A stretch of 61,431 nucleotides of DNA, the filler included. It is 3 parts of 3 records of this genome, joined end to end, with 100 filler letters (N's around TTAATTAATTAA, not from the genome) between each part and the next. Parts side by side here need not be neighbours in the genome. Positions count along the whole stretch, not along the records: positions 50,427 to 61,431 come from SRR31156797_5493; 2 more parts are not named here. One strand, given 5' to 3'. Shown in pieces: positions 1 to 61,431 of this stretch. The stretch's first letter is position 1. Every line of letters starts with the position of its first letter. Below the pieces are notes generated by a model. The model saw nothing but the letters and a program-made list of their open reading frames with translations. It was not told the DNA's origin and ran no database searches. A program made the translations under genes and the position numbers.

Positions 1-1
1 T

Positions 2-1117
2 GTTGACTGGGAAACTTTTGAGTATGACCTTTCTAATCTAGAGAATACTGAAGATGAAGTTTATTTTGCCTGGAAAATGACAGCACCTGAAGTATGTTTT
101 TATAGTTTTGATAATGTAATCCTGACAGAAGGTAGTGGTGGGACCGAGCTTTGTGTTCCTGAATATAACACAGGTTGCGAATGGGGCGATGGTTTCACCG
201 ATTTTGCCTTAGCCGAAATCGAAAACTATGGATCAAGCTGTGCCGATCTTAATGGTGTAGGTTGGAGCCAGTATTTCGATTTAGGCCCTGCCGAATTAAC
301 CCCGGGTGAAACTTATACTGTTACCATGGGTTCAGGGTACACATTAAATTTTGCTACAGTCTGGATCGACTGGAATGATGACCTGGAATTTACAGAAGAT
401 GAGCAGGTAATTTTTAATGAAGCACTTCCGGAGGCCGGAGAACTGGCTTACGTAGATATTACCATTCCTGTTGATGCCCCTACGGGCATGCACGTAATGA
501 GAGCCCGTACAAATTTTGACGGGGACTGCCTTGATCCTTGCGAAGAATACTTTTATGGTGAAGCAGAAGATTACATGGTGCTGGTTGGTACAGGCAGCGA
601 ATTGGGTAAAATCCAGGGCTTTGTACGTGATGCCGAAACCAACATCGCAATTGATGAAGCGATGATTAGTGCTGTAAACGCTGAAGATGAAACCTACACC
701 ACCGCAACACCTTTTGGTTCACATTATCAAATGATGTTAACTGCAGGAACTTATGCCGTTTCATGCGCATCAGATGGCTACGTTACAAGTGTTGTTGAGA
801 ATGTTGAAATTGTAGCCGGAGAAAATGTAAATCATACGTTCTATCTCGAACCGGCTAAAATTGTAACTGGGCTGGGTGAAGATAACACAATGCAAACCAA
901 GGTTTTTCCAAACCCGGCAAAAGATAAATTCTTTATCGAAACACCCAGTGGGCTTGATAAAATCCAAATGATAGATGTTGCAGGTCAGATGATTCATGAA
1001 CAAACGGTTTCTGGAAATAAAGCAGAGATTTCCACCTCCGGTTTTGAACCAGGTATTTATTTTGTTAAACTGATCTCCGATGATCAAATCATCACCCGTA
1101 AGTTGATGATTGAATAA
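2..1117 (+). CDS. 5'-truncated secreted protein: GEVED domain, carboxypeptidase-regulatory-like domain and T9SS type A C-terminal sorting domain
   Basis: Frame is open from nt 2. WIDWNDD...F and YGEAEDY are GEVED motifs. The C-terminus VFPNPAKD...GIYFVKL...RKLMIE is a T9SS CTD. Confidence 0.85.
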   Translation, partial: VDWETFEYDLSNLENTEDEVYFAWKMTAPEVCFYSFDNVILTEGSGGTELCVPEYNTGCEWGDGFTDFALAEIENYGSSCADLNGVGWSQYFDLGPAELTPGETYTVTMGSGYTLNFATVWIDWNDDLEFTEDEQVIFNEALPEAGELAYVDITIPVDAPTGMHVMRARTNFDGDCLDPCEEYFYGEAEDYMVLVGTGSELGKIQGFVRDAETNIAIDEAMISAVNAEDETYTTATPFGSHYQMMLTAGTYAVSCASDGYVTSVVENVEIVAGENVNHTFYLEPAKIVTGLGEDNTMQTKVFPNPAKDKFFIETPSGLDKIQMIDVAGQMIHEQTVSGNKAEISTSGFEPGIYFVKLISDDQIITRKLMIE

Positions 1118-1122
1118 AACAA

Positions 1123-1170
1123 ATTCACGGGATGACTACGCTCGGCTTTAAGCGTAGTCACCCCGTGAAT
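1123..1170. terminator. Hairpin between convergent genes, probable terminator
   Basis: Arms ATTCACGGGATGACTACGCT / AGCGTAGTCACCCCGTGAAT are 19/20 complementary with an 8-nt loop. No strong U-tract. Confidence 0.6.
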
Positions 1171-1196
1171 GTTATAAAGTAGATAAGTTGTGATAC

Positions 1197-2366
1197 TTAT
1201 TGGTATTTCTCTCTGAGGATTTTAGCTGCCGAAACCATTTGCTTCAATTTTTTAAACGCATTCTCATCATCGTTTACACACCTTTCGGCGAAGCAGCCAA
1301 ATCCGCAATCAGTGTTGAGGAATATTTGCTCCGGCTTATAATATTGCAATGCTTCTTCTGCTTTGGCTACGATAAAATCGACAGATTCTATTTCGTCCGT
1401 CCGGGGATTAATTACGCCCAATCCCAGTTCTTTATCATTAAGGGCTTTTCCAACAATTTCAATTTCACCCGCTCTTGGCGTGGCATATTCAAGCACAAAT
1501 TGCTTTACGTTCATTTTCTCGAATGCAGGAAGTAAGGGCAGATAATCGCCTGTTAAAAGGGTTTCTTCATTTCTGCTCCAGTTTCCCCGACATACGTGAA
1601 TGCCAGTTCTCATATCTTCAAAACCATCAACTACCCTGTTGATGAGTTCCGCTGCGTAGTTCAACTCCGTGTCTGCATCTGACCGGGTTGCAAGGGTAGC
1701 TCACATGAAAGTCCGCCGGTCGCAATCCTCCGACATCACAATTTCGGTAAGCACCGGCTCATCAAATTGTACAAATTCACAACCTGCATCACGTAAGTCG
1801 CTCAACTCCTCACGCAAAATCCTCACCACATCATCAGCCATTTCCAGCTTGTTGTTGTAGCCATTTCTGGAGTAAGCTCCAACCCACATGGAACGAGTGA
1901 GCAGGTATGGGCCCGGTAAAGTAATTTTAACCGGTTTATCGGTAAAGCGCTTTACAAAATTGAATTCATCAAGTGTTAATGATCCCTTCCTCGAAAGTTT
2001 TCCAACGCATGTTGGATTTTTTATTGAAGATGCCGGTACATCTAATGTATCCAGCATCTCTTCGAAGCTTTCCTTGTTTTCGATGGTGTCGAGCATATCA
2101 GCCAGCGACATCAATTGTGTTCCTTCGAGTTTATCTGTAAGAAAGGAATAAAAATTATCACGATGATGTTCGCCCTCTACCAGTACATCCACATCAGCCT
2201 CCAACTGGTATTCGATACAGCGCTCAGCTTCCTGGTTTGCAACTTCGTTAAATTCTTCTTCGCTGATCCTGCCCTTTTGTTTGTCGCGCAAAGCCTTTAG
2301 CAGCGTTCTTGAGCGGGGCCAGCTTCCAACCTGGGTAACAGGAAACAGTTGATTACTCTTATACAT
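1197..2366 (-). CDS. Cobalamin-independent methionine synthase II (MetE C-terminal-like) family protein, 389 aa if the in-frame UGA at 1701-1703 is decoded (candidate selenocysteine)
   Basis: ORFs 1701-2366 and 1197-1664 are in the same frame, joined by RRTFM-UGA-ATLATRSDADTEL. Family motifs present: VGSWPRS, VQFDEP, Zn ligands HVC, LEY and DCGF. Confidence 0.85.
1662..1690 (-). promoter_or_regulatory. Candidate bacterial SECIS element
   Basis: Starts at nt +11 after the UGA: CAAC-CCG-GTC[AGATGCA]GAC-A-CGG-A-GTTG, with G at position 2 of the apical loop. Confidence 0.55.
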
Positions 2367-2384
2367 AAATCTGTTTGATTGGTT

Positions 2385-3128
2385 TTAAACGATGTTAACC
2401 TTCATATTAATTTCGGTGCTTTTTACAAGGGTTGCATAAATTGGCGAGCGATTGACAGTTTGCTCCCAAATGGCTTTAATCTTTTTTGGATCATCCATCG
2501 AAGTGATGAAACACTTGATATCAATTTTGGAAATTCCCGGATAACCTTCTTCCATTCCCAGATGGGCAAGAATATTTTCAAGCTGGCAACGGACTGTTAT
2601 TTCTATATCGTCAATATCAAGTCCTGCTTTTGCACTTTCGGTAGCAAATGATGTGGATAGGGAAGCAGATAGTGCGCCGGTAAAATATTCAATCGCAGAA
2701 GGATATTTGTCTTTTTCCTCGAAACTTGCAGCCTGGCCAACATCAAACGAGAAATTCCTGCAATAGACGGTACTTTTTAAATGGCCTGTTGAACGTGTTC
2801 GCAATCGCCACTCATATTCACGGGCCTTTTTTTTGTCTTCTTCCAGGGCTTCATTATCATTTTCGGCCTTTTCGTTTTTCCTGATAAAATACCTGGCCTG
2901 ATTGGGTGCTCCCAGCAAGCCCAGATAATCGTGGCCAACCATCCTGCACCAGGGCGGCAGATCATCACACACTGTGGGCTCAAGGCTTCGCATTTCCAGT
3001 ATTCCCCCTACCGGGACCTTTTGCATATTTTCCCGGATCAGCAATACCAGCCCTGACCCACAATCCAAATCCCCACCATCAAATACATGGTCTGGTGTTA
3101 TTGATTCAAGGTTTTGTTCTTTACTCAT
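2385..3128 (-). CDS. TusA-family sulfurtransferase fused to an OsmC-like domain
   Basis: N-terminal DGGDLDCGSG...DLPPWC is TusA-like. The C-terminal OsmC-like region has Ser at the usual Cys sites (ALSAS, RSP). Confidence 0.8.
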   Translation of the reverse strand: MSKEQNLESITPDHVFDGGDLDCGSGLVLLIRENMQKVPVGGILEMRSLEPTVCDDLPPWCRMVGHDYLGLLGAPNQARYFIRKNEKAENDNEALEEDKKKAREYEWRLRTRSTGHLKSTVYCRNFSFDVGQAASFEEKDKYPSAIEYFTGALSASLSTSFATESAKAGLDIDDIEITVRCQLENILAHLGMEEGYPGISKIDIKCFITSMDDPKKIKAIWEQTVNRSPIYATLVKSTEINMKVNIV

Positions 3129-3130
3129 CG

Positions 3131-3496
3131 TTAATAGGTAATACAGGGAGTTCCCTCTGATAATAGTTCTACAAGTACAGCTCCACCAGCAGGTGTTGCC
3201 CCGTCAATCAGCATATCTTCCGTGATTCCCCTGGTTTTTAAACATGGTGTACAAACCAGAATTTTCCCACCATTTTCTACAAACGTATCCACCAACTCCT
3301 TAAGTGGTTTAAAAGGCTCGCCAATACTGATTTTATCGGCCTCGCCTTTTACAGCTGCCCAAACGCCATCGGTGCTTAAGAATATTGTTGTGTCCTTTTC
3401 GGAACCTAATGCAGCATTTGCTACTACAAACCCTACAGTTGCTGTGTCAGGGTTTTTGTGACAATTGATAATTGAAACGCAAAATTTGTTGTTCAT
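3131..3496 (-). CDS. DsrE family protein
   Basis: IFLSTDGV and GGKILVCTPCLKTRGI motifs, 121 aa. Confidence 0.85.
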   Translation of the reverse strand: MNNKFCVSIINCHKNPDTATVGFVVANAALGSEKDTTIFLSTDGVWAAVKGEADKISIGEPFKPLKELVDTFVENGGKILVCTPCLKTRGITEDMLIDGATPAGGAVLVELLSEGTPCITY

Positions 3497-3518
3497 CAGT
3501 ATATTATTTTAAATTAAA

Positions 3519-3773
3519 CTATTTCTTTTCGATCAGGAAAAACGGAGGTTCGCCGGCATGCATCCTGTTTCCGGTAGAGCGGCACCACGACAATACATCA
3601 CCCGGATCAAGTGCTTTCAATCGAACCATGGTACCCGACTCAAGAGTCTTAAAAAACTTAAACAAAGCCATAACCAGGTCTCCACAACCAAGCTCTTTGG
3701 TGTCTAACTCAGTGTCAAACTCCCAGTGTACCGGAGCCGAAACGGTGAGTTTGTTATTTGATTGGTTTTTCAA
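3519..3773 (-). CDS. TusA/SirA-family sulfur carrier
   Basis: LDTKELGCGDLV...ALDPG..SWCRSTGN motif. TTG start. Confidence 0.75.
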   Translation of the reverse strand: MKNQSNNKLTVSAPVHWEFDTELDTKELGCGDLVMALFKFFKTLESGTMVRLKALDPGDVLSWCRSTGNRMHAGEPPFFLIEKK

Positions 3774-3804
3774 GGTACAGGTTATGTTCGAATATTAAAC
3801 ATCG

Positions 3805-3812
3805 CAAACATA
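3805..3812 (-). promoter_or_regulatory. Bacteroidota -7 promoter element of the tusA-dsrE operon
   Basis: TATGTTTG matches TAnnTTTG. It is overlapped by the palindrome AAACATATGTTT (3806-3817). Confidence 0.5.
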
Positions 3813-3970
3813 TGTTTATTATTGGATGTGATGAAATCAATTAAAAATTTACCAGAAAATTTTGTTTGGAAATCTACAATGATTGAGTAGTTGAATAGCC
3901 TTTTTTTAAAGGGTTCGCAGCCCCGACTGAAAGGAGGGGATAGCAACCCTGAAATTTGATCAACCGGGGT

Positions 3971-6900
3971 TTATTCAAATGCAATCAATGCAAGTTGGCC
4001 CATAAGATTATGGGTAATCTGCAAAGCAGCAATTATTTTTTGATAATGCACAATATCATCATACGCCAGGCTACGGCCTTTACGGTCTTTGAGCCATTTC
4101 TATGCAGGCTGATAGCCGCCGATATAAAACTGCCAGGCCGTTTCAGGTACCTGATCAAAATATTGCCCTTTGTTGATCCACACTTTTCCATCATCGAAAA
4201 ACACTTTTTCTACCTCATTTGTGCCTGATACCGGAAAAGTAGTAATGAGCCGATCCAGCTCTTTGGTTTCCATAAGATGGGTTTTACGCAGTACTGTGCC
4301 AAATTTCGCCAGTTTAAAAAAGGTCCCGGCATCTTTGGGGTAAGGTATGCGGGGGAAATCAATTTTAAGAAACTCCCGGTATTTCTCCCGGTAGCCGGGA
4401 TGGTGCAGAATGGCGTAAATATAGTCAAGTATCTTCACTGCCCCGAAAAGGCCATCGCAACCGGCAGCAAGGTCAACCACAATGTTTTCGTCCCATAAAA
4501 AAGCGTGGTTTATTTTTGATGCGATTTGCTCAACGATTTCTTCGTTTAGGTTGGGTTTTTTATCGGGGCTTTTTTCTATGGATTGTTGAGGGTTTGATTC
4601 AGGGTAAAGATAAAGTGGGAAAACTGTGCCGCCACCTCTGTAAAAAATATTTTGATCGGAGATTGAATTTGCAATAAATGATAAGTTCCATTGCATTCCA
4701 CCAACGGCTTGTCCTTGTCTCCCAGAAATTAAAGCCCAATTTGCTTTGCTCTGAAAGTTTCGCATTATCCGGTTTTGACTGTATGCAAAAAATCCTTTTG
4801 GTTTCCCAGTATAATACGTGTATCGTTTGTCAAACGGACGGTAAACAATCTCTCGAAAGTTATTATTAGAAAAGTTCTCCTTCAAATCTAAAATAGCTTT
4901 TGAAAGTACCCAATCTCGGCTATCCGATTTAATGTTATATTTTATTCGAATATCATTTTCTGGTAATGAAGTTAAAAAACCTATCCTTTTATTCAATTCA
5001 TCTTTATCAAAATCAACTGTGATTGAATCATTTTTTGATAATACCCCAAGTGAATATTCTAAAAAAAATCAGTCAAACTAAACCCACTATTATAGTCCGC
5101 TTCCAGTTCAAAATTCTTTTCTAACATAAAATAGTTGGGGGCTGCATTGGGCAATTCTTTATAGGGTAGGGTTGCGAGGCTGTTGGTGAACAGAAACCTG
5201 TATTTTTCTTCCCTTTTTCCGTAAAGGTCATAATGGAAAAACCTGCCAAGGTCATCGGGATTCTTTTTCCCTGTTTTCACAAAGAGGTTAATGGAAACGC
5301 CCTGCTGGATATCAAAAACATTTTCGTCGGGCGAGCCATCGGGGCACACTTCTTTTTTCTTGCTGTTGCCGTGCAGGTCGATGGTGTAAATTTTATCATA
5401 GGTTTTCAGCAGGTACCAGCGCATGCCTCTAAAAGTAGGGTTATCCAAAAAACCGTGCGGATTAATGAAAGCCAGTATTCCTTCCTTATTTTTTTCGATA
5501 AAATATTGGCTGTAGCGCATAAATTTTACATAATCATCATTGATCCACTTTGGGTTTTTCTCCTGCAATTTCACTTTGCCACCGGGTTCTTTTTTGTAAT
5601 CTTCCATCAAATCCATAATCCATTTGCCCTTGTTTTGGCTTTCGCCGCTGTAAGGCGGGTTTCCGAGCACCACCATTACGGGCGTATCGCGTTTTATGTG
5701 GTTGGCTTCGTTGGCTTCGGAGGAGAGCCAGCTGGCAAAAAGCGTTCCGGTGTCGGGGTGATGTTCTTCGAGCGAGTTGGTAAGATAAACTTTTAGCCGT
5801 TGGTTGCGGGTAGGTTTGTATCCGGTTTCCTGGAGCAGCATTTCCAGCTTCAGGTGTGCCATAGCGTATGAGGCCATCAATATTTCGAAACCATGCAGGC
5901 GGGGTATCAGGTGCTTTTCCACGTAATCGCTCCAGATTCCTTCCTGTCCATCAAACTTATGGTGGATTTGTTTTACCACTTGCGCCAAAAAAGTTCCGGT
6001 TCCTGCTGCCGGGTCAAGAATCTGAACTTTGTGGGTTTCAAAACGGCCTTCAGTAACACCTTTTCTTCCCTGATAAATATGGCGTTTGTCACCGGTAACC
6101 ATGGGTGTTTTCACAATTACTTTTGAGGTATCTGCCAATCCTTGTGGCAGTCCAAATTCTTTGATCAGGACATCGTCAACAGCCCTCACAATATAATCAA
6201 CCACAGGTTCAGGGGTGTACCATACGCCACGGCTTTTGCGCAGTTTGGGATCATATTCAGCTAAAAAGGTTTCGTAAAAATGAATGATAGGATCGGTTTG
6301 TTGCGTGCTTTTGCCAAAGTCGTTGAGCAAAACGCCAACATCGGCAGCGGCAAATACTTCGGCCAGTGCATCTACAATCCAGCGCAGGCGATCATCCAGG
6401 TCGTATCCTGCAATGTATTGAAAAAGCCGGCGCAAAAAAGGATTTGATTTGGGGATCAGTTCTGCTGCTTCCTGCCGGCTAAAGTCGTACAGGGTTTTAT
6501 CGTTGAGCCTGGCGGCAAACATTCCGTAGGCAATGGTTTGTGCATAAATATCCGAAAAATCTTTTGGCGTAATATCATGGATCAACACATCTTTAAAAGC
6601 TTTATACTGATCGGTGAGGCCGTTGTCGGGCATATCATAAATGCCTTGCTTTCGCCTCGCTTCATCCATGTTTATGGCATTTTCGATGATGTCGGCCATC
6701 ATTCTTGCTTTTGCAGCCATCAGCTTTGACAGGCTTTGTGCCCCTTTAATCGTAATTCCTGTAAAAGTCGCAAAAGCTTCAATCAGTTGTTCAAATTCTG
6801 TTTCATTGTTTGGTGTTGATATAAGCCGGTCGCTAACTATTTCAGCAAGGTTTACTTTGTTCACAAACTCACCGTTGCGAAATAAACGGAACTCAATATA

Positions 6901-7167
6901 ATCGGTGATGATGAGATTGCTGAGTGATTTTTTGTAGCGGGTAAATTGCTCCTTGTAATCTTTGCTGTTGAGCGATTTCCCAATGTCTTTGGCTTCGATG
7001 TAGCCAATGGGCAGTCCTTTTTTTGTGATGATATAATCCGGTGCACCACATTCAATTCTCGAAGGCTCATTGGTAACGGTAATCCCAGAGAGCATTTGCT
7101 CCAGTAATTCCTGCAGGTCGGGGCGATAACTGTGTTCTGCGGAACTTTTCCCTGGTATTGTATGCAT
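3971..7167 (-). pseudogene. Type ISP/IIG-like restriction-modification N6-adenine methyltransferase with C-terminal specificity region, disrupted twice
   Basis: Motifs EHSYR, GVWYTP, LDPAAGTGTF and GNPPY. Frameshift at the T8 tract (5061-5068). In-frame TAG at 4100-4102 inside GGYQPA*KWLKDRKGR, after which the frame continues to TAA at 3971. Confidence 0.85.
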
Positions 7168-7213
7168 GTCTGTAAAGTTTTACCAAAAACTGACCTGACT
7201 AACACAAAAATTC

Positions 7214-7231
7214 TGTACATTATCTTGTACA
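7214..7231. promoter_or_regulatory. YefM-type operator: two TGTACA palindromes 12 bp apart
   Basis: TGTACA at 7214-7219 and 7226-7231, upstream of a TAATTTTG -7 element and the yefM start. Confidence 0.75.
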
Positions 7232-7280
7232 TATGCTAAAAATATTAATTTTGCCGTCTTATTTGTAAATTCAAAAAATC

Positions 7281-7535
7281 ATGGAAATTACAACCTTCAC
7301 AAACTTTCGGCAGAACCTGAAGTCCTACCTGGATTTGATTTTTAGTTCCCGCGCCCCACTGTTTGTTACCCGGACAAAAGGAGAAGATGTAGTAGTGCTT
7401 TCAAAAACGGATTATGAAGGTATGCAGGAAACCATTCACCTTCTTTCCAGTCCTAAAAATGCTGAAAGGATTGCTATTGCTCTAAAAGAATATGAAGAAG
7501 GTAAAGGAGTATCCAGGCAATTAATTGAGGAATAA
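7281..7535 (+). CDS. yefM: Phd/YefM family antitoxin
   Basis: FTNFRQNLKSYLD...VVVLS...ETIHLLSSPKNAERI. Stop overlaps the toxin start. Confidence 0.92.
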   Translation: MEITTFTNFRQNLKSYLDLIFSSRAPLFVTRTKGEDVVVLSKTDYEGMQETIHLLSSPKNAERIAIALKEYEEGKGVSRQLIEE

Positions 7536-7789
7536 TGGAATTGATTTTTATGTCGCCGGCCTGGGAAGATTATTTATATTGGCAGCAAAGCGATAAAAAG
7601 CTACTTATCAGGATAAATGAACTTATAAAACAGTGTCAAAGGTCTCCGTTTGAAGGCATTGGAAAACCGGAGCTTTTAAGAGGCAATTTGGCGGGCTGGT
7701 GGTCCAGAAGAATTGATCACGAACACCGGTTGGTTTATAAAGCCGAAAACGAAAAGCTTTATATTCTGCAATGCAGAAAGCATTATTAA
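7535..7789 (+). CDS. yoeB: Txe/YoeB family toxin
   Basis: AWEDYLYWQ, PFEGIGKPE, WSRRIDHEHRLVY and C-terminal HY. Confidence 0.95.
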   Translation: MELIFMSPAWEDYLYWQQSDKKLLIRINELIKQCQRSPFEGIGKPELLRGNLAGWWSRRIDHEHRLVYKAENEKLYILQCRKHY

Positions 7790-7849
7790 TCTGTACTGTC
7801 AATTCGTTTGTTTGGATCTTCAAAACCCATATTTCGTATCTTCGCCTCA

Positions 7850-8629
7850 ATGAAAAACATCGAGATCAGAACCGTAAACGTGGTTCAGTATAAGCAGGCT
7901 TTGCGCGAGGGGGGCTCATTGCCGGCCATCGTAAAAGCGGACGACGATTTCAACTACGTGTTGAAATTCAGGGGTGCCGGACAGGGTAAAAAGGCACTCA
8001 TCGCTGAATTACTGGGGGCTGAGCTGGCCAGAAGTTTTGGGTTGAATGTTCCGGAAATTGTGTTTATGAACCTCGATGAGCGGTTTAGTAAAACCGAACC
8101 GGATGAGGAAATACAGGACCTGTTGGATTTTAGCATCGGGCTGAACCTCGGGATACATTTTATTTCAGGAGCCATAATTTACGACCCTTTAGTACCAAGG
8201 ATCGATTACCTAACGGCCTCTAAGATTGTATTGCTCGACAGTATGATCAGCAACATCGACCGGACAGCCAAAAATACCAATCTCCTGATGTGGGATAAAC
8301 GCATGTGGCTGATCGACCATGGAGCAGCATTTTATTTTCATCACAACTGGAAAACATGGAAAAGCCATTTGGGGCGGACGTTCCCGTTTGTAAAAGATCA
8401 TGTTTTACTCAAGATGGCTAAGCAGCTTCCTGATGCTGCACAGGAAATCAAAGCATTATACAAGATTGATTTGGTGAAGGAAATCGTGGATGCCATTCCG
8501 GATGACTGGCTGACCCACGAAACTGATCCCTTGAGTGTGAAGGAACAGCGTGATGCGTATGTCAAGTTTATCGACACCAGGTTTAATAATTTGGATGCAC
8601 TCCTAAAAGAAGCCGAAGATGCAAGATAG
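7850..8629 (+). CDS. HipA-like kinase (HipA_2 type)
   Basis: LREGGSLP, YVLKFRGAGQG, NIDRTAKNTN and LIDHGA motifs. ATG 7850 follows a TATCTTCG -7-like element. Confidence 0.85.
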   Translation: MKNIEIRTVNVVQYKQALREGGSLPAIVKADDDFNYVLKFRGAGQGKKALIAELLGAELARSFGLNVPEIVFMNLDERFSKTEPDEEIQDLLDFSIGLNLGIHFISGAIIYDPLVPRIDYLTASKIVLLDSMISNIDRTAKNTNLLMWDKRMWLIDHGAAFYFHHNWKTWKSHLGRTFPFVKDHVLLKMAKQLPDAAQEIKALYKIDLVKEIVDAIPDDWLTHETDPLSVKEQRDAYVKFIDTRFNNLDALLKEAEDAR

Positions 8630-9002
8630 GGTTACATACGAATATGTCATCATCAGGCTGGTACCGGTCGTTGAACGGGAGGAGTTCGTCAATGTTGGTG
8701 TGATCCTATTTTCCAAACGCAAAAAATTCCTCGGGATGAAATATCACATCAACCGGAAACGACTTACCTCATTTTGCGAATCAGTGGATATCGATTTTGT
8801 TGAAGAATATCTCAGGGGATGGGAAGCTATTTGCAAAGGAAATCCCGATGGAGGGCCCATCGGTGAATTTGATTTGGCCGACCGTTTTCGCTGGCTGGCC
8901 GCGACAAAAAGCACCATGCTTCAGTGCTCACCTACTCATCCGGGATTGTGTTTCTCTCCCGAAAACGAACTGAAAGATCTTTTCAACCGCTATGTTTTGT
9001 AG
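8619..9002 (+). CDS. DUF3037 domain protein
   Basis: YEYVIIRLVP..EREEFVNVGVIL and RFRWLAA...HPGLC. Overlaps the kinase stop. Confidence 0.85.
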   Translation: MQDRVTYEYVIIRLVPVVEREEFVNVGVILFSKRKKFLGMKYHINRKRLTSFCESVDIDFVEEYLRGWEAICKGNPDGGPIGEFDLADRFRWLAATKSTMLQCSPTHPGLCFSPENELKDLFNRYVL

Positions 9003-9167
9003 TCGGGTATTAAAATTAGCTAAAGCTCATTGGTTATTGTGCTTTCAGAGATATCCTGCTACTAATAATTCCACCCTTTGGTTTTTTTTGATTAGAATCC
9101 TGAACAAGATTCCCTTTGTTTTACCTTTGTCTGCTTGATGAATTAATTGAATCGAATAAAACAGATC

Positions 9168-12100
9168 ATGAAGATTTTTAAAAAGGCGTTAAAAATCGCC
9201 GGCATTATATTAGCATCGTTTCTGCTGTTTTTAATCATCGTAGTAGTCGTGGCCAAGCTCTTCGAGAATGACCTCGCCTCCTATGCCATGGATGAACTGG
9301 AAAAGGAAATTAAGGCGCCCATGTCGGTGGGCAAAGTTTCGGTAATCCCGCTTTTTTCATTCCCTCGTTTCAGTGCTGAAATCAACGACTTGTGGATCGG
9401 TGAACCCGGAAGCGATCGGAACGATTCCATTTTTAACCTCAACAGTATAAAAGTCGGGTTGGACACCTGGGATTTGATCAACGGAAAATACACCATCGAT
9501 AAGCTGGAAATCTCAGGGTTGAGTTTCGATTATTACATCGACAGCAAAGGCAAATCAAACATCGATTTTTTGATCCATGCATTTGCTGATACTACAGAAG
9601 TGACTGATGAAATGCCTTTAGATACGACCCAGGCCATGTCACCCTTATTTTTAACCGCGCAAAAGGGCAGGCTAGCCGACATCACCGTCAGGTATTTTGA
9701 TACCACAACAAATACTGCCGCCAACATTTTTATCCCGGAAATTAGTTTCAAAGCAAAAACCAAAAACGACATTTATGAAATTGATGCCGAAGGTACAGTT
9801 CTGGTCAGCAATTGTTGTTTTGAAGATACACGGCTTGACCTGATGGAATCCGGTGAACTGGATTTCAAAGTGAATTTTAATGATGGCCGCCTGCAAGTTG
9901 AGCAATTGGAGATTGTGACTGAGGGAGCCAGGCTTGATCTATCAGGTGCTGCAAACATTGGCGACACCATTTCAACGGATATTCAGCTTGTTGCTGAAGG
10001 AATGGATCTTCACATATTAAAGAAGTATCTTCCGGATGACTATCAACAACATGTTCCTGTGCTGAGCTCCGGTGATATAGCTCCGGTGCGACTGGGCCTT
10101 AACATGATTTACCACAACGATGATGTATTTTTAAAAGCGCTGATTCTGAAAACAGAAGGCATTGATCTGGCTTTGGATGGTGCTGTGAATTTGGGTGATA
10201 CCATTGCGATTGGTGTCGGCATGGAAGCCAAAGAGATCGATTATGGGGTGATTAAAAAATTTGTTCCCGGTTATATGCTCGAAGATTATGGCATTATCGG
10301 TTTGGCTGGCAAGATGGCATTGTCGGTGGTTGTAGACGGAAAATATGCGGATTCAACCCTCATGCCTGGAATAGTAGCCGAAGTTAGCTTAGATCAATTG
10401 AATGTGGTTACCCGGGATTATCCCGAAATTTCAGCCTTGAACTTTAAAGGGCTGATCGCGAATGGAAACATGTCAAACCTTGACAATACTACTGTTAATA
10501 TTACTGAACTTGCGGTTTTTACACCCAAAAGCAACGTGAACCTTTCCGGTGAATTTCATGGCATCAAAAATGTGTTATACAACTTGAATGCTTCAGCAAG
10601 GGTTAATCTGAGTGAGTTTGAGCAGTACATGCCGGATAGCCTGGCTAAGGATGTTGTTGGGCAGATTGATGCACGTTTGCAAACATCCGGCCAAATGCCC
10701 GATTCAATTACAGATGCTTTTATCGATGAAGTGCTGAACGCGAGTTCATTCGGGGTGCAATGCAAAAATGTTTCAGGCATTTTCATGGATTCCATCAGGG
10801 TGGATGATTTTGGGACTGATATAACATTCCTTCCCACCAGTTCCGGATCAAAAAAGCTGGATGTTCAAAATTTTGCTGTGAAGTTGGACGATCTGCATGT
10901 AAACCTGGATAATTCTTCTGCGCAGATGGTTTTAACCGGGGAAATTTCTGATCTTTCCAACATGGAAATAGACATTAAATCATTGCGGTTGCAGCAGGGG
11001 TTGAACATCATTTCCGGAGCCGCCACCATCGAAAATCCGGAAAATCCCGACTTTGAGATGAATGCCAGTTTAGCCCTGAAACTTGATGAACTGATGCCTT
11101 TTGTTCCTGATTCACTAGTTACTTCAATGGCGGGTAATGTAAATATGTTTGTACGATCGCGAGGAAAAATCAATTTCGAAAAGCTGGAGGAACAAATGTA
11201 TCCGATCTTCTTTGAAAACAGCAGGTTTGATGTGGCCTGTAACGATGTTTCGGTAGCTTTTCCCGATACAAACATGAATTTTAAGGAGTTGTCTGCCGAT
11301 ATGCGTTTCGAAAAGGATTTACTTACCCTAACAAAACTGGCACTAAAGTATAACGGGTTACCCATTGAACTAGATTCTACAGTCGTGAAAAATATTTACA
11401 ACGCAATTTTATTAAACCGGGAGGAGCAGTTATATGTTAATACCCACATTAATTTGGGGGATATTGATTATGATGATTTTGCATATCTGATGGCAATGGA
11501 AAGTGCTGTAGCTGATTCTGTTTCGAGTGCGCCGGATGAAGAACCGTTGGCGGATGAAGAGCCTCAAAAATGGACTTTCCTGATTCACGGAAGTGCGGCG
11601 GTAAAAAGTTTTTCTATCGATACCACTGAATTTGAAGGTTATCAGGTCAACCGGCTGCACTTAACAGATATTTCAACACTTTTCAAACTTACCGACAGTG
11701 CCTACATCGCCGATCAGTTTAATTTTAAAGCCTTTGATGGCGAGACCAACAACTCATTTTATTACCGTCGGAGAGCAGATGGAACACAAACGGTTTCCTC
11801 CCGCCATTATATGAAAGATATCGACATTCGTATGTTGCTCAGGGATTTGGATAACCTGGAGCTGGATTCGATGATCACATGGCAAAATATCAATGGGCGA
11901 CTTTCATCCGAGTTGAATATGTTTTTTCCGCTGGATTCGTCTATGATCGAAAAAATGCTAATCAGTGGAGATATTGTTTTGGAAGACGGGGGTGTGTATG
12001 ATTACGGTCCGGCACAGGAGATCTCAAGGTTTACAAGAATTAAGGAATTGGATAACATTCAGTTTAAAACCCTTCGGAGCAATATTTTTATGTTTAAAAA

Positions 12101-12470
12101 CAGGATATGGGTTCCACGGACCAATATTGTGAGCAACGCACTGGATATTGCGGCTTTTGGTATGTTTGATATGAATTATGATTACGATTATCGGCTTGAA
12201 ATTCACCTCAGAGATATTTTATTTGGTAAGTCAAAAAGGCGAAACAAGAAACAGGATGCCAAAGGTGAAGAAGTGGATGAGAAAACATTGAAGAAAAGCT
12301 CCCGTAAAATACGGTATGCCGATGTTGATGGTGAAACAAAAATGGGTTTGGATTCAAAAGAATCCAGGGAGGAGATGATGAATAAAATCAGGGTGCAAAG
12401 GAAGATGCTGGATTTTATTTTCTTTCCAAAAAACATCCACTACAATACAGATGTCCCCGAAAACATTTAA
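9168..12470 (+). CDS. AsmA-like family protein
   Basis: Single N-terminal TM anchor, long beta-rich repeats and an AsmA-like C-terminus (ELDNIQFKTL...IVSNALDI..FG). Confidence 0.7.
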   Translation: MKIFKKALKIAGIILASFLLFLIIVVVVAKLFENDLASYAMDELEKEIKAPMSVGKVSVIPLFSFPRFSAEINDLWIGEPGSDRNDSIFNLNSIKVGLDTWDLINGKYTIDKLEISGLSFDYYIDSKGKSNIDFLIHAFADTTEVTDEMPLDTTQAMSPLFLTAQKGRLADITVRYFDTTTNTAANIFIPEISFKAKTKNDIYEIDAEGTVLVSNCCFEDTRLDLMESGELDFKVNFNDGRLQVEQLEIVTEGARLDLSGAANIGDTISTDIQLVAEGMDLHILKKYLPDDYQQHVPVLSSGDIAPVRLGLNMIYHNDDVFLKALILKTEGIDLALDGAVNLGDTIAIGVGMEAKEIDYGVIKKFVPGYMLEDYGIIGLAGKMALSVVVDGKYADSTLMPGIVAEVSLDQLNVVTRDYPEISALNFKGLIANGNMSNLDNTTVNITELAVFTPKSNVNLSGEFHGIKNVLYNLNASARVNLSEFEQYMPDSLAKDVVGQIDARLQTSGQMPDSITDAFIDEVLNASSFGVQCKNVSGIFMDSIRVDDFGTDITFLPTSSGSKKLDVQNFAVKLDDLHVNLDNSSAQMVLTGEISDLSNMEIDIKSLRLQQGLNIISGAATIENPENPDFEMNASLALKLDELMPFVPDSLVTSMAGNVNMFVRSRGKINFEKLEEQMYPIFFENSRFDVACNDVSVAFPDTNMNFKELSADMRFEKDLLTLTKLALKYNGLPIELDSTVVKNIYNAILLNREEQLYVNTHINLGDIDYDDFAYLMAMESAVADSVSSAPDEEPLADEEPQKWTFLIHGSAAVKSFSIDTTEFEGYQVNRLHLTDISTLFKLTDSAYIADQFNFKAFDGETNNSFYYRRRADGTQTVSSRHYMKDIDIRMLLRDLDNLELDSMITWQNINGRLSSELNMFFPLDSSMIEKMLISGDIVLEDGGVYDYGPAQEISRFTRIKELDNIQFKTLRSNIFMFKNRIWVPRTNIVSNALDIAAFGMFDMNYDYDYRLEIHLRDILFGKSKRRNKKQDAKGEEVDEKTLKKSSRKIRYADVDGETKMGLDSKESREEMMNKIRVQRKMLDFIFFPKNIHYNTDVPENI

Positions 12471-12518
12471 TTTTGTTCCATATAATTTCAACAAAACAAT
12501 CAAAAAAAATTTTTGACG

Positions 12519-12866
12519 ATGAAAACTTTAAAAACAGTACTGGCATTAATGCTCATTGCAACCATTCCAATGGTTTATTCAGGATGCACCGATGAGGGTG
12601 ACGATGAAAGCTGCGAACAGCAGGACATGAATGAAATTTTGACTTGTGACGGCGAAAAAAACGTTGAAGTATGTTGCGTTGCCGGGGCGGATTGTGTTTA
12701 TAAATTTGATGGAACCGAGTACCCCGATACGAATGATGGGTTGAATGATCTTGCTGATGCACTCGGGTGCACCTATAAAAGTATTGATGCTCAGGCAGCA
12801 GAGAAAGAGCTGATCATCGAAAACCTTATCGAATTAAGAGAAAAAGCCCGGTTGAGGTCTTATTAG
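12519..12866 (+). CDS. Cys-rich hypothetical lipoprotein
   Basis: Signal peptide ending YSG-C, an acidic stretch after the Cys, and six further Cys. Confidence 0.65.
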   Translation: MKTLKTVLALMLIATIPMVYSGCTDEGDDESCEQQDMNEILTCDGEKNVEVCCVAGADCVYKFDGTEYPDTNDGLNDLADALGCTYKSIDAQAAEKELIIENLIELREKARLRSY

Positions 12867-12877
12867 TCTGGATTTAA

Positions 12878-13456
12878 TCACCAAAACCAACTGCTTTTCT
12901 TCATTCTTTTTAGTTTCTTGTTTAGGTCCTTTGTGCTCAGATCCAGCGCAACGATCTCGCCTTTTCCATTGAGTAGTATCATCGTCGGAATGCGTTTGAT
13001 GTTGTAGGTTTTGGCGGCTTCACACTTCCATCCCTGCATATCTCCAACGTTCAGCAGTTTGTCTGTTTGATCTTTCTGTATACTGTTTTCCCAGGCGGTT
13101 TGGTTTCTGTCCAGAGAAACACAAACAATCTCAAATCCTGTCTCGCCATTGTCGAACTCCTCATTTTGATATTTTTCGTGCATTTCAAGCAGATCAGGAG
13201 CCTTTTTTCTGCAGGGGGCGCACCACGAAGCCCAGAAATTGATTAGGATAACTTTACCCCTCAGATCAGATAGGTTAAAGTTTTCACCATCAACAGTTGG
13301 AAGTTCAAATTCAGGGGCGGTCATCCCGGTTTCAATGCCCTGGAGGTGTACCTTTTTTTGTGCGATCAGGCCTGAAGAGATTACCATCAGGATCAGAAAA
13401 GTAATCAATATCTTCAAACTTAAGCGGGCTTTTGTATTATCGAATGATAGTATCAT
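12878..13456 (-). CDS. TlpA-family thiol-disulfide oxidoreductase
   Basis: APEFELP...GKVILINFWASWCAPC and IPTMILL. Exact start uncertain. Confidence 0.88.
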   Translation of the reverse strand: MILSFDNTKARLSLKILITFLILMVISSGLIAQKKVHLQGIETGMTAPEFELPTVDGENFNLSDLRGKVILINFWASWCAPCRKKAPDLLEMHEKYQNEEFDNGETGFEIVCVSLDRNQTAWENSIQKDQTDKLLNVGDMQGWKCEAAKTYNIKRIPTMILLNGKGEIVALDLSTKDLNKKLKRMKKSSWFW

Positions 13457-13589
13457 AAACGCATAATTAGCTTGTTCGGCGACAAGTTTACAATTATTGT
13501 ACCGATTGAAAGTATATCCAAGCTGTAAAATTTTGGTTAAATCTTTTTTTCGAGTGAAATACATTTTACAAGGAAACACTGACATTTTG

Positions 13590-13770
13590 TAATATTACGG
13601 TGCGCTGCACCTCGCGTTTTCATTTAATTCCATCATTCTACAAAGATTATCGCCACTCTGTGGCTTAAGATTTAGGTGCAGCGCACCGTTAATCTTTGTA
13701 GAAATTAAACCATTAGAAATTAAACCATTAGTTGGGAAAAAGGTGCAGCGCACCGCAATATTTATTGCAG
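13590..13770. repeat. Cluster of four REP-like palindromic repeats plus a 15-bp tandem duplication
   Basis: AGGTGCAGCGCACCG occurs at 13598-13612(-), 13674-13688(+) and 13741-13755(+). AGCCACAGAGTGGCGA(-) near 13650-13665 shares the TAATCTTTGTAGAA tail. TAGAAATTAAACCAT occurs twice from 13699. Confidence 0.75.
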
Positions 13771-14004
13771 GAATTTCAAATGGCATGTTAAGCTTGTTTT
13801 GACGCAGGAATTCTCAATGGCCATCGGTAGTAGACGATTCCAGGTTAAGTGCCTGAAATTCAATCGTGCGACCCGAAATTTCGGGATGAAACGTCAAATT
13901 TAATCAGACGCATCTTGCTTGATGTTACACCACACGGAGTATCATTCTATCCGCACATCCTGTAGTGATCCATCTTGGTAAAGTAAGTAGTAAATCAAAA
14001 AAAA

Positions 14005-14050
14005 TTTGGTGGTTTAAAAAACGATTGTACTTTTGTGAGCGATTACTCAC
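14005..14050 (+). promoter_or_regulatory. Bacteroidota promoter with adjacent candidate TetR operator
   Basis: TTTG (14005-14008), 19 nt, TACTTTTG (14028-14035), then the imperfect palindrome GTGAGCGATTACTCAC. Confidence 0.6.
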
Positions 14051-14156
14051 TTAGAGCTCCGAAGCTTTTCACTTCCGCCTAAGGCTATGGTGAATGAAAA
14101 GTGTAGGCGGGTGGCCAGATAAAGTGCGAAACAGTCGGGTTTAAATCTTTGATAAA

Positions 14157-14678
14157 GTGACCGAAAAACAGGAAAAAATAATCAGCGCAGCTTTGCAATT
14201 GTTTGCAAAAGAAGGTTTTCATGCCACATCAACCAGCAAGGTGGCGAAAGCAGCAGGTGTTTCTGAGGGTTTGATATTCAGGCATTTTGGGAACAAAGAT
14301 GGTTTGTTGAAAGCGATTCTGGATGAAGGGGAGCGCAGGTTTAAATCCCTCATGGCTGATGTTGTGTTGGAAACCAATCCTGATGAGGTGATCAGGAAAA
14401 CCATTACGATGACATCAAAAATTGACAAAGCGGATTATGATTTTTGGAAACTGCAATACAAGCTGAAATGGGAACTGGAAGTGAGTGGCGACGCTAAGAT
14501 GGAGCCTCTGAAGCTGGCGCTTACCAACGCTTTTCAAAAATTGAATTACCCCGAGGCTGAGCTTGAAGCGGCTTTGCTGCTCCTGTTTATTGATGGACTG
14601 GGTTCCGCTGTGCTCAAGGGTTCAACAATCAATCCCCACCAAGTGATCGCATTTTTACTAAAAAAGTATAACCTCTAA
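14157..14678 (+). CDS. TetR/AcrR family regulator
   Basis: ALQLFAKEGFHATSTSKVAKAAGVSEGLIFRHF helix-turn-helix. Confidence 0.92.
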   Translation: MTEKQEKIISAALQLFAKEGFHATSTSKVAKAAGVSEGLIFRHFGNKDGLLKAILDEGERRFKSLMADVVLETNPDEVIRKTITMTSKIDKADYDFWKLQYKLKWELEVSGDAKMEPLKLALTNAFQKLNYPEAELEAALLLLFIDGLGSAVLKGSTINPHQVIAFLLKKYNL

Positions 14679-14746
14679 AAAATTTTTATTCCATGTAAAA
14701 AGTAAGTACTCACATAATTTTTCTTAAAATTTAATACACTTTAATC

Positions 14747-15805
14747 ATGACAACAATTGATAATTCAAAACCCGTACTTGTAACCGGAGCGACTGGATAT
14801 GTTGCCGGTTGGCTCGTAAAAAGATTGCTCGACGAAGGCATCACCGTGCATGCCGCTGTCAGGAACCCCGATAAAAAGGAAAAGGTAGCTCACCTGGATG
14901 AGGTGGCGAAAAATTCAAAAGGCAGCATCAAATACTTCAAATCCGATCTGCTTACCGAAGGCTCCTACGCAAAAGCCATGGAAGGATGCGAACTGGTTTT
15001 TCATACGGCCTCTCCTTTTGTTACCGATGTAAAAGACCCACAACGCGATCTGATCGATCCGGCAGTAAAAGGTACGGCCAATGTGCTGCAAACAGCCAAT
15101 AAAACCAACACAGTAAAGCGTGTGGTGGTCACCAGCTCATGTGCCGCCATTTACACCGATGCCAGTGAATGCAGCAAAGCTCCCGGTGGCCGGCTTACCG
15201 AGGAAGTCTGGAACGAAACGGCTTCTCTGAAATATCAGCCCTATTCGTATTCAAAAACCCTGGCCGAGCGAAAAGCCTGGGAATTGGCAGAAAGTCAGGA
15301 TCGCTGGGATTTGGTTACCATCAACCCGAGTTTTGTGATGGGGCCGCCATTGAATGTTAAAGCCAATACTTCTGAGAGTTTCAACATCCTGAAACAAATG
15401 GGAGACGGAACTTTCAAATCAGGTGCACCAAAAATGGGTATCGGGCTGGTGGATGTGCGTGATGTGGCTGATGCTCACTTCCAGGCAGGTTTTAATCCGG
15501 AAGCCAAAGGCCGATACATCACCTCAGCACACAACACCAACTTTTTTGAAATGGCACAGACCCTGCAGGAAAAATTTGGCAGCAAATATCCACTTCCAAA
15601 AAAGGCACTCCCGAAATGGTTGCTCATGATCGTTGGCCCTTTAGCCAATAAACTCTTCACCCGGAGATTCATCAAAAACAACATCAATGTGGAGTTTCGT
15701 GCCGACAATTCAAAAATCAAAAAAGAGTTGGGTATCAATTTTAGGCCCATGAAGGAATCTATGGAAGATGCTTTTCAGGTGTTGGTTGATAATAAGGTGA
15801 TATAA
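14747..15805 (+). CDS. NAD(P)-dependent epimerase/aldehyde reductase (dihydroflavonol-reductase-like extended SDR)
   Basis: VTGATGYVA, HTASP and YSYSK. Confidence 0.88.
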   Translation: MTTIDNSKPVLVTGATGYVAGWLVKRLLDEGITVHAAVRNPDKKEKVAHLDEVAKNSKGSIKYFKSDLLTEGSYAKAMEGCELVFHTASPFVTDVKDPQRDLIDPAVKGTANVLQTANKTNTVKRVVVTSSCAAIYTDASECSKAPGGRLTEEVWNETASLKYQPYSYSKTLAERKAWELAESQDRWDLVTINPSFVMGPPLNVKANTSESFNILKQMGDGTFKSGAPKMGIGLVDVRDVADAHFQAGFNPEAKGRYITSAHNTNFFEMAQTLQEKFGSKYPLPKKALPKWLLMIVGPLANKLFTRRFIKNNINVEFRADNSKIKKELGINFRPMKESMEDAFQVLVDNKVI

Positions 15806-15847
15806 AATAAGCCTCTGTTTTTATCGGGAGTATCCTATGAATTTTAA

Positions 15848-16993
15848 ATGGTCATGAAACGAAAAATTAAAATGATAGTTGGTATAATTATTCTGGTGGT
15901 AGTTGTCGGCGTGATATCCATAGCAGTTTTTATTCATTTTTCACCACAATTTGGTGCTTCCAAAAATGAAATTCAAACTGAGGCTGTTTTGAGTTCTCCG
16001 AACTTTAAAAATGGAAAATTCCTGAATGTTACACCAACGAAAACAATGACAGGCTTTAAGCTTAGTTCGATGGTCGAATTTTTCAGAAGCGGCAACAAAG
16101 TTCCGGATGCCCCGATACCGGCCGAAAAAATTCAACCGGAGGCATTCAATAACTTCGGGGATTCGTTAACGCGGATTACCTGGTTTGGACATTCTACCGT
16201 GCTCATTGAGACCATGGCAAAAATTATTTTGATCGATCCGATGCTGGGCGACAACCCCTCTCCGGTTTCGTGGGCCGGCACCAAAAGGTTTAACCCGGAG
16301 CTGCCCATTCGCATCGAAGACCTTCCGTTTATCGATGTAGTCCTGATTACGCATGATCACTTCGATCATCTGGATTACGGAAGCATCCAAAAAATCAAGG
16401 ACAAGGTTGGGGTTTTTAAAGCACCGCTTGGAGTTGGAGCACATTTACGCAAATGGGGTGTTGATGCCGTTAAAATAGAGGAGCTCGACTGGTGGGAAAG
16501 TACCGAATTTGAGGGTTTGAAATTTGTAGCCACACCGGCACGCCACTTTTCTGGAAGAGGCATTTTCGACCGCAACGCAACACAATGGTGTTCCTGGGTG
16601 ATTCAATCCGGCCATGATAATATTTTTTTCAGTGGCGATGGCGGGTATGGCGAGCATTTCAAAGAAATCGGCAACCGGTTTGGCCCTTTCGATTTTGCTT
16701 TTATGGAGTGTGGCCAATACGATGAGCAGTGGGCGCTGATCCACATGATGCCCGGCGAAATTCCGCTGGCACTTGAGGATTTAAAAGTTAACAGATTTAT
16801 GCCCATCCATTGGGGTGCGTTTAGCCTGGCTTTGCACAGCTGGACCCACCCGGTTGATGAATTACAGAAGCATATAAAAGGAACGAGTTTTGAGATGGCT
16901 TCGCCAAAAATCGGACAGGCATTTTTCGTTTCTCAACCCCTCCCAACAAACAAGTGGTGGTTGGATGTAGGTGTGGTTGATAATGAATTGTGA
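15848..16993 (+). CDS. MBL-fold metallo-hydrolase (RomA/NAPE-PLD-like) with N-terminal anchor
   Basis: WFGHST, THDHFDHLD, PARHFSGR, HMMP and PIHWG. Confidence 0.88.
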   Translation: MVMKRKIKMIVGIIILVVVVGVISIAVFIHFSPQFGASKNEIQTEAVLSSPNFKNGKFLNVTPTKTMTGFKLSSMVEFFRSGNKVPDAPIPAEKIQPEAFNNFGDSLTRITWFGHSTVLIETMAKIILIDPMLGDNPSPVSWAGTKRFNPELPIRIEDLPFIDVVLITHDHFDHLDYGSIQKIKDKVGVFKAPLGVGAHLRKWGVDAVKIEELDWWESTEFEGLKFVATPARHFSGRGIFDRNATQWCSWVIQSGHDNIFFSGDGGYGEHFKEIGNRFGPFDFAFMECGQYDEQWALIHMMPGEIPLALEDLKVNRFMPIHWGAFSLALHSWTHPVDELQKHIKGTSFEMASPKIGQAFFVSQPLPTNKWWLDVGVVDNEL

Positions 16994-17109
16994 TTAGTGA
17001 CAACAAAGATTCAAAAGAGACCTGGCACCATTCTCATGCCGATAAAGGAGTTAATGCTGGGAATTTTTAACCTACTGATGATTAAATAAGATTTTACTAT
17101 TTAGTGAAA

Positions 17110-17787
17110 ATGGAAAATAAAAAGAAAGTAATCATAACCGGAGCCACCGGCATGGTAGGCAAAGGCATCCTGCTGGAATGCCTCGATCATGATTCCATTA
17201 AAGAAGTACTCGTAATTGGAAGAAACCCCATCGGTATGTCGCATCCAAAACTCAAGGAGTTGATCCACAAGGATTTTTCTGATTTTACTCCGGTGGAAGG
17301 AAAACTTGCTGGTTACGATGCCTGCTTTTTCTCACTGGGCATCAGTGCGGCAGGATTGAAGGAAGCGGAATACAAACGCATCACTCATGGTTTTACTATG
17401 GCTCTTGCAAAAACCCTCCTGAAACTAAATCCTGAAATGACTTTCAATTATGTTTCGGGTCAGGGCACGGATTCAACCGAAAGAGGCCGGATGATGTGGG
17501 CACGGGTAAAAGGAAAAACTGAAAACGATCTGCTGAACCTTGGATTTAAACAGGCATATATGTTCAGACCGGGAGCCATCATCCCGCTAAAGGGCATCAA
17601 ATCACGCACAAAAAGCTACCAGTTTATGTACGATTATTTTATGTGGCTGGTAAAACTCATCAAAGCCATTTCACCCAATTCAGTGGTCAATACCACCCAA
17701 ATTGGCCGGGCCATGATCAATTCGATGTTGAAAGGTTACCATGAAAAGATACTCACACCAAAGGATATCATTAAACTTTCCGAATAA
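17110..17787 (+). CDS. NAD-dependent epimerase/dehydratase-like atypical SDR
   Basis: ITGATGMVG, WARVKGKTE and FRPG. Confidence 0.85.
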   Translation: MENKKKVIITGATGMVGKGILLECLDHDSIKEVLVIGRNPIGMSHPKLKELIHKDFSDFTPVEGKLAGYDACFFSLGISAAGLKEAEYKRITHGFTMALAKTLLKLNPEMTFNYVSGQGTDSTERGRMMWARVKGKTENDLLNLGFKQAYMFRPGAIIPLKGIKSRTKSYQFMYDYFMWLVKLIKAISPNSVVNTTQIGRAMINSMLKGYHEKILTPKDIIKLSE

Positions 17788-17842
17788 TTTTTTATCATTG
17801 TTTCCTGAAAATTTCTTGTGGAATCAAAAGCATGAAAACCAA

Positions 17843-18427
17843 ATGAAAATTAGCATGACCAAAGACCAAATTATTCAGCGGCTTAAAGATGGAAACAACC
17901 GGTTTGTTTCTGATAAACTCAACTTGAACTTATGTGATTTCTCCCGGAGAGCAGAGCTGTTGGAAGGGCAAAATCCTTTTGCGATTATCCTCAGTTGTGC
18001 CGACAGCAGGATTGTCCCTGAGCTGGCTTTCGATACGGGTCTTGGTGAATTATTTGATGTCCGGGTTGCCGGAAACATTGTGAGCACCTGCTCGCTGGCA
18101 AGCATCGAATATGCCGTAGCTCATCTTGGCGTTCAGATAATCCTGGTTATGGGTCATGAAAACTGCGGAGCGGTTACTGCGGCACTCAAAGGTGGCAACA
18201 ATGGTTATAACATCAATCATCTGCTAACGCATATTACACCTGCAATTGAGGCTTTGCCCAATGGCTCATCTGTTGATAGTGTAGCACGAAAGAATGCTGA
18301 GCTGGCTGTATCTGAACTACAGGAAAGATCAGAGATCATAAGGCATGCAATCGCAGAAAATGGCCTTGAAATCATTCCTGCCTACTATCATTTGGAATCC
18401 GGTCAGGTAGAATTTCTCAACAGATAA
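17843..18427 (+). CDS. Beta-class carbonic anhydrase
   Basis: GNNRF, CADSR, RVAGN and GHENCGAV zinc motifs. Confidence 0.92.
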   Translation: MKISMTKDQIIQRLKDGNNRFVSDKLNLNLCDFSRRAELLEGQNPFAIILSCADSRIVPELAFDTGLGELFDVRVAGNIVSTCSLASIEYAVAHLGVQIILVMGHENCGAVTAALKGGNNGYNINHLLTHITPAIEALPNGSSVDSVARKNAELAVSELQERSEIIRHAIAENGLEIIPAYYHLESGQVEFLNR

Positions 18428-18472
18428 TCCTTATTTATGTGTTAAAAAACGTCATTTGCAAAATACCGTATC

Positions 18473-18763
18473 GTGGAAATTTTTCATTGTGTTCAGCCTC
18501 CTATGGTTGTTTCTCACCCTATCATCATTGGAGAAGAATCTGAAAAAGTAAATGCAAAAACTGATCAGCTAAATGCTGATAGCGTGATGATTCATGCCGG
18601 GTTGGATACTGATATATCGATTATTAATTTATCCGCTACAGAACCCATTCCACGAAATATATTAATTGATCAGCATGGAATAATTCTTCTTACATCCGCA
18701 GGCTATTCTGAAGAAAACCTGCATGAGATTGCATCGAAAATTTCTGAATTAATTCATAAATAA
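18473..18763 (+). pseudogene. Possible redoxin/TlpA C-terminal remnant
   Basis: IPRNILIDQHGII...GYSEE resembles redoxin C-termini. No CxxC and no recognisable N-terminus. Confidence 0.35.
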
Positions 18764-18817
18764 GTCAAATTCTTTATGGGATTAAACCGGAAAAGCATTC
18801 ATCTGTTTAAAGTTTAA

Positions 18818-19951
18818 ATGAAAATCATTGTAGCTCCCGATAAATTTAAAGGTTCACTAACCGGCCTACAGTTTTGTAATGCTGTGGAAGAAGGCATCAA
18901 ACGCGTCTTGCAAGAGGTAGAAATATTAAAACTTCCGCTTGCTGATGGTGGCGATGGTACCGTTGAAGCATTGCAGTTTTATACCGGCGGGAAGCTGATT
19001 TCGGTGGATGTTCATGACCCGCTGATGCGAAGAATTAAGGCCTCATATCTTTTTTCGGAAGCGCAAAAACTGGCCTTCATCGAGATGGCCGAAGCTTCCG
19101 GAATTCGTCTGATAAATGGGGAAGACCTCAATCCACTGCTTACTACAACCTATGGTACCGGTGAATTGATTGCTGATGCGCTCGCAAAAGGAGCAAAACA
19201 CATCTTAATCGGAATTGGTGGGAGTGCATCCAACGATGCAGGTATGGGCATGGCCAGGGCTCTGGGATATAACTTTTATGACAGGGAAGGCAATGAGCTG
19301 AACGGCATCGGTGATGATTTGGGAAAGCTGAAAACCATCGAAGTTTCGAGAGCAAATCCACTTTTAAATGAAGCCAGAATCGAAGTTGCCTGCGATGTGG
19401 ATAGCCCGCTTTTCGGACCAAAAGGTGCTGCTTATGTTTATGGCCCGCAAAAAGGTGCAAATCAAAAACAGGTTGAAATCCTCAATCAGGGACTTAAAAA
19501 TTTCAATCAAGTAGCAATAGCGCAATTTAAAATGGATCTTCAGCATATTCCGGGCGCCGGTGCTGCAGGAGGGCTGGGTGCCGGGGCAGTTCTGTTTTTA
19601 AAAGGAAAATTAAAATCCGGGATTTCACTGATAAAACAAGTTGCCAGGTTTGATGAGAAAATTAAGGGGGCTGATTGGATCATTACCGGAGAAGGAAAAT
19701 TGGATAGCCAGACATTTTCAGGAAAGGTTATCAAAGGGGTGATTGATTCCCGCACACAACAGAATCTTGCAGTGTTTTGTGGTTTTTCAGAAATTGCACC
19801 AAACGAACATAAAAATTATGGTATCGATTTTCTCGCCGAAACAATGCCTTTGGCAAATAACCAAATAGATTCTATGCAAAACGCTTATGAATATCTTAAG
19901 CTGATAGCCATTAACTTTGCAGAAAAACAGCTTTTAAGCCAGGGAAAATAG
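18818..19951 (+). CDS. glxK: Glycerate kinase (GlxK/GarK family)
   Basis: APDKFKGSL, PLADGGDGT, GIGGSASNDAG, GAGAAGGLG and TGEG. Confidence 0.92.
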   Translation: MKIIVAPDKFKGSLTGLQFCNAVEEGIKRVLQEVEILKLPLADGGDGTVEALQFYTGGKLISVDVHDPLMRRIKASYLFSEAQKLAFIEMAEASGIRLINGEDLNPLLTTTYGTGELIADALAKGAKHILIGIGGSASNDAGMGMARALGYNFYDREGNELNGIGDDLGKLKTIEVSRANPLLNEARIEVACDVDSPLFGPKGAAYVYGPQKGANQKQVEILNQGLKNFNQVAIAQFKMDLQHIPGAGAAGGLGAGAVLFLKGKLKSGISLIKQVARFDEKIKGADWIITGEGKLDSQTFSGKVIKGVIDSRTQQNLAVFCGFSEIAPNEHKNYGIDFLAETMPLANNQIDSMQNAYEYLKLIAINFAEKQLLSQGK

Positions 19952-20243
19952 AAGAATTTGCTTAATAAATGCCGCGCAATCAGGGTTTATTTTGAGATTT
20001 ACATACAACATCCACGGCAAGAAAAAACAAAAAAACAAAGAAAACTATTTCCTGGAGGTCTTTTGGAAGTGATGAGCTTGTGCAGCAATAGATTTTTCTG
20101 TTGGATTAATTGTTCAAAAAAAGCTATTCTCGAAATTATCAGGTTAAAACACATCTATACCAGTGAAATTCTCGGGTTAATATTTTTTAAAATAGAAATG
20201 CCGATCTGAGAAAACCAATTTAAAAAATCATTGTTTGGGTGTT

Positions 20244-21017
20244 ATGAGTATCATCGAGATTGCAATAGGTATTTCTGAAAACATAAATCCTCATGATTTC
20301 ATTCGCGACAGTGGCCCGCTATATCATGAGTTTCACGCCCACGGACTCATCAAGGAACCTTGGAACGCCTTCTCCTCCCTGTTTTTTCTGGTGCCCGTTT
20401 TTTTCTGGATTTGGAAGCTTCGCGGGCAGTATCGGAAATATTGGGTGATAACGGTGTTATTGCCGCTGTTGTTTATGAATGGTGTTGGTTCAACTTTATA
20501 TCATGCGTTCAGGGCTTCTCAGGTAGCACTTCTGCTCGACTGGATGCCGGCATTTGTGATGAACCTGTTCCTGGCCTGGTACATGTGGAACAAAATAACG
20601 AAACGCCCTGTGGTCTCTGTTTTCGCGGTGCTGGGATTTTATGCACTCGCCATATTTTCTGTGATAAGCCTACGGCAGTATATCCAGGAAATGTCGGCAA
20701 ACATTGGGTATCTTTTTATCGGTTTGTCGTTGATGCTGCCTTCATTTATTTACCTCATCAGAACCAGATTCTACAAATGGCATCTGCTTTTTCTGAGCTT
20801 TTTATTTCTGGGGATAGCATTGGTCTTTCGTAGTTTGGATTATCCCACACCGAATCCATTTCCAGAGTTACTTCCTCAGGGTACACATTTTTTATGGCAT
20901 ATCGTAAGTGCTTTTGCGGTGTTTACGCTGGGTTACTTTTTTAAGTTTACCACCGACAGGGAATTACAGTCCAAGCAGGAAACCTCTGTTGATACACGCT
21001 TACAGGCTTCTATGTGA
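20244..21017 (+). CDS. Ceramidase-like/hemolysin-III (CREST superfamily) membrane hydrolase
   Basis: About 7 TM segments, with EPWNA.SS, GSTLYHA, DWMP and GTHFLWH. Confidence 0.72.
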   Translation: MSIIEIAIGISENINPHDFIRDSGPLYHEFHAHGLIKEPWNAFSSLFFLVPVFFWIWKLRGQYRKYWVITVLLPLLFMNGVGSTLYHAFRASQVALLLDWMPAFVMNLFLAWYMWNKITKRPVVSVFAVLGFYALAIFSVISLRQYIQEMSANIGYLFIGLSLMLPSFIYLIRTRFYKWHLLFLSFLFLGIALVFRSLDYPTPNPFPELLPQGTHFLWHIVSAFAVFTLGYFFKFTTDRELQSKQETSVDTRLQASM

Positions 21018-21202
21018 ATAAGGTCTCTTCAGTTGGAAAAAATTCCAACCCGGATTTTGCAACCCCTCCTGTTTTGATTTGTCATTGTTGTTGAAAGATC
21101 AGATAAAGTAAATTGATCACTTCAGCAACCTGAAATCAGCACGGAATATCTGAGAATCAAAAATTTAAATCTGAATTAAAAATTATTCAGGGAGGGAGTA
21201 CT

Positions 21203-23575
21203 ATGTTAAATCAGTACCGTGTAGAGAAAGTAGTGGTATTAACCTTTTTGCTATTAATTACCACGCCGTCATTTACCCAGTCAAGTCCTTCAGGGCTTAC
21301 CCAAACCATCCGTGGTACCATTGTGGATAAAGACAGCAAAACCACCATTCCCGGGGCTCATGTTATTTTGTCAGATCACAACCCAATGATGGGTACTGTG
21401 AGTGATCTGGATGGAAATTTTGTGCTGTATAATGTTCCGGTGGGGCGGCACACCATCAAATGTTCTTTTATGGGGTATGAGGACATATATGTATCCAGGA
21501 TACTGATTGGCTCCGGAAAAGAAGTTGTGCTAAAAATTGAAATGCAGGAGCAATTTGTGAGCATGAAAGCTGTTGAAATTAAGGCCAATGGAAAGAGAGG
21601 CGAAGTTGTGAACAAGATGGCCTCGGTAAGTGCGCGATCGTTTACAGTGGAGGAAACCGAAAGGTATGCCGGAAGTTTCAACGATCCTGCACGAATGGCC
21701 ATGAGTTATGCCGGTGTTTCACCAAATAATTCGGGAAGCAATGAGTTGATTATCCGGGGGAATTCCCCACAGGGCCTGCTCTGGCAGTTGGAAGGCGTTG
21801 ATATTCCCAATCCCAATCACTTTGGCAGTGAGGGTGGAACAGGCGGACCAATAAGTATCCTGAACAGTACGACACTAGCCAACTCCGACTTTTTTACCGG
21901 GGCATTTCCTGCTGAGTATGGCAATGCGTTTTCGGGGGTTTTTGATATCAGGATGCGGAATGGGAATAATCACAAAAATGAATATACGCTGCAAATTGGT
22001 GTAATGGGCATTGAAGCTGCTGCAGAAGGGCCATTTAAAAAAGGAAAGAACAGCAGTTATCTGATTAATTACCGGTATTCAACCCTTGCAATGCTTGAAG
22101 CCATGGGCGTGAAAATTGTGGGTGATGCCACACCCAAATTCCAGGATTTGACGTTCAAAGTTCATCTGCCAACCAATAATGCAGGGGTGTTTTCGGTATT
22201 TGGTATGGGTGGCATCAGCAATATTCACATCGAAGATAAAACCAACGAGGAAGTCGTTTATAGTAAAATGGACTCAAAGGTTGATATGGGAGCATTGGGC
22301 ATTTCCAATATGTACCCGTTTTCTGAAAACACTTACCTGCGAAGCGTATTTTCAATGTCCGGAACAGCGAATTCCTGGGATGAGTTTGTAAACTACGACA
22401 GCGATGAATTTTACCTCAGGGATAAAGACAGGTTATATCAATACAATTTAAGTGCGCGAACAACATTAAACCATAAGTTTAACTCCAGGCACTTTTTAAA
22501 AACAGGGATTTACTACCAAAATCTTCACTATGATGTGTTGTCAAAATATTGGGATGAAAGATTTGGTGGTTTAACCACGGAATTGGACGAAGAGGGTTCC
22601 AGCTACTCGATGCAATATTTTACAAGTTACCGGTTTAGGATCACTGAAGATTTGACTTTTAATGGCGGTGTGCATGTCATGTATTTTGGGCTGAATGGAA
22701 ACATGAGTATCGAACCACGAGCAGGCATTAAATGGCAATTTCACCCCTTACAATCATTGAGTTTTGGGTATGGCAAACATAGCCGCATGGAATCTTTAAG
22801 CACCTATTTGGTATATACTGAAAATCCACAAGGGTTTGAGGTTCAGCAAAACAAGGACCTGGATTTCATCAAAGCCAGGCATTTTGTTTTGGGGTATGAT
22901 AACAGGCTGTCTGAAAACCTGTACCTTAAGGCTGAGGTTTATTATCAACAACTGTTTGATGTTCCTATTGACGGGTCTCCTACAGGTGTGTATTCTATCA
23001 TCAACCAGTTTGACTGGTTTACCCGCGAAACACTTGTAAATGAAGGGAAAGGCTATAATTGTGGGCTTGAGTTAACCCTGGAGAAGTATTTTTCGAATGA
23101 TTATTATTTTCTGGCCACAGGCTCATTGTTCGAATCGAAATATTTAGCTGGCGATGGCAAATGGCGTAACACCATGTTTAATAATGGATATGTGATCAAC
23201 GCCCTTGGCGGGAAAGAGTTTAACATAGGCAGGGCTGCGAAAAACCGAAAACTCATCATCAGTCTCAAAGCCAATTACGGTGGTGGTTACTGGTACACAC
23301 CGGTCGATCTGGAAGCATCCCGGGAAAGGGGACATACCGTGTTGGATGAATCCCAATACCTTTCCATCCAAACAGATGATGTGCTTCGGGTTGACCTGAA
23401 GATTGGCGTTCGCAGAGAGCGTTCAAAATCCACACATCTCATCGAACTTGATATACAGAATGTGACCAATAATCAAACACAGGGTGGTGTTTTTTATAAC
23501 CCGCAAATTGATGATGTGGACAAATGGACATCAGTTGGCATTATTCCCAATATCAATTACAGGATTCAGTTTTAG
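21203..23575 (+). CDS. TonB-dependent receptor with N-terminal carboxypeptidase-like regulatory domain
   Basis: QTIRGTIVD, DPARMA..YAGV, IRGNSP, PNPNHF and C-terminal YRIQF. Confidence 0.9.
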   Translation: MLNQYRVEKVVVLTFLLLITTPSFTQSSPSGLTQTIRGTIVDKDSKTTIPGAHVILSDHNPMMGTVSDLDGNFVLYNVPVGRHTIKCSFMGYEDIYVSRILIGSGKEVVLKIEMQEQFVSMKAVEIKANGKRGEVVNKMASVSARSFTVEETERYAGSFNDPARMAMSYAGVSPNNSGSNELIIRGNSPQGLLWQLEGVDIPNPNHFGSEGGTGGPISILNSTTLANSDFFTGAFPAEYGNAFSGVFDIRMRNGNNHKNEYTLQIGVMGIEAAAEGPFKKGKNSSYLINYRYSTLAMLEAMGVKIVGDATPKFQDLTFKVHLPTNNAGVFSVFGMGGISNIHIEDKTNEEVVYSKMDSKVDMGALGISNMYPFSENTYLRSVFSMSGTANSWDEFVNYDSDEFYLRDKDRLYQYNLSARTTLNHKFNSRHFLKTGIYYQNLHYDVLSKYWDERFGGLTTELDEEGSSYSMQYFTSYRFRITEDLTFNGGVHVMYFGLNGNMSIEPRAGIKWQFHPLQSLSFGYGKHSRMESLSTYLVYTENPQGFEVQQNKDLDFIKARHFVLGYDNRLSENLYLKAEVYYQQLFDVPIDGSPTGVYSIINQFDWFTRETLVNEGKGYNCGLELTLEKYFSNDYYFLATGSLFESKYLAGDGKWRNTMFNNGYVINALGGKEFNIGRAAKNRKLIISLKANYGGGYWYTPVDLEASRERGHTVLDESQYLSIQTDDVLRVDLKIGVRRERSKSTHLIELDIQNVTNNQTQGGVFYNPQIDDVDKWTSVGIIPNINYRIQF

Positions 23576-23701
23576 GAGATTATTCCTGATTTTTGGTTCT
23601 TTATAAATATCCTGTCTTATGCAGAAAGTTTCGTAGCTCATTCATTGATTGTTTGAAGTTTCATATCTTTAACCTCCATTTTGGGAATCAAATTGTAAGC
23701 T

Positions 23702-25636
23702 ATGAAAACCTTAAAAGACCTGAAGATCGCCGCACGGCTGAATCTGATCCTGATTTCAACTTTCATGATTATTATACTCGGGTTCGGAACTTATACCATA
23801 ACCACCCGGCATCAGCGTGTGCTTTCGGAAGCCGATCAAAAAATGATGGAGGAGATTACCGACCTGACAAATCTTGTGGATGTTCAGGTTAGGAATAACC
23901 AAAAAATGGTGGATATATCCCTAAATCTTGCCCACGAATATTTTTATAACCTGGGAGATATTATCCTTACCGGAGAAAATTCATCTTTTGAGGCTACCAA
24001 TCAAATAACCAAAATAACCCATCAGGTGGATGTTCCTGAGTGGGACCTCAACGGCCAGGTTATTCAGGAAACCACCGATATTGTTGATGCCATTAAAAGA
24101 AAGTCGGTGGAAACGGTTACCATATTTCAAAAGATTCCGGAGGGATTTTTAAGGATTTCCACCAATGTCATGAAACTAAACGGGCAGCGTGCCATCGGAA
24201 CATATATTCCAAACAGTTCTCCGGTAATCCAAACGATTTTGCGTGGAGAGACCTACCGGGGCAGAGCCTATGTGGTTAACGACTGGTACCTAACAGCCTA
24301 TGAACCGATTTGGCTCAATGGTGAAATCCGCGGCATTTTATATGTGGGTGTTAAGGAAAAGGATCTGACCGGCCTCAAAGATATTTTTTCTCAAAAGACA
24401 TATTATAAAAATGGATATCCTACGCTAATTTCCGGGAACGGGAACTTCATCGTTACACCTGGATCCGGCAGGGGATTTGGAGATGACGTGACTTTCTTTG
24501 AGGAAATTTCAGCAACCGGACAAAAAGAAGGTAAGGTTGTTGTGGAACTTGAAGGCAAAAAACTGATCCAATATTTTAAGTATTTCGAACCCATTGATGC
24601 ATATGTTTCTATAACAGTTTACCGGAATGACCTGATGGTGATGGTAAAGGCAATCATATTTGCAGTAATTCTAATGATGGCGTTGGGTATACTGATTTTC
24701 ACAGTCATCATTACTCTGGTGACAAGATCGCTCACCAGAGCACTTAAAAAAGGGGTTGTCTTTTCGCAACAGATTTCTGCAGGTAACCTGTCCATTGACC
24801 TCGATGTAAATCAAAAGGATGAAATAGGCCAGCTTGCTGATTCCTTAAAGCTGATGTCGGGGAAGCTATGTGAGATTATTTCAAATATCTCAAGCGGGGC
24901 TGAACAAATACAAGCGGCAAGTGAGCAAATGAACAATGCCTCAATAAATATTGCCCACGAGGCTAATCAGCAGGCTTCATCAACGGAGGAGTTATCTGCT
25001 ACCATTGAGCAAATGATGTCGAATATTGAACAAACCACTGAGAATGCCCGGCAAACTGAAAAGATTGCCATGAATGCAAGCCGGGAAATAGAAACCGGGA
25101 ATAAACTTTCCGAGGATGCTGAAAAAGGTATGAAGGCAGTAGCAGGTAAAATTAAGATGGTAACAGATATTGCATTTAAAACCAACCTGCTCTCGTTAAA
25201 TGCTGCCGTAGAAGCTGCAAGGGCCGGAAAACATGGCAAGGGTTTTGCGGTGGTTGCCTCAGAAATTAAAAAGCTTGCCGAACAAAGCCGAAATGCCGCT
25301 CGGGAGATCAATGATTTTGCCAGCAGAGGCGTTGAACTCTCAGAAGAATCCCGGAATAAATTGAGTGTAATTGTTCCGGAAATTAATAAAACATCCAAGC
25401 TTGTTCAGGAAATCGTTTATTCTGCGACCGAGCAGGAAACCGGTGCAAATCAGGTAAATCAGGCCATTCAGGAACTGAGTAAAATTGCCCAGCAAAATGC
25501 CTCTTTTGCCGAAGAGCTTACACAGAGTGCAAGTACACTTTCTGAGCAGGCCGCCCAACTTTCTGAATTGGTTAGCTTTTTTAATGTCAGTAAAAGTCGC
25601 TCAAAAGCCTACAGTCATCGCCAACTGGAAAATTAG
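23702..25636 (+). CDS. Methyl-accepting chemotaxis protein (Cache sensor, HAMP, MCP signalling domain)
   Basis: Two TMs, LRISTNV...[12 protein letters not shown], and [26 protein letters not shown]. Confidence 0.92.
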
Positions 25637-25719
25637 CGACCGGGTAGAAATATTACCCGTTTATTTTGTTTGAAATTTACACAACCTGAATTTGACCACA
25701 TTCTGGAAGTATATTGCTA

Positions 25720-27423
25720 TTAATCTTCCAGCATCTTTGCAATGCGTGGGCGGGTTTCTTCAAGTTGTTGAAAATCCAGGGTTAATCCCATTGGGCCAAG
25801 AGTTTTCTCAAAGTACGCATAAATGCCGCGCACTGCTTCAAAAGGTGCATTAACCGATTCAAAGGCTGTTGCTCCGGATTTGTTTCTGATGGATTTATCC
25901 GCACCATTTTCCAGTAATAGTTTCACGACTCCTTCACGACAGAAAAAAGAGGCTGTGTGTAAGGCAGTGGAACCCTCGTTGTTTTGCAAATTGATATTAG
26001 CCCCGGCCTCAACAAGCAACTTCGTTATCTCATTTTCTCCAAACAATGCTGCTGTCATCAAGGGTGTGGATCCACCCATAGGCTCGGGCTGGTTAATATC
26101 AGCACCTGAAGCAATGAGTTGCTTTACGGATTTTAAATCTCCTTTGATTATGGCTTCGTGGATGCCCATTTCACATACATTTTGTGAAGCCAATTCCTGT
26201 TGCCGGTCACTAAACTTTTCTTTCTTTCCGGTATAACCAACCAGAACAAGCAGCACAACCACGCTTGAAAATACAGACACTTTAAATATTGTGTTTACCT
26301 GGAAGATTTCGCGAAATGCATAAATCAGTGCGTTGGAAACTGCAAACGTGAGGATAGATAATACCACGAATTTCCAGAACCCTGATATCGGAAAATACAG
26401 CAATGGCAAGGCTATCAAACCCAATACCACCATATGTATGATGTAAACCGCATAAGAATTCCGGTTTAACTCAGCCATTATTATATTTACCCTGTTCAAG
26501 CTAAAGCGAAATGTGTAAATCAATACATGTAGAAAGCTTAACATCGAAAAGACCGCACTTGCGTAATACATCAACCTGTCCACAAATGGGGAGACGAAGT
26601 AATAATCCCTGCCCGGAGTTATCATGTTAAAAAACAGGTTTAATGCAGTAGCCGTAAAAATCATAAGCCCAACACTTAATGCTACATTTGAATAGATGAA
26701 CATTTTTTTATTCCTGGTTTCCTTATCAAAAACACCCAGTTTGTTACATAGTGTACCTAGCATGAACGCGGCGAAATAAACCATTAAACGTTCGTTTTGG
26801 AAGTGAAGTAATGTTGAATGATACCAGCCTGTGTGTCCCAACTGGGAGATTGTCATGCTGTAAACAACACCAACAACAAAGGTCAGGACTACGCCTCCTG
26901 TTAAGGTCATTCTGAATTTTAGCATATTCATCTTATAAAGTCCGAGGTAAATTATCTGGAAAAGGAATAGCACCGGAAGGAACCACAACCAGCCCTGGGT
27001 AGGATGATTTGCAAATGAACCCCAGTCGGCACCTGAGCGTGCATAGGTGTGGAAATATGTAAACCAGGGTTCCTGTGGTAAACCTCTTGAGTAGAGAAAT
27101 ATGGCTTTATAAGCTGGTATTAAAGTTAAAACTGCGACCAACCAGGGGATCATTATTCTTTTTACTTTGGATAGAATGAAGCTGACAGGTTTTTTGTTTT
27201 TAGCAGAAAACCGTACAAAATATCCTGAAATAAAGAAAATGGTAAACATGACGAAAAGATCAAGGTACATCCTGATGAGGCCAATAGAATTACTTTTATC
27301 CGGATCACTCACGATCCAAATTCCTTCCAGAATCGGTTCGTAAACAATGCCTGCATGAAGTACAACCACCATTAAGATGAGGAAGGTCCTTAAATTGTCT
27401 AAGAAAAACACACGTGATTTCAT
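25720..27423 (-). CDS. Acyltransferase-3 family membrane protein fused to ankyrin repeats
   Basis: FLDNLR...VVLH, FFISGYF, LWFLPVL and SYAVYIIH. C-terminal GSTPLMTAA / GSTALHTAS ankyrin repeats. Confidence 0.88.
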   Translation of the reverse strand: MKSRVFFLDNLRTFLILMVVVLHAGIVYEPILEGIWIVSDPDKSNSIGLIRMYLDLFVMFTIFFISGYFVRFSAKNKKPVSFILSKVKRIMIPWLVAVLTLIPAYKAIFLYSRGLPQEPWFTYFHTYARSGADWGSFANHPTQGWLWFLPVLFLFQIIYLGLYKMNMLKFRMTLTGGVVLTFVVGVVYSMTISQLGHTGWYHSTLLHFQNERLMVYFAAFMLGTLCNKLGVFDKETRNKKMFIYSNVALSVGLMIFTATALNLFFNMITPGRDYYFVSPFVDRLMYYASAVFSMLSFLHVLIYTFRFSLNRVNIIMAELNRNSYAVYIIHMVVLGLIALPLLYFPISGFWKFVVLSILTFAVSNALIYAFREIFQVNTIFKVSVFSSVVVLLVLVGYTGKKEKFSDRQQELASQNVCEMGIHEAIIKGDLKSVKQLIASGADINQPEPMGGSTPLMTAALFGENEITKLLVEAGANINLQNNEGSTALHTASFFCREGVVKLLLENGADKSIRNKSGATAFESVNAPFEAVRGIYAYFEKTLGPMGLTLDFQQLEETRPRIAKMLED

Positions 27424-27538
27424 AACTTAAATTTTTCTGGGTTCGTGATTAAAAATTTGTTGATACAAAGAACCTGAATACGGTGGCGCATGGCTAATCA
27501 ACTATAAATCAAATCCTGTCAAGTTTGGAGAAGGAATT

Positions 27539-27572
27539 TAAATTATGATGCATGCATATAAATTATGATGCA
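27539..27572. promoter_or_regulatory. 14-bp exact direct repeat with 20-bp period, candidate AraC-type binding site
   Basis: TAAATTATGATGCA at 27539-27552 and 27559-27572, between divergent genes. Confidence 0.6.
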
Positions 27573-27737
27573 AAAAGCATTTTTTAATTCGAAATATCAC
27601 AATTAGTCAGGGTTATTTTATCACAAATTGACTGGTATGTTTTACTAAGATTTCAAATCTAAACCAACGAAAATTTGCACCTCATATCAGAGTTTGTATC
27701 TTTACCAGATTATTGATCGTATCACCATGTTATAATC

Positions 27738-30392
27738 ATGCCAGTCACACTTCCTGCAGATAAAGCTTTTCTGGAAAAACTAACTTCGACCATCGAAGAA
27801 AACCTCTCCAACGAACAGTTCGGTGTTTCGGAACTGGCATTCAAAATTGGCATGAGCCGGTCCAACCTTCTGCGTAAAGTCAGGAAGCTAACAGACCTCT
27901 CGGTGAGCCAGTACATCAGGCAGATCAGGCTTGAAAATGCTATGGAGTTGCTGGAAGAAGGTGGTTACACAGTTTCAGAGATTACCTATAGGGTTGGATT
28001 CAGTAGCACATCTTATTTCGTGAAGTGTTTCCACGATCATTACGGGTATCCTCCCGGCGAGGCCGACAAGCACAAAGATGAAAGTAAAAAGAAATATGAG
28101 CTAAAGGAAAAGCATACCCACCAACTTGCTGCGATCATGTTTACCGACATCCAGGGCTACACAGCCTTGATGCAGCGCGATGAGGAAAAGGGTGTTGCTT
28201 TCAGGAAAAAGCACCGGGAAATATTTAAACCCATCACTGAAAAATTCAACGGTAAAATCCTGCAGTATTACGGTGACGGTACCCTGAGTACTTTTTCGAG
28301 CGCTTATGATGCTGTGAAATGTGGAATTGCATTGCAGGAACAGTTTCTCCGGGAACCCAAGATTCCGGTCAGGATTGGCATTCATTCCGGTGATATTATT
28401 TTCACGGAAGACGATATTATTGGCGATGGCGTAAATGTGGCGTCAAGGGTGGAGTCGTTTGCATCGGCAGGAAGCGTTTTTATTTCGGAGAAAGTATTTG
28501 ATGAAATTAAAAACAAACCGGATATCGAAACAAAATCCATGGGGTTGTTCGAGCTGAAGAATGTGGATAAACCCATGGAGGTTTTTGCCATCGCCAACAA
28601 AGGCCTGGTTTTGCCCGACAGGAAGAAGCTTGCTACCCAGGGTAAAGGAAAGGCTATGAATTCAACGCTTCCGGAGAAGCAACCTGATAGAAGGGCGGGA
28701 TTGAAATGGGCTATCATTTTCTTGTTGGCGGTTGCAGTTTCGTGGTTATTATATAAGTCAGAGATTTTAGAACCATCCACAAATGATCCGGTTCAGGAAA
28801 TAAAAATTACCGACAAGAAATCAATTGCTGTTTTGCCGTTTATCAATGACAGCCAGGATTCCGGCAATGTTTATATCATCAACGGATTGATGGAATCCAT
28901 TCTGAACAATCTGCAAAAAATAGGGGATTTAAGGGTGATCAGCCGTACTTCTATGGAAAAGTTCCGGGGAAGTTCCAAAACCATACCCGAAATTGCACGG
29001 GAGTTGAACGTCTATTATTTTATTGAAGGATCCGGCCAGAAGATTGGTGATAAAATACTGCTCAACGTCCAGCTTATCGAGGCACCAACCGATAAACATC
29101 TTTGGGCAGAGCAGTTCAACCGGCAAATTGAGGATATCTTTGATCTCCAAATTGAGCTTGCAAAAAGCATTACCCAAAATATCCAGGTGATCATTACACC
29201 CGAAGAAATTGAACGCATCGAAAAGCAGCCTACCGATAATGTAGTGGCCTATGATTTTTTCCTGAAAGGCCTTGATTTGCTTTATCAACAAAACAGAGAG
29301 ACGCTAACAGAGGCGATTAAATTTTTTGAAAAGGCAACTGAGGAAGACCCTACATTTGCACGTGCCTATGCTGCCGAAGCCATGGCTTATTATTATCTGG
29401 ATATTTATCAGGAAGAAAAAAAGCACACCGAAACGATTGTACGACTTGCCGATGAGGCATTGTTCCATGATCCACAACTGGAGCAAAGTTTAATTGCAAA
29501 AGCCCTGTCATTTATGACTCAGGGTCAATATGATGAAGCCGTTCCCTATCTTGAAAAAGCCCTGGAATACAATCCGAATTCTTCGTTGGTAATTGGGTAT
29601 TTGTCTGATTTTTATTCAAATTACAACCCCGACACCCGTAAATACCTGGAGTATGCACTAAAAGGTTTACAAATTAATATTGGTGCGCAGGATTCGGTGG
29701 CAGCAAGTTATGCCTATCTGCACGTGGGAAATGCACTTGTTCAGTCGGGTTTTATAAACGAAGCTAAGAAATACACACAAAAATCAATCGATTTTGATGC
29801 AACTAATATTTACCCCAAGTATGTGCTTGCCTACATAGAATACGCTATTGATCGCGATCTGGAATCCTTACGTGATAAGCTTTTAGATGTGTTGGCTATT
29901 GATACAACCCGCCTTGATGTGTTGCAGGAAGTTGCTAAAATGCATTTCTACCTGCGGGATTATGAAACATCATACCGGTATTACAAACTTTTTGATGATG
30001 CACGCCGGAAATGGAACTTGAACCTTTATCCCGGCGAAGATTGTAAAATTGCATATGTGTTTGAAAAAACAGGTCATCCTGAGGAAGCCAAAAGGCTACT
30101 TGAAGATTATTATGAATATTCACAAAACGACAGATCGATTTATAAAAATCTGAGCCTTTCGATGTATTATTCACAAAGAGATGAAACAGAGACAGCGCTG
30201 GATTATTTAGAATTATTTGCCTCAGAAAACAGTTATCAATTTTGGATTGTGCTATTTCTCGAAATAGATCCTCTTATTGATAATATCAGAGATCTGCCAC
30301 GGTTTAATACACTGATGCAGGACATAGAAGTTCAATTCTGGGAATATCATTATAAGACCAAAGAAGCGCTGGAGCAGGAAGGGTTGATTTAA
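27738..30392 (+). CDS. AraC HTH + class III nucleotidyl cyclase + TM + TolB-like + TPR protein
   Basis: GMSRSNL.RK...VGFSSTSYF (AraC). FTDIQGYT, GDG, RIGIH and GDGVNVASR (cyclase). KSIAVLPF followed by TPRs. Confidence 0.88.
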   Translation: MPVTLPADKAFLEKLTSTIEENLSNEQFGVSELAFKIGMSRSNLLRKVRKLTDLSVSQYIRQIRLENAMELLEEGGYTVSEITYRVGFSSTSYFVKCFHDHYGYPPGEADKHKDESKKKYELKEKHTHQLAAIMFTDIQGYTALMQRDEEKGVAFRKKHREIFKPITEKFNGKILQYYGDGTLSTFSSAYDAVKCGIALQEQFLREPKIPVRIGIHSGDIIFTEDDIIGDGVNVASRVESFASAGSVFISEKVFDEIKNKPDIETKSMGLFELKNVDKPMEVFAIANKGLVLPDRKKLATQGKGKAMNSTLPEKQPDRRAGLKWAIIFLLAVAVSWLLYKSEILEPSTNDPVQEIKITDKKSIAVLPFINDSQDSGNVYIINGLMESILNNLQKIGDLRVISRTSMEKFRGSSKTIPEIARELNVYYFIEGSGQKIGDKILLNVQLIEAPTDKHLWAEQFNRQIEDIFDLQIELAKSITQNIQVIITPEEIERIEKQPTDNVVAYDFFLKGLDLLYQQNRETLTEAIKFFEKATEEDPTFARAYAAEAMAYYYLDIYQEEKKHTETIVRLADEALFHDPQLEQSLIAKALSFMTQGQYDEAVPYLEKALEYNPNSSLVIGYLSDFYSNYNPDTRKYLEYALKGLQINIGAQDSVAASYAYLHVGNALVQSGFINEAKKYTQKSIDFDATNIYPKYVLAYIEYAIDRDLESLRDKLLDVLAIDTTRLDVLQEVAKMHFYLRDYETSYRYYKLFDDARRKWNLNLYPGEDCKIAYVFEKTGHPEEAKRLLEDYYEYSQNDRSIYKNLSLSMYYSQRDETETALDYLELFASENSYQFWIVLFLEIDPLIDNIRDLPRFNTLMQDIEVQFWEYHYKTKEALEQEGLI

Positions 30393-30570
30393 GCCACCTT
30401 ATACACAAAACGTAACTTACTAAATACCAACAACATGTATTTCTCTGATTTTTTTTCCGCTCCAATGTCCAAAAGGACGATTTGCAATTGGCATCCCTTC
30501 GGGAGGAGGTCAGCACTGCATCTAACCTTGAAGCTTCCGAAGGAACTTCAAGCGTTAAAAATAATCTGGT

Positions 30571-30670
30571 NNNNNNNNNNNNNNNNNNNNNNNNNNNNNN
30601 NNNNNNNNNNNNNNTTAATTAATTAANNNNNNNNNNNNNNNNNNNNNNNNNNNNNNNNNNNNNNNNNNNN
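30571..30670. other. Artificial contig spacer
   Basis: N runs flank TTAATTAATTAA (30615-30626). Base composition changes sharply across it. Confidence 0.98.
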
Positions 30671-30808
30671 GTCAAGGCCGGCACCGAACTTCATCCGCTG
30701 GTCGCGTCGTGGGGCCGCCTCAAGGCCGATACGGTCAACCTGTCCGACGTCGCGAAGCTTCGGGCGGAAGCATCAAAACTGGTCGATCAGGTTGGTTTCA
30801 ACCTGTAA
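30671..30808 (+). CDS. 3' end of an Fe(III) ABC transporter substrate-binding protein (partial)
   Basis: Reads ..VASWGRLKADTVNLSDVAKLRAEASKLVDQVGFNL*, directly upstream of the permease. Confidence 0.75.
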   Translation, partial: VKAGTELHPLVASWGRLKADTVNLSDVAKLRAEASKLVDQVGFNL

Positions 30809-30828
30809 ATGCCCATATAGCTAGGTTT

Positions 30829-30876
30829 CCGAAGCAAGGGGCGGTCCTTTTTTCAAGGGACCCGCCCTTTGTTCGG
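30829..30876 (+). terminator. Intercistronic stem-loop between binding-protein and permease genes
   Basis: CCGAAGCAAGGGGCGGTCC... pairs with ...GGACCCGCCCTTTGTTCGG. Confidence 0.55.
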
Positions 30877-30909
30877 CAAAAAAAAGAAACGAAACGAAAG
30901 GACCGGGGT

Positions 30910-32622
30910 TTGGAATTAATCGGAACCGGGTTGCCCGCCGTCGGGGTCGAACCGTATCGGCGCCGACGTCTGGTCGACGGTTGGACCGTTGGCGCCCTGG
31001 CCGTCGCCGCCTGTCTGGCGGTTCCCCTTGTCTCGGTGTTCATTCTGGCCGTTTCGCCGAGCGGCGATATCTGGCAACACCTGGTCTCGACCGTTCTCGG
31101 CCACTACGTCAAAACGACCGTCCTGCTGATGGCCGGGGTCGGCCTGGGAACGCTGATCATCGGCACCGGAACGGCCTGGATGGTAACCATGTGCCGGTTT
31201 CCGGGACGGCGCCTATTCGAATGGGCCCTGCTGGTGCCCCTGGCCGTGCCCAGCTATGTCATCGCCTACGTCTATACCGATCTTCTGGAATTCGCCGGCC
31301 CGATACAGATCCTGCTGCGCGACCTCACCGGCTGGACCAGCCGCACCGACTATTGGTTCCCGGAAATCCGATCGCTCGGCGGCGCCATCAGCATGATGAC
31401 GCTGGTCCTGTATCCTTACGTCTATCTGCTGGCGCGCGCCGCCTTCATGGAGCAATCGGTATGCGTGCTTGAGGTCAGCCGGACCCTCGGCGCCGGCCCG
31501 TGGCGAAGCTTTTTCCGCATCGCCCTGCCGTTGGCGCGGCCGGCGGTGGTTGCCGGCGTCAGTCTCGTCATGATGGAAACCCTGAACGATTTCGGGACCG
31601 TCGACTTCTTCGCCGTCGCCACCTTCACCACCGGCATCTATGACGTTTGGCTGAACATGGGAAGCGCCGCCGGCGCCGCCCAACTGGCAAGCGTGCTGTT
31701 GGTGTTCGTGGTGACGCTCATCCTGGTCGAGCGTCAGGCCCGGAAAGGACAGCGGTTCCATCACACGACCAACCGCTACCGGGTGCTGCCGCGGGTCCGG
31801 CTGAACGGTTCGGCCGCGATCGGTGCGATCGCCGCCTGTACGGCGCCGATCGTTTTCGGTTTCGGCATTCCGGCCCTGGTGCTGGGCCGTTTCGCAATGG
31901 CGAATTTCGAGAAATCGGCGACCGGCCAATTCTGGCAACTGGCCATCAATAGCCTTGGCCTGTCCTCGGCAACGGCCTTCATCGCCGTCGCCGTCGGCCT
32001 GTTCCTGGCCTACGCCCTTCGCCTTGGGCGCAACCCGGCCCTGCGCGTCATCGCCGGCTTTGCCGGTACCGGATACGCCGTTCCGGGCGCCGTCCTGGCG
32101 GTCGGCGTGGTGATTCCGCTGGCCGGTTTCGACAACGCCCTGGACGCCGCCATGAGGGCGACCTTCGGCGTCTCGACCGGTCTATTGCTGAGCGGCACGG
32201 TCATCGCCGTGATGTTCGGCTATCTGGTTCGTTTCCTCGCCCTTTCCTTCGGCACCGTCGAAGCCAGCCTCGGCAAGGTCACCGAAAGCATGGACGGCGC
32301 CGCCAGAACCCTCGGCCAGACGCCGCTGGCGGTTCTCAGGAAGATCCATCTTCCGATCATCCGCGGCAGTCTTCTGACGGCGGCGATCCTGGTTTTCGTC
32401 GATTGCATGAAGGAATTGCCGATGACCATGCTGTTGCGCCCGTTCAATTTCGACACGCTGGCAACCCATGTCCATCAATTGGCGTCGGACGAACTGCTCG
32501 AAGAATCGGCGCTCGGGGCCTTCGCCATCGTCGCCGTCGGAATCCTGCCGGTGATCGCGCTCAGCCGGACGATTTCGCATTCCCGCCCCGGTCACAAACC
32601 GGCGCAAGGCGGCCGACCATGA
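30910..32622 (+). CDS. fbpB: Fe(III) ABC transporter permease (FbpB/FutB type)
   Basis: Two permease repeats: LYPYVYLLAR, EVSRTLG, ETLNDFG, DGAARTLG and MKELP. Start approximate. Confidence 0.88.
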   Translation: MELIGTGLPAVGVEPYRRRRLVDGWTVGALAVAACLAVPLVSVFILAVSPSGDIWQHLVSTVLGHYVKTTVLLMAGVGLGTLIIGTGTAWMVTMCRFPGRRLFEWALLVPLAVPSYVIAYVYTDLLEFAGPIQILLRDLTGWTSRTDYWFPEIRSLGGAISMMTLVLYPYVYLLARAAFMEQSVCVLEVSRTLGAGPWRSFFRIALPLARPAVVAGVSLVMMETLNDFGTVDFFAVATFTTGIYDVWLNMGSAAGAAQLASVLLVFVVTLILVERQARKGQRFHHTTNRYRVLPRVRLNGSAAIGAIAACTAPIVFGFGIPALVLGRFAMANFEKSATGQFWQLAINSLGLSSATAFIAVAVGLFLAYALRLGRNPALRVIAGFAGTGYAVPGAVLAVGVVIPLAGFDNALDAAMRATFGVSTGLLLSGTVIAVMFGYLVRFLALSFGTVEASLGKVTESMDGAARTLGQTPLAVLRKIHLPIIRGSLLTAAILVFVDCMKELPMTMLLRPFNFDTLATHVHQLASDELLEESALGAFAIVAVGILPVIALSRTISHSRPGHKPAQGGRP

Positions 32623-33677
32623 AGGCGTTGCATCTGGAAAACATCAGCCACGCCTATGGCGCCCAACGGGTTCTCGACGAGGTGTCGCTGGAGGTCGAAG
32701 CCGGTGAGGTCGTCTGCCTGCTCGGCCCGTCGGGATGCGGCAAAACGACCCTGTTGCGCCTCGCCGCCGGACTGGAAAGGGTACAGCGGGGGCGGATCGA
32801 CGTCGGCGGACGTATCGTCGCCGAGTCCGAACGCGACATACACGAACCGCCGGAAAACCGCGGCGCCGGCCTGATGTTCCAGGACTACGCGCTGTTTCCG
32901 CATCTGACCATCGAGGAAAATATCCAATTCGGACTGAACGGCCATGCGTCTTTCCGTTCGCAATGGTTGCGCGACGCCATGTCGCGCATGGGCATATCCC
33001 GTCTTTCGAACAGCTATCCGCATACCCTGTCGGGCGGGCAACAGCAACGCGCCGCGCTTCTGCGCGCCCTTGCCCCGTGCCCGGAAATCCTGCTGTTGGA
33101 CGAACCCTTTTCCGATCTCGACATCAACCGGCGTATCCTGGTTCGCGATGCGACGCACGAACTCCTCAGGGACGCCGGCGCCGCCACGTTGATCGTCACC
33201 CACGACCCGGAAGAGGCGATGTTCATGGCCGATCGCATCCTTGTCATGGACAAGGGCCGGATCGTCCAATCGGGATCACCGACGGAAATCTATTTCCGCC
33301 CCGCCAACGGCTTCGTCGCCGGGCTGTTCGGGCCGGTAAACAGCCTTCGCGGAGAGGCCAGGAACGGCCGGGTCGAAACCCCGCTGGGAACGTTCGAGAC
33401 CGAACTTGCCGATGGCTCGGACGCCGAAATCATGATCCGGCTGGAAGGATTCCGGCTGATCGAAAGCGGCGGCAAAAAGCGCCAAGGCCGGATCGCGGCA
33501 AGGGTCGATTCGGCCCGGCTTCTCGGCCGCACCACCTATGTGCGTTTTTCGGTTTCCGACGCCAACGGTGCGATCCTTTCCCTGCAGGCCAGAATGCCCG
33601 GCGATTTCCTTCCCGAACCGGGGTCGCAGGTCGCCCTCGAGGTCGATTCCAAACAGGCCTTCGTGTTTCCCGGTTAA
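32619..33677 (+). CDS. fbpC: Fe(III) ABC transporter ATP-binding protein with TOBE-like tail
   Basis: GPSGCGKTT, FQDYALFPH, LSGGQQQR and LLLDEPF. ATGA overlap with the permease. Confidence 0.9.
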   Translation: MKALHLENISHAYGAQRVLDEVSLEVEAGEVVCLLGPSGCGKTTLLRLAAGLERVQRGRIDVGGRIVAESERDIHEPPENRGAGLMFQDYALFPHLTIEENIQFGLNGHASFRSQWLRDAMSRMGISRLSNSYPHTLSGGQQQRAALLRALAPCPEILLLDEPFSDLDINRRILVRDATHELLRDAGAATLIVTHDPEEAMFMADRILVMDKGRIVQSGSPTEIYFRPANGFVAGLFGPVNSLRGEARNGRVETPLGTFETELADGSDAEIMIRLEGFRLIESGGKKRQGRIAARVDSARLLGRTTYVRFSVSDANGAILSLQARMPGDFLPEPGSQVALEVDSKQAFVFPG

Positions 33678-33804
33678 GGCCCGTCGTCGCCGCCACCCGG
33701 TAATAACTGCAGGGTCGGCACCGCGGCGGAACGGACTGCCGGGAGCCGCCTTGCTCGCCCCTAAAAATTGCCTATAAAATCAATCGTCTAGATGCCTTTC
33801 GGCG

Positions 33805-33821
33805 TTGGCATTCATCTTGCT
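33805..33821 (+). promoter_or_regulatory. Sigma54 -24/-12 promoter of flgE
   Basis: TTGGCATTCATCTTGCT has GG-N10-GC spacing. Confidence 0.75.
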
Positions 33822-33878
33822 TGATAAACGCAGGAGTTTCTGTGTCCCGGCCGGGCCACGAACACGGAGTCAACGCAC

Positions 33879-35468
33879 ATGAGCTTTTACGGAGCCTTCG
33901 CCCCAAGCACCCTTGGGATGCTGAGCCAGGCCTTCGCCCTCAACAACATCGGCGTCAACGTCGCGAACGCCAACACGGGCGGCTACAAAATGAAGGAAAC
34001 GCGGTTTTCCTCGATGGTCAGCGAATCGCTGTTCCACGAGAGCGACCTCGGCGGCATCCGGCCGAACGTCTTTCAACGGCTCGATGTCCAGGGAATATTG
34101 GTCTCCAGTGACAGCCAGACCGACCTGGCCATCGGCGGTAACGGCTTCTTCGCGATGACCGATCAGTTCGACGGCAGCGGCGACACCTTCTATGGGCGCG
34201 ACGGTTCGTTCCAGATGCGAACCGTCAACGACGTATCGGTGACGGCCGACGACGGCAGCACGATTACCGTCAAGGACGGGTATCTGGCCGACAAGAACGG
34301 CTATTTCATTCTCGGATGGGAACCGGACGCCAGCGGCGAATTTCCCGATTCCGGAGGATCGTTGGTACCGCTCCGGATCGACCCATACGCCTTCTCCGAC
34401 ACCTTCCTGACGACGACGGAAGCAAACCTGGTAGCCAACCTGCCGGCGGGCGCAAGCTCCGGCGACGTATCGACCTATTCGGTAACGGCGGTCGATTCGG
34501 TCGGCGACAAACAAACCGTCACCATGAATTTCACCAAATCGGCAACCGCCAATCAGTGGTCGATGTCGGTAACGACATCCCAGGATCCGGTCGCCCAGGT
34601 CGATACCGTGACCCTCGGCGGCACGCTCGAGGTCGGCGATGTCTACAGCGTGACGGTCGGCGGCCAGACGGTGAACTATACGGTCGACGGAACCGAGGCG
34701 AACATCGATGTCGTCCGTGACGCCCTGGTCACCGAACTCAACAATCATCCGTCCATTTCTTCGACAACGACAGCGGCCGCCGGCGCCACCGGTGAATTGA
34801 CCGTCACCGCCGATGTCGCCGGCGACGCCATCACAACCACGTCGTCGGCAACCAACGGCGGCGCCACCGCCGACAATACGGCAGTTGCGGCGACGACAAC
34901 GGCCAACGTGCCCGTGACACAAACGTCGGCGGCGCAAACGATCGCGTTTAACGGCACTGGACAACTGACGAACCCGGCGGCCGGAATCCTAACCTTCGCC
35001 CCGTCATTCGCCGGCGGCTCGACGGCAACGATTGCCATCGACATATCGGAAGTCACCCAGTTCGCAGGCGATTTCCTTCCGCTCAGTTTCGATCGCAACG
35101 GTTATGCCTCTTCGAGCATGGAATCCTTCACTTACGATTCCGCCGGCCGCGTTATCGGAACCTTCGAGGATTCGACCAACCGTGTGATGTACAAGATCCC
35201 GTTGGCCATCTTCCAGAATCCCAATTCGCTGGAGGAGCGCAACGGCAACGTCTATGTCCCCAGCGCCGATTCCGGCGTCGCCCAGGTGGTCGCCGCGAAC
35301 AGCCTTGGCGCCGGCACCTTCCTGCCAAGCGCGCTGGAGCTGTCGAACGTCGATATCGCCGAGGAATTCAGCACCATGATTCTGGTTCAGAACGCCTACA
35401 CCATGTGTTCGAAGGTGTTCCAGACCGTCGACGAGATGACCGAGGTCGCCCGCGATCTGAAACGATAG
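33879..35468 (+). CDS. flgE: Flagellar hook protein FlgE with inserted domain
   Basis: NVANANT.GYK, DLAIGGNGFF, YGRDGSF and LELSNVDIAEEF. Confidence 0.88.
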   Translation: MSFYGAFAPSTLGMLSQAFALNNIGVNVANANTGGYKMKETRFSSMVSESLFHESDLGGIRPNVFQRLDVQGILVSSDSQTDLAIGGNGFFAMTDQFDGSGDTFYGRDGSFQMRTVNDVSVTADDGSTITVKDGYLADKNGYFILGWEPDASGEFPDSGGSLVPLRIDPYAFSDTFLTTTEANLVANLPAGASSGDVSTYSVTAVDSVGDKQTVTMNFTKSATANQWSMSVTTSQDPVAQVDTVTLGGTLEVGDVYSVTVGGQTVNYTVDGTEANIDVVRDALVTELNNHPSISSTTTAAAGATGELTVTADVAGDAITTTSSATNGGATADNTAVAATTTANVPVTQTSAAQTIAFNGTGQLTNPAAGILTFAPSFAGGSTATIAIDISEVTQFAGDFLPLSFDRNGYASSSMESFTYDSAGRVIGTFEDSTNRVMYKIPLAIFQNPNSLEERNGNVYVPSADSGVAQVVAANSLGAGTFLPSALELSNVDIAEEFSTMILVQNAYTMCSKVFQTVDEMTEVARDLKR

Positions 35469-35623
35469 CTTCGCCAGGTCCGGAACCAATCGACCCGGCA
35501 ATCTTTTCCCCCTGAACCCCTACCAGCCTTCCGGCACCCGGCAAGACCGGGTGCCGGTTTCCTGTTTTTCCCAGGCCTCTCCGTTTTTCCTTTGTTTTTC
35601 AATCAGTTACCCGGGGTTCCGTT

Positions 35624-35640
35624 CTGGCACGCTTTTCGCA
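35624..35640 (+). promoter_or_regulatory. Sigma54 -24/-12 promoter of the flgI operon
   Basis: CTGGCACGCTTTTCGCA has GG-N10-GC spacing. Confidence 0.75.
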
Positions 35641-35704
35641 TCACTCATTGGTGCCGGACACCCGGCAACTTTGGGAAGAATTTTGGGACAGTGGCTTTTC
35701 AGGA

Positions 35705-36877
35705 ATGATCGAGATGACCCATTCAAGCCGTACGATGACCGTTTCCGCCGCGATCCGCTTCGGTGCGCGCACCATTGCCGTCCTGATCGCCGGCATGGTC
35801 ATGCTGACGGTGGTGAGCGCGGCCGCCCACGGCGCTTCGCGAATCAAGGACATCGTCACCTTCGAAGGCATCCGCGACAACCTGTTGGTCGGATACGGCC
35901 TGGTTGTCGGACTTAACGGCACCGGCGACACCCTGTCCGACGGGCAGTTCACGAAACAAAGCCTTCAGGCCATGCTCAACCGTCTGGGCGTCAAGCCGAC
36001 GGATGCCGGGCTCGATTCCGAGAACGTCGCCGCCGTCATGGTCACCGCCAACCTGCCCGGTTTCGCCCGGCAAGGGACGCGGATCGACGTTACCGTCAGC
36101 GCCCTTGGCGATTCCGAAAGCCTTCTCGGCGGCACCCTCCTGGTGACGCCGCTCCTGGGTGCCGACGGCGAGGTCTATTCGGTCGCCCAGGGCCAGATCG
36201 CGGTTGGCGGCTTCACTGCCGGCGGCGAAGCCGAAACCATTACCAAGGGCGTCCCGACCAGCGGGCGGATTGCCAACGGGGCCATCGTCGAACGCGAAGT
36301 CGGCTTCGAAATCGGCGCCATGAAAAGCATCAAGCTGAGCCTGCGCAATCCAGATTTCACGACGGCGCGGCGCATCTCGCAGGCGGTCAACGCGTTCCTC
36401 GGCACCGACGCGGCCCGCCCCTCTGACCCGATGACCGTTCGCATTCGGGTGCCGAGTAACTATCGGCAGAACGTGGTCGATCTTTTGACCGACATCGAAC
36501 AGCTTCGCGTCGAACCGGATCAACAGGCCCGTGTCATCATCGACGAACAATCGGGCGTTATCGTCATGGGCGAAAACGTGCGCATCAGCACCGTCGCCAT
36601 CGCCCAGGGCAACCTGACGATCCGCATCACCGAAACCCAACAGGTCTCCCAGCCGGGCCCCTTCGCCGAGGTCGGCGCCACGACCACCGTCGATCGCACC
36701 GACGTCGCCGTCGAAGAGGGAGAGGACCGTCAGTTGACCGTGCTCGAACCCGGGGTTTCCCTGCAGGAATTGGTCAACGGCTTGAACGCGCTCGGCATCG
36801 GGCCGCGAGACATGATCACCATTTTGCAGGCGATCAAAACGGCCGGAGCCCTGCAGGCCAAGATCGAGGTGATGTGA
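35705..36877 (+). CDS. flgI: Flagellar P-ring protein
   Basis: SRIKDI..FEGIRDNLLVGYGLVVGLNGTGD...ILQAIKTAGAL. Start approximate. Confidence 0.95.
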   Translation: MIEMTHSSRTMTVSAAIRFGARTIAVLIAGMVMLTVVSAAAHGASRIKDIVTFEGIRDNLLVGYGLVVGLNGTGDTLSDGQFTKQSLQAMLNRLGVKPTDAGLDSENVAAVMVTANLPGFARQGTRIDVTVSALGDSESLLGGTLLVTPLLGADGEVYSVAQGQIAVGGFTAGGEAETITKGVPTSGRIANGAIVEREVGFEIGAMKSIKLSLRNPDFTTARRISQAVNAFLGTDAARPSDPMTVRIRVPSNYRQNVVDLLTDIEQLRVEPDQQARVIIDEQSGVIVMGENVRISTVAIAQGNLTIRITETQQVSQPGPFAEVGATTTVDRTDVAVEEGEDRQLTVLEPGVSLQELVNGLNALGIGPRDMITILQAIKTAGALQAKIEVM

Positions 36878-37194
36878 TGAACACCGATCTTATTGCCCTT
36901 CAGGCCCAGAACGCCATCGAAGCCGGCCGGCGGAGCCCGGTGACACCCGGATCGTTCGACATGAAACGCGCCCGCCAGACCGGCGAGGAGTTCGAAGCTT
37001 TTTTCCTCGGCCAGATGCTGAAACCCATGTTCGAGGGCATCGAGGTCGAGGAACCGTTCGGCGGCGGCGTCGCCGAGGAAATGTGGCAGTCGTTGCAGGT
37101 CGAGGAAATGGGTAAATCCTTCGCCCGCGCCGGCGGCATCGGAATCGCCGACCTGGTGGTTCAGGAAATGATCAAAATGCAGGAGATCCGATAA
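36874..37194 (+). CDS. flgJ: Short FlgJ (rod-binding domain only)
   Basis: EEFEAFFLGQML, FGGG.AEE and GGIGIAD. Confidence 0.85.
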   Translation: MMNTDLIALQAQNAIEAGRRSPVTPGSFDMKRARQTGEEFEAFFLGQMLKPMFEGIEVEEPFGGGVAEEMWQSLQVEEMGKSFARAGGIGIADLVVQEMIKMQEIR

Positions 37195-37196
37195 CC

Positions 37197-37646
37197 ATGG
37201 ATGCTTCTAAGCGCGTCGGCGATCTGATCGCCATCAGCCGGCAACTTGCCGAACTGCTGACTCAGGAAAACAAGGCCTTGCGAGACCACAAACCGGATGA
37301 AGTTCGGGTCCTGCTCGATCAGAAGGACGAACTCAGCCGCGCCTATGAAAGCCGGGTCGCCGGACTGGCCGAACATATCGGGGCCGAGGAGATGGAAGCG
37401 GTCGACCAGACCCTCAAGGACCAGCTTCGGATCCTGGGCCGGGAAATCCATGCGCTCAGCAACGAAAATGCCGGTTTGCTTCAGATCGCGATGGAAGTGA
37501 ACCGCCGCGTCCTGCATGGGGTGGCCGACGCCGTAAAGGCCAGTCAGCCAAGTGCCGGCACCTATTCGAGAGCCGGCGTGGTCAACCAAAGCGCCAGCCG
37601 CGCGGCGCCGCAGAACGTACCGATCTCTCTGGACAAGTCCTTCTAA
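37197..37646 (+). CDS. flgN: FlgN-like flagellar chaperone
   Basis: Helical LAELLTQEN..L and EN..LL pattern, located just upstream of flgK. Confidence 0.65.
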   Translation: MDASKRVGDLIAISRQLAELLTQENKALRDHKPDEVRVLLDQKDELSRAYESRVAGLAEHIGAEEMEAVDQTLKDQLRILGREIHALSNENAGLLQIAMEVNRRVLHGVADAVKASQPSAGTYSRAGVVNQSASRAAPQNVPISLDKSF

Positions 37647-37667
37647 CCCGAACCGGGAGCGCCGATC

Positions 37668-39917
37668 ATGGCAGGGAGCCTTACCCTAGCCCTTCGCTCA
37701 GCACAAAGCGGCCTGTTGGTCAACCAACAGGCGCTGGACGCCATTGCGAACAACGTCGCCAACGTCAATTCGCCGGGCTATTCGCGAAAGGTCGTCAACG
37801 TTCAGCAACGCGTCGTCGGCGGTGTCGGCGCCGGTGTCGAACTGTCGGAAATCACCCGCGCCGTCGACGAAGGCCTGATCAAGAGCTTCCGGCTGGAGGC
37901 CGGCGTCTTCGAGGAACTGCAGGCACAGACAAGCTACTACGAACGCCTTCAGGACCTTTTCGGCAGTCCCGAGAACAATACCTCGGTCAGCCATCTCCTT
38001 GAATCGTTTGGCGAGGCGCTGGAAGGGCTCGCTTTGTCGCCCAACCAGACCCTCGAGCAGAGCGAAGTGGTCCGGCAGGGCGAGGAACTGGCGCTGAAGC
38101 TGCAAAGCATGAGTGAATCCATTCAGGATTTGCGCCTGCAGGCCGACGCGCAGATATCCGAGACGGTCGGCCGCATCAACGAATTGACCAACCAAATCGC
38201 CGATCTCAACGACAAGATCATCCGCAACAAAACCGTTACCAGCGACGTCAGCGACCTTCGCGATCAGCGCGACAAGGCGGTCGACGAATTGGCCGGCCTG
38301 ATCGACATCCGCTATTTCTTCCGCGGCGACGGCGACATCGTCATTTTCTCGTCGGCCGGGCGCACCCTCGTCGACAACGTCGCGTTCGATCTCAGCCACG
38401 ACGCCGCCAGTTCGATTACGCCGACCGTCACCCATTCGGAAGGCGACATCGACGGCATCTATGTCGGACTGGAGATCGCCGGCAACGATATCACCAACGA
38501 ACTGGCCGACGGCGAAATCAAAGGCTTGGTCGCGATGCGCGATCAGATCCTGCCGGATCTGCAAAGCCAGTTGGACGAAATGGCGGCAACGCTGCGCGAT
38601 ACCGTCAATCAGGTCCATAACCGCGGCCAGCCCTTCCCTGGCCTGCAGTCGATGACCGGCACCCGCAAATTCCTGGATACGACGGACGGCACCAACGTCA
38701 CCGCCCAGACCATCACCCTGGATCCGACCAGCGGCGCCGACGACGTCACCATCGCGCTGTTCGACAGTTCCGGCGATCAGCAGGCCACAACCACCCTGGA
38801 AACGATCATGATCAGCGGCGCCTTCGGCACCGGCGCGCAGGCCGCCAACGGCCCGTGGACGATCGCCGAAGTCAACGCCACCATCGAGGACTGGCTGCAA
38901 GTCAACGGCGCAGCCGGGGCTTCGGTCTCGCTCAACAGTTCGGGCGAATTGAACATCGAACTGAACGAAACCAGCCTCTACATGACGTTCCGCGACGAAA
39001 CGGCAACCGCCGACGGCAGCACCCTTGCCGATGCCGAGATCGGGTTCGATGCCGACGGCGACGGCAATATCGACGAAACGATCAGCGGTTTTTCCAATTT
39101 CTTCGGGCTCAACGATTTCTTCGACGACGGATTGCAGCGCAACGTGCATGAATCCAACGTCGTTACGTCATCCTTCAAGTCGGCGGCAACGGAACTGCGC
39201 TTCATCGACGGAACATCGAGCCTGCCGCTCGATCCGGGCGGCGGCGGTGATGTCAGGTTGACGATCCCGCTCAACAGCACCCTGGAAGAAATCGCCGTCC
39301 TGATCACCAACAACATCACCAACGTTTCGGCCTCGGTCATCACCGACGGTTCCGGATCCCGCCTGCGCATCGCCCATGATTCCGGCATCGACATGGAAAT
39401 CACCGAACCGGGCACCGGCGGCGTACTGGCGACACTGGGCATGCATAACGCCAATACCCGGATCGCCAGCCAGATGGACGTCAGGGCCGACATCAAGGCA
39501 CAGCCGGCCTTGGTGACGACCGGCGTCGTGCAATGGGATTCCAATCTTGGAACCGCCGGCGAATATTTCATGAGTGTCGCCGACGACACCGCCATTCAGG
39601 CCCTGGCCGAACAATTCAGTTCGGCCAATTCCTTCGACACGGCCGGCGGCATCGCCGCCCAGACTGTCAGTTTCAGCCAATACGCCGCAGCCGTCCTTTC
39701 GCGCAACGCCAGCCTTGCCAGCAACAACGAAACCCTGGTCGATACGCAAGAAGAGCTGTCGCAGTCGCTGAAGCTTAAATCTGACAATATCCGGGGGGTC
39801 AACCTCGACGAGGAAATGGCCAACCTTATCGTTTTTGAACAAGCCTATTCGGCGGCGGCCCGCGTCATCAACGTTATCCAGGGCATGTTCGACGCCCTCG
39901 ATCAGGCCGTCGGTTAA
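37668..39917 (+). CDS. flgK: Hook-associated protein FlgK
   Basis: NNVANVNSPGYSRK, LRDQRD and GVNLDEEMANL..FEQAYSAAARVI. Confidence 0.93.
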   Translation: MAGSLTLALRSAQSGLLVNQQALDAIANNVANVNSPGYSRKVVNVQQRVVGGVGAGVELSEITRAVDEGLIKSFRLEAGVFEELQAQTSYYERLQDLFGSPENNTSVSHLLESFGEALEGLALSPNQTLEQSEVVRQGEELALKLQSMSESIQDLRLQADAQISETVGRINELTNQIADLNDKIIRNKTVTSDVSDLRDQRDKAVDELAGLIDIRYFFRGDGDIVIFSSAGRTLVDNVAFDLSHDAASSITPTVTHSEGDIDGIYVGLEIAGNDITNELADGEIKGLVAMRDQILPDLQSQLDEMAATLRDTVNQVHNRGQPFPGLQSMTGTRKFLDTTDGTNVTAQTITLDPTSGADDVTIALFDSSGDQQATTTLETIMISGAFGTGAQAANGPWTIAEVNATIEDWLQVNGAAGASVSLNSSGELNIELNETSLYMTFRDETATADGSTLADAEIGFDADGDGNIDETISGFSNFFGLNDFFDDGLQRNVHESNVVTSSFKSAATELRFIDGTSSLPLDPGGGGDVRLTIPLNSTLEEIAVLITNNITNVSASVITDGSGSRLRIAHDSGIDMEITEPGTGGVLATLGMHNANTRIASQMDVRADIKAQPALVTTGVVQWDSNLGTAGEYFMSVADDTAIQALAEQFSSANSFDTAGGIAAQTVSFSQYAAAVLSRNASLASNNETLVDTQEELSQSLKLKSDNIRGVNLDEEMANLIVFEQAYSAAARVINVIQGMFDALDQAVG

Positions 39918-39927
39918 GGAGTAGCCC

Positions 39928-41235
39928 ATGCCCCGCATCGCCGATCAAGCTTCGGTCAACACCGTTATCGCCCGCATGCTGGATACGCAGAAGCGCCTGA
40001 ACGACCTGCAAGTCCAGTTGTCGACCGAAAAAAAATCCCAGGACTATCGTGGAATTGCCAGGGATTCGGAAAGACTGGTCAAATTCGAGAACAGTCGGGA
40101 TTCGCTGGAGGCATTCATCGTCAACAACGACATCATGGATATGCGGCTGCAAACCACGGATTCGGTGCTGGACGGCATCAAGGCGACCCTCACCGATTTT
40201 CGCGAATCCCTTTATGACTACGAAGCCGGCAGCCTGACCAACGAACAGCGGGTAAAGGATATTCAGGACGCCGCGTTCCGCGCCCTCACCGATCTCGAAG
40301 TCCACTTGAATTCCGACGTCGGCGGTCGTTTCATGTTCTCGGGCGGTCGGGTGTCGACGCAGCCGGTCGACCTGGGCCTGACTTCGCTCTCCGCCTTCCA
40401 GACCAAGTATGACGGCGAAGCGGTCGTCTACCCGCCGACCCGGGCCGCCCATGTGCAAAGCAACGACAGCGTCGGCAATGCCGACACCGGCAATTTGGAG
40501 ATCACCGGCACGGATACGATCACCGCGGCCAACACCGGGTCCCTGGCCGGGTTTGCCGTCGGCTCGACGATTACGTTTTCCGGCAGCGTTTTCGGCAACG
40601 ACGGCACCTATACCGTCGTCTCGAATGACGGCACGACAATGACCATCGACGGGACAATGACCTTCGGCGCCAACACCGTCACCGTCAACAATACGATCAC
40701 CAATAGCACCGGCCCCGACCACGAAGACGGCGCCACGATTTCCGCCTCAAGCTATTATGGCGGCGACACCTCGACCCAGACGCATCGGGTTTCCGACAAC
40801 CGGGAATTCAATCTGGACGTCAATGCCATCGATCCGGCCTTCGACAAGGCAATCCGGGCCATGGGGCTTATCGCTCAGGGTGTATTCGGAACCGCCGGCG
40901 GCCTCGATCAGAACACCGACCGCCTGGACGACGCCATCTATCTTATAAATTCGGCGTTTGATGTTCCAACCACGGGCACGCCCCCATTCGGGACGGAACT
41001 GAGCAGCAATCTCAGCCAAATTCAGCAGGATATCGGGTTCGAACGGCTGTTGATCTCGCGCACCAACGAATCCAACCAGAACCTGATCGGTTTCTTTGAT
41101 AACCGCATTATCGAGGCCGAAAATTCGGATACGCTGGAAGTCACAACCGAATTGCTCGATCAATCGAATGCCCTGGAAGCCTCCTACCAGGCGCTGGCCC
41201 GTATCCAGCAGTTGAGCTTGACGGATTACCTGTAG
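39928..41235 (+). CDS. flgL: Hook-associated protein FlgL
   Basis: Follows flgK. QLSTEKK, GRFMFSG and ALEASYQALARIQQLSLTDYL. Confidence 0.85.
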   Translation: MPRIADQASVNTVIARMLDTQKRLNDLQVQLSTEKKSQDYRGIARDSERLVKFENSRDSLEAFIVNNDIMDMRLQTTDSVLDGIKATLTDFRESLYDYEAGSLTNEQRVKDIQDAAFRALTDLEVHLNSDVGGRFMFSGGRVSTQPVDLGLTSLSAFQTKYDGEAVVYPPTRAAHVQSNDSVGNADTGNLEITGTDTITAANTGSLAGFAVGSTITFSGSVFGNDGTYTVVSNDGTTMTIDGTMTFGANTVTVNNTITNSTGPDHEDGATISASSYYGGDTSTQTHRVSDNREFNLDVNAIDPAFDKAIRAMGLIAQGVFGTAGGLDQNTDRLDDAIYLINSAFDVPTTGTPPFGTELSSNLSQIQQDIGFERLLISRTNESNQNLIGFFDNRIIEAENSDTLEVTTELLDQSNALEASYQALARIQQLSLTDYL

Positions 41236-41491
41236 TCACGCCGACTACCGGTTCCGTCGACAATCACGATTGAGGCATCTAAATCCGTTTTTGGGCAGTT
41301 GGTCCCAATTCGCGGCATTCCGCTTTTCCTGTTCCTTTATTCGAGTCCCCGTAATAGTGCGTCTAATGTAATTGAAAACAGCAACTTACGACGGTATTAT
41401 GGGCGCGACTTGATTGTGTGCTTTGCACGGATTTATTTGGTTTTAGCGTGCTGGCAGGAAGCATTGCCTAGGGCATTTGGGGAGATCATAC

Positions 41492-41842
41492 ATGGCGGAC
41501 GAACAGGGCGTGGGCAACACTGAGAGTTTATCGTCCAACGAGGAGGCCGCGTTTGGATTGTCGAAAGCGGCGGTGATGCTGGATCAGGCTCGTGATGATC
41601 AAGGGAAGCTTGCGACTGCCCTGGATAACAACATGGAAGTTTGGGTGGCGATTCGGACACTGATCACTCGGGATGGCAATCCGTTGCCCGATGAAACGAA
41701 GCAGAACCTCGTCAAATTGAGCCAGTTTGTGACCCAGACCACGATGGCTCAGGGCGTTGAAATGCCGGGCGAAGTTCTTGACACCTTCGTCAACATCAAT
41801 TTGCAGATCTCCGAGGGCCTGCTGGAAGCCAAACCGCAGTAG
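41492..41842 (+). CDS. flaF: Flagellar biosynthesis regulator FlaF family
   Basis: ALDNN..VW, NPLPDETKQNL..LSQFV and NINLQISEGL. GGAG RBS. Confidence 0.72.
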   Translation: MADEQGVGNTESLSSNEEAAFGLSKAAVMLDQARDDQGKLATALDNNMEVWVAIRTLITRDGNPLPDETKQNLVKLSQFVTQTTMAQGVEMPGEVLDTFVNINLQISEGLLEAKPQ

Positions 41843-41982
41843 CAGCGGTTGCCCTAGCGCGTGGACATCCGGCCTACGCGGCGGTAGTTTGAGGATTGGA
41901 CAGCGGTGGCGGATTGGCGCCGCCGTTGTTGTTTTATTGGTGGAATTCTCCGAAGTTCATTTCCTGGATGCGCGAAATCCGT

Positions 41983-42645
41983 ATGAACGACGATCCTAAA
42001 TCCGGATACCTGATCCTTGGGGCCGGTGGCCACGGCAAGGTCGTCGCCGATGCGATCCGAGCGTGCGGCTGGTGGCCCCAAACGGCCTTCCTCGATGCCG
42101 ATCCGCACCGCATCGGCACCGAAATCCTTGGAACGGCGGTTCTGGGCGATGACTCGTTTTTGACGGAAGCGCGGGTGCGGGGATTCACCCACTTCATTGT
42201 CGGCATGGGAACTTCCGGCGACAGTCATCCACGTCGGATTCTTTTCGACAAGGGACGACAGGCCGGATTGGAAGCGGCAATCGTTGTCCATCCGACAGCG
42301 GTTTGCGCGCCCTCGGCAAAAATCGGCGACGGCACCGTCATCCTGGCCGGCGCAACCCTGAACGCGGATTGCATGATCGGCCGCAATGTCGTCGTCAACA
42401 CCGGCGCCATCGTCGAACACGATTGCCGCATCGGCGACCACGCCATGATCGCCCCGGCGGCGGTTCTGCTGGGCGGCTGCAATATCGGCGCCGGAGCCTT
42501 CATCGGCGCCGGAGCCGTAATTCGGCAGGAAATCCCCGTTGGGGAAAACGCCATTGTCGGTGTCGGCGCGGTCGTTCTCGAACCGGTACCGGCCGGCGCC
42601 CGGGTCGCCGGCGTTCCGGCCCGCCCAATAACCCATCGGGATTAG
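41983..42645 (+). CDS. NeuD/PglD-type sugar acetyltransferase (hexapeptide repeat)
   Basis: LGAGGHGKVV, VHPTA, NTGAIVEHDC and GVPAR. Confidence 0.9.
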   Translation: MNDDPKSGYLILGAGGHGKVVADAIRACGWWPQTAFLDADPHRIGTEILGTAVLGDDSFLTEARVRGFTHFIVGMGTSGDSHPRRILFDKGRQAGLEAAIVVHPTAVCAPSAKIGDGTVILAGATLNADCMIGRNVVVNTGAIVEHDCRIGDHAMIAPAAVLLGGCNIGAGAFIGAGAVIRQEIPVGENAIVGVGAVVLEPVPAGARVAGVPARPITHRD

Positions 42646-42673
42646 CCCGGAAAGCCACGGAACCAACCGGAAT

Positions 42674-43465
42674 ATGGCAATAACCGCGCTTGAATATCTT
42701 GTCCTGACCGACCTCCGCAAAAAAGGGGTTCTGCCGCAGAAGGCAGACATCATCGAATTCGGTTCTCAGAACTGGTACGGCGATGTCTCGTTCAAAGCCG
42801 TCGAGATCCTCGGGCAAGAACTGCTGAGCGAAGACTCCGATGGCTTTGCCGCCTTCAAGGGTCATTACGATGAAGTCGTCAAGCAAATCGAAGACGGCGA
42901 CGTCGCCGAAGGGCTCCGTCAGTTCTGCCGCCTTTATTACGATCTCGTGTTCGATTTGGCGTCGTATACAGCGATCGATCTGATCGAGGGGCCCGAAACC
43001 GTTCAGCACGACCTGAACCAGCCCATCCACCTGAACCGTCGGTTCGACATCGTCACCAATATCGGAACGGCCGAGCATGTTTTCGATATCGGCCAGGTAT
43101 TCCGTACGGCCCATGAACTTGCCCTGCCGAACGGTCTGATGGTCCATTCCGCACCCTTTACGGGGTGGTGGAACCACGGTTTTTATGGGATTCAACCAAC
43201 CTTGTATTTCGATCTTGCCGAATCGAACGGCTATGATCTGGTTGCCTTGACCTATGGATCGTTCAATCCCTTCGAAGCGCTGAACATCGGAATCCGCGAG
43301 GATATCGGCGACCTGGCCGATGCAGGTCGTATCGGCAAGCACGCTGTTGTCAATTGCGTGCTAAGAAAAGGACCCGAAGAGAAACCGTTCGAAATACCGA
43401 TTCAACGAATCTATTCAGGCCGGTCCAGCGAACGGGAATTGGCCGACTGGCGAAAGCACAGGTAA
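42674..43465 (+). CDS. Putative class I SAM-dependent methyltransferase
   Basis: IEFGSQ, YTAID, DLN.P and FDIVTNIGTAEHVFD. Confidence 0.7.
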   Translation: MAITALEYLVLTDLRKKGVLPQKADIIEFGSQNWYGDVSFKAVEILGQELLSEDSDGFAAFKGHYDEVVKQIEDGDVAEGLRQFCRLYYDLVFDLASYTAIDLIEGPETVQHDLNQPIHLNRRFDIVTNIGTAEHVFDIGQVFRTAHELALPNGLMVHSAPFTGWWNHGFYGIQPTLYFDLAESNGYDLVALTYGSFNPFEALNIGIREDIGDLADAGRIGKHAVVNCVLRKGPEEKPFEIPIQRIYSGRSSERELADWRKHR

Positions 43466-43546
43466 CAGTTTCGGCATCAACCCGGGTAAAAAAGCCGGAT
43501 CGCCCGGGCCGTGTCGACCAGTCCGCAGGCAGTTGGGGAAAAATCG

Positions 43547-45781
43547 ATGAACCGCAAGGAACGACGCCGTCTCGAAAAATCCGCCCGAAAAGGCAACCTG
43601 GACACGACGACAACCATTCCCGACGCTTTGCAGCAGTTGATCTCGCTTTACGAAAAGGGCCGGCTGGACGAAGCATTGCGCCTGTGCCGGAACCTCTTGT
43701 CGATCGCCCCCGGCGACGAAGATCTGTTGCATCTTGCCGGTGCCATTGCGGCCCAACTGAATGACCCGGCAGCGGCGGCCGAGTTGTTGCAGACCGCCAT
43801 CGAGGCCAATCCCGAACAGGCCGAATCCCACTACAATCTGGGAAACTGCCTTCGCGCCATGGGCCGGGCCGACGAAGCAATCGCGGCCTTTCGCAAGGCA
43901 ACCGAACTCGAACCCGGACTGGCCGAAGCCCACAACAATCTGGGCATCACATTAGCCGAAGCCGGTCATCCGGAAGAAGCCGTGGGCGCCTATTCGAAAG
44001 CCGTCGAACTGCGCCCGAGCCACGCGGCGGCGCACAACAACATGGCCATCGCACTGCATGAACTGGGACGCACGGCCGAGGCCGAGGCCGCTTGTCGACG
44101 GGCCATCTCGTTGATGCCGTCGATGGCCGAAGCCCACAACGGCCTGGCCAACATTCTTAAGTTCCAGGGCCGAACGGAAGAGGCCGTCAAGGCCTATGGC
44201 CGTGCCGTCGAATTGAACCCGCAATACGCGGAAGCCCACAACAACCTCGGCATCCTGCTGCACGAGCAGCGAAATCTCGACGCCGCCATCGCCGCCTCGC
44301 GCCGCGCCGTCGAATTGATGCCGAACCTGATGGATGCCTACAAGAACCTCGGCTACTCGCTTCAGCAGCAGGGACGCCACCGCGAAGCGGCCCAGGTCTA
44401 CGACCGCGCCCTGACGATTTCGCCGGACCCGGGCATCGCGGTAAGAAAAGCGCTTCTGCTGCCCCTGGTTCCGGAATCGCGGGACGAAATCAGAACGACC
44501 CGCGAAAACCTGGACGACAGTCTGACCCGTCTGGCGGAGAGCGGTCTACGGGTGTCCGATCCCAACCGCGAGATCGGAATCACCAATTTTTTCCTCGCCT
44601 ATCATGGGCTTGACGACTGTCCCTTCCAGAAAAAACTGGCCGATTTTCACGTCAAAGCCTGTCCCGACCTGACCTGGTCGGCACCCCATTTGGCGGACGC
44701 GGCAATACGACCGGGCGACCGTCCCAGGATCGGTTTCGTGTCGCGTTACCTGATCGACAGCCACACCATCGGCAAGCTTTTCGGCGGGCTGATCCGGCAA
44801 ATCCCGAAAGACCGGTTCGAAACGATCCTTTTCCGGCCGACGGCGGTCTCCAACGATATCGACAGTGCCGCTGAGCGGGTCGTTCACCTGTCCGATTCGC
44901 TGGCACCGGCCCGACGGCAGATCGCCGAATGCCGGCCGGACGTCCTGATATACCTGGATGTCGGAATGGAGCCGTTGACCTATTTCCTGGCTTTTTCACG
45001 CCTGGCACCGGTTCAATGCGTGACATTCGGCCATCCGGTAACGACCGGCATCGGCAACCTCGACTATTTCCTTTCAACCGCCGATCTCGATCCCGAGGGA
45101 TCGGAAAACCACTACACGGAAAAGGTTGAACGGCTGCCGAGACTGCCCGTCTTTTACGAACGGCCAGACGCGGCGCCTGAAGACCTACCGGACCGCGCCG
45201 CGCTCGGCCTGCCGGAGGACCGGCATCTTTACGTCTGCACGCAAACGCTGTTCAAGGTGCACCCGGATTTTGACGATGTATTGGCCGCCATCCTGTCGCG
45301 CGATCCGAACGGCACCGCCGTTTTCATCGAAGGTAACCAGCGCCACATGGCGAAGGCCCTTTTGAAACGCCTGGAAGGCGTTATTCCCGACGCGGCGGAA
45401 CGGATCGTCTTTCTGCCGGCGCTCGACTTCAAAAGCTTCCTCGGACTTTCCAAGGCCGCCGATGTCCTGCTCGATACCGTTCACTACAGCGGCGGCAATA
45501 CCAGCCTCGAGGCTTTGGCCCTCGGCGCACCGGTGGTGACATGGCCGTCCGAATACATGCGCGGCCGCTGGACCTACGCCGTTTACCGTGACATGGATAT
45601 CGACGAGATGATCGCCAAAAACCTGGACGATTATGTCGATCTGGCCGTGCGGACGGCTACGGATGCCGCCTGGCGGGAAAAGATTTGTGAGAAAATTCGC
45701 ACCCGAGGTGCCGCTTTTTTCGAGAACCAGGCGTCGGTCGACGGTTTCATCGATTTTCTTGACCGGGTGACTTCCGAATAA
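43547..45781 (+). CDS. TPR-repeat glycosyltransferase family 41 (O-GlcNAc transferase-like)
   Basis: Many AEAHNNLG TPRs, then RIGFVS, HTIG, LAPVQ..FGHPVTTG, FKVHP and GGNTSLEAL. Confidence 0.88.
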   Translation: MNRKERRRLEKSARKGNLDTTTTIPDALQQLISLYEKGRLDEALRLCRNLLSIAPGDEDLLHLAGAIAAQLNDPAAAAELLQTAIEANPEQAESHYNLGNCLRAMGRADEAIAAFRKATELEPGLAEAHNNLGITLAEAGHPEEAVGAYSKAVELRPSHAAAHNNMAIALHELGRTAEAEAACRRAISLMPSMAEAHNGLANILKFQGRTEEAVKAYGRAVELNPQYAEAHNNLGILLHEQRNLDAAIAASRRAVELMPNLMDAYKNLGYSLQQQGRHREAAQVYDRALTISPDPGIAVRKALLLPLVPESRDEIRTTRENLDDSLTRLAESGLRVSDPNREIGITNFFLAYHGLDDCPFQKKLADFHVKACPDLTWSAPHLADAAIRPGDRPRIGFVSRYLIDSHTIGKLFGGLIRQIPKDRFETILFRPTAVSNDIDSAAERVVHLSDSLAPARRQIAECRPDVLIYLDVGMEPLTYFLAFSRLAPVQCVTFGHPVTTGIGNLDYFLSTADLDPEGSENHYTEKVERLPRLPVFYERPDAAPEDLPDRAALGLPEDRHLYVCTQTLFKVHPDFDDVLAAILSRDPNGTAVFIEGNQRHMAKALLKRLEGVIPDAAERIVFLPALDFKSFLGLSKAADVLLDTVHYSGGNTSLEALALGAPVVTWPSEYMRGRWTYAVYRDMDIDEMIAKNLDDYVDLAVRTATDAAWREKICEKIRTRGAAFFENQASVDGFIDFLDRVTSE

Positions 45782-45792
45782 AGCCGCCGGTT

Positions 45793-47364
45793 TCAGGAAT
45801 CGGGGGCGGCCTCGGCGTGGACGATTTCGATCATTTGTTCCCGCAATAACCCCTCGCCGCTGACGCTGACCAGGATCGGCACCGGCCGGAACTCGGTTGC
45901 GGCGACGCGATAGCCGGTTTCCGGAAAAAGCCTGGCATAGTTGTGCATGACCAGGATTCCGTCCCATTGTACGGTTTCCACGGGATCGGCTTCGAAATCG
46001 GGATACAGCAGCGTCGCCATGCTGCGGCAGAAATACTCCGCCGTCATGATCTTCTCGACGCCGCCCTGCCGACAGGCACGATAGACGCGTTTCACCGCCT
46101 CCGGCAGCATGATGTCCAACGACCGGCAATGAACGAGGAGCGTATCCCCCGGTATCGTCGCCAGTTTCGCCAGCATGGCATCGAAATCGGAATCGAACAG
46201 TAGATTATCCCGCCTATAGGCGTCGCGGTTCCATTGTGTCGCCAGTTCCGAAATATCGTATCCGGCCCATGTTATGTCCGGATAGCGTTCCGACAATTCG
46301 TACTCGCGGATGCCACAAAGGGTTCCGTAATTGATGACCTTGCGAAGATTCGGATTTGCCGCCAGAAGCTTTTCGACCTCTGTGAACATGACGTGGTTGG
46401 TGTAGCCGCTGACGGTTCGGTATTTGTTTGCCTCGACGCACTCCTCGCGGTGGGCATCATAAAAATCCTTCACCATATCCGGCCGGGTGTAGCGAATCGA
46501 AGCGCCGATATTGGCCAGAATCCCACCATCGACGGTGCGCTTTTCAATGGCGTCCTGCAGTTGCTCGCCCCAGGTTTTGATCTGCTGTCGCCTTTCTGCA
46601 ACGATCCGGTTGTCAGCCAGCATTCTTGCCGTGCGCGCCAACACTTCCCGCCCTTCGGCATATCGGCCCAGGCAGAACAGGGATACCGCCAGTTCGCACA
46701 ATATGAAAAGGGTCTCGCCGGACCGTTCAATCACCGTTCTACATATGGCCTCGGCTCTGTCATACGCGCCTTCCAGCAACGCAAAGCGGATCAGCACCCT
46801 TTGCGAAAAGAAATTCAGGTTCCGGAAACCGGCCAGGATCCCGGCAAATTCGCTGGCTCGATCGAAATCGTCGCAGAACTGGTTGGACGCGATCATGAGC
46901 CCGACCATCGTCTGGCTCTTCCGCGCCTCGTCGTTATTGCCGAATTCGTCCAAGAAAATTCTGGCCGCGTTCGGGTTCTTGGCCAGGCCGGAGATGAACG
47001 CCTCCATTGTCACGGTATGTGCTTCGCCTTCAATTTGATCGAGGACGAGGCAGAAGCGTTCGATCCGCGCCTTGTCGGTCATCGGTTCGGCATGGGATCT
47101 CAGATACAGAAGCGCGTTGACGCCACATGTTTCGACCAGATTGCTCCAATCATCCGCGTCAGCGCCCCCACGAACCCCCATGCCGATGAACTCAAGCGCC
47201 AGGGCCTCTTTGCCGGCGTCATGACAAAGGTCCGCGACCTGAAAACAAAGTTGCGCATCAACGGCACCGGCCTGCACGCCTTCCGTCACGGAAAGCCGCA
47301 ATTGCTCGCCGGCCGGCCCGTCGGCCATCAGATCCTGGAGTGAAAAGTCCGATTGCAAGACCAT
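45793..47364 (-). CDS. Hypothetical protein with helical/TPR-like N-terminus and methyltransferase-like C-terminus
   Basis: 523-aa ORF at the end of the minus-strand operon. VINYGTLCG...WAGYDIS resembles SAM-binding motifs. Confidence 0.55.
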   Translation of the reverse strand: MVLQSDFSLQDLMADGPAGEQLRLSVTEGVQAGAVDAQLCFQVADLCHDAGKEALALEFIGMGVRGGADADDWSNLVETCGVNALLYLRSHAEPMTDKARIERFCLVLDQIEGEAHTVTMEAFISGLAKNPNAARIFLDEFGNNDEARKSQTMVGLMIASNQFCDDFDRASEFAGILAGFRNLNFFSQRVLIRFALLEGAYDRAEAICRTVIERSGETLFILCELAVSLFCLGRYAEGREVLARTARMLADNRIVAERRQQIKTWGEQLQDAIEKRTVDGGILANIGASIRYTRPDMVKDFYDAHREECVEANKYRTVSGYTNHVMFTEVEKLLAANPNLRKVINYGTLCGIREYELSERYPDITWAGYDISELATQWNRDAYRRDNLLFDSDFDAMLAKLATIPGDTLLVHCRSLDIMLPEAVKRVYRACRQGGVEKIMTAEYFCRSMATLLYPDFEADPVETVQWDGILVMHNYARLFPETGYRVAATEFRPVPILVSVSGEGLLREQMIEIVHAEAAPDS

Positions 47365-47381
47365 TTCCGATTCACTCTATA

Positions 47382-48035
47382 TCAACCCAAATACAAGAAA
47401 TTCTCGATAATGCGCAGACCCACCGGTCCGCTTTTTTCCGGATGAAATTGCGTGCCGAAAACGTTGCCATGGCGAACCGCCGCCGAAACCAAACGGCCGT
47501 TATAATCGGCATCGGCCAGACGCGATGCCGGATCCGCCGGATCGGCGGTGAAGGAATGCACGAAATAGACCGAAACCCCCGGCACAAGTCCGTCGAGCAC
47601 CGTTCCCCGCCACAACCCGGCATCGCCCCCCTCGGGCAGGCGAAGCTGCGACCAGCCGATATGCGGAACCTTGTGCGGCGCGCCATCGGCTCCGGTCAGC
47701 GGAATTTCGACGACCGCGCCGTCGATGATCCCAAGCCCGCCGTGATCGCCGAATTCACGGCTTTCCGCCAGCAGCATCTGCATGCCCAGGCAAATCGACA
47801 GCGACGGCCGGCCGCTTTGCGCATGGACGCGAAACGCCTCGATCAGGTTTCGCCGGCGCAGCTCCGCCATGCCGTCGGCGAATGCCCCGACCCCCGGCAG
47901 GACCAGATAGTCGGCGGACGAAACCTTGTCGGGGTCCGCCGTCGTTTCGGTATCGGCGGCAAAATGCTCGAAAGCGCGTCTGACGCTCAAAAGGTTGCCC
48001 ATACCGTAGTCGACGATGGTGATCCGCTTTTTCAC
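47382..48035 (-). CDS. hisH: HisH-like glutamine amidotransferase (WbuY-type paralogue)
   Basis: DYGMGNL, LPGVGAF, ICLGMQ, YFVHS and QFHPEKS. Confidence 0.9.
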   Translation of the reverse strand: MKKRITIVDYGMGNLLSVRRAFEHFAADTETTADPDKVSSADYLVLPGVGAFADGMAELRRRNLIEAFRVHAQSGRPSLSICLGMQMLLAESREFGDHGGLGIIDGAVVEIPLTGADGAPHKVPHIGWSQLRLPEGGDAGLWRGTVLDGLVPGVSVYFVHSFTADPADPASRLADADYNGRLVSAAVRHGNVFGTQFHPEKSGPVGLRIIENFLYLG

Positions 48036-48808
48036 GACCGCGGCCCCGATACGTTGCGCACGCGAATTCCAGCCTGCCGCGCCACCTCGCGGATCTGCGG
48101 CAAAGTCCGCCGGTCGTAGTGCAGGATATCCGCCATCGAAACGGCGTCGGCCTTACCGTCGACGACCACCTGGACCAGATCCGAATCCGCCCCCATGCCG
48201 CCGCTGGCGATCACCGGCACTGGCACCGAAGTGGCGACCCGACGGACCAGATCGATGTCGAAGCCCTTGCGTGTTCCTTCCTGGTCGACCGACGTCAAAA
48301 GAATCTCGCCGGCGCCCAACTCGACGCCCCGCTTGGCCCATTCGATCACATCGAGGCCGGTATGTTCGCGGCCGTTGTCGGTAAACGCCTCCCACTTGCC
48401 GTTATTCTTGCTCTTCGCCTCGATCGACAGAACCATGCACTGGGCGCCGAAATAGTGGGCGATCTCGCCGATCAGCTCCGGCCTGGCGACGGCGGCCGTA
48501 TTGACCGCAACCTTGTCGGCGCCGGCGCGCAAAATTTCGCGGGCATCGTCGACCGAGCGCACACCGCCGCCGACCGTCATCGGGATGAAGACATTCTCGG
48601 CCGCCTTGGTGACGATATCGGTCAGGTTGTTGCGGCCATACAGGCTGGCGACGATGTCCATGTAAATCAGTTCGTCGGCGCCGGCATCGTAATAGCGCCG
48701 CGCGTATTCGTTCGGATCGCCGATGACCCGAAGCCCTTCCAGACGGATGCCCTTGATCAGATTCGGCCCCTTGATATCGAGCCTGGGGATGATCCGTACC
48801 GTACTCAT
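48032..48808 (-). CDS. hisF: HisF-like cyclase subunit (WbuZ-type paralogue)
   Basis: RIIPRLDIKG..LIKG, GGGVRS and GAGEILLTSVDQEGT. Confidence 0.9.
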   Translation of the reverse strand: MSTVRIIPRLDIKGPNLIKGIRLEGLRVIGDPNEYARRYYDAGADELIYMDIVASLYGRNNLTDIVTKAAENVFIPMTVGGGVRSVDDAREILRAGADKVAVNTAAVARPELIGEIAHYFGAQCMVLSIEAKSKNNGKWEAFTDNGREHTGLDVIEWAKRGVELGAGEILLTSVDQEGTRKGFDIDLVRRVATSVPVPVIASGGMGADSDLVQVVVDGKADAVSMADILHYDRRTLPQIREVARQAGIRVRNVSGPRS

Positions 48809-50145
48809 ACGCCTGGCAACGCTTCTTCCCAAATCGTCCGGCGCAGCTTCCATTCGCCGTCTTTGAGCATCCATAAGTGCGGCGAGCGGAACCGATTGGC
48901 CAGCGCATCGAAATAGGCCCGGTCCATGATCGGCTGTTCGAACATCCTGGATGCCACCGGAAATTCCTTCGGCGGCAGGCTCAGGTAGCGGAAAATCTCG
49001 TCGGCGAAGCGATCCGGGAATTCGCCGTCGAAACGGCGGATCAGGGCAACCGCTTCCTCGCGCGTGATGTCGCCCGATCGGACTTCCTGGGCGGAGTCAT
49101 AGGTGGCCCGTCCGATGCCGAATTTGATGAAGGTCGTGTAATAGTGAAAATCGTCGATGCGATCGTCGATGCTGTTGTATTTCGAGTACGTCCCCGGCGT
49201 GCGTTCCGGCGAAGCCTGGAACCCGCCATGTTCGACCGCATGGTAATAAGCCCCCTGGGGATGCCATTTCAGGTAGTAGCCCAGATAGTGCACCTCGACT
49301 TCGGTCTCGGCGATCTTTTGCGGATCGGCCGGATAGTAGGCATCGAGATCGCCCTCGTTGAGACCGTAATTCTCCTTCAGGTCTGCGACCGAAGTGCCGC
49401 CGAAATAGATCTCCGAATCATCCTGGGCGGTGAAATACTCCCAACTGCGGGTTGCCGATTCCGAATCCAGTTGTGGGTTGCCGTATTCGGCCTCGTTCTC
49501 GCCATAAAAAACCAGGGGAATACCGAACAGGATCGCCATCTTCGGCGCGAAGTTCTTTTGCCCGATGATGAAGGGCTGGAACGGATGCAGGATGTTCTCG
49601 ACGGCAAGGCGCGTCAGCAGGCGATGGACACGCCCGTTCGGCGTGCAAAGATAGTTGTCGAAGCCGGCATGGATCCAGGCCTGGAAATTTTTCCAGCCCC
49701 AATCCGTATACATGTGGGGCGCCCAGGTGACGGTCAGGGGATGCATGCCGTACTGATACTTGAGCACATGCGCCTGATAGAAACTGTCCTTGCCGCCGGA
49801 ACCGGGAACCAGACAGTCATAGGACCCGTCGGTGCTTCGGTAACGGTCGCACAGGTTGCGCAATTCGCGGTCGCGTTCGGACCAATCGATGGTCTTCTTG
49901 TCGGCGGCAACCTTGCAGGCGTCGCAAACGCCGTCCGCGTCGAAATGGATGGTCGCCTTTTTCGTTTCCGCCGTGTGTTTGAACTCGATCGCCGAGTTCG
50001 GCCGCTGGTTCGATATCCCGCAATTTCTGCAAAATTCGATATCGAGGGGCAGGCCGTATTTGATCTCGGGATTGTTCAAGCCGGGCGCAAATTTGTTGGC
50101 ATCGAAGGGGATTTTTTCCGGATCTTTGTGCATGCGGCGCACCAT
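48805..50145 (-). CDS. N-acetyl sugar amidotransferase (WbuX/PseA-like)
   Basis: CxxC pairs, PP-loop SGGKDS, YGEN.AEYG and KFGIGRA. Confidence 0.9.
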   Translation of the reverse strand: MVRRMHKDPEKIPFDANKFAPGLNNPEIKYGLPLDIEFCRNCGISNQRPNSAIEFKHTAETKKATIHFDADGVCDACKVAADKKTIDWSERDRELRNLCDRYRSTDGSYDCLVPGSGGKDSFYQAHVLKYQYGMHPLTVTWAPHMYTDWGWKNFQAWIHAGFDNYLCTPNGRVHRLLTRLAVENILHPFQPFIIGQKNFAPKMAILFGIPLVFYGENEAEYGNPQLDSESATRSWEYFTAQDDSEIYFGGTSVADLKENYGLNEGDLDAYYPADPQKIAETEVEVHYLGYYLKWHPQGAYYHAVEHGGFQASPERTPGTYSKYNSIDDRIDDFHYYTTFIKFGIGRATYDSAQEVRSGDITREEAVALIRRFDGEFPDRFADEIFRYLSLPPKEFPVASRMFEQPIMDRAYFDALANRFRSPHLWMLKDGEWKLRRTIWEEALPGV

Positions 50146-50326
50146 TCTGTTGCGACCCGAATTGATGCTTCGGGTGCCATTGACGAGGCTTATTCTATAT
50201 CGGCGGCATTATGATATCCTAACGGTTAACGAGGAGTTGCCGCCTGCCGGTTCGTAGCCTTCGCGCGGCGCGACGACCGCGGGTCTAAGCCTTTTGGAGG
50301 ATGAACGCGGTCCCGACAACATGGAA

Positions 50327-50426
50327 NNNNNNNNNNNNNNNNNNNNNNNNNNNNNNNNNNNNNNNNNNNNTTAATTAATTAANNNNNNNNNNNNNNNNNN
50401 NNNNNNNNNNNNNNNNNNNNNNNNNN
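50327..50426. other. Artificial contig spacer
   Basis: N runs flank TTAATTAATTAA (50371-50382). Confidence 0.98.
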
Positions 50427-50484
50427 AAGGGTTTAAGAATCCCAAAAACTTTTAGTAGGCTTCGCCACTTTGTACGACAAATCG

Positions 50485-51102
50485 TTATTGGGCTATAACT
50501 TCGAAAGCTTTGCCCAGTTTATTTATATCTTTTTTACCCGGTTCGGATTCCACACCGGAATTCAGATCAACACCGTGCGGTTTGGCTGTTTTTAATGCCT
50601 CTTTTAAATTATCGACTGAAAGACCTCCAGCCAACAACCACGAAACCGGGATGCTCACATCCTTAAAAACCTCAAAAGAGAGTGACTTGCCATGGCCGCC
50701 ACCGCAGTTACCGGCATCAAACAACATATAAGTGCAGTACGGTGCAAAGCGGTCAATATCAGCCTGAAACTCTTTTGCCGACTCATACTTCTGAGGCCAG
50801 AGCACTTTGATAACCCGCTCTTTACCCACGGCCTTGCAGAATTCCTCATTCTGTCCGCCGTGGAGTTGCGCGAAATCCAACTCTCCGTTTTTCAAAGTCT
50901 CAATCACTTCCGCTGCACTCTGCTTTACGAATACACCTACTTTTTTTGCTCTGTCAGTTTTAACAGAGCTAGCAAAGTCCGCATCCACATTGCGCGGGCT
51001 GGAAGGATGAAAAATGAATCCCAAAAAATCCGCGCCCTGCTCTTCACACATGGCTGCATCTTCTTTGGAAGTCATTCCGCATACCTTAACCAGCAAACTC
51101 AT
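50485..51102 (-). CDS. trpF: Phosphoribosylanthranilate isomerase
   Basis: KVCGMT, SPRNV, QLHG, LAGGL and DLNSGVE. Confidence 0.95.
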   Translation of the reverse strand: MSLLVKVCGMTSKEDAAMCEEQGADFLGFIFHPSSPRNVDADFASSVKTDRAKKVGVFVKQSAAEVIETLKNGELDFAQLHGGQNEEFCKAVGKERVIKVLWPQKYESAKEFQADIDRFAPYCTYMLFDAGNCGGGHGKSLSFEVFKDVSIPVSWLLAGGLSVDNLKEALKTAKPHGVDLNSGVESEPGKKDINKLGKAFEVIAQ

Positions 51103-51878
51103 GAACGGCCTCCGGCCACCAAAGCAGCCAGCTTGGCCTGCGGATCAGGACTGGACATGATTGAAGTACCGATAAGCACGGTATCGTAACCAAGTTCGTT
51201 CATCTGTGCGCAATCTTCAGGCTCGCTGATTCCACTGGCACAAATCCAGATTTCGCCTTCTTCCTTGAGTTTGATGAACTCAACAGAGCGGTTCATGTCG
51301 ATGCCAAGGGTATCGAGATCACGGTTGTTGATCTGAATGATCCGAGCTCCGGCCTGTTTGGCCCGCTTAAGATCAACATCATCAAAAGCTTCGACCACCG
51401 CGTCCAGCCCTGCGGCATGGGTACACTCAATCATTTCCTTGAGATACCCGTCATCTTCAAACATGCGCACGATGACCAGCAATGCCGAAGCCGGGGTAGC
51501 CAAAGTCTGCTCAATCTGCATCAGATCAGTAAGGAAATCCTTGCGCAGCATGGGCAGTCCGCTGGATTTTATTTCATCAAGGTAGCTCAAGTTGCCTTTA
51601 AAGTACTCTTCTTCAGTGAGCACGGAAATGGCAGAAGCACCGCCGGCAGCGTAGATATTGGCAACATCCGCAGCACTCAGCCCAAGATTAATATCACCCT
51701 TGGACGGAGAAGCACGCTTATACTCGGCAACGACCTTCAGACCGGATTCGTCACGACGGATTGCATCAGCAAAGGAGGAACGATCACCCGCATAAGGGGT
51801 GAATTTCTGCCCTTCGGCCTGCATGCGGGCCAACATATCCAGCTCGGCTTGTTTTGCTTTTCTGAATTTATCAAGCAT
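51099..51878 (-). CDS. trpC: Indole-3-glycerol phosphate synthase
   Basis: AEYKRASPSKG, SVLTE, LRKDF and INNRDL. Confidence 0.95.
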   Translation of the reverse strand: MLDKFRKAKQAELDMLARMQAEGQKFTPYAGDRSSFADAIRRDESGLKVVAEYKRASPSKGDINLGLSAADVANIYAAGGASAISVLTEEEYFKGNLSYLDEIKSSGLPMLRKDFLTDLMQIEQTLATPASALLVIVRMFEDDGYLKEMIECTHAAGLDAVVEAFDDVDLKRAKQAGARIIQINNRDLDTLGIDMNRSVEFIKLKEEGEIWICASGISEPEDCAQMNELGYDTVLIGTSIMSSPDPQAKLAALVAGGRS

Positions 51879-51881
51879 GGC

Positions 51882-52871
51882 TTAGTATTCCTTATCCACG
51901 CCTTTAGCGACTTTAGCTTTAGCTCTTTCCACACCCTCTTTCAAAGAAACATCGTCCAGAATCGAAATGGCTGCGCCGAGGTTCAGAGCCACCATGTCGA
52001 GCATTGCCTGCGGAGCAGTTCCAGCCAAAACCTTGCGGATTGCTGCCAGCGCTTCATTACGATTTTTAACCGCCACATCTTCAGGACTAGCTTTTGCGAA
52101 TCCATAGTCAGCAGGATCAATCTTAACTTCGGTCAGTTCACCATTTTCCACCAAAATCGCATCATTCACACCAAACTGGGTCAATTCATCAAAATGACCT
52201 GCGCCGTGCACAACATAAGCCTTTTCCACCTTAGTCAACACCAGCACTTCGGCCATGAGACGCAAGATTTCCGGCCTCCCCACGCCTACAATCTGGTGAG
52301 TGGGGCGAACGGGGTTCAGCAGGGGACCCATGAGGTTAAACAGGGTCGGAATTCCCAACTCTTTGCGGATCGGAGCTATTTTTGCGAAGGCCGGGTGGTA
52401 ATTGGGGGCAAACAGGAACACAAATTTGTCCCGCAACAGCACATCACGCGCTTCATTCACCGAAACGTCCAGCGAAATGCCCATCGCTTCCAGCACATCT
52501 GCGCTGCCGCAGGTCGAAGAAACCGCCCGATTACCGTGTTTGGTAACAAGGTAGCCCATGTCGGCAAGGTAAAGAGATACCGCGGTTGAGCAGTTGAAAC
52601 TGTTGGAACCGTCTCCTCCGGTACCTACAGTGTCGATGCATTTGCTGTTAATGCCCTTGATCAACTTGGCCTCGCGCAGGGCTGCGCGTACACCAGCAGC
52701 AACTTCAACCGCTTTTTCGCCCTTGGTACGCAGCCCCATGAGCAGCGCGCCCGCCTGAGCCTGAGTCATTTCACCGGAAAAGAGTTCCTCGAATACCGCA
52801 TCAGCCTGTTCAGTGGTCAGATCCTGACCGGAAGAAAGAGCAGTCAGAGCTTCGCTAATTATCTGTGACAT
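51882..52871 (-). CDS. trpD: Anthranilate phosphoribosyltransferase
   Basis: [26 protein letters not shown] and FN.MGPL.NP. Confidence 0.96.
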
Positions 52872-52901
52872 TTTTATTTCCTTCTATATATAATGATAGA
52901 G

Positions 52902-53474
52902 CTAAATATTTCCGTCCAAGAAGTTCTTCAAAAGCTTCGGTCCATCGGGAGTCAAAATAGATTCGGGATGAAACTGAAGTCCTGTCCATGGACGGTCCTT
53001 GTAGCGTAAGCCCATGACTTCATCCTGATCAGTCCATGCGGTCAGCTCCAACTTGTCCGGGGCTTCATCAACATTGACCACCAGCGAATGGTAGCGGCAA
53101 ACGTTAAACGGATTGTCCAGACCTGTAAAAATGCCTTCATTCTTGTGATGAACATCGGAAGTCTTGCCATGCATAATCCGTCCGGCACGGACTACGGATG
53201 CTCCGGCAAAATGTCCCAAAGTCTGATGTCCCAGACAAACGCCGAGCACCGGGATTTCCTTGGGCAAACGAGAGAGAAATTCAAGGGACAGCCCTGCATT
53301 TTCCGGGGTACTCGGTCCGGGGGAAAGGCAGACCCGCTCAAGTTTGCCGGACTCGGCCAGCTCTAAAATTTCCTCACGGTCATTGCGCAGCACCAGCGGA
53401 TCGGCCCCCAGTTGCTGGAAAGCCTGCACCAAATTGAAGGTAAATGAATCAAAATTATCTACGAGTAAAAACAT
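52902..53474 (-). CDS. trpG: Anthranilate synthase component II
   Basis: DNFDSFTFNL, SPGP, GVCLGHQ, RYHSL and QFHPES. Confidence 0.95.
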   Translation of the reverse strand: MFLLVDNFDSFTFNLVQAFQQLGADPLVLRNDREEILELAESGKLERVCLSPGPSTPENAGLSLEFLSRLPKEIPVLGVCLGHQTLGHFAGASVVRAGRIMHGKTSDVHHKNEGIFTGLDNPFNVCRYHSLVVNVDEAPDKLELTAWTDQDEVMGLRYKDRPWTGLQFHPESILTPDGPKLLKNFLDGNI

Positions 53475-54870
53475 CACCGCCCTCCGACTGCAGAATTTCC
53501 TTAAGTACCCTTGCCTTGTTGTTGCACTCCTTCCATTCCATTTCAGGATCGGAATCATAAACGATTCCGGCCCCGGCTTGCCAATGGCACTTGCCGTCAC
53601 GAATCCACATGGAACGGATGGTAATCCCGGTATCAAGGTTCACAGTATCCTTATCCAGACCGATGAAACCGATGCAGCCGCCGTAAGGGCCGCGCGGAAC
53701 GTCCTCAATCTCGGAAATTATTTCCATGGCCCTGATTTTCGGAGCACCCGAAAGGGTTCCTGCCGGGAAGGTGGCCTGCAGCACATCGATGGCATCATGA
53801 TCATCACGCAAATCCGCCTCCACATAGGATGTAATATGCATGACATGGCTGAAGTATTCGATCTGTTTGAATTTTTCGACGGTAACGGTACCTGGTTTGG
53901 CAATACGTCCGAGGTCATTGCGACCGAGGTCAACCAGCATAACGTGTTCGGCTATTTCCTTGGGATCGGCAAGCAGCTCTTCAGCAAACTTGCGGTCCCC
54001 TGCAGCATCCTTGCCACGCGGACGGGTTCCGGCGATGGGCCGAACTTCCAGCCTGCCCTTTTCACAACGGGCCATCATTTCAGGAGATGAACCGAGCAGA
54101 ATTTCCTCGCGGCTGAACTTCATATAAAACATGAACGGTGAAGGGTTGGCCTGACGCAAACGACGGTAAAGATCGAAAGAGTCACCGCTAAAGGGAGCGG
54201 AAAAACGGGTGGACAACACCACCTGAATGCACTCGCCTTGAGTTATCAAATCCTTAACCTTATTAACCCCTTCCATATATTTTTCCTTACCCGGAACAGC
54301 CACCGGATCACCAACCTTGGTGGGCTCGCACTCGGCACCGAAAACAGGCGGTGTAAATTCAGGAGCGTCGTCCTTATCAAGGGAAAGGAAACAACAGCTA
54401 TGCTTGAGATGGTCGAAGAGAACCACCCTTCCGGGCAAAGCCAAGCGGACCTCGGCATCATCTGCGGGTAACTTATCTTTGAGCTTCGGCTCCAACATTC
54501 CGGCAATACCATAGCCGAGTGTACCGTAGAGACCACGGGTCAGGGCGGGCAGTTCGCCCACTTCCGGCTGGGCATTAAGATGCAAGGCCTTCATGACCGC
54601 ACGCATGCCCTCTAGAAAATCCATACCCGAATAAGTTGCCAGTCCAGCCAGCCTTGAATCCGCACATTCCACGGACAGCTTGCCGCGCACAGGAGAAAGC
54701 TTAAGCCTGAAATCCCACGCGATGAGGCTGTAGCGTCCAAGTCGCCCGTCAACCTCGGCACTTTCCAATAGAATCCCCGGCGCATCACCCACCAAGCCCA
54801 GATACAGGCTGATCGGTGTCTGCGTATCAGCCGGCAACCATTTGCCGTACTGGGTAAGTTCAATTTTCAT
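53455..54870 (-). CDS. trpE: Anthranilate synthase component I
   Basis: LLES, NPSPFM, PIAGTRPRG, EHVMLVDLGRND and PAGTLSGAPK. GGAG RBS. Confidence 0.95.
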   Translation of the reverse strand: MKIELTQYGKWLPADTQTPISLYLGLVGDAPGILLESAEVDGRLGRYSLIAWDFRLKLSPVRGKLSVECADSRLAGLATYSGMDFLEGMRAVMKALHLNAQPEVGELPALTRGLYGTLGYGIAGMLEPKLKDKLPADDAEVRLALPGRVVLFDHLKHSCCFLSLDKDDAPEFTPPVFGAECEPTKVGDPVAVPGKEKYMEGVNKVKDLITQGECIQVVLSTRFSAPFSGDSFDLYRRLRQANPSPFMFYMKFSREEILLGSSPEMMARCEKGRLEVRPIAGTRPRGKDAAGDRKFAEELLADPKEIAEHVMLVDLGRNDLGRIAKPGTVTVEKFKQIEYFSHVMHITSYVEADLRDDHDAIDVLQATFPAGTLSGAPKIRAMEIISEIEDVPRGPYGGCIGFIGLDKDTVNLDTGITIRSMWIRDGKCHWQAGAGIVYDSDPEMEWKECNNKARVLKEILQSEGGDVFTRR

Positions 54871-54954
54871 CTTAAATTTCTCCGTATCCGGTTTAACTTT
54901 TCGTAATAAGCTGTTTGACAACTTATTGTAATCGCTCACACCAATTTTTAATAT

Positions 54955-54990
54955 AAAAAAAAGACCGCGTTCTGGGAGAACGCGGTCTTT
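54955..54990 (-). terminator. Intrinsic terminator between tyrA and trpE (attenuator 3:4 hairpin)
   Basis: AAAGACCGCGTTCT-CCC-AGAACGCGGTCTTT is a perfect 14-bp stem running into T8. Confidence 0.88.
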
Positions 54991-55013
54991 ATCTTTTTTA
55001 GATGCACTTCTCC

Positions 55014-55790
55014 CTAGGTATTGTTGTCACGCCACCACCAAGAAGCACGGTCTGCAAGCAGGTCCATGTCACCTGCTGCTGCTAGAGAAAGAAAAGAACG
55101 GAATAGACGGGTCGCTTCCTGACTGTACTGGTTGGCATCAGTAATAGTCCCGAAGAGATCGCTGTCCTGAGTAACCATCTTGCGCGCGGATTCGAGCCTG
55201 CGCTTGAAAGACGGGGTTACAAATTTTTTGATATTGGGAATTTCCCGGGAGCAGGCCAAAAATGCAATTGTAGAACTGAAGTTCAAGGCCTGAATCATAG
55301 CCATGGCCTTGTCATGTTCTTCAACCGAAGATTCAAAAGCACCGAAATTAAGGCGTTCGAAAAAATCCTTCACTGCCAGCATGGAGGGACGGTCCTCTTC
55401 ACGCTCGGCAACAAGAGCCACGTTAGGTTCGAAATCCTGCGGAATCACCGGTCCGAACAACGGATGAGTGCCAACTACAGGACCATCGTAAGCACGGTGC
55501 ATCTGCTGTACCGGACGGCCTTTGACCGAACCGACATCAGAAAGAATCGCGCCTTTTTTCATATGCGGAATAACCACGGGCAGAACCTCGTCCATGACCG
55601 TCACCGGGATACACAGTATCACCAGATCTGTATCCGGCAGACGGCGAGCCATTTTCTCCTCATCAAGAGGCGTATCAAAACGGTAAACCATCATTCCTGC
55701 CCGTTCGGCAGTGAGCGCGAGGAAGCCCCCCATCTGCCCACGGGACCCGATGATGGCTACGCTATGTATTTTTTCAAACTCGCACTCCAT
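55014..55790 (-). CDS. tyrA: Prephenate/arogenate dehydrogenase with C-terminal WWW
   Basis: IIGSRGQMG, DVGSVK, HPLFGP and EHDKAMA.IQ. Ends ...ASWWWRDNNT*. Confidence 0.92.
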   Translation of the reverse strand: MECEFEKIHSVAIIGSRGQMGGFLALTAERAGMMVYRFDTPLDEEKMARRLPDTDLVILCIPVTVMDEVLPVVIPHMKKGAILSDVGSVKGRPVQQMHRAYDGPVVGTHPLFGPVIPQDFEPNVALVAEREEDRPSMLAVKDFFERLNFGAFESSVEEHDKAMAMIQALNFSSTIAFLACSREIPNIKKFVTPSFKRRLESARKMVTQDSDLFGTITDANQYSQEATRLFRSFLSLAAAGDMDLLADRASWWWRDNNT

Positions 55791-55792
55791 GA

Positions 55793-57127
55793 CTAACAAC
55801 CATTTCCTTTTTTAACTTTTTCCCATTCATCCCAGAAACCGGGGAAAGATTTAGCTACACATCCTGGTTCTGCGGGAATTGATTCAATACCTGCCATGGC
55901 AAAAATCGCAGTACACATCGCAAGGCGATGATCATCATAGGTATCGAAGACAATGCGCTCGTCCTTCTTGAGCGGTGCCGGAATGATGGTAATGGAATCA
56001 GCAGTAATCTCTGCCTTGCCACCGGCACGCATGACCTCGGCAGCACTAGCTTCGAGGCGGTCACATTCCTTGATACGCAGATGGGCCACATTGGTGATGG
56101 TGGTTGGACTGTCCGCAAAGGCAGCAACAACCGCCACAGTAGGCACCAGATCAGGACATTTGCCCATGTCCACTTCCACTCCGTGCAACTTGGAGGGGTA
56201 GACGGTCACGCTATGATCGTCACTTTCGATCTTAACACCCATGGACTCAAGGATGTACATGATTGCCCGGTCACCCTGAAGGGAATTTACGTTCATTCCT
56301 TCAATCTTAACAGGATTGTTACCTACGGCCCCGGCTGCGAGGAAGTATGAAGCGTTAGACCAATCACCTTCCACGCGGTATTCATCTCGCTCAAACTTGG
56401 AAGGCTCGACCACAAAACGGATTTCACCGGGAACAACCTTCTCAACTTTTCTCCAATCTATCTTTTTCCATTCGCCGTTCTCTTTAAGCTGAACTTCGAA
56501 TTTTACCCGGAAATCTTCCATGACATTAAGAGTCAGAGCAACGTAAGGCCATGAAACCGCTTTCTTGCCGATTACATTGATGATGGTAGTCTCATCAGCA
56601 AGCGGTGCACCAAGCAGCAGACCGGAGAGGTATTGGCTGGATTCCTCAAGGGAAATATCCATTTCCTTACCTTTGAAACCGGAAGCTTCAAGAGTTACCG
56701 GAGGGTAGCCCTGCTTATCAGAAAAAGTAACCTTAGTACCTTGGGATTCCAGCGCGCTGGTCAATGCCCCGATGGGTCTATCATGCATACGCGGTGTACC
56801 CTGCACTCTGAACAATCCTTTGCCCGCACCAGCCAGTGCAGTAATCAAACGGCAGGTGGTACCGGAATCACGCATTTCCAGAACCGCAGGTTCCTTTACA
56901 CCGCCCCTGGGACCGCCATCCATACCGGTAACGTTGGTAGCAGTTCCATCAATCTTGAACTGCGCGCCCATGGTGGTCAGGCAATCCATGGTCCGGTTGA
57001 TATCGTTACTGTCCAGAGGATCAAGAACAACGGTATTTCCATCAGACAATGCCCCGGCGATCAAGGCTCTATGTGAGAGCGATTTAGATGAAGGAGCTTT
57101 AATTACGATTACATTTTCAGAAGTCAT
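55793..57127 (-). CDS. aroA: EPSP synthase
   Basis: SKSLSHR, SGTTCR, SSQYLSGLL, LRIKECDR and DDHRLAM. Confidence 0.96.
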   Translation of the reverse strand: MTSENVIVIKAPSSKSLSHRALIAGALSDGNTVVLDPLDSNDINRTMDCLTTMGAQFKIDGTATNVTGMDGGPRGGVKEPAVLEMRDSGTTCRLITALAGAGKGLFRVQGTPRMHDRPIGALTSALESQGTKVTFSDKQGYPPVTLEASGFKGKEMDISLEESSQYLSGLLLGAPLADETTIINVIGKKAVSWPYVALTLNVMEDFRVKFEVQLKENGEWKKIDWRKVEKVVPGEIRFVVEPSKFERDEYRVEGDWSNASYFLAAGAVGNNPVKIEGMNVNSLQGDRAIMYILESMGVKIESDDHSVTVYPSKLHGVEVDMGKCPDLVPTVAVVAAFADSPTTITNVAHLRIKECDRLEASAAEVMRAGGKAEITADSITIIPAPLKKDERIVFDTYDDHRLAMCTAIFAMAGIESIPAEPGCVAKSFPGFWDEWEKVKKGNGC

Positions 57128-57173
57128 TTTATATATTCCCGGCTTATTAAGCCTAGTAAAATTCTTTATTTTA

Positions 57174-58277
57174 TTAAAACTTACTGCCGTCTTGTGCGCC
57201 TGCCGGGTAACTGCCCAGAATCTTGAATGTAAGACAGCGTGCTTTAAGGTCTTCGATGAGCGTTGCATGCTCATCGGCCCCGAGATCACCCTGCAGATCA
57301 ACGAAAAACATGTACTTCCACTTTTCTCCTAGAGCGGGCCGCGACTCCAGCTTGGTCATGTTGATCTCATGACCGGAAAGCTCGTTGAGGACTTCAACCA
57401 GAGCTCCGGGTCTGTCCGGGGTGGTGAAAAGCAGCGAAGTTTTATCACGCTTACCTTCCTGTCCGGGCTTGGGTCCGATGATCAGGAAACGGGTCCAGTT
57501 GTCGGGCAAGTCTTCAATGGCTTCGGCTACTACATGCAGACCAAAAAGGTTGGCTAGTTTTAAATGACCTACTGCAGCTACGGGTTCATCGCTTTCGGCA
57601 ACCATCTGAGCTGCCTTGGCAGTGGATTCCACAGACACGAGCTCTGCACCGGGCATGTTGGCACGAAGCCAGCCGGTGCATTGCTCAAGTGCCTTGGAGT
57701 GTGAGTAGACCGTTTTGATCTCGCTGATGTCGGCACCCTTGGTCATAAGCCCGTGGCTGATGCGATGATACAGCTCGGCCTGAATGAAAACCGGGTAACG
57801 CATGAAGAGATCAACGTTCTGCCCGACCGTTCCCTTGAGCGAATTTTCAAGGGGGATGATGCCTAAGTCGGCTTCGCCCTTGGAAACGGCCACAAAAATA
57901 TCTTCAAAATTGTTTTTGGGAAGCAGGTCGGCCTGCCGTCCCATGTGCTGTAGTCCGGCAAAATATGAAAATGTCCCTTCGGGGCCTAGATAGACCACGC
58001 GTTCAGGCCTTTGCAGCCTGCGGGAAGAAGAAATAATTTCGCGATAAATTGCTTCAAGATGCTCAGGGGGGAGAGTTCCGGGATTACGCTCGATGAGACC
58101 GCGCAGTACTTCCTGCTCCCGGAAAGGCTTAAAAATCTGATCAGATGATCCGGCCTTAATGGCTCCAACTGCAAGAGATGCAGCGGCACGCTTGTTGAGA
58201 AGCTCTAGAATTTCACTGTCGAGGGAATCAATTTCCACCCGCAGATCGCCAAGATTTTTTGTGCTGGACTGTGACAT
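57174..58277 (-). CDS. pheA: Chorismate mutase/prephenate dehydratase
   Basis: LRVEIDSLD, YLGPEGTFS, PLENS, NWTRF and ACT-domain LESRP. Confidence 0.95.
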   Translation of the reverse strand: MSQSSTKNLGDLRVEIDSLDSEILELLNKRAAASLAVGAIKAGSSDQIFKPFREQEVLRGLIERNPGTLPPEHLEAIYREIISSSRRLQRPERVVYLGPEGTFSYFAGLQHMGRQADLLPKNNFEDIFVAVSKGEADLGIIPLENSLKGTVGQNVDLFMRYPVFIQAELYHRISHGLMTKGADISEIKTVYSHSKALEQCTGWLRANMPGAELVSVESTAKAAQMVAESDEPVAAVGHLKLANLFGLHVVAEAIEDLPDNWTRFLIIGPKPGQEGKRDKTSLLFTTPDRPGALVEVLNELSGHEINMTKLESRPALGEKWKYMFFVDLQGDLGADEHATLIEDLKARCLTFKILGSYPAGAQDGSKF

Positions 58278-58284
58278 TTTATTA

Positions 58285-59268
58285 TTAATCCTCTGAAATT
58301 TCTTCTTTGATGCGCATGCCGAAATGGCGGCCCGCTTCATCAATACGGCAAAGAACTTCGTCGCCTTCTTTCAATGTTACCACACTTACAGGTTCACCGT
58401 CACCGCTTACGACTCTGATAGTCTCAGCGTTCTGGAGGAATACCTTTCCTGAGATCGGCCCTTCTGGGGTTTGAACCTCAGCGGTGATAAGCAGCATGGG
58501 ACGAACTTCAAGCTTACTGCGTCCGACAACAGCCACAGAAGTCTCACCGCTTTTATCCACAACCAGCACCTCAGAACCGGAACGCAGTTCTTCAAGATAA
58601 GTAGTCTTGTCACCGGGCATGAGTGCGTAGGCATGAACAGCCCCGGCGTTCACTCGAAAAGGACGCGCGGCAACGTAAGGGTTGGATTCAGTTTCAGCAT
58701 GCACGAGAAAGGTGAAGGCAGAAGAATTTCCGGTAAGAATTCCCTGCCCTCTCTTAAGCTTGGATGTGGTGTCCACGCAGACCCGGTGGGCCAGCCCTGC
58801 GGATTCGATTTTGATGACAGTTGCTTTCTGGAGTTCCATCTTACCCTGCGAGAGTTTCAGTTCGGCTACGATCTGCTTAAGATCCGCAGCACCTTCGGGA
58901 GTAACCACGATGGCATCAGCACCGCGTTCCATAACGCTGGCAGCCAGCCTTGCCCGGTCAAGGGATTCAGCTTCAAGGGCAAGGGCATCAATCTGGGCAA
59001 GCAGGTTTTCAACGGGGATAATTTCCCAGCCTGCAGCGAGACAGACATCTTTGCCTTTTTTATCAAGATCAACAGCAACGGCTTCATCGGCCTTCTCGTT
59101 GATGGCAACGCAAGGCATATCCTCGGGAGTAATGACGGTAACTCTACCCAAACCTTCAATAGTTTCTTTGTCTTCCGGAGAAGTCAGAATAGCGTCCACA
59201 CCGGATTCAAGGGCAAGGCTTACGAGGTTCTTCTCAAACGGGATCGCTTTGAATATAATTTTTTTCAT
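58285..59268 (-). CDS. aroB': 3-dehydroquinate synthase II
   Basis: WEIIPVENL, RVCVDT, RPFRVNAGAVHAY, LQNAETIR and RHFG. Confidence 0.93.
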   Translation of the reverse strand: MKKIIFKAIPFEKNLVSLALESGVDAILTSPEDKETIEGLGRVTVITPEDMPCVAINEKADEAVAVDLDKKGKDVCLAAGWEIIPVENLLAQIDALALEAESLDRARLAASVMERGADAIVVTPEGAADLKQIVAELKLSQGKMELQKATVIKIESAGLAHRVCVDTTSKLKRGQGILTGNSSAFTFLVHAETESNPYVAARPFRVNAGAVHAYALMPGDKTTYLEELRSGSEVLVVDKSGETSVAVVGRSKLEVRPMLLITAEVQTPEGPISGKVFLQNAETIRVVSGDGEPVSVVTLKEGDEVLCRIDEAGRHFGMRIKEEISED

Positions 59269-59304
59269 TTTTCCTTTTCCTAACTTTCAACCATGAGCAG
59301 GCAA

Positions 59305-60102
59305 CTATTCGCCTATGTGAGCAAGAGCAGCGTCTACGGTTTCGTCTTCGTGAACAACCATGTGCAGGGCTTCCATCAATTTCACGCGTTTTTCATGCTG
59401 AAACACATTGCGACCAACGGAAAGACCTGCGCCACCTGCTTCGATAGAATCAGAGACCATCTGCAAGAAATCGCGGGTGGAATCAAGCTTGGGGCCCCCA
59501 GCAATTACAACCGGAATGCAACAACCTTCAACCACGGTTTTGAAAGATTCAATATCGCCGGTGTAAGGAACTTTTACGATGTCGGCCCCCAGTTCTTCAC
59601 CTGCGCGAGCGCAATGGGCTACAACTTCGGGATCAAATTCGTCCTTGATCTGAGGACCGCGGGCGTAAACCATAGCCAGAACCGGAACCCCCCAGCTGGT
59701 GGCAGCGGAAGCAACTTCACCGAGATCGGAAAGCATCTGCGCTTCGGCTTCATCACCGAGATTAACGTGAACTGAAACAGCATCTGCGCCGAGGCGGAGA
59801 GCGTCTTCAACAGTACCGACGAGAGTTTTTTTATTGGGGAGAGGGGAAAGACAAGTGGAAGCGGAAAGATGAACGATGAGGCCAACGTCGCCGCCTTCTT
59901 CGCGGTGGGAGCAGCGAACAAGACCTTTGTGCATAAGCACGGCATTGGCTCCGCCCTTAACCATGTCATTAACCGCCCGGCGCATATTACGCAGTCCCTT
60001 AAGCGGGCCGACACTTATGCCGTGATCCATGGGAACAACGATTGTCCTGCCCGTATTACGGTTAACCATCCGCTCCATTCTAACGCTTTTACCAATCTGC
60101 AT
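59305..60102 (-). CDS. aroA': 2-amino-3,7-dideoxy-D-threo-hept-6-ulosonate synthase (DhnA-type aldolase)
   Basis: PMDHG, HLSAST, ELGADIVK and VGRNVFQ. Adjacent to aroB'. Confidence 0.9.
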   Translation of the reverse strand: MQIGKSVRMERMVNRNTGRTIVVPMDHGISVGPLKGLRNMRRAVNDMVKGGANAVLMHKGLVRCSHREEGGDVGLIVHLSASTCLSPLPNKKTLVGTVEDALRLGADAVSVHVNLGDEAEAQMLSDLGEVASAATSWGVPVLAMVYARGPQIKDEFDPEVVAHCARAGEELGADIVKVPYTGDIESFKTVVEGCCIPVVIAGGPKLDSTRDFLQMVSDSIEAGGAGLSVGRNVFQHEKRVKLMEALHMVVHEDETVDAALAHIGE

Positions 60103-60169
60103 TTTAAATTCTCCTGAAGTTTGCCTCTAGATTCTCCAAGATCCGCTTCCCTTTTGGCGACCCATGCTT

Positions 60170-60211
60170 AAAAAAAAAGGGCCGCCGGCGATTCTTCGCC
60201 TGCGGCCCTTT
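60170..60211 (-). terminator. Leader-region intrinsic terminator (attenuator)
   Basis: AAAGGGCCGCAGGCGA-AGAA-TCGCCGGCGGCCCTTT running into T9, about 70 nt upstream of the aroA' start. Confidence 0.88.
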
Positions 60212-60240
60212 CGTAGAGGTCGTTTGCTATGCTACTTTTT

Positions 60241-60351
60241 TTATTTTTCGTACAAGCAAACCTCCACCCGACCACAAGCGTGGGTGCACCAAAAATAAAA
60301 AAAGTAAAAAAAGTATGAGAGGCCGGTGCCTAGGGTGTTGAAAGTCTGCAT
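60241..60351 (-). CDS. Aromatic amino acid operon leader peptide MQTFNTLGTGLSYFFYFFYFWCTHACGRVEVCLYEK
   Basis: 36-codon ORF below the ORF-track cutoff, with nine consecutive Tyr/Phe/Trp codons. It ends about 30 nt before the terminator. Confidence 0.85.
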   Translation of the reverse strand: MQTFNTLGTGLSYFFYFFYFWCTHACGRVEVCLYEK

Positions 60352-60596
60352 GGGTGTTACTTAACCGGGTCCTGAAAAAATTGTCAACAACTTTATTTAT
60401 TTTTTTACTATCATTAATATAATGAACACCATTTGTAATTTTATTCCAACACACACACAATGCAAAAGCACACTATTTACCTTTTTGTAATTTACCCCCC
60501 AAACAAATACGACAAAAAAGTTCAAAAACACATTTTTGTAATCAACATCCATGGGTTAACCCAAGAATATGTTAATCATTTCAACCACTTAGCCAC

Positions 60597-60613
60597 TTGG
60601 CACAGTCCGTGCT
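60597..60613 (+). promoter_or_regulatory. Sigma54 -24/-12 promoter of amtB
   Basis: TTGGCACAGTCCGTGCT has GG-N10-GC spacing. Confidence 0.8.
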
Positions 60614-60660
60614 TTAAGAAAAACATCCTTGAAGCAATCAACATCCCTAAGGAGGACTGT

Positions 60661-61431
60661 ATGACTATTAATCGTTCAATGGTAGGCCGCAAAATCCCGG
60701 CCCTCGCAACTCTCATGCTCCTGGCAGCACCTTCAGCGGCATTCGCAGCCGAAGAAGCCATGTCTCAGACTCACGGCAATATTCTCTGGACCCTTCTCGC
60801 GGCAATCCTCGTATTTTTTATGCAGGCAGGCTTCGCATGCGTTGAAGCAGGATTCACCCGCGCAAAGAGTGCAGGTAACATCCTGATGAAGAACTTTCTC
60901 GATTTTTCAGCCGGCTCGATCATATTTTTCCTGTTCGGCTTCGGAATCATGTTCGGCATTGACGCTGGAGGATTCCTAGGAACCACCGGATTTTCCCTCG
61001 CTGGAACAGGACTTACCGATCCAGATGCACAGTGGACCATCACCTTCTGGTTCTTCCAGTCAGTATTCGCAGCTACCGCAGCCACCATCGTCTCTGGCGG
61101 TATTGCAGAACGCACTAAATTCAGCAGTTACATTCTGGTAACCGCCATTGTGACCGGACTCATCTATCCCATATCCGGACACTGGGCATGGGGTTCCCTC
61201 TGGCTCGGCGATGCAGGCGCGGGCTGGCTTGAAGGCATGGGATTCATGGACTTTGCAGGCTCTACCGTAGTTCACTCCGTAGGTGGCTGGATCGCTCTGG
61301 CAGGCGCCATGGTACTCGGCCCCCGTATCGGCAAGTACACAGCAGACGGCAAAGCAAAAGCTATCCCCGGCCACAACATTCCGCTGGCATCCCTTGGTGT
61401 ATTCATCCTCTGGTTCGGCTGGTTCGGCTTC
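60661..61431 (+). CDS. amtB: Ammonium transporter (3'-truncated, absent from the ORF track)
   Basis: AAGGAGG RBS. Translates MTINRS...FFMQAGF..VEAG, FQSVFA.TA..IVSG..AER, HWAWG, DFAGSTVVH and LWFGWFGF. Confidence 0.95.
   Translation, partial: MTINRSMVGRKIPALATLMLLAAPSAAFAAEEAMSQTHGNILWTLLAAILVFFMQAGFACVEAGFTRAKSAGNILMKNFLDFSAGSIIFFLFGFGIMFGIDAGGFLGTTGFSLAGTGLTDPDAQWTITFWFFQSVFAATAATIVSGGIAERTKFSSYILVTAIVTGLIYPISGHWAWGSLWLGDAGAGWLEGMGFMDFAGSTVVHSVGGWIALAGAMVLGPRIGKYTADGKAKAIPGHNIPLASLGVFILWFGWFGF

Follow-up and report, generated by a model that had tools for sequence, protein, structure and literature searches.

The MesA-D proteins, which have been described as “core” folate-independent methionine synthases (Price et al., 2021; PMC7857596), and the catalytic barrel of MetE are the described systems closest to the gene considered here. 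The sections of that paper drawn on for this comparison mention no selenocysteine (Sec) forms of MesA-D. Families with either Sec or cysteine at the same site are known in bacteria: those listed in the GOS survey, the Olavius symbiont survey, and a 2026 review include two alkyl-transfer proteins with Sec in place of a nucleophilic Cys (methylated-DNA-protein-cysteine methyltransferase and arsenite methyltransferase), and DsrE-like and OsmC-like selenoproteins. Neither the main text of the 2026 review nor its Table 1 (119 families) includes a MetE-like selenoprotein (PF01717), and none was found in the main texts of the GOS survey, the Olavius symbiont survey, Peng et al. (2016), deep-Sep (2025), or BSepDB (2026), a supplementary listing being possible. 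A full-text literature search likewise returned no report of a MetE-type selenoprotein, and none of the gene cassette described below. An initial reading of the DNA, made from its sequence only, had held that this is not a classic selenoprotein family, and the main texts of the selenoprotein surveys agree. Going by these published main-text lists, what is new is a Sec/Cys MetE-like family together with its conserved cassette of carrier proteins.

The whole stretch of DNA analyzed, here called the window, is 61,431 nt long. It is made up of three contigs, kept apart by stretches of N at 30571-30670 and 50327-50426, with G+C contents of 42, 60, and 51%. The MetE-like gene is in the first of these. 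Its main features are as follows:

1197..2366, minus strand: MetE-like (Meth_synt_2) zinc enzyme gene, 389 codons with UGA-222 read as Sec; last gene of the cassette
1703..1701, minus strand: in-frame UGA, codon 222, taken as a Sec codon from the Cys in homologues and the recurrence of TGA
1690..1662, minus strand: SECIS-like hairpin of the Bacteroidota type, 10 bp with two bulged A, loop AGAUGCA at 1680..1674
1305..1598, minus strand: predicted zinc-ligand codons, H257 at 1598..1596, C259 at 1592..1590, E293 at 1490..1488, and C354 at 1307..1305

It is very probable that UGA-222 is a Sec codon, recoded by a SelB-type SECIS hairpin 11 nt downstream so that a single 389-residue MetE-like selenoprotein is made. 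Codon 222 is the sole break in a 389-codon minus-strand frame (2366..1197), which around this point reads ...SEDCDRRTFM-U-ATLATRSDADTELN..., i.e., RRTFM-U-ATLATRS. The read-through product matches Pfam Meth_synt_2 (PF01717) over residues 8-382 (E = 7.8e-34). Under translation table 11 the frame is split into an ORF of 221 aa (1701..2366) and a downstream frame (1197..1700) with ORFs of 155/167 aa; the sequence-only reading had described two ORFs in the same frame parted only by the UGA at codon 222, and the ORF calls place them just so, on either side of the TGA at 1703..1701.

Such a split is also what an ordinary Cys-type gene would show if the TGA were a nonsense mutation or an assembly error, leaving a pseudogene. 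The first piece of the window is, however, an independently assembled contig of 30,570 nt from a public run (possibly the source sample itself) at ~370x depth, with an identical gene and no variant at the TGA, and a 532-nt contig from a related strain in another study has 20 differences over 1475-2006 with positions 1701-1703 unchanged, so that the UGA is backed by reads, a point on which the initial reading had made its case depend. Two further runs, X2 and X3, contain partial genes, X2 without coverage of the UGA.

Comparison with homologues speaks more broadly against a chance mutation. A protein search found 7,498 homologues, and the best 120 of these, all full-length, were aligned. The residue aligned to codon 222 is Cys in 119 of these best 120, as the initial reading had supposed (TFMC); the exception, P0002, is a close relative from which six residues, RTFM-C/U-A, are deleted altogether. 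A scan of one genome per species for the pattern M-TGA-A..L..R.D, followed ~28 codons on by C-R-G-N-W, yielded at least 120 TGA loci from at least 120 species genomes. All 120 loci among the matches listed are true homologues, reading (R/K)R(T/I)FM-U-ATLA(T/A)R, and they represent 14 named phyla, with 19 loci lacking a phylum label. Thermodesulfobacteriota (34) and Planctomycetota (23) are the most frequent among the matches listed, followed by Verrucomicrobiota (9), Pseudomonadota (8), Acidobacteriota (8), and Bacteroidota (7); two of the listed matches are from isolates, Desulfobulbus alkaliphilus DSM 24258 and Desulfopila aestuarii DSM 18488. A metagenome scan gave 513 relatives, of which the best 80 were considered. 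The seven closest to the window protein (63-82% identity) have TGA at this codon, and 65 have TGC or TGT; the remaining eight lay outside the motif, so that the Sec/Cys count covers 72 parsed loci. The same UGA, which the initial reading had wanted sought in independent genomes, is thus found in at least 120 species genomes and in seven of these best 80 metagenome loci.

Closer to the window, the most similar genome found (G001) encodes a MetE-like protein 90% identical to the window's. In the GTDB family to which it belongs, the gene was found in 10 of 29 genomes, with TGA in all nine matches that span codon 222. Across the phylum it turned up in only one of 401 sampled Bacteroidota genomes, G001 itself. 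This rarity is the other observation that might be read in favor of a pseudogene. The initial reading had called Sec use sparse in Bacteroidota; the closest family is rich in Sec machinery (selA in 25 of 29 genomes). A pseudogene would in any case have to have arisen with the same TGA at the same codon in at least 120 loci of many phyla, in every site-covering copy of the closest family, and in metagenomes.

Nor does the sequence downstream of the TGA look abandoned. Measured against L009, one of the pattern-scan loci, the part of the gene before the UGA differs by 90 synonymous and 23 non-synonymous codon changes, and the part after it by 56 and 16. Six other relatives gave similar ratios on both sides of it; L078 was left out of this comparison, its stored stretch being too short. 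The stretch beyond the UGA is under purifying selection, equal to that before it. With this continued selection, the recurrence of the TGA, and the read evidence set against the split frame and the rarity in the phylum, a pseudogene is scarcely credible.

In-frame conservation also crosses the stop itself: ATLATR directly follows the UGA in 128 of 128 Sec forms. This bears on another reading of the locus, in which translation would end at the UGA, the C-terminal part would be made separately, and the two pieces would assemble. Split MetE genes do occur in archaea, according to the part of PMC7857596 used here, and there is an in-frame TTG at codon 235 from which a second product might start. 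The 12 codons between the UGA and this TTG are nevertheless conserved in frame, with the ATLATR just mentioned among them; the hairpin would obstruct rather than serve a ribosome-binding site; and the break is always exactly on the Cys codon, while the Cys forms are single chains. A split gene is therefore most improbable, and a single chain containing Sec222 remains the preferred reading.

The hairpin downstream of the UGA occurs in two types. That of the window extends from alignment column 14 to column 42, the U of the UGA being column 1, and starts 11 nt past the UGA; its apical loop of 7 nt, AGAUGCA, begins after 20 nt and has G in second position. The sequence-only reading had predicted a bulged hairpin with this start, loop distance, and second-position G, and the predicted fold (1690..1662) reproduces it. 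The calculated free energy for columns 10-46 of the window is -11.3 kcal/mol. By itself this stability is unremarkable (z = -0.72 over 64 nt and -1.6 over columns 10-42), so that the weight of the hairpin comes from its conservation. The Bacteroidota type is found in the window and 12 other Bacteroidota sequences, in which the encoded peptide is TRSDADTEL, vs. TRRDAG.EL elsewhere. Among 11 distinct sequences, 98.2% of cells pair, compared with 19-30% when the partner is slid; there are wobble-preserving single changes at two pairs, 7 of the 10 pairs never vary, and no compensatory double change was seen in these 11 distinct but close sequences. Third-codon positions are invariant at 7 of 10 sites inside the hairpin, and variable at 11 of 11 outside it (hypergeometric p ~0.001).

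Most Sec forms have instead a main-type stem of 6 bp, ACCCGC/GCGGGU, with the loop CGUGAU or CGGGAU, starting 12 nt past the UGA. Over 120 distinct sequences, pairing holds in 88.6% of cells and falls to 33-51% with the partner slid. Single changes in the stem are from G-C to G-U in nine cases and from C-G to U-G in three; two double changes were seen, one in L010 (A-U to G-C) and one in L060, from a Marinifilum genome (C-G to A-U). The majority of the stem pairs are invariant and covariation is weak, and the structural case therefore rests on constraint at synonymous sites and on the contrast with Cys forms. For this contrast, Cys-form DNA was sought in 400 further Verrucomicrobiota genomes, where none was found, and was taken from the metagenome scan. 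At codons 227, 228, 231, and 232, third-position entropy is 0.20, 0.40, 0.34, and 0.96 bit in 128 Sec forms, compared with 1.85, 1.87, 1.60, and 1.73 bit in 65 Cys forms; flanking four-fold sites have 1.6-1.9 bit in Sec and Cys forms alike. The mean folding z-score over columns 13-36 is -1.85 for Sec forms vs. -0.03 for Cys forms (Mann-Whitney p = 4e-18). As judged from these alignments, the hairpin is conserved in Sec forms only, and is held by synonymous-site constraint. Its spacing and loop G fit the bacterial SECIS model that Zhang and Gladyshev reportedly put forward in 2005, and it is a predicted SelB target.

The machinery for Sec insertion was found in the genomes that carry the gene. 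All five Bacteroidota carriers examined have selD, selB, and tRNA-Sec, with selA over the cut-off in four; an intact tRNA-Sec-selA-selB-selD cluster is present in four (in G001, for example, at 96.8-101.9 kb of contig C11), and the fifth, G005, has the same cluster full of stops, a defect shared by further genes in its assembly. From other phyla, five carriers were examined, both isolates among them; all have selB as well, for 10 of 10 overall. Within the closest Bacteroidota family, the 25 genomes with selA include all 10 with the MetE-like gene, and the four genomes without selA are also without the MetE-like gene. The window itself, as three joined contigs, gave no tRNA and no Rfam match in the scans made, and tblastn of the relatives' selA, selB, and selD against it gave no match.

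Read-through might in principle proceed without selenium if the UGA were decoded as Trp, Cys, or Gly by a suppressor or near-cognate tRNA, or if TGA were reassigned in the organism. Among the matches listed, however, 57 of the 112 complete genes themselves end in TGA, ~167 codons past the Sec UGA, so TGA is still a stop in the carrier genomes. The same is true of the window's contig, as the initial reading had noted for its other genes: three more long ORFs on this 30.6-kb piece (12878..13594, 15848..16993, and 20196..21017) stop at TGA. On these two counts a global reassignment of TGA was rejected. The carriers, moreover, span the 14 named phyla of the listed matches, with the standard code; selB is present in every carrier examined; and the hairpin has the spacing and loop G of the bacterial SECIS model. 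Selenium-free read-through is accordingly improbable, and Sec insertion looks canonical, to go by gene content and the predicted hairpin.

The protein that would result belongs to the MetE fold but matches no curated MetE family. All 10 NCBIfam matches are under their cut-offs, the best being NF003317 with 192 bits vs. a cut-off of 406. There is no MetE-style N-terminal folate barrel: the protein has only 389 aa, and its PF08267 match covers just residues 145-225. With neither a folate domain nor a score above any curated cut-off, the protein bears the name “methionine synthase” only as a fold label, and methyl transfer to homocysteine would be a putative activity. The motif H257-x-C259 with E293 and C354, which we take from established knowledge of MetE to be the zinc ligands, is invariant in all of the best 120 of the 7,498 homologues and in 104 of 104 Sec forms. 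The four codons all lie within 1305..1598, downstream of the UGA, as the initial reading had placed its HxC, E, and C ligands.

An AlphaFold model (pLDDT 88.6) has a MetE-type barrel, and the top Foldseek matches are MetE catalytic barrels (TM 0.73-0.75), with the single-domain structures 3RPD and 1YPX also found. The model is thus of a zinc enzyme of one domain, with the MetE catalytic-barrel fold and thiol-binding motifs. Residues 212-230 make up a long, flexible loop that joins the DEP strand to the helix after it, and that contains residue 222; it is presumably ~13 residues longer than that of E. coli MetE. The loop would lie on the active-site face of the barrel; its modeled confidence is low (pLDDT ~54), and the putative placement of residue 222 over the zinc site is therefore taken from the topology of the barrel.

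A FastTree phylogeny combined 104 Sec with 120 Cys forms, residue 222 being masked as X; because the former came from the pattern scan and the latter from the protein search, these numbers are not frequencies. The tree requires at least 11 changes between Sec and Cys. With midpoint rooting, a clade with support of 100 contains all 104 Sec forms and 38 Cys forms, the latter nested mainly among Verrucomicrobiota and Planctomycetota sequences, and its sister is a clade of 82 sequences, all of them Cys forms. The window's sequence groups with others from Bacteroidota, Calditrichota, and Chloroflexota. Two further cysteines were compared among these sequences. Position 358, four residues past C354, holds Cys in 102 of 104 Sec forms, as it does in all 34 Cys forms with the motif CGFGCF; of the remaining 86 Cys forms, 82 have Thr there and four Cys, Thr being the residue of the outgroup clade. 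Position 120 is Cys in 104 of 104 Sec forms, in 34 of 34 CGFGCF-motif Cys forms, and in 76 of the 86 others. On the strength of these alignments, the MetE-like protein belongs to a family of its own, with Cys or Sec as the invariable choice at residue 222.

On the minus strand, the MetE-like gene closes a tight run of four genes. The other three are:

2385..3128, minus strand: TusA-like plus OsmC-like fusion protein, 247 aa; Pfam OsmC E = 5.4e-12, TusA E = 4e-4 (under the Pfam cut-off)
3131..3496, minus strand: DsrE-like protein, 121 aa; Pfam DsrE E = 2e-14, with C82-x-x-C85
3519..3773, minus strand: small TusA-like protein of 84 aa, whose gene opens the cassette; weakly similar to the N-domain of the fusion (E = 0.001)

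The fusion gene is 18 nt upstream of the MetE-like gene. The small 84-aa TusA-like protein has no match in Pfam. To be eligible for a count of cassette genes, a locus needed at least 2,300 nt upstream, which 80 of the at least 120 Sec loci have. Among these 80, from the matches listed, the fusion is present in 75, the DsrE-like gene in 74, and the small TusA-like gene in 71; five eligible loci, from Verrucomicrobiota and Planctomycetota, have no cassette gene. In some genomes the small TusA-like gene is downstream instead. Within the best 80 of the 513 metagenome relatives, the cassette accompanies seven of seven Sec loci, and at least an OsmC-like neighbor is found at 38 of the 65 Cys loci.

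Each of the three neighbors has a conserved pair of cysteines. In the small TusA-like protein, C30 is present in 79 of 79 sequences and C64 in 78 of 79; in the DsrE-like protein, C82 and C85 are each present in 90 of 90; and in the fusion, C23 and C61 are near-invariant, with the cysteines of the OsmC domain unconserved. No Sec codon was found at a Cys site of any neighbor in the Sec loci among the matches listed. A stop in G005 looks like a lone exception, but that assembly is full of errors.

Conservation and gene order together suggest a role for the residue. Sec222 could be the catalytic nucleophile, or the redox partner, of a zinc-bound thiol substrate, and might exchange an alkyl group, or else sulfane sulfur or a disulfide, between that thiol and carrier proteins. 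The carriers would be the three Cys-pair proteins of the operon, two of them TusA-like and one DsrE-like with its CxxC; C120 and C358 are candidate selenosulfide partners of Sec222. To our knowledge, in all known methionine-synthase-type enzymes the corresponding place is held by a folate or by a corrinoid protein. Taken furthest, the MetE-like protein and its three carriers might form an undescribed selenium-dependent system, in which Sec222 on a mobile lid would covalently shuttle methyl groups or sulfane sulfur between the zinc-bound thiol and a TusA/DsrE relay, in place of the folate or corrinoid protein. This is offered tentatively, and we think it rather unlikely in its full form.

The family would add a MetE-type enzyme, without the thioredoxin fold, to the bacterial selenoproteome, and would tie selenium use to a conserved cassette of TusA/DsrE sulfur carriers. 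One Bacteroidota family would appear as a wide user of Sec, with its own variant of the SECIS hairpin. Because gene callers cut the gene in two, annotations show a zinc enzyme of at least 120 species from 14 named phyla as a pseudogene or in fragments. Direct testing is possible in two carriers in culture, Desulfopila aestuarii DSM 18488 and Desulfobulbus alkaliphilus DSM 24258.

Among known systems, the C-terminal catalytic barrel of MetE (T. maritima 1T7L/1XDJ; C. albicans 3PPC) adopts the (beta-alpha)8 fold of the model, at the TM-scores given above. The two share the Meth_synt_2 match, the zinc ligands HxC, E, and C, and the aligned motifs GS(W/F)P, GE..R, and DEP; the DCG motif of the MetE-like protein also aligns with T. 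maritima MetE. They differ in that MetE has two domains and ~750 aa, whereas the MetE-like protein is a single domain of 389 aa without the folate-binding N-barrel; in the longer post-DEP loop (by ~13 residues) with its invariant Cys or Sec222, which is absent in MetE; and in that the MetE-like gene is typically encoded with TusA, DsrE, and OsmC-like genes.

MesA-D, as presented in the parts of PMC7857596 used here, and the structures 1YPX and 3RPD are likewise single catalytic barrels of ~340-390 aa without a folate domain. The similarity to the latter two is weak (E = 1e-20 to 1YPX; E = 6e-18 to 3RPD, over residues 7-207 only). In MesA-D as in the MetE-like protein, there being no folate domain, the methyl donor, if any, must come from a partner. 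For MesA-D, going by the same parts of that paper, the comparison is with corrinoid protein or MesX genes, neither of which adjoins the MetE-like gene; its partners are the Cys-pair carriers. The alkyl-transfer, DsrE-like, and OsmC-like selenoproteins listed in the surveys, so far as the consulted portions of these describe them, are also Sec/Cys families with a SECIS element in the coding region. The MetE-like protein differs from them in fold and in the site of Sec, and the DsrE-like and OsmC-like proteins that are its neighbors here carry Cys.

Another organism in the sample of public sequencing run X1 also seems, on sequence similarity, to have a selenocysteine (Sec) form of the MetE-like gene, with UGA at codon 222. 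The second record from this run, a 26,207-nt G+C-rich contig from the same sample as the first X1 contig, matched 52 nt around the UGA (window 1684-1735) with 6 differences; among its listed differences from the window, none is at the UGA itself (1701-1703).

One homologue has no residue at this position. The nearest full-length homologue (P0002, 66% identity), which comes from a 1,156-nt metagenomic contig, is missing exactly the six residues RTFM-C/U-A, and in the tree it is nested within the Acidobacteriota Sec forms. A natural loss of the Sec site could account for this gap, as could an artefact.

Two Bacteroidota relatives have peculiarities of their own. In G005 (contig C5, 44-52 kb), extra TAA, TAG, or TGA stops interrupt the sel cluster, the genes of the cassette, and the MetE-like gene alike; either the assembly is prone to errors or the locus is decaying. 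The closest relative, G001, has a second selD match (G001:C3:775623-776549) in addition to the selD of its sel cluster. It lies within a 743-aa open frame, possibly as part of a fusion.

The three window pieces between the N runs differ in G+C content (42, 60, and 51%), and are most likely joined contigs from different organisms; findings on the first piece carry no information on the other two. Each of the two junctions (30571-30670 and 50327-50426) is made up of a pair of 44-N runs with 12 bases between them.

Features flanking the MetE-like gene and its cassette in the first piece:
1125-1170, G+C-rich inverted repeat, between convergent genes ending at 1117 (+) and 1197 (-)
4100-4996 (-), ORF of 298 aa, Type ISP C-terminal specificity domain (domain match)
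5059-7167 (-), ORF of 702 aa, N6-methylase/Eco57I-type domain (domain match)

The inverted repeat is likely a two-way terminator, as predicted from its sequence. Within the cassette, the cysteine pair expected of an OsmC/Ohr peroxidase is not conserved across homologues of the fusion protein (gene 2385-3128): C206 is found in 67 of 103, C181 in only 7. The OsmC-like domain here is probably not a peroxidase. The two ORFs at 4100-4996 and 5059-7167 adjoin each other directly upstream of the cassette. By their domain content, they look like a two-piece Type ISP/IIG restriction-modification enzyme.

Follow-up and report, generated by a model that had tools for sequence, protein, structure and literature searches.

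Can the closing codons of an ordinary enzyme gene serve as the leader of a transcription attenuator? The question is raised by an aromatic amino acid gene cluster in the window, i.e., the whole stretch of DNA analyzed here (61,431 nucleotides, filler included). Its minus strand carries the gene string aroA′-aroB′-pheA-aroA-tyrA-trpE-trpG-trpD-trpC-trpF (Pfam), where aroA′ (60102-59305) encodes a DeoC-type aldolase, aroB′ a 3-dehydroquinate synthase II, pheA a chorismate mutase-prephenate dehydratase, and aroA an EPSP synthase. The tyrA gene (55014..55790, minus strand; Pfam PDH_N, 4.9e-16) encodes prephenate dehydrogenase and is also the proposed leader open reading frame (ORF). It runs for 258 codons plus the stop from an ATG at 55790, and its product is 90 to 97% identical to TyrA of Maridesulfovibrio genomes, the closest named relatives. 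The first gene of the set proposed to be regulated is trpE (53455..54870, minus strand; Pfam Chorismate_bind, 6.1e-88), with trpG, trpD, trpC, and trpF following down to 50485 (Pfam); past the trp genes, the window meets an N linker that joins contigs. With a probability of roughly 70%, we take the tyrA-trpE junction to be a ribosome-mediated, Trp-sensing transcription attenuator within this aromatic supraoperon, with full-length tyrA as its leader ORF, a reading that draws on sequence comparison and folding.

The tyrA-trpE junction

On the minus strand, the 3′ end of tyrA encodes RASWWWRDNNT, followed by TAG. By direct reading, the three TGG codons (W251-W253; 55040-55032), which are the proposed sensing codons, encode the sole Trp residues in the translated TyrA of the window, and the spacer codons RDNNT (CGT GAC AAC AAT ACC; 55017..55031) separate them from the stop codon (55014..55016). 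The WWW motif therefore lies five codons upstream of TAG, which places tandem cognate codons near an ORF stop, as in leaders of the trpL type.

A terminator of 14 pairs (7 G-C; −21.2 kcal/mol) begins 23 nt past the tyrA stop and precedes trpEGDCF, as seen both by direct reading and in a terminator scan. Its 5′ arm (54990-54977) and CCC loop (54976-54974) make up segment 3 (54974..54990, minus strand), which was assigned by reading, terminator scan, and fold and can be the partner of segment 2 or segment 4. Segment 4 (54955..54973, minus strand; terminator scan and fold) comprises the 3′ arm (54973-54960) and the T8 run (54962-54955). Segment 2, the 5′ strand of the putative antiterminator (GGGAGAAGUGC; 55004..55014, minus strand), was delimited by its pairing with segment 3, and its first base is the G of the TAG stop. 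Within this segment, GGGAGAA (55014-55008) is exactly complementary to TTCTCCC (54980-54974), and the 2:3 pairing extends, after one bulged G, by UGC with GCG (z = −2.6; 3 of 200 dinucleotide shuffles equally good). Its energy is −13.4 kcal/mol as a duplex and −12.4 kcal/mol as a hairpin, versus the −21.2 kcal/mol of the terminator, of whose 14-nt arm it spans just 4 nt plus the loop. The word TGGTGGTGG occurs once in the 61-kb window. As 36 of 100 shuffles contain it at least once, its mere occurrence carries no significance, whereas its place and conservation do. The coordinates and pairings given by an earlier, sequence-only reading of the site (the tyrA end, the sole Trp codons, the 14-bp/T8 terminator, and the 2:3 complementarity) all proved correct on direct reading.

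That reading had also proposed a 1:2 protector hairpin, completing the 1:2/2:3/3:4 logic of Escherichia coli. Its segment 1 (GTGCTTCTT; 55040..55048, minus strand) pairs with GAGAAGTGC (55012-55004) through nine pairs, three of them G-U. The minimum free energy (MFE) fold of 55070-54945 does consist of this hairpin and the terminator (z = −3.77; 0 of 200 shuffles equally stable), yet the 1:2 pairing itself is at chance level in the window (z = −0.7; 39 of 200 shuffles equally good). Nor is it conserved: the median z across loci is +0.4, z falls below −2 at 1 of 44 loci, and the pairing is lost in the close relatives L004, L005, and L011-L013. On its chance-level z and its lack of conservation across loci, we rejected 1:2 as a conserved element; what would remain of the E. 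coli logic is the proposed competition between 2:3 and 3:4.

Folds masked by a ribosome footprint agree with the proposed competition. With the RNA ending at the terminator loop, the 2:3 pairing is in the MFE structure when the ribosome is placed on W1, W2, or W3, and the last W codon is 17 nt from the first paired nucleotide of segment 2 in the window. With the stop codon in the A site, the footprint masks 55016-55004, i.e., all of segment 2; a ribosome in this position extends to about 55004, leaving 14 nt between it and the hairpin.

We infer ribosome stalling, kinetic competition, and a Trp response at this junction, which would work as follows. When charged tRNA-Trp is ample, the lead ribosome would clear WWW and get to the stop, where it would cover segment 2 (55014-55004) while the polymerase synthesizes segments 3 and 4. 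With segment 2 covered, the 14-bp/T8 terminator would form and the trp genes would stay untranscribed. When tRNA-Trp is scarce, the ribosome would stall on WWW with its front edge short of segment 2, leaving that segment free to pair with the top of the terminator 5′ arm and the loop. Once 2:3 has formed, the terminator could not nucleate, and the polymerase would continue into trpE.

The 143-nt intergenic stretch holds no TGGTGG, and tyrA is the only ORF with Trp codons ahead of the hairpin. A separate leader ORF in the tyrA-trpE intergenic region was considered and is not present. Two further candidates were rejected: translation of a 17-residue peptide from the internal ATG in ...GDMDLL... 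(other clades have Leu, Val, or Ile at this codon), and segment 2 as the Shine-Dalgarno sequence of a small ORF (the spacing to GTG is about zero). Control of the hairpin by a trans-acting factor, such as a TRAP-like protein, a T-box-like tRNA contact, or a small RNA, in place of the ribosome seems very improbable. Rfam at E values up to 10 gave no T-box or other riboswitch match in 54000-61431, and the stretch from stop to hairpin is short (23 nt) and variable between clades; we found no evidence in favor of such a factor. At the site itself, the Rfam matches were weak and of the leader type only, with Trp_leader (RF00513) at 18.1 bits against a gathering score of 41 (E = 7).

Distribution, spacing, and pairing among related genomes

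To place the junction in a wider context, we used a family-level sample centered on the genome of the close relative L005, in which TyrA was found in 125 of 151 genomes. All full-length matches (L010-L127) were taken together with L001-L006 and the window, which left 120 family loci after the removal of L010 (the same place as L005), L096 (stop within the match), L107 (X in frame), L112 (short), and L119 (contig end). At 87 of the 120 loci, tyrA is followed by trpE, and the remaining 33 have no trp gene within ~1.6 kb downstream. A terminator was counted where a hairpin had a stability of at least −17 kcal/mol and was followed by a T-rich tail; by this measure, 45 of the 87 linked loci have one, situated 16 to 45 nt past the tyrA stop. 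L082 was left out of this set because its weak hairpin is not terminator-like, and L017 and L021, whose T runs are degenerate, were added through a covariance model (51 and 44 bits). This brings the element to 47 of the 87 linked loci, and WWW is present in all 47. The terminator is absent from all 21 linked loci that have WW only, and of the loci L057-L099, the unlinked ones gave no covariance model match at E values up to 0.01.

Across the 45 loci, 96.1% of the cells in the terminator helix are paired and 11 of its 13 pairs show double-sided changes, which none of 500 shuffles reached. The element is absent from 40 of the 87 linked loci. In many of these, tyrA and trpE overlap (ATGA) and only WW is found, and others, from G+C-rich genomes, have different hairpins that lack T runs; at L042 and L069, the WWW codons form part of a hairpin arm, and the loop contains the stop. 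In a phylum sample, the best 25 TyrA loci from outside the family (drawn from 85 matching non-family genomes among 201 searched) include no case of a WW(W) ending or of a trpE gene after tyrA. Judged from these genomes, the design appears to be common to many sulfate-reducing relatives and to much of Desulfovibrionaceae.

The main rival to Trp-sensing attenuation is a plain intrinsic terminator of the aro/phe/tyr unit that happens to lie beside a structural WWW. Constitutive leakage past the terminator, or a weak promoter beyond the hairpin, would then supply the trp transcripts, and the complementarity at the stop codon would have no switching role. We consider this unlikely, and the placement of segment 2 is one point against it. 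At all 44 distinct loci, the best duplex that a post-WWW stretch forms with the terminator 5′ arm and loop involves the purine-rich segment at the tyrA stop. Pairing in segment 2 begins 15.4 ± 2.0 nt past the last Trp codon (range, 8 to 19; 44 distinct loci), whereas the stop is 6 to 36 nt from that codon (standard deviation [SD], 7.9) and always in or beside segment 2. The distance of segment 2 is thus fixed relative to WWW and not to the stop, which would be expected if a ribosome halted at WWW just fails to cover segment 2 and a ribosome at the stop covers it.

The pairing itself also speaks against a plain terminator. The segments vary by clade and still match their partners, as in GGGAGAA/TTCTCCC (the window), GGGACGCGGC/GCCGCGTCCC, GGGGTGCGGC/GCCGCACCCC, and GGAGAAGTGC/GCACTTCTC. 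Over the 44 distinct loci, the mean 2:3 energy is −21.7 kcal/mol for cognate segments and −17.6 kcal/mol for non-cognate ones. When 17 clade representatives were used (one per clade, with TyrA <70% identical between clades), cognate pairing averaged −22.14 kcal/mol against −17.91 ± 0.77 kcal/mol for permuted partners, and none of the 20,000 permutations was as low.

Fixed-column covariation of 2:3, on the other hand, is weak, as a plain terminator would allow. In a model-fitted alignment, 70.7% of the cells are paired, compared to 69.2% in shuffled alignments (12 of 500); 6 pairs have double-sided changes, compared to 3.9 (22 of 500); and the covariation score is 0.231, compared to 0.222 (72 of 500). 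Most segments 2 and 3 consist of runs rich in G or in C, which pair in several registers and also with each other's partners, and the weakness of the fixed-column signal is explained by these many registers. For the same kind of reason, fixed-column scoring on a MAFFT alignment was dropped, as the G and C runs pair in registers 125-131. The variable and often Gly-rich tails of TyrA (ending in ...GGGA or ...GGGV before the stop) are segment 2 in translation; under attenuation, the variable tails would represent the spacer and the antiterminator strand read as protein. At the Desulfovibrionaceae loci with the element, the WWW motif, its spacing, and the covarying 3:4 stem that the sequence-only reading had put up for alignment are conserved, with 2:3 covariation the weak part. 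Its central proposal, that a stall on WWW would free the antiterminator strand and a ribosome at the stop would cover it, draws support from the comparative spacing, the matched pairing, and the masked folds, and less from this covariation.

Origin of WWW, promoters, and the operon context

If WWW served regulation only, it might be lost where tyrA does not precede trpE, a comparison that the sequence-only reading had put forward. The outcome goes partly against a regulatory role: 16 of the 33 family tyrA genes without a downstream trp gene keep WWW, some of them on branches of >0.7 changes per site. Unlinked TyrA proteins often terminate straight after the motif (WWWK or WWWD and then the stop). 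The middle residue, W252, is invariant across 45 diverse TyrA proteins, while the flanking Trp residues vary (W-F, W-L, and W-Y in distant members). In the AlphaFold model of TyrA (AF2; pLDDT, 95), WWW falls within the last helix, residues 242-257. The nearest solved structure is 2pv7, the TyrA of Haemophilus influenzae, and phmmer alignments to solved structures end at about residue 227, leaving WWW uncovered. Given an invariant W252 and a confident model that places WWW in the last helix, the motif needs no regulatory explanation; its retention in 16 of 33 unlinked TyrA proteins, together with the invariant middle Trp, makes it probably an older structural feature of the C-terminal helix that was later co-opted. 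Judged from this comparison, WWW is not purely regulatory. All of these points, the retention in unlinked genes, the invariant middle Trp, and the terminal helix, fit a plain terminator.

The association between motif and terminator bears on the same choice. That WWW accompanies every instance of the element, while linked loci with overlapping tyrA and trpE mostly have WW only, counts against a plain terminator. A paired phylogenetic test of terminator against WWW yielded 7 independent pairs, with ~1.7 concordant, 0 opposite, and 5.3 unchanged; with so few contrasts it is not significant, a result that the plain terminator can accommodate. Among linked loci, 0 of 8 changes in WWW state fall within attenuator-only clades, which make up 43% of the tree length (0.57^8 = 0.011, a rough test). 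This runs against the plain terminator, and the branch-length argument as such is only suggestive.

In the window, the gap between the terminator and the trpE ATG (at 54870) is 84 nt, and a sigma-70 scan of the same strand from the terminator to trpE reported no site. However, a −10-like TACAAT lies 30 nt past the terminator in the window and stays TAnnnT in close relatives, so that in the window's genus a weak promoter may follow the terminator, as the plain-terminator account would have it. Against that account, the terminator ends only 25 to 45 nt ahead of the trpE start at 16 of the 45 loci. Because this is too short for a promoter and a leader, trpE is reachable by read-through alone at these 16 loci. 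The possibility, raised earlier, that trpE has its own promoter past the hairpin is opposed by the lack of room at 16 loci and by the empty scan of the window and is kept alive by the TACAAT box.

The head of the operon has an attenuator of the classical leader-peptide kind (60170..60351, minus strand), made up of an ORF with ...SYFFYFFYFW... (60351-60241), a hairpin at 60208-60179, and a T9 run. In 10 of 10 sampled relatives, aroA′ is likewise preceded by an F/Y/W-rich leader ORF and a strong terminator of this type. Together, the 5′ Phe/Tyr/Trp leader attenuator and the putative internal Trp switch may give two-tiered control of the operon: a shortage of any aromatic amino acid would open the operon, and a shortage of Trp alone would open its trp half. 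For Desulfovibrio vulgaris, the accessible part of PMC1173090 gives one predicted attenuator, 5′ of the supraoperon, and none inside the operon.

Known attenuators and the possible use of an enzyme gene as leader

The element resembles E. coli trpL (RF00513) in several respects. In both, an ORF has tandem Trp codons a few codons upstream of its stop, and trpE is immediately preceded by a Rho-independent terminator. The putative antiterminator, which would be exclusive with the terminator, likewise has its 5′ strand ~15 nt past the Trp codons, where the terminating ribosome would cover it. The helix energies of E. coli trpL are similar to those in the window (about −12 kcal/mol for 2:3 and about −21 kcal/mol for 3:4). 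Unlike in trpL, the translated ORF is a 258-codon enzyme gene in the middle of an operon and not a separate leader of 14 to 30 codons, the would-be sensing residues belong to a folded protein, and no conserved 1:2 pause or protector hairpin is present, the Rfam score (18.1 bits) also staying below the gathering score of 41.

In E. coli rph-pyrE, UTP-dependent pausing of the polymerase is the signal, and it is the terminator itself that the ribosome obstructs. At the tyrA-trpE junction, tRNA-Trp would be the signal instead; the hairpin starts 23 nt past the stop, and the antiterminator strand is what the ribosome would cover. What the two would share is a full-length upstream cistron in the role of leader, downstream expression being decided by where its stop lies with respect to an intercistronic attenuator hairpin, as described for rph-pyrE in the available portion of PMC2784333. 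The layout of the rph-pyrE type is present in the window (tyrA stop at 55014, hairpin from 54990, and trpE ATG at 54870).

This precedent, as far as the accessible text of PMC2784333 shows it, lends some credit to a sensor of translation coupling that is not specific to Trp, in which segment 2 would be freed, with read-through as the result, whenever the lead ribosome trails RNA polymerase near the tyrA stop, much as in rph-pyrE, and WWW would be incidental. The geometry asks only for a ribosome that has not yet arrived at segment 2, and no conserved 1:2 hairpin enforces a default-off state. Against such a sensor, the element precedes trp genes without exception, with three Trp codons at a constant 15-nt spacing in each case, and general aromatic amino acid supply is already reported by the 5′ attenuator. 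We therefore rate a Trp-unspecific sensor as rather improbable, even a little more so than the plain terminator.

A parallel for the codons themselves comes from Chlamydia trachomatis, where, in the portion of PMC7755916 available to us, the WWW of YtgCR couples Trp supply to downstream transcription and so to trp gene expression. As proposed for tyrA, three consecutive Trp codons form a stall site within a functional full-length protein. The YtgCR effect described there is indirect and of opposite sign at the RNA level, with the stall leading to Rho-independent termination and loss of the repressor, whereas in tyrA the stall is predicted to prevent termination directly upstream of trpE. Full-text searches of openly readable papers returned no description of an attenuator at the 3′ end of tyrA, and a prior description is possible; the accessible parts of PMC545781 and PMC5343134 hold nothing on such an element.

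We would class the candidate element as ribosome-mediated attenuation with an enzyme gene as the leader, as distinct from attenuation with a separate short leader ORF. On balance, we also lean toward the broader view that a folded enzyme acts as the amino acid sensor of its own operon in much of Desulfovibrionaceae, its structural WWW having been co-opted as a stall site, its tail serving as the spacer and antiterminator strand, and the switch forming a two-tier hierarchy with the 5′ leader. As a further possibility, the same stall may lower TyrA synthesis when Trp is scarce and so spare chorismate for the Trp branch.

Textbook attenuation requires a dedicated mini-gene. If the present reading is true, an ordinary enzyme gene can replace the dedicated leader through its final codons, and searches for short leader ORFs alone would miss a class of internal attenuators. 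The junction would be a case of dual coding, in which the tail of a protein is also a regulatory RNA strand and a structural motif has been turned into a sensor, and it would explain how the Trp branch can be controlled separately within a single aromatic supraoperon.

Attenuator and probable promoter at the head of the supraoperon

The supraoperon, which runs on the minus strand from aroA'-aroB'-pheA-aroA-tyrA into trpEGDCF, is headed by a classical leader-peptide attenuator (window 60170-60351, minus strand). Within this region lie a 36-codon leader open reading frame (ORF) that contains the run YFFYFFYFW and, 3' of it on the same strand, a hairpin with T9 (60208-60179). The Rfam Phe_leader model scored 35.2 bits at this site, under its cut-off of 55. 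Upstream of aroA', a leader ORF rich in F, Y and W together with a GGGCCGC...GCGGCCC terminator was found in all 10 relatives sampled (L158-L167).

Immediately 5' of the leader ORF, a perfect TTGACA (60382-60387, minus strand) stands 17 nt ahead of TTAAGT, and this pair is likely the operon promoter. A transcript begun there would have next to no untranslated leader ahead of the ORF's ATG.

Contig boundary beyond trpF

The trp operon is broken off 55 nt past trpF by a contig-joining linker (window 50327-50426), in which TTAATTAATTAA (50382-50371) sits between two N runs. As the ORFs past the linker (His_biosynth, 48032-48874; GATase, 47382-48035) are part of a different contig, trpB and trpA are outside the view that the window offers.

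Variation between tyrA and trpE

Roughly 30 nt 3' of the terminator that separates tyrA from trpE is a −10-like hexamer, TACAAT (54925-54930, minus strand). Its TAnnnT pattern is kept in the close relatives L001, L004 and L005 (TACAGT, TATACT and TATAAT), and a weak internal trpE promoter may exist in the window's genus.

The distance from the tyrA attenuator hairpin to trpE reaches 531 to 864 nt at three related loci (L014, L017 and L019), far longer than the 76 to 320 nt from the tyrA stop to trpE elsewhere. The tyrA 3' end of L042 and L069 shows a variant arrangement, in which the 5' arm of a hairpin is made up of the WWW codons and the loop holds the tyrA stop; downstream of it lies a second G+C-rich hairpin that lacks a T run.

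In one clade (L039, L044, L047, L089, L092-L095, L102 and L104), the tyrA stop overlaps or adjoins the trpE start (ATGA), the terminator is absent and TyrA carries only WW (xWW). This combination is consistent with a relaxation of the pressure to keep the third Trp after loss of the proposed Trp-sensing switch.
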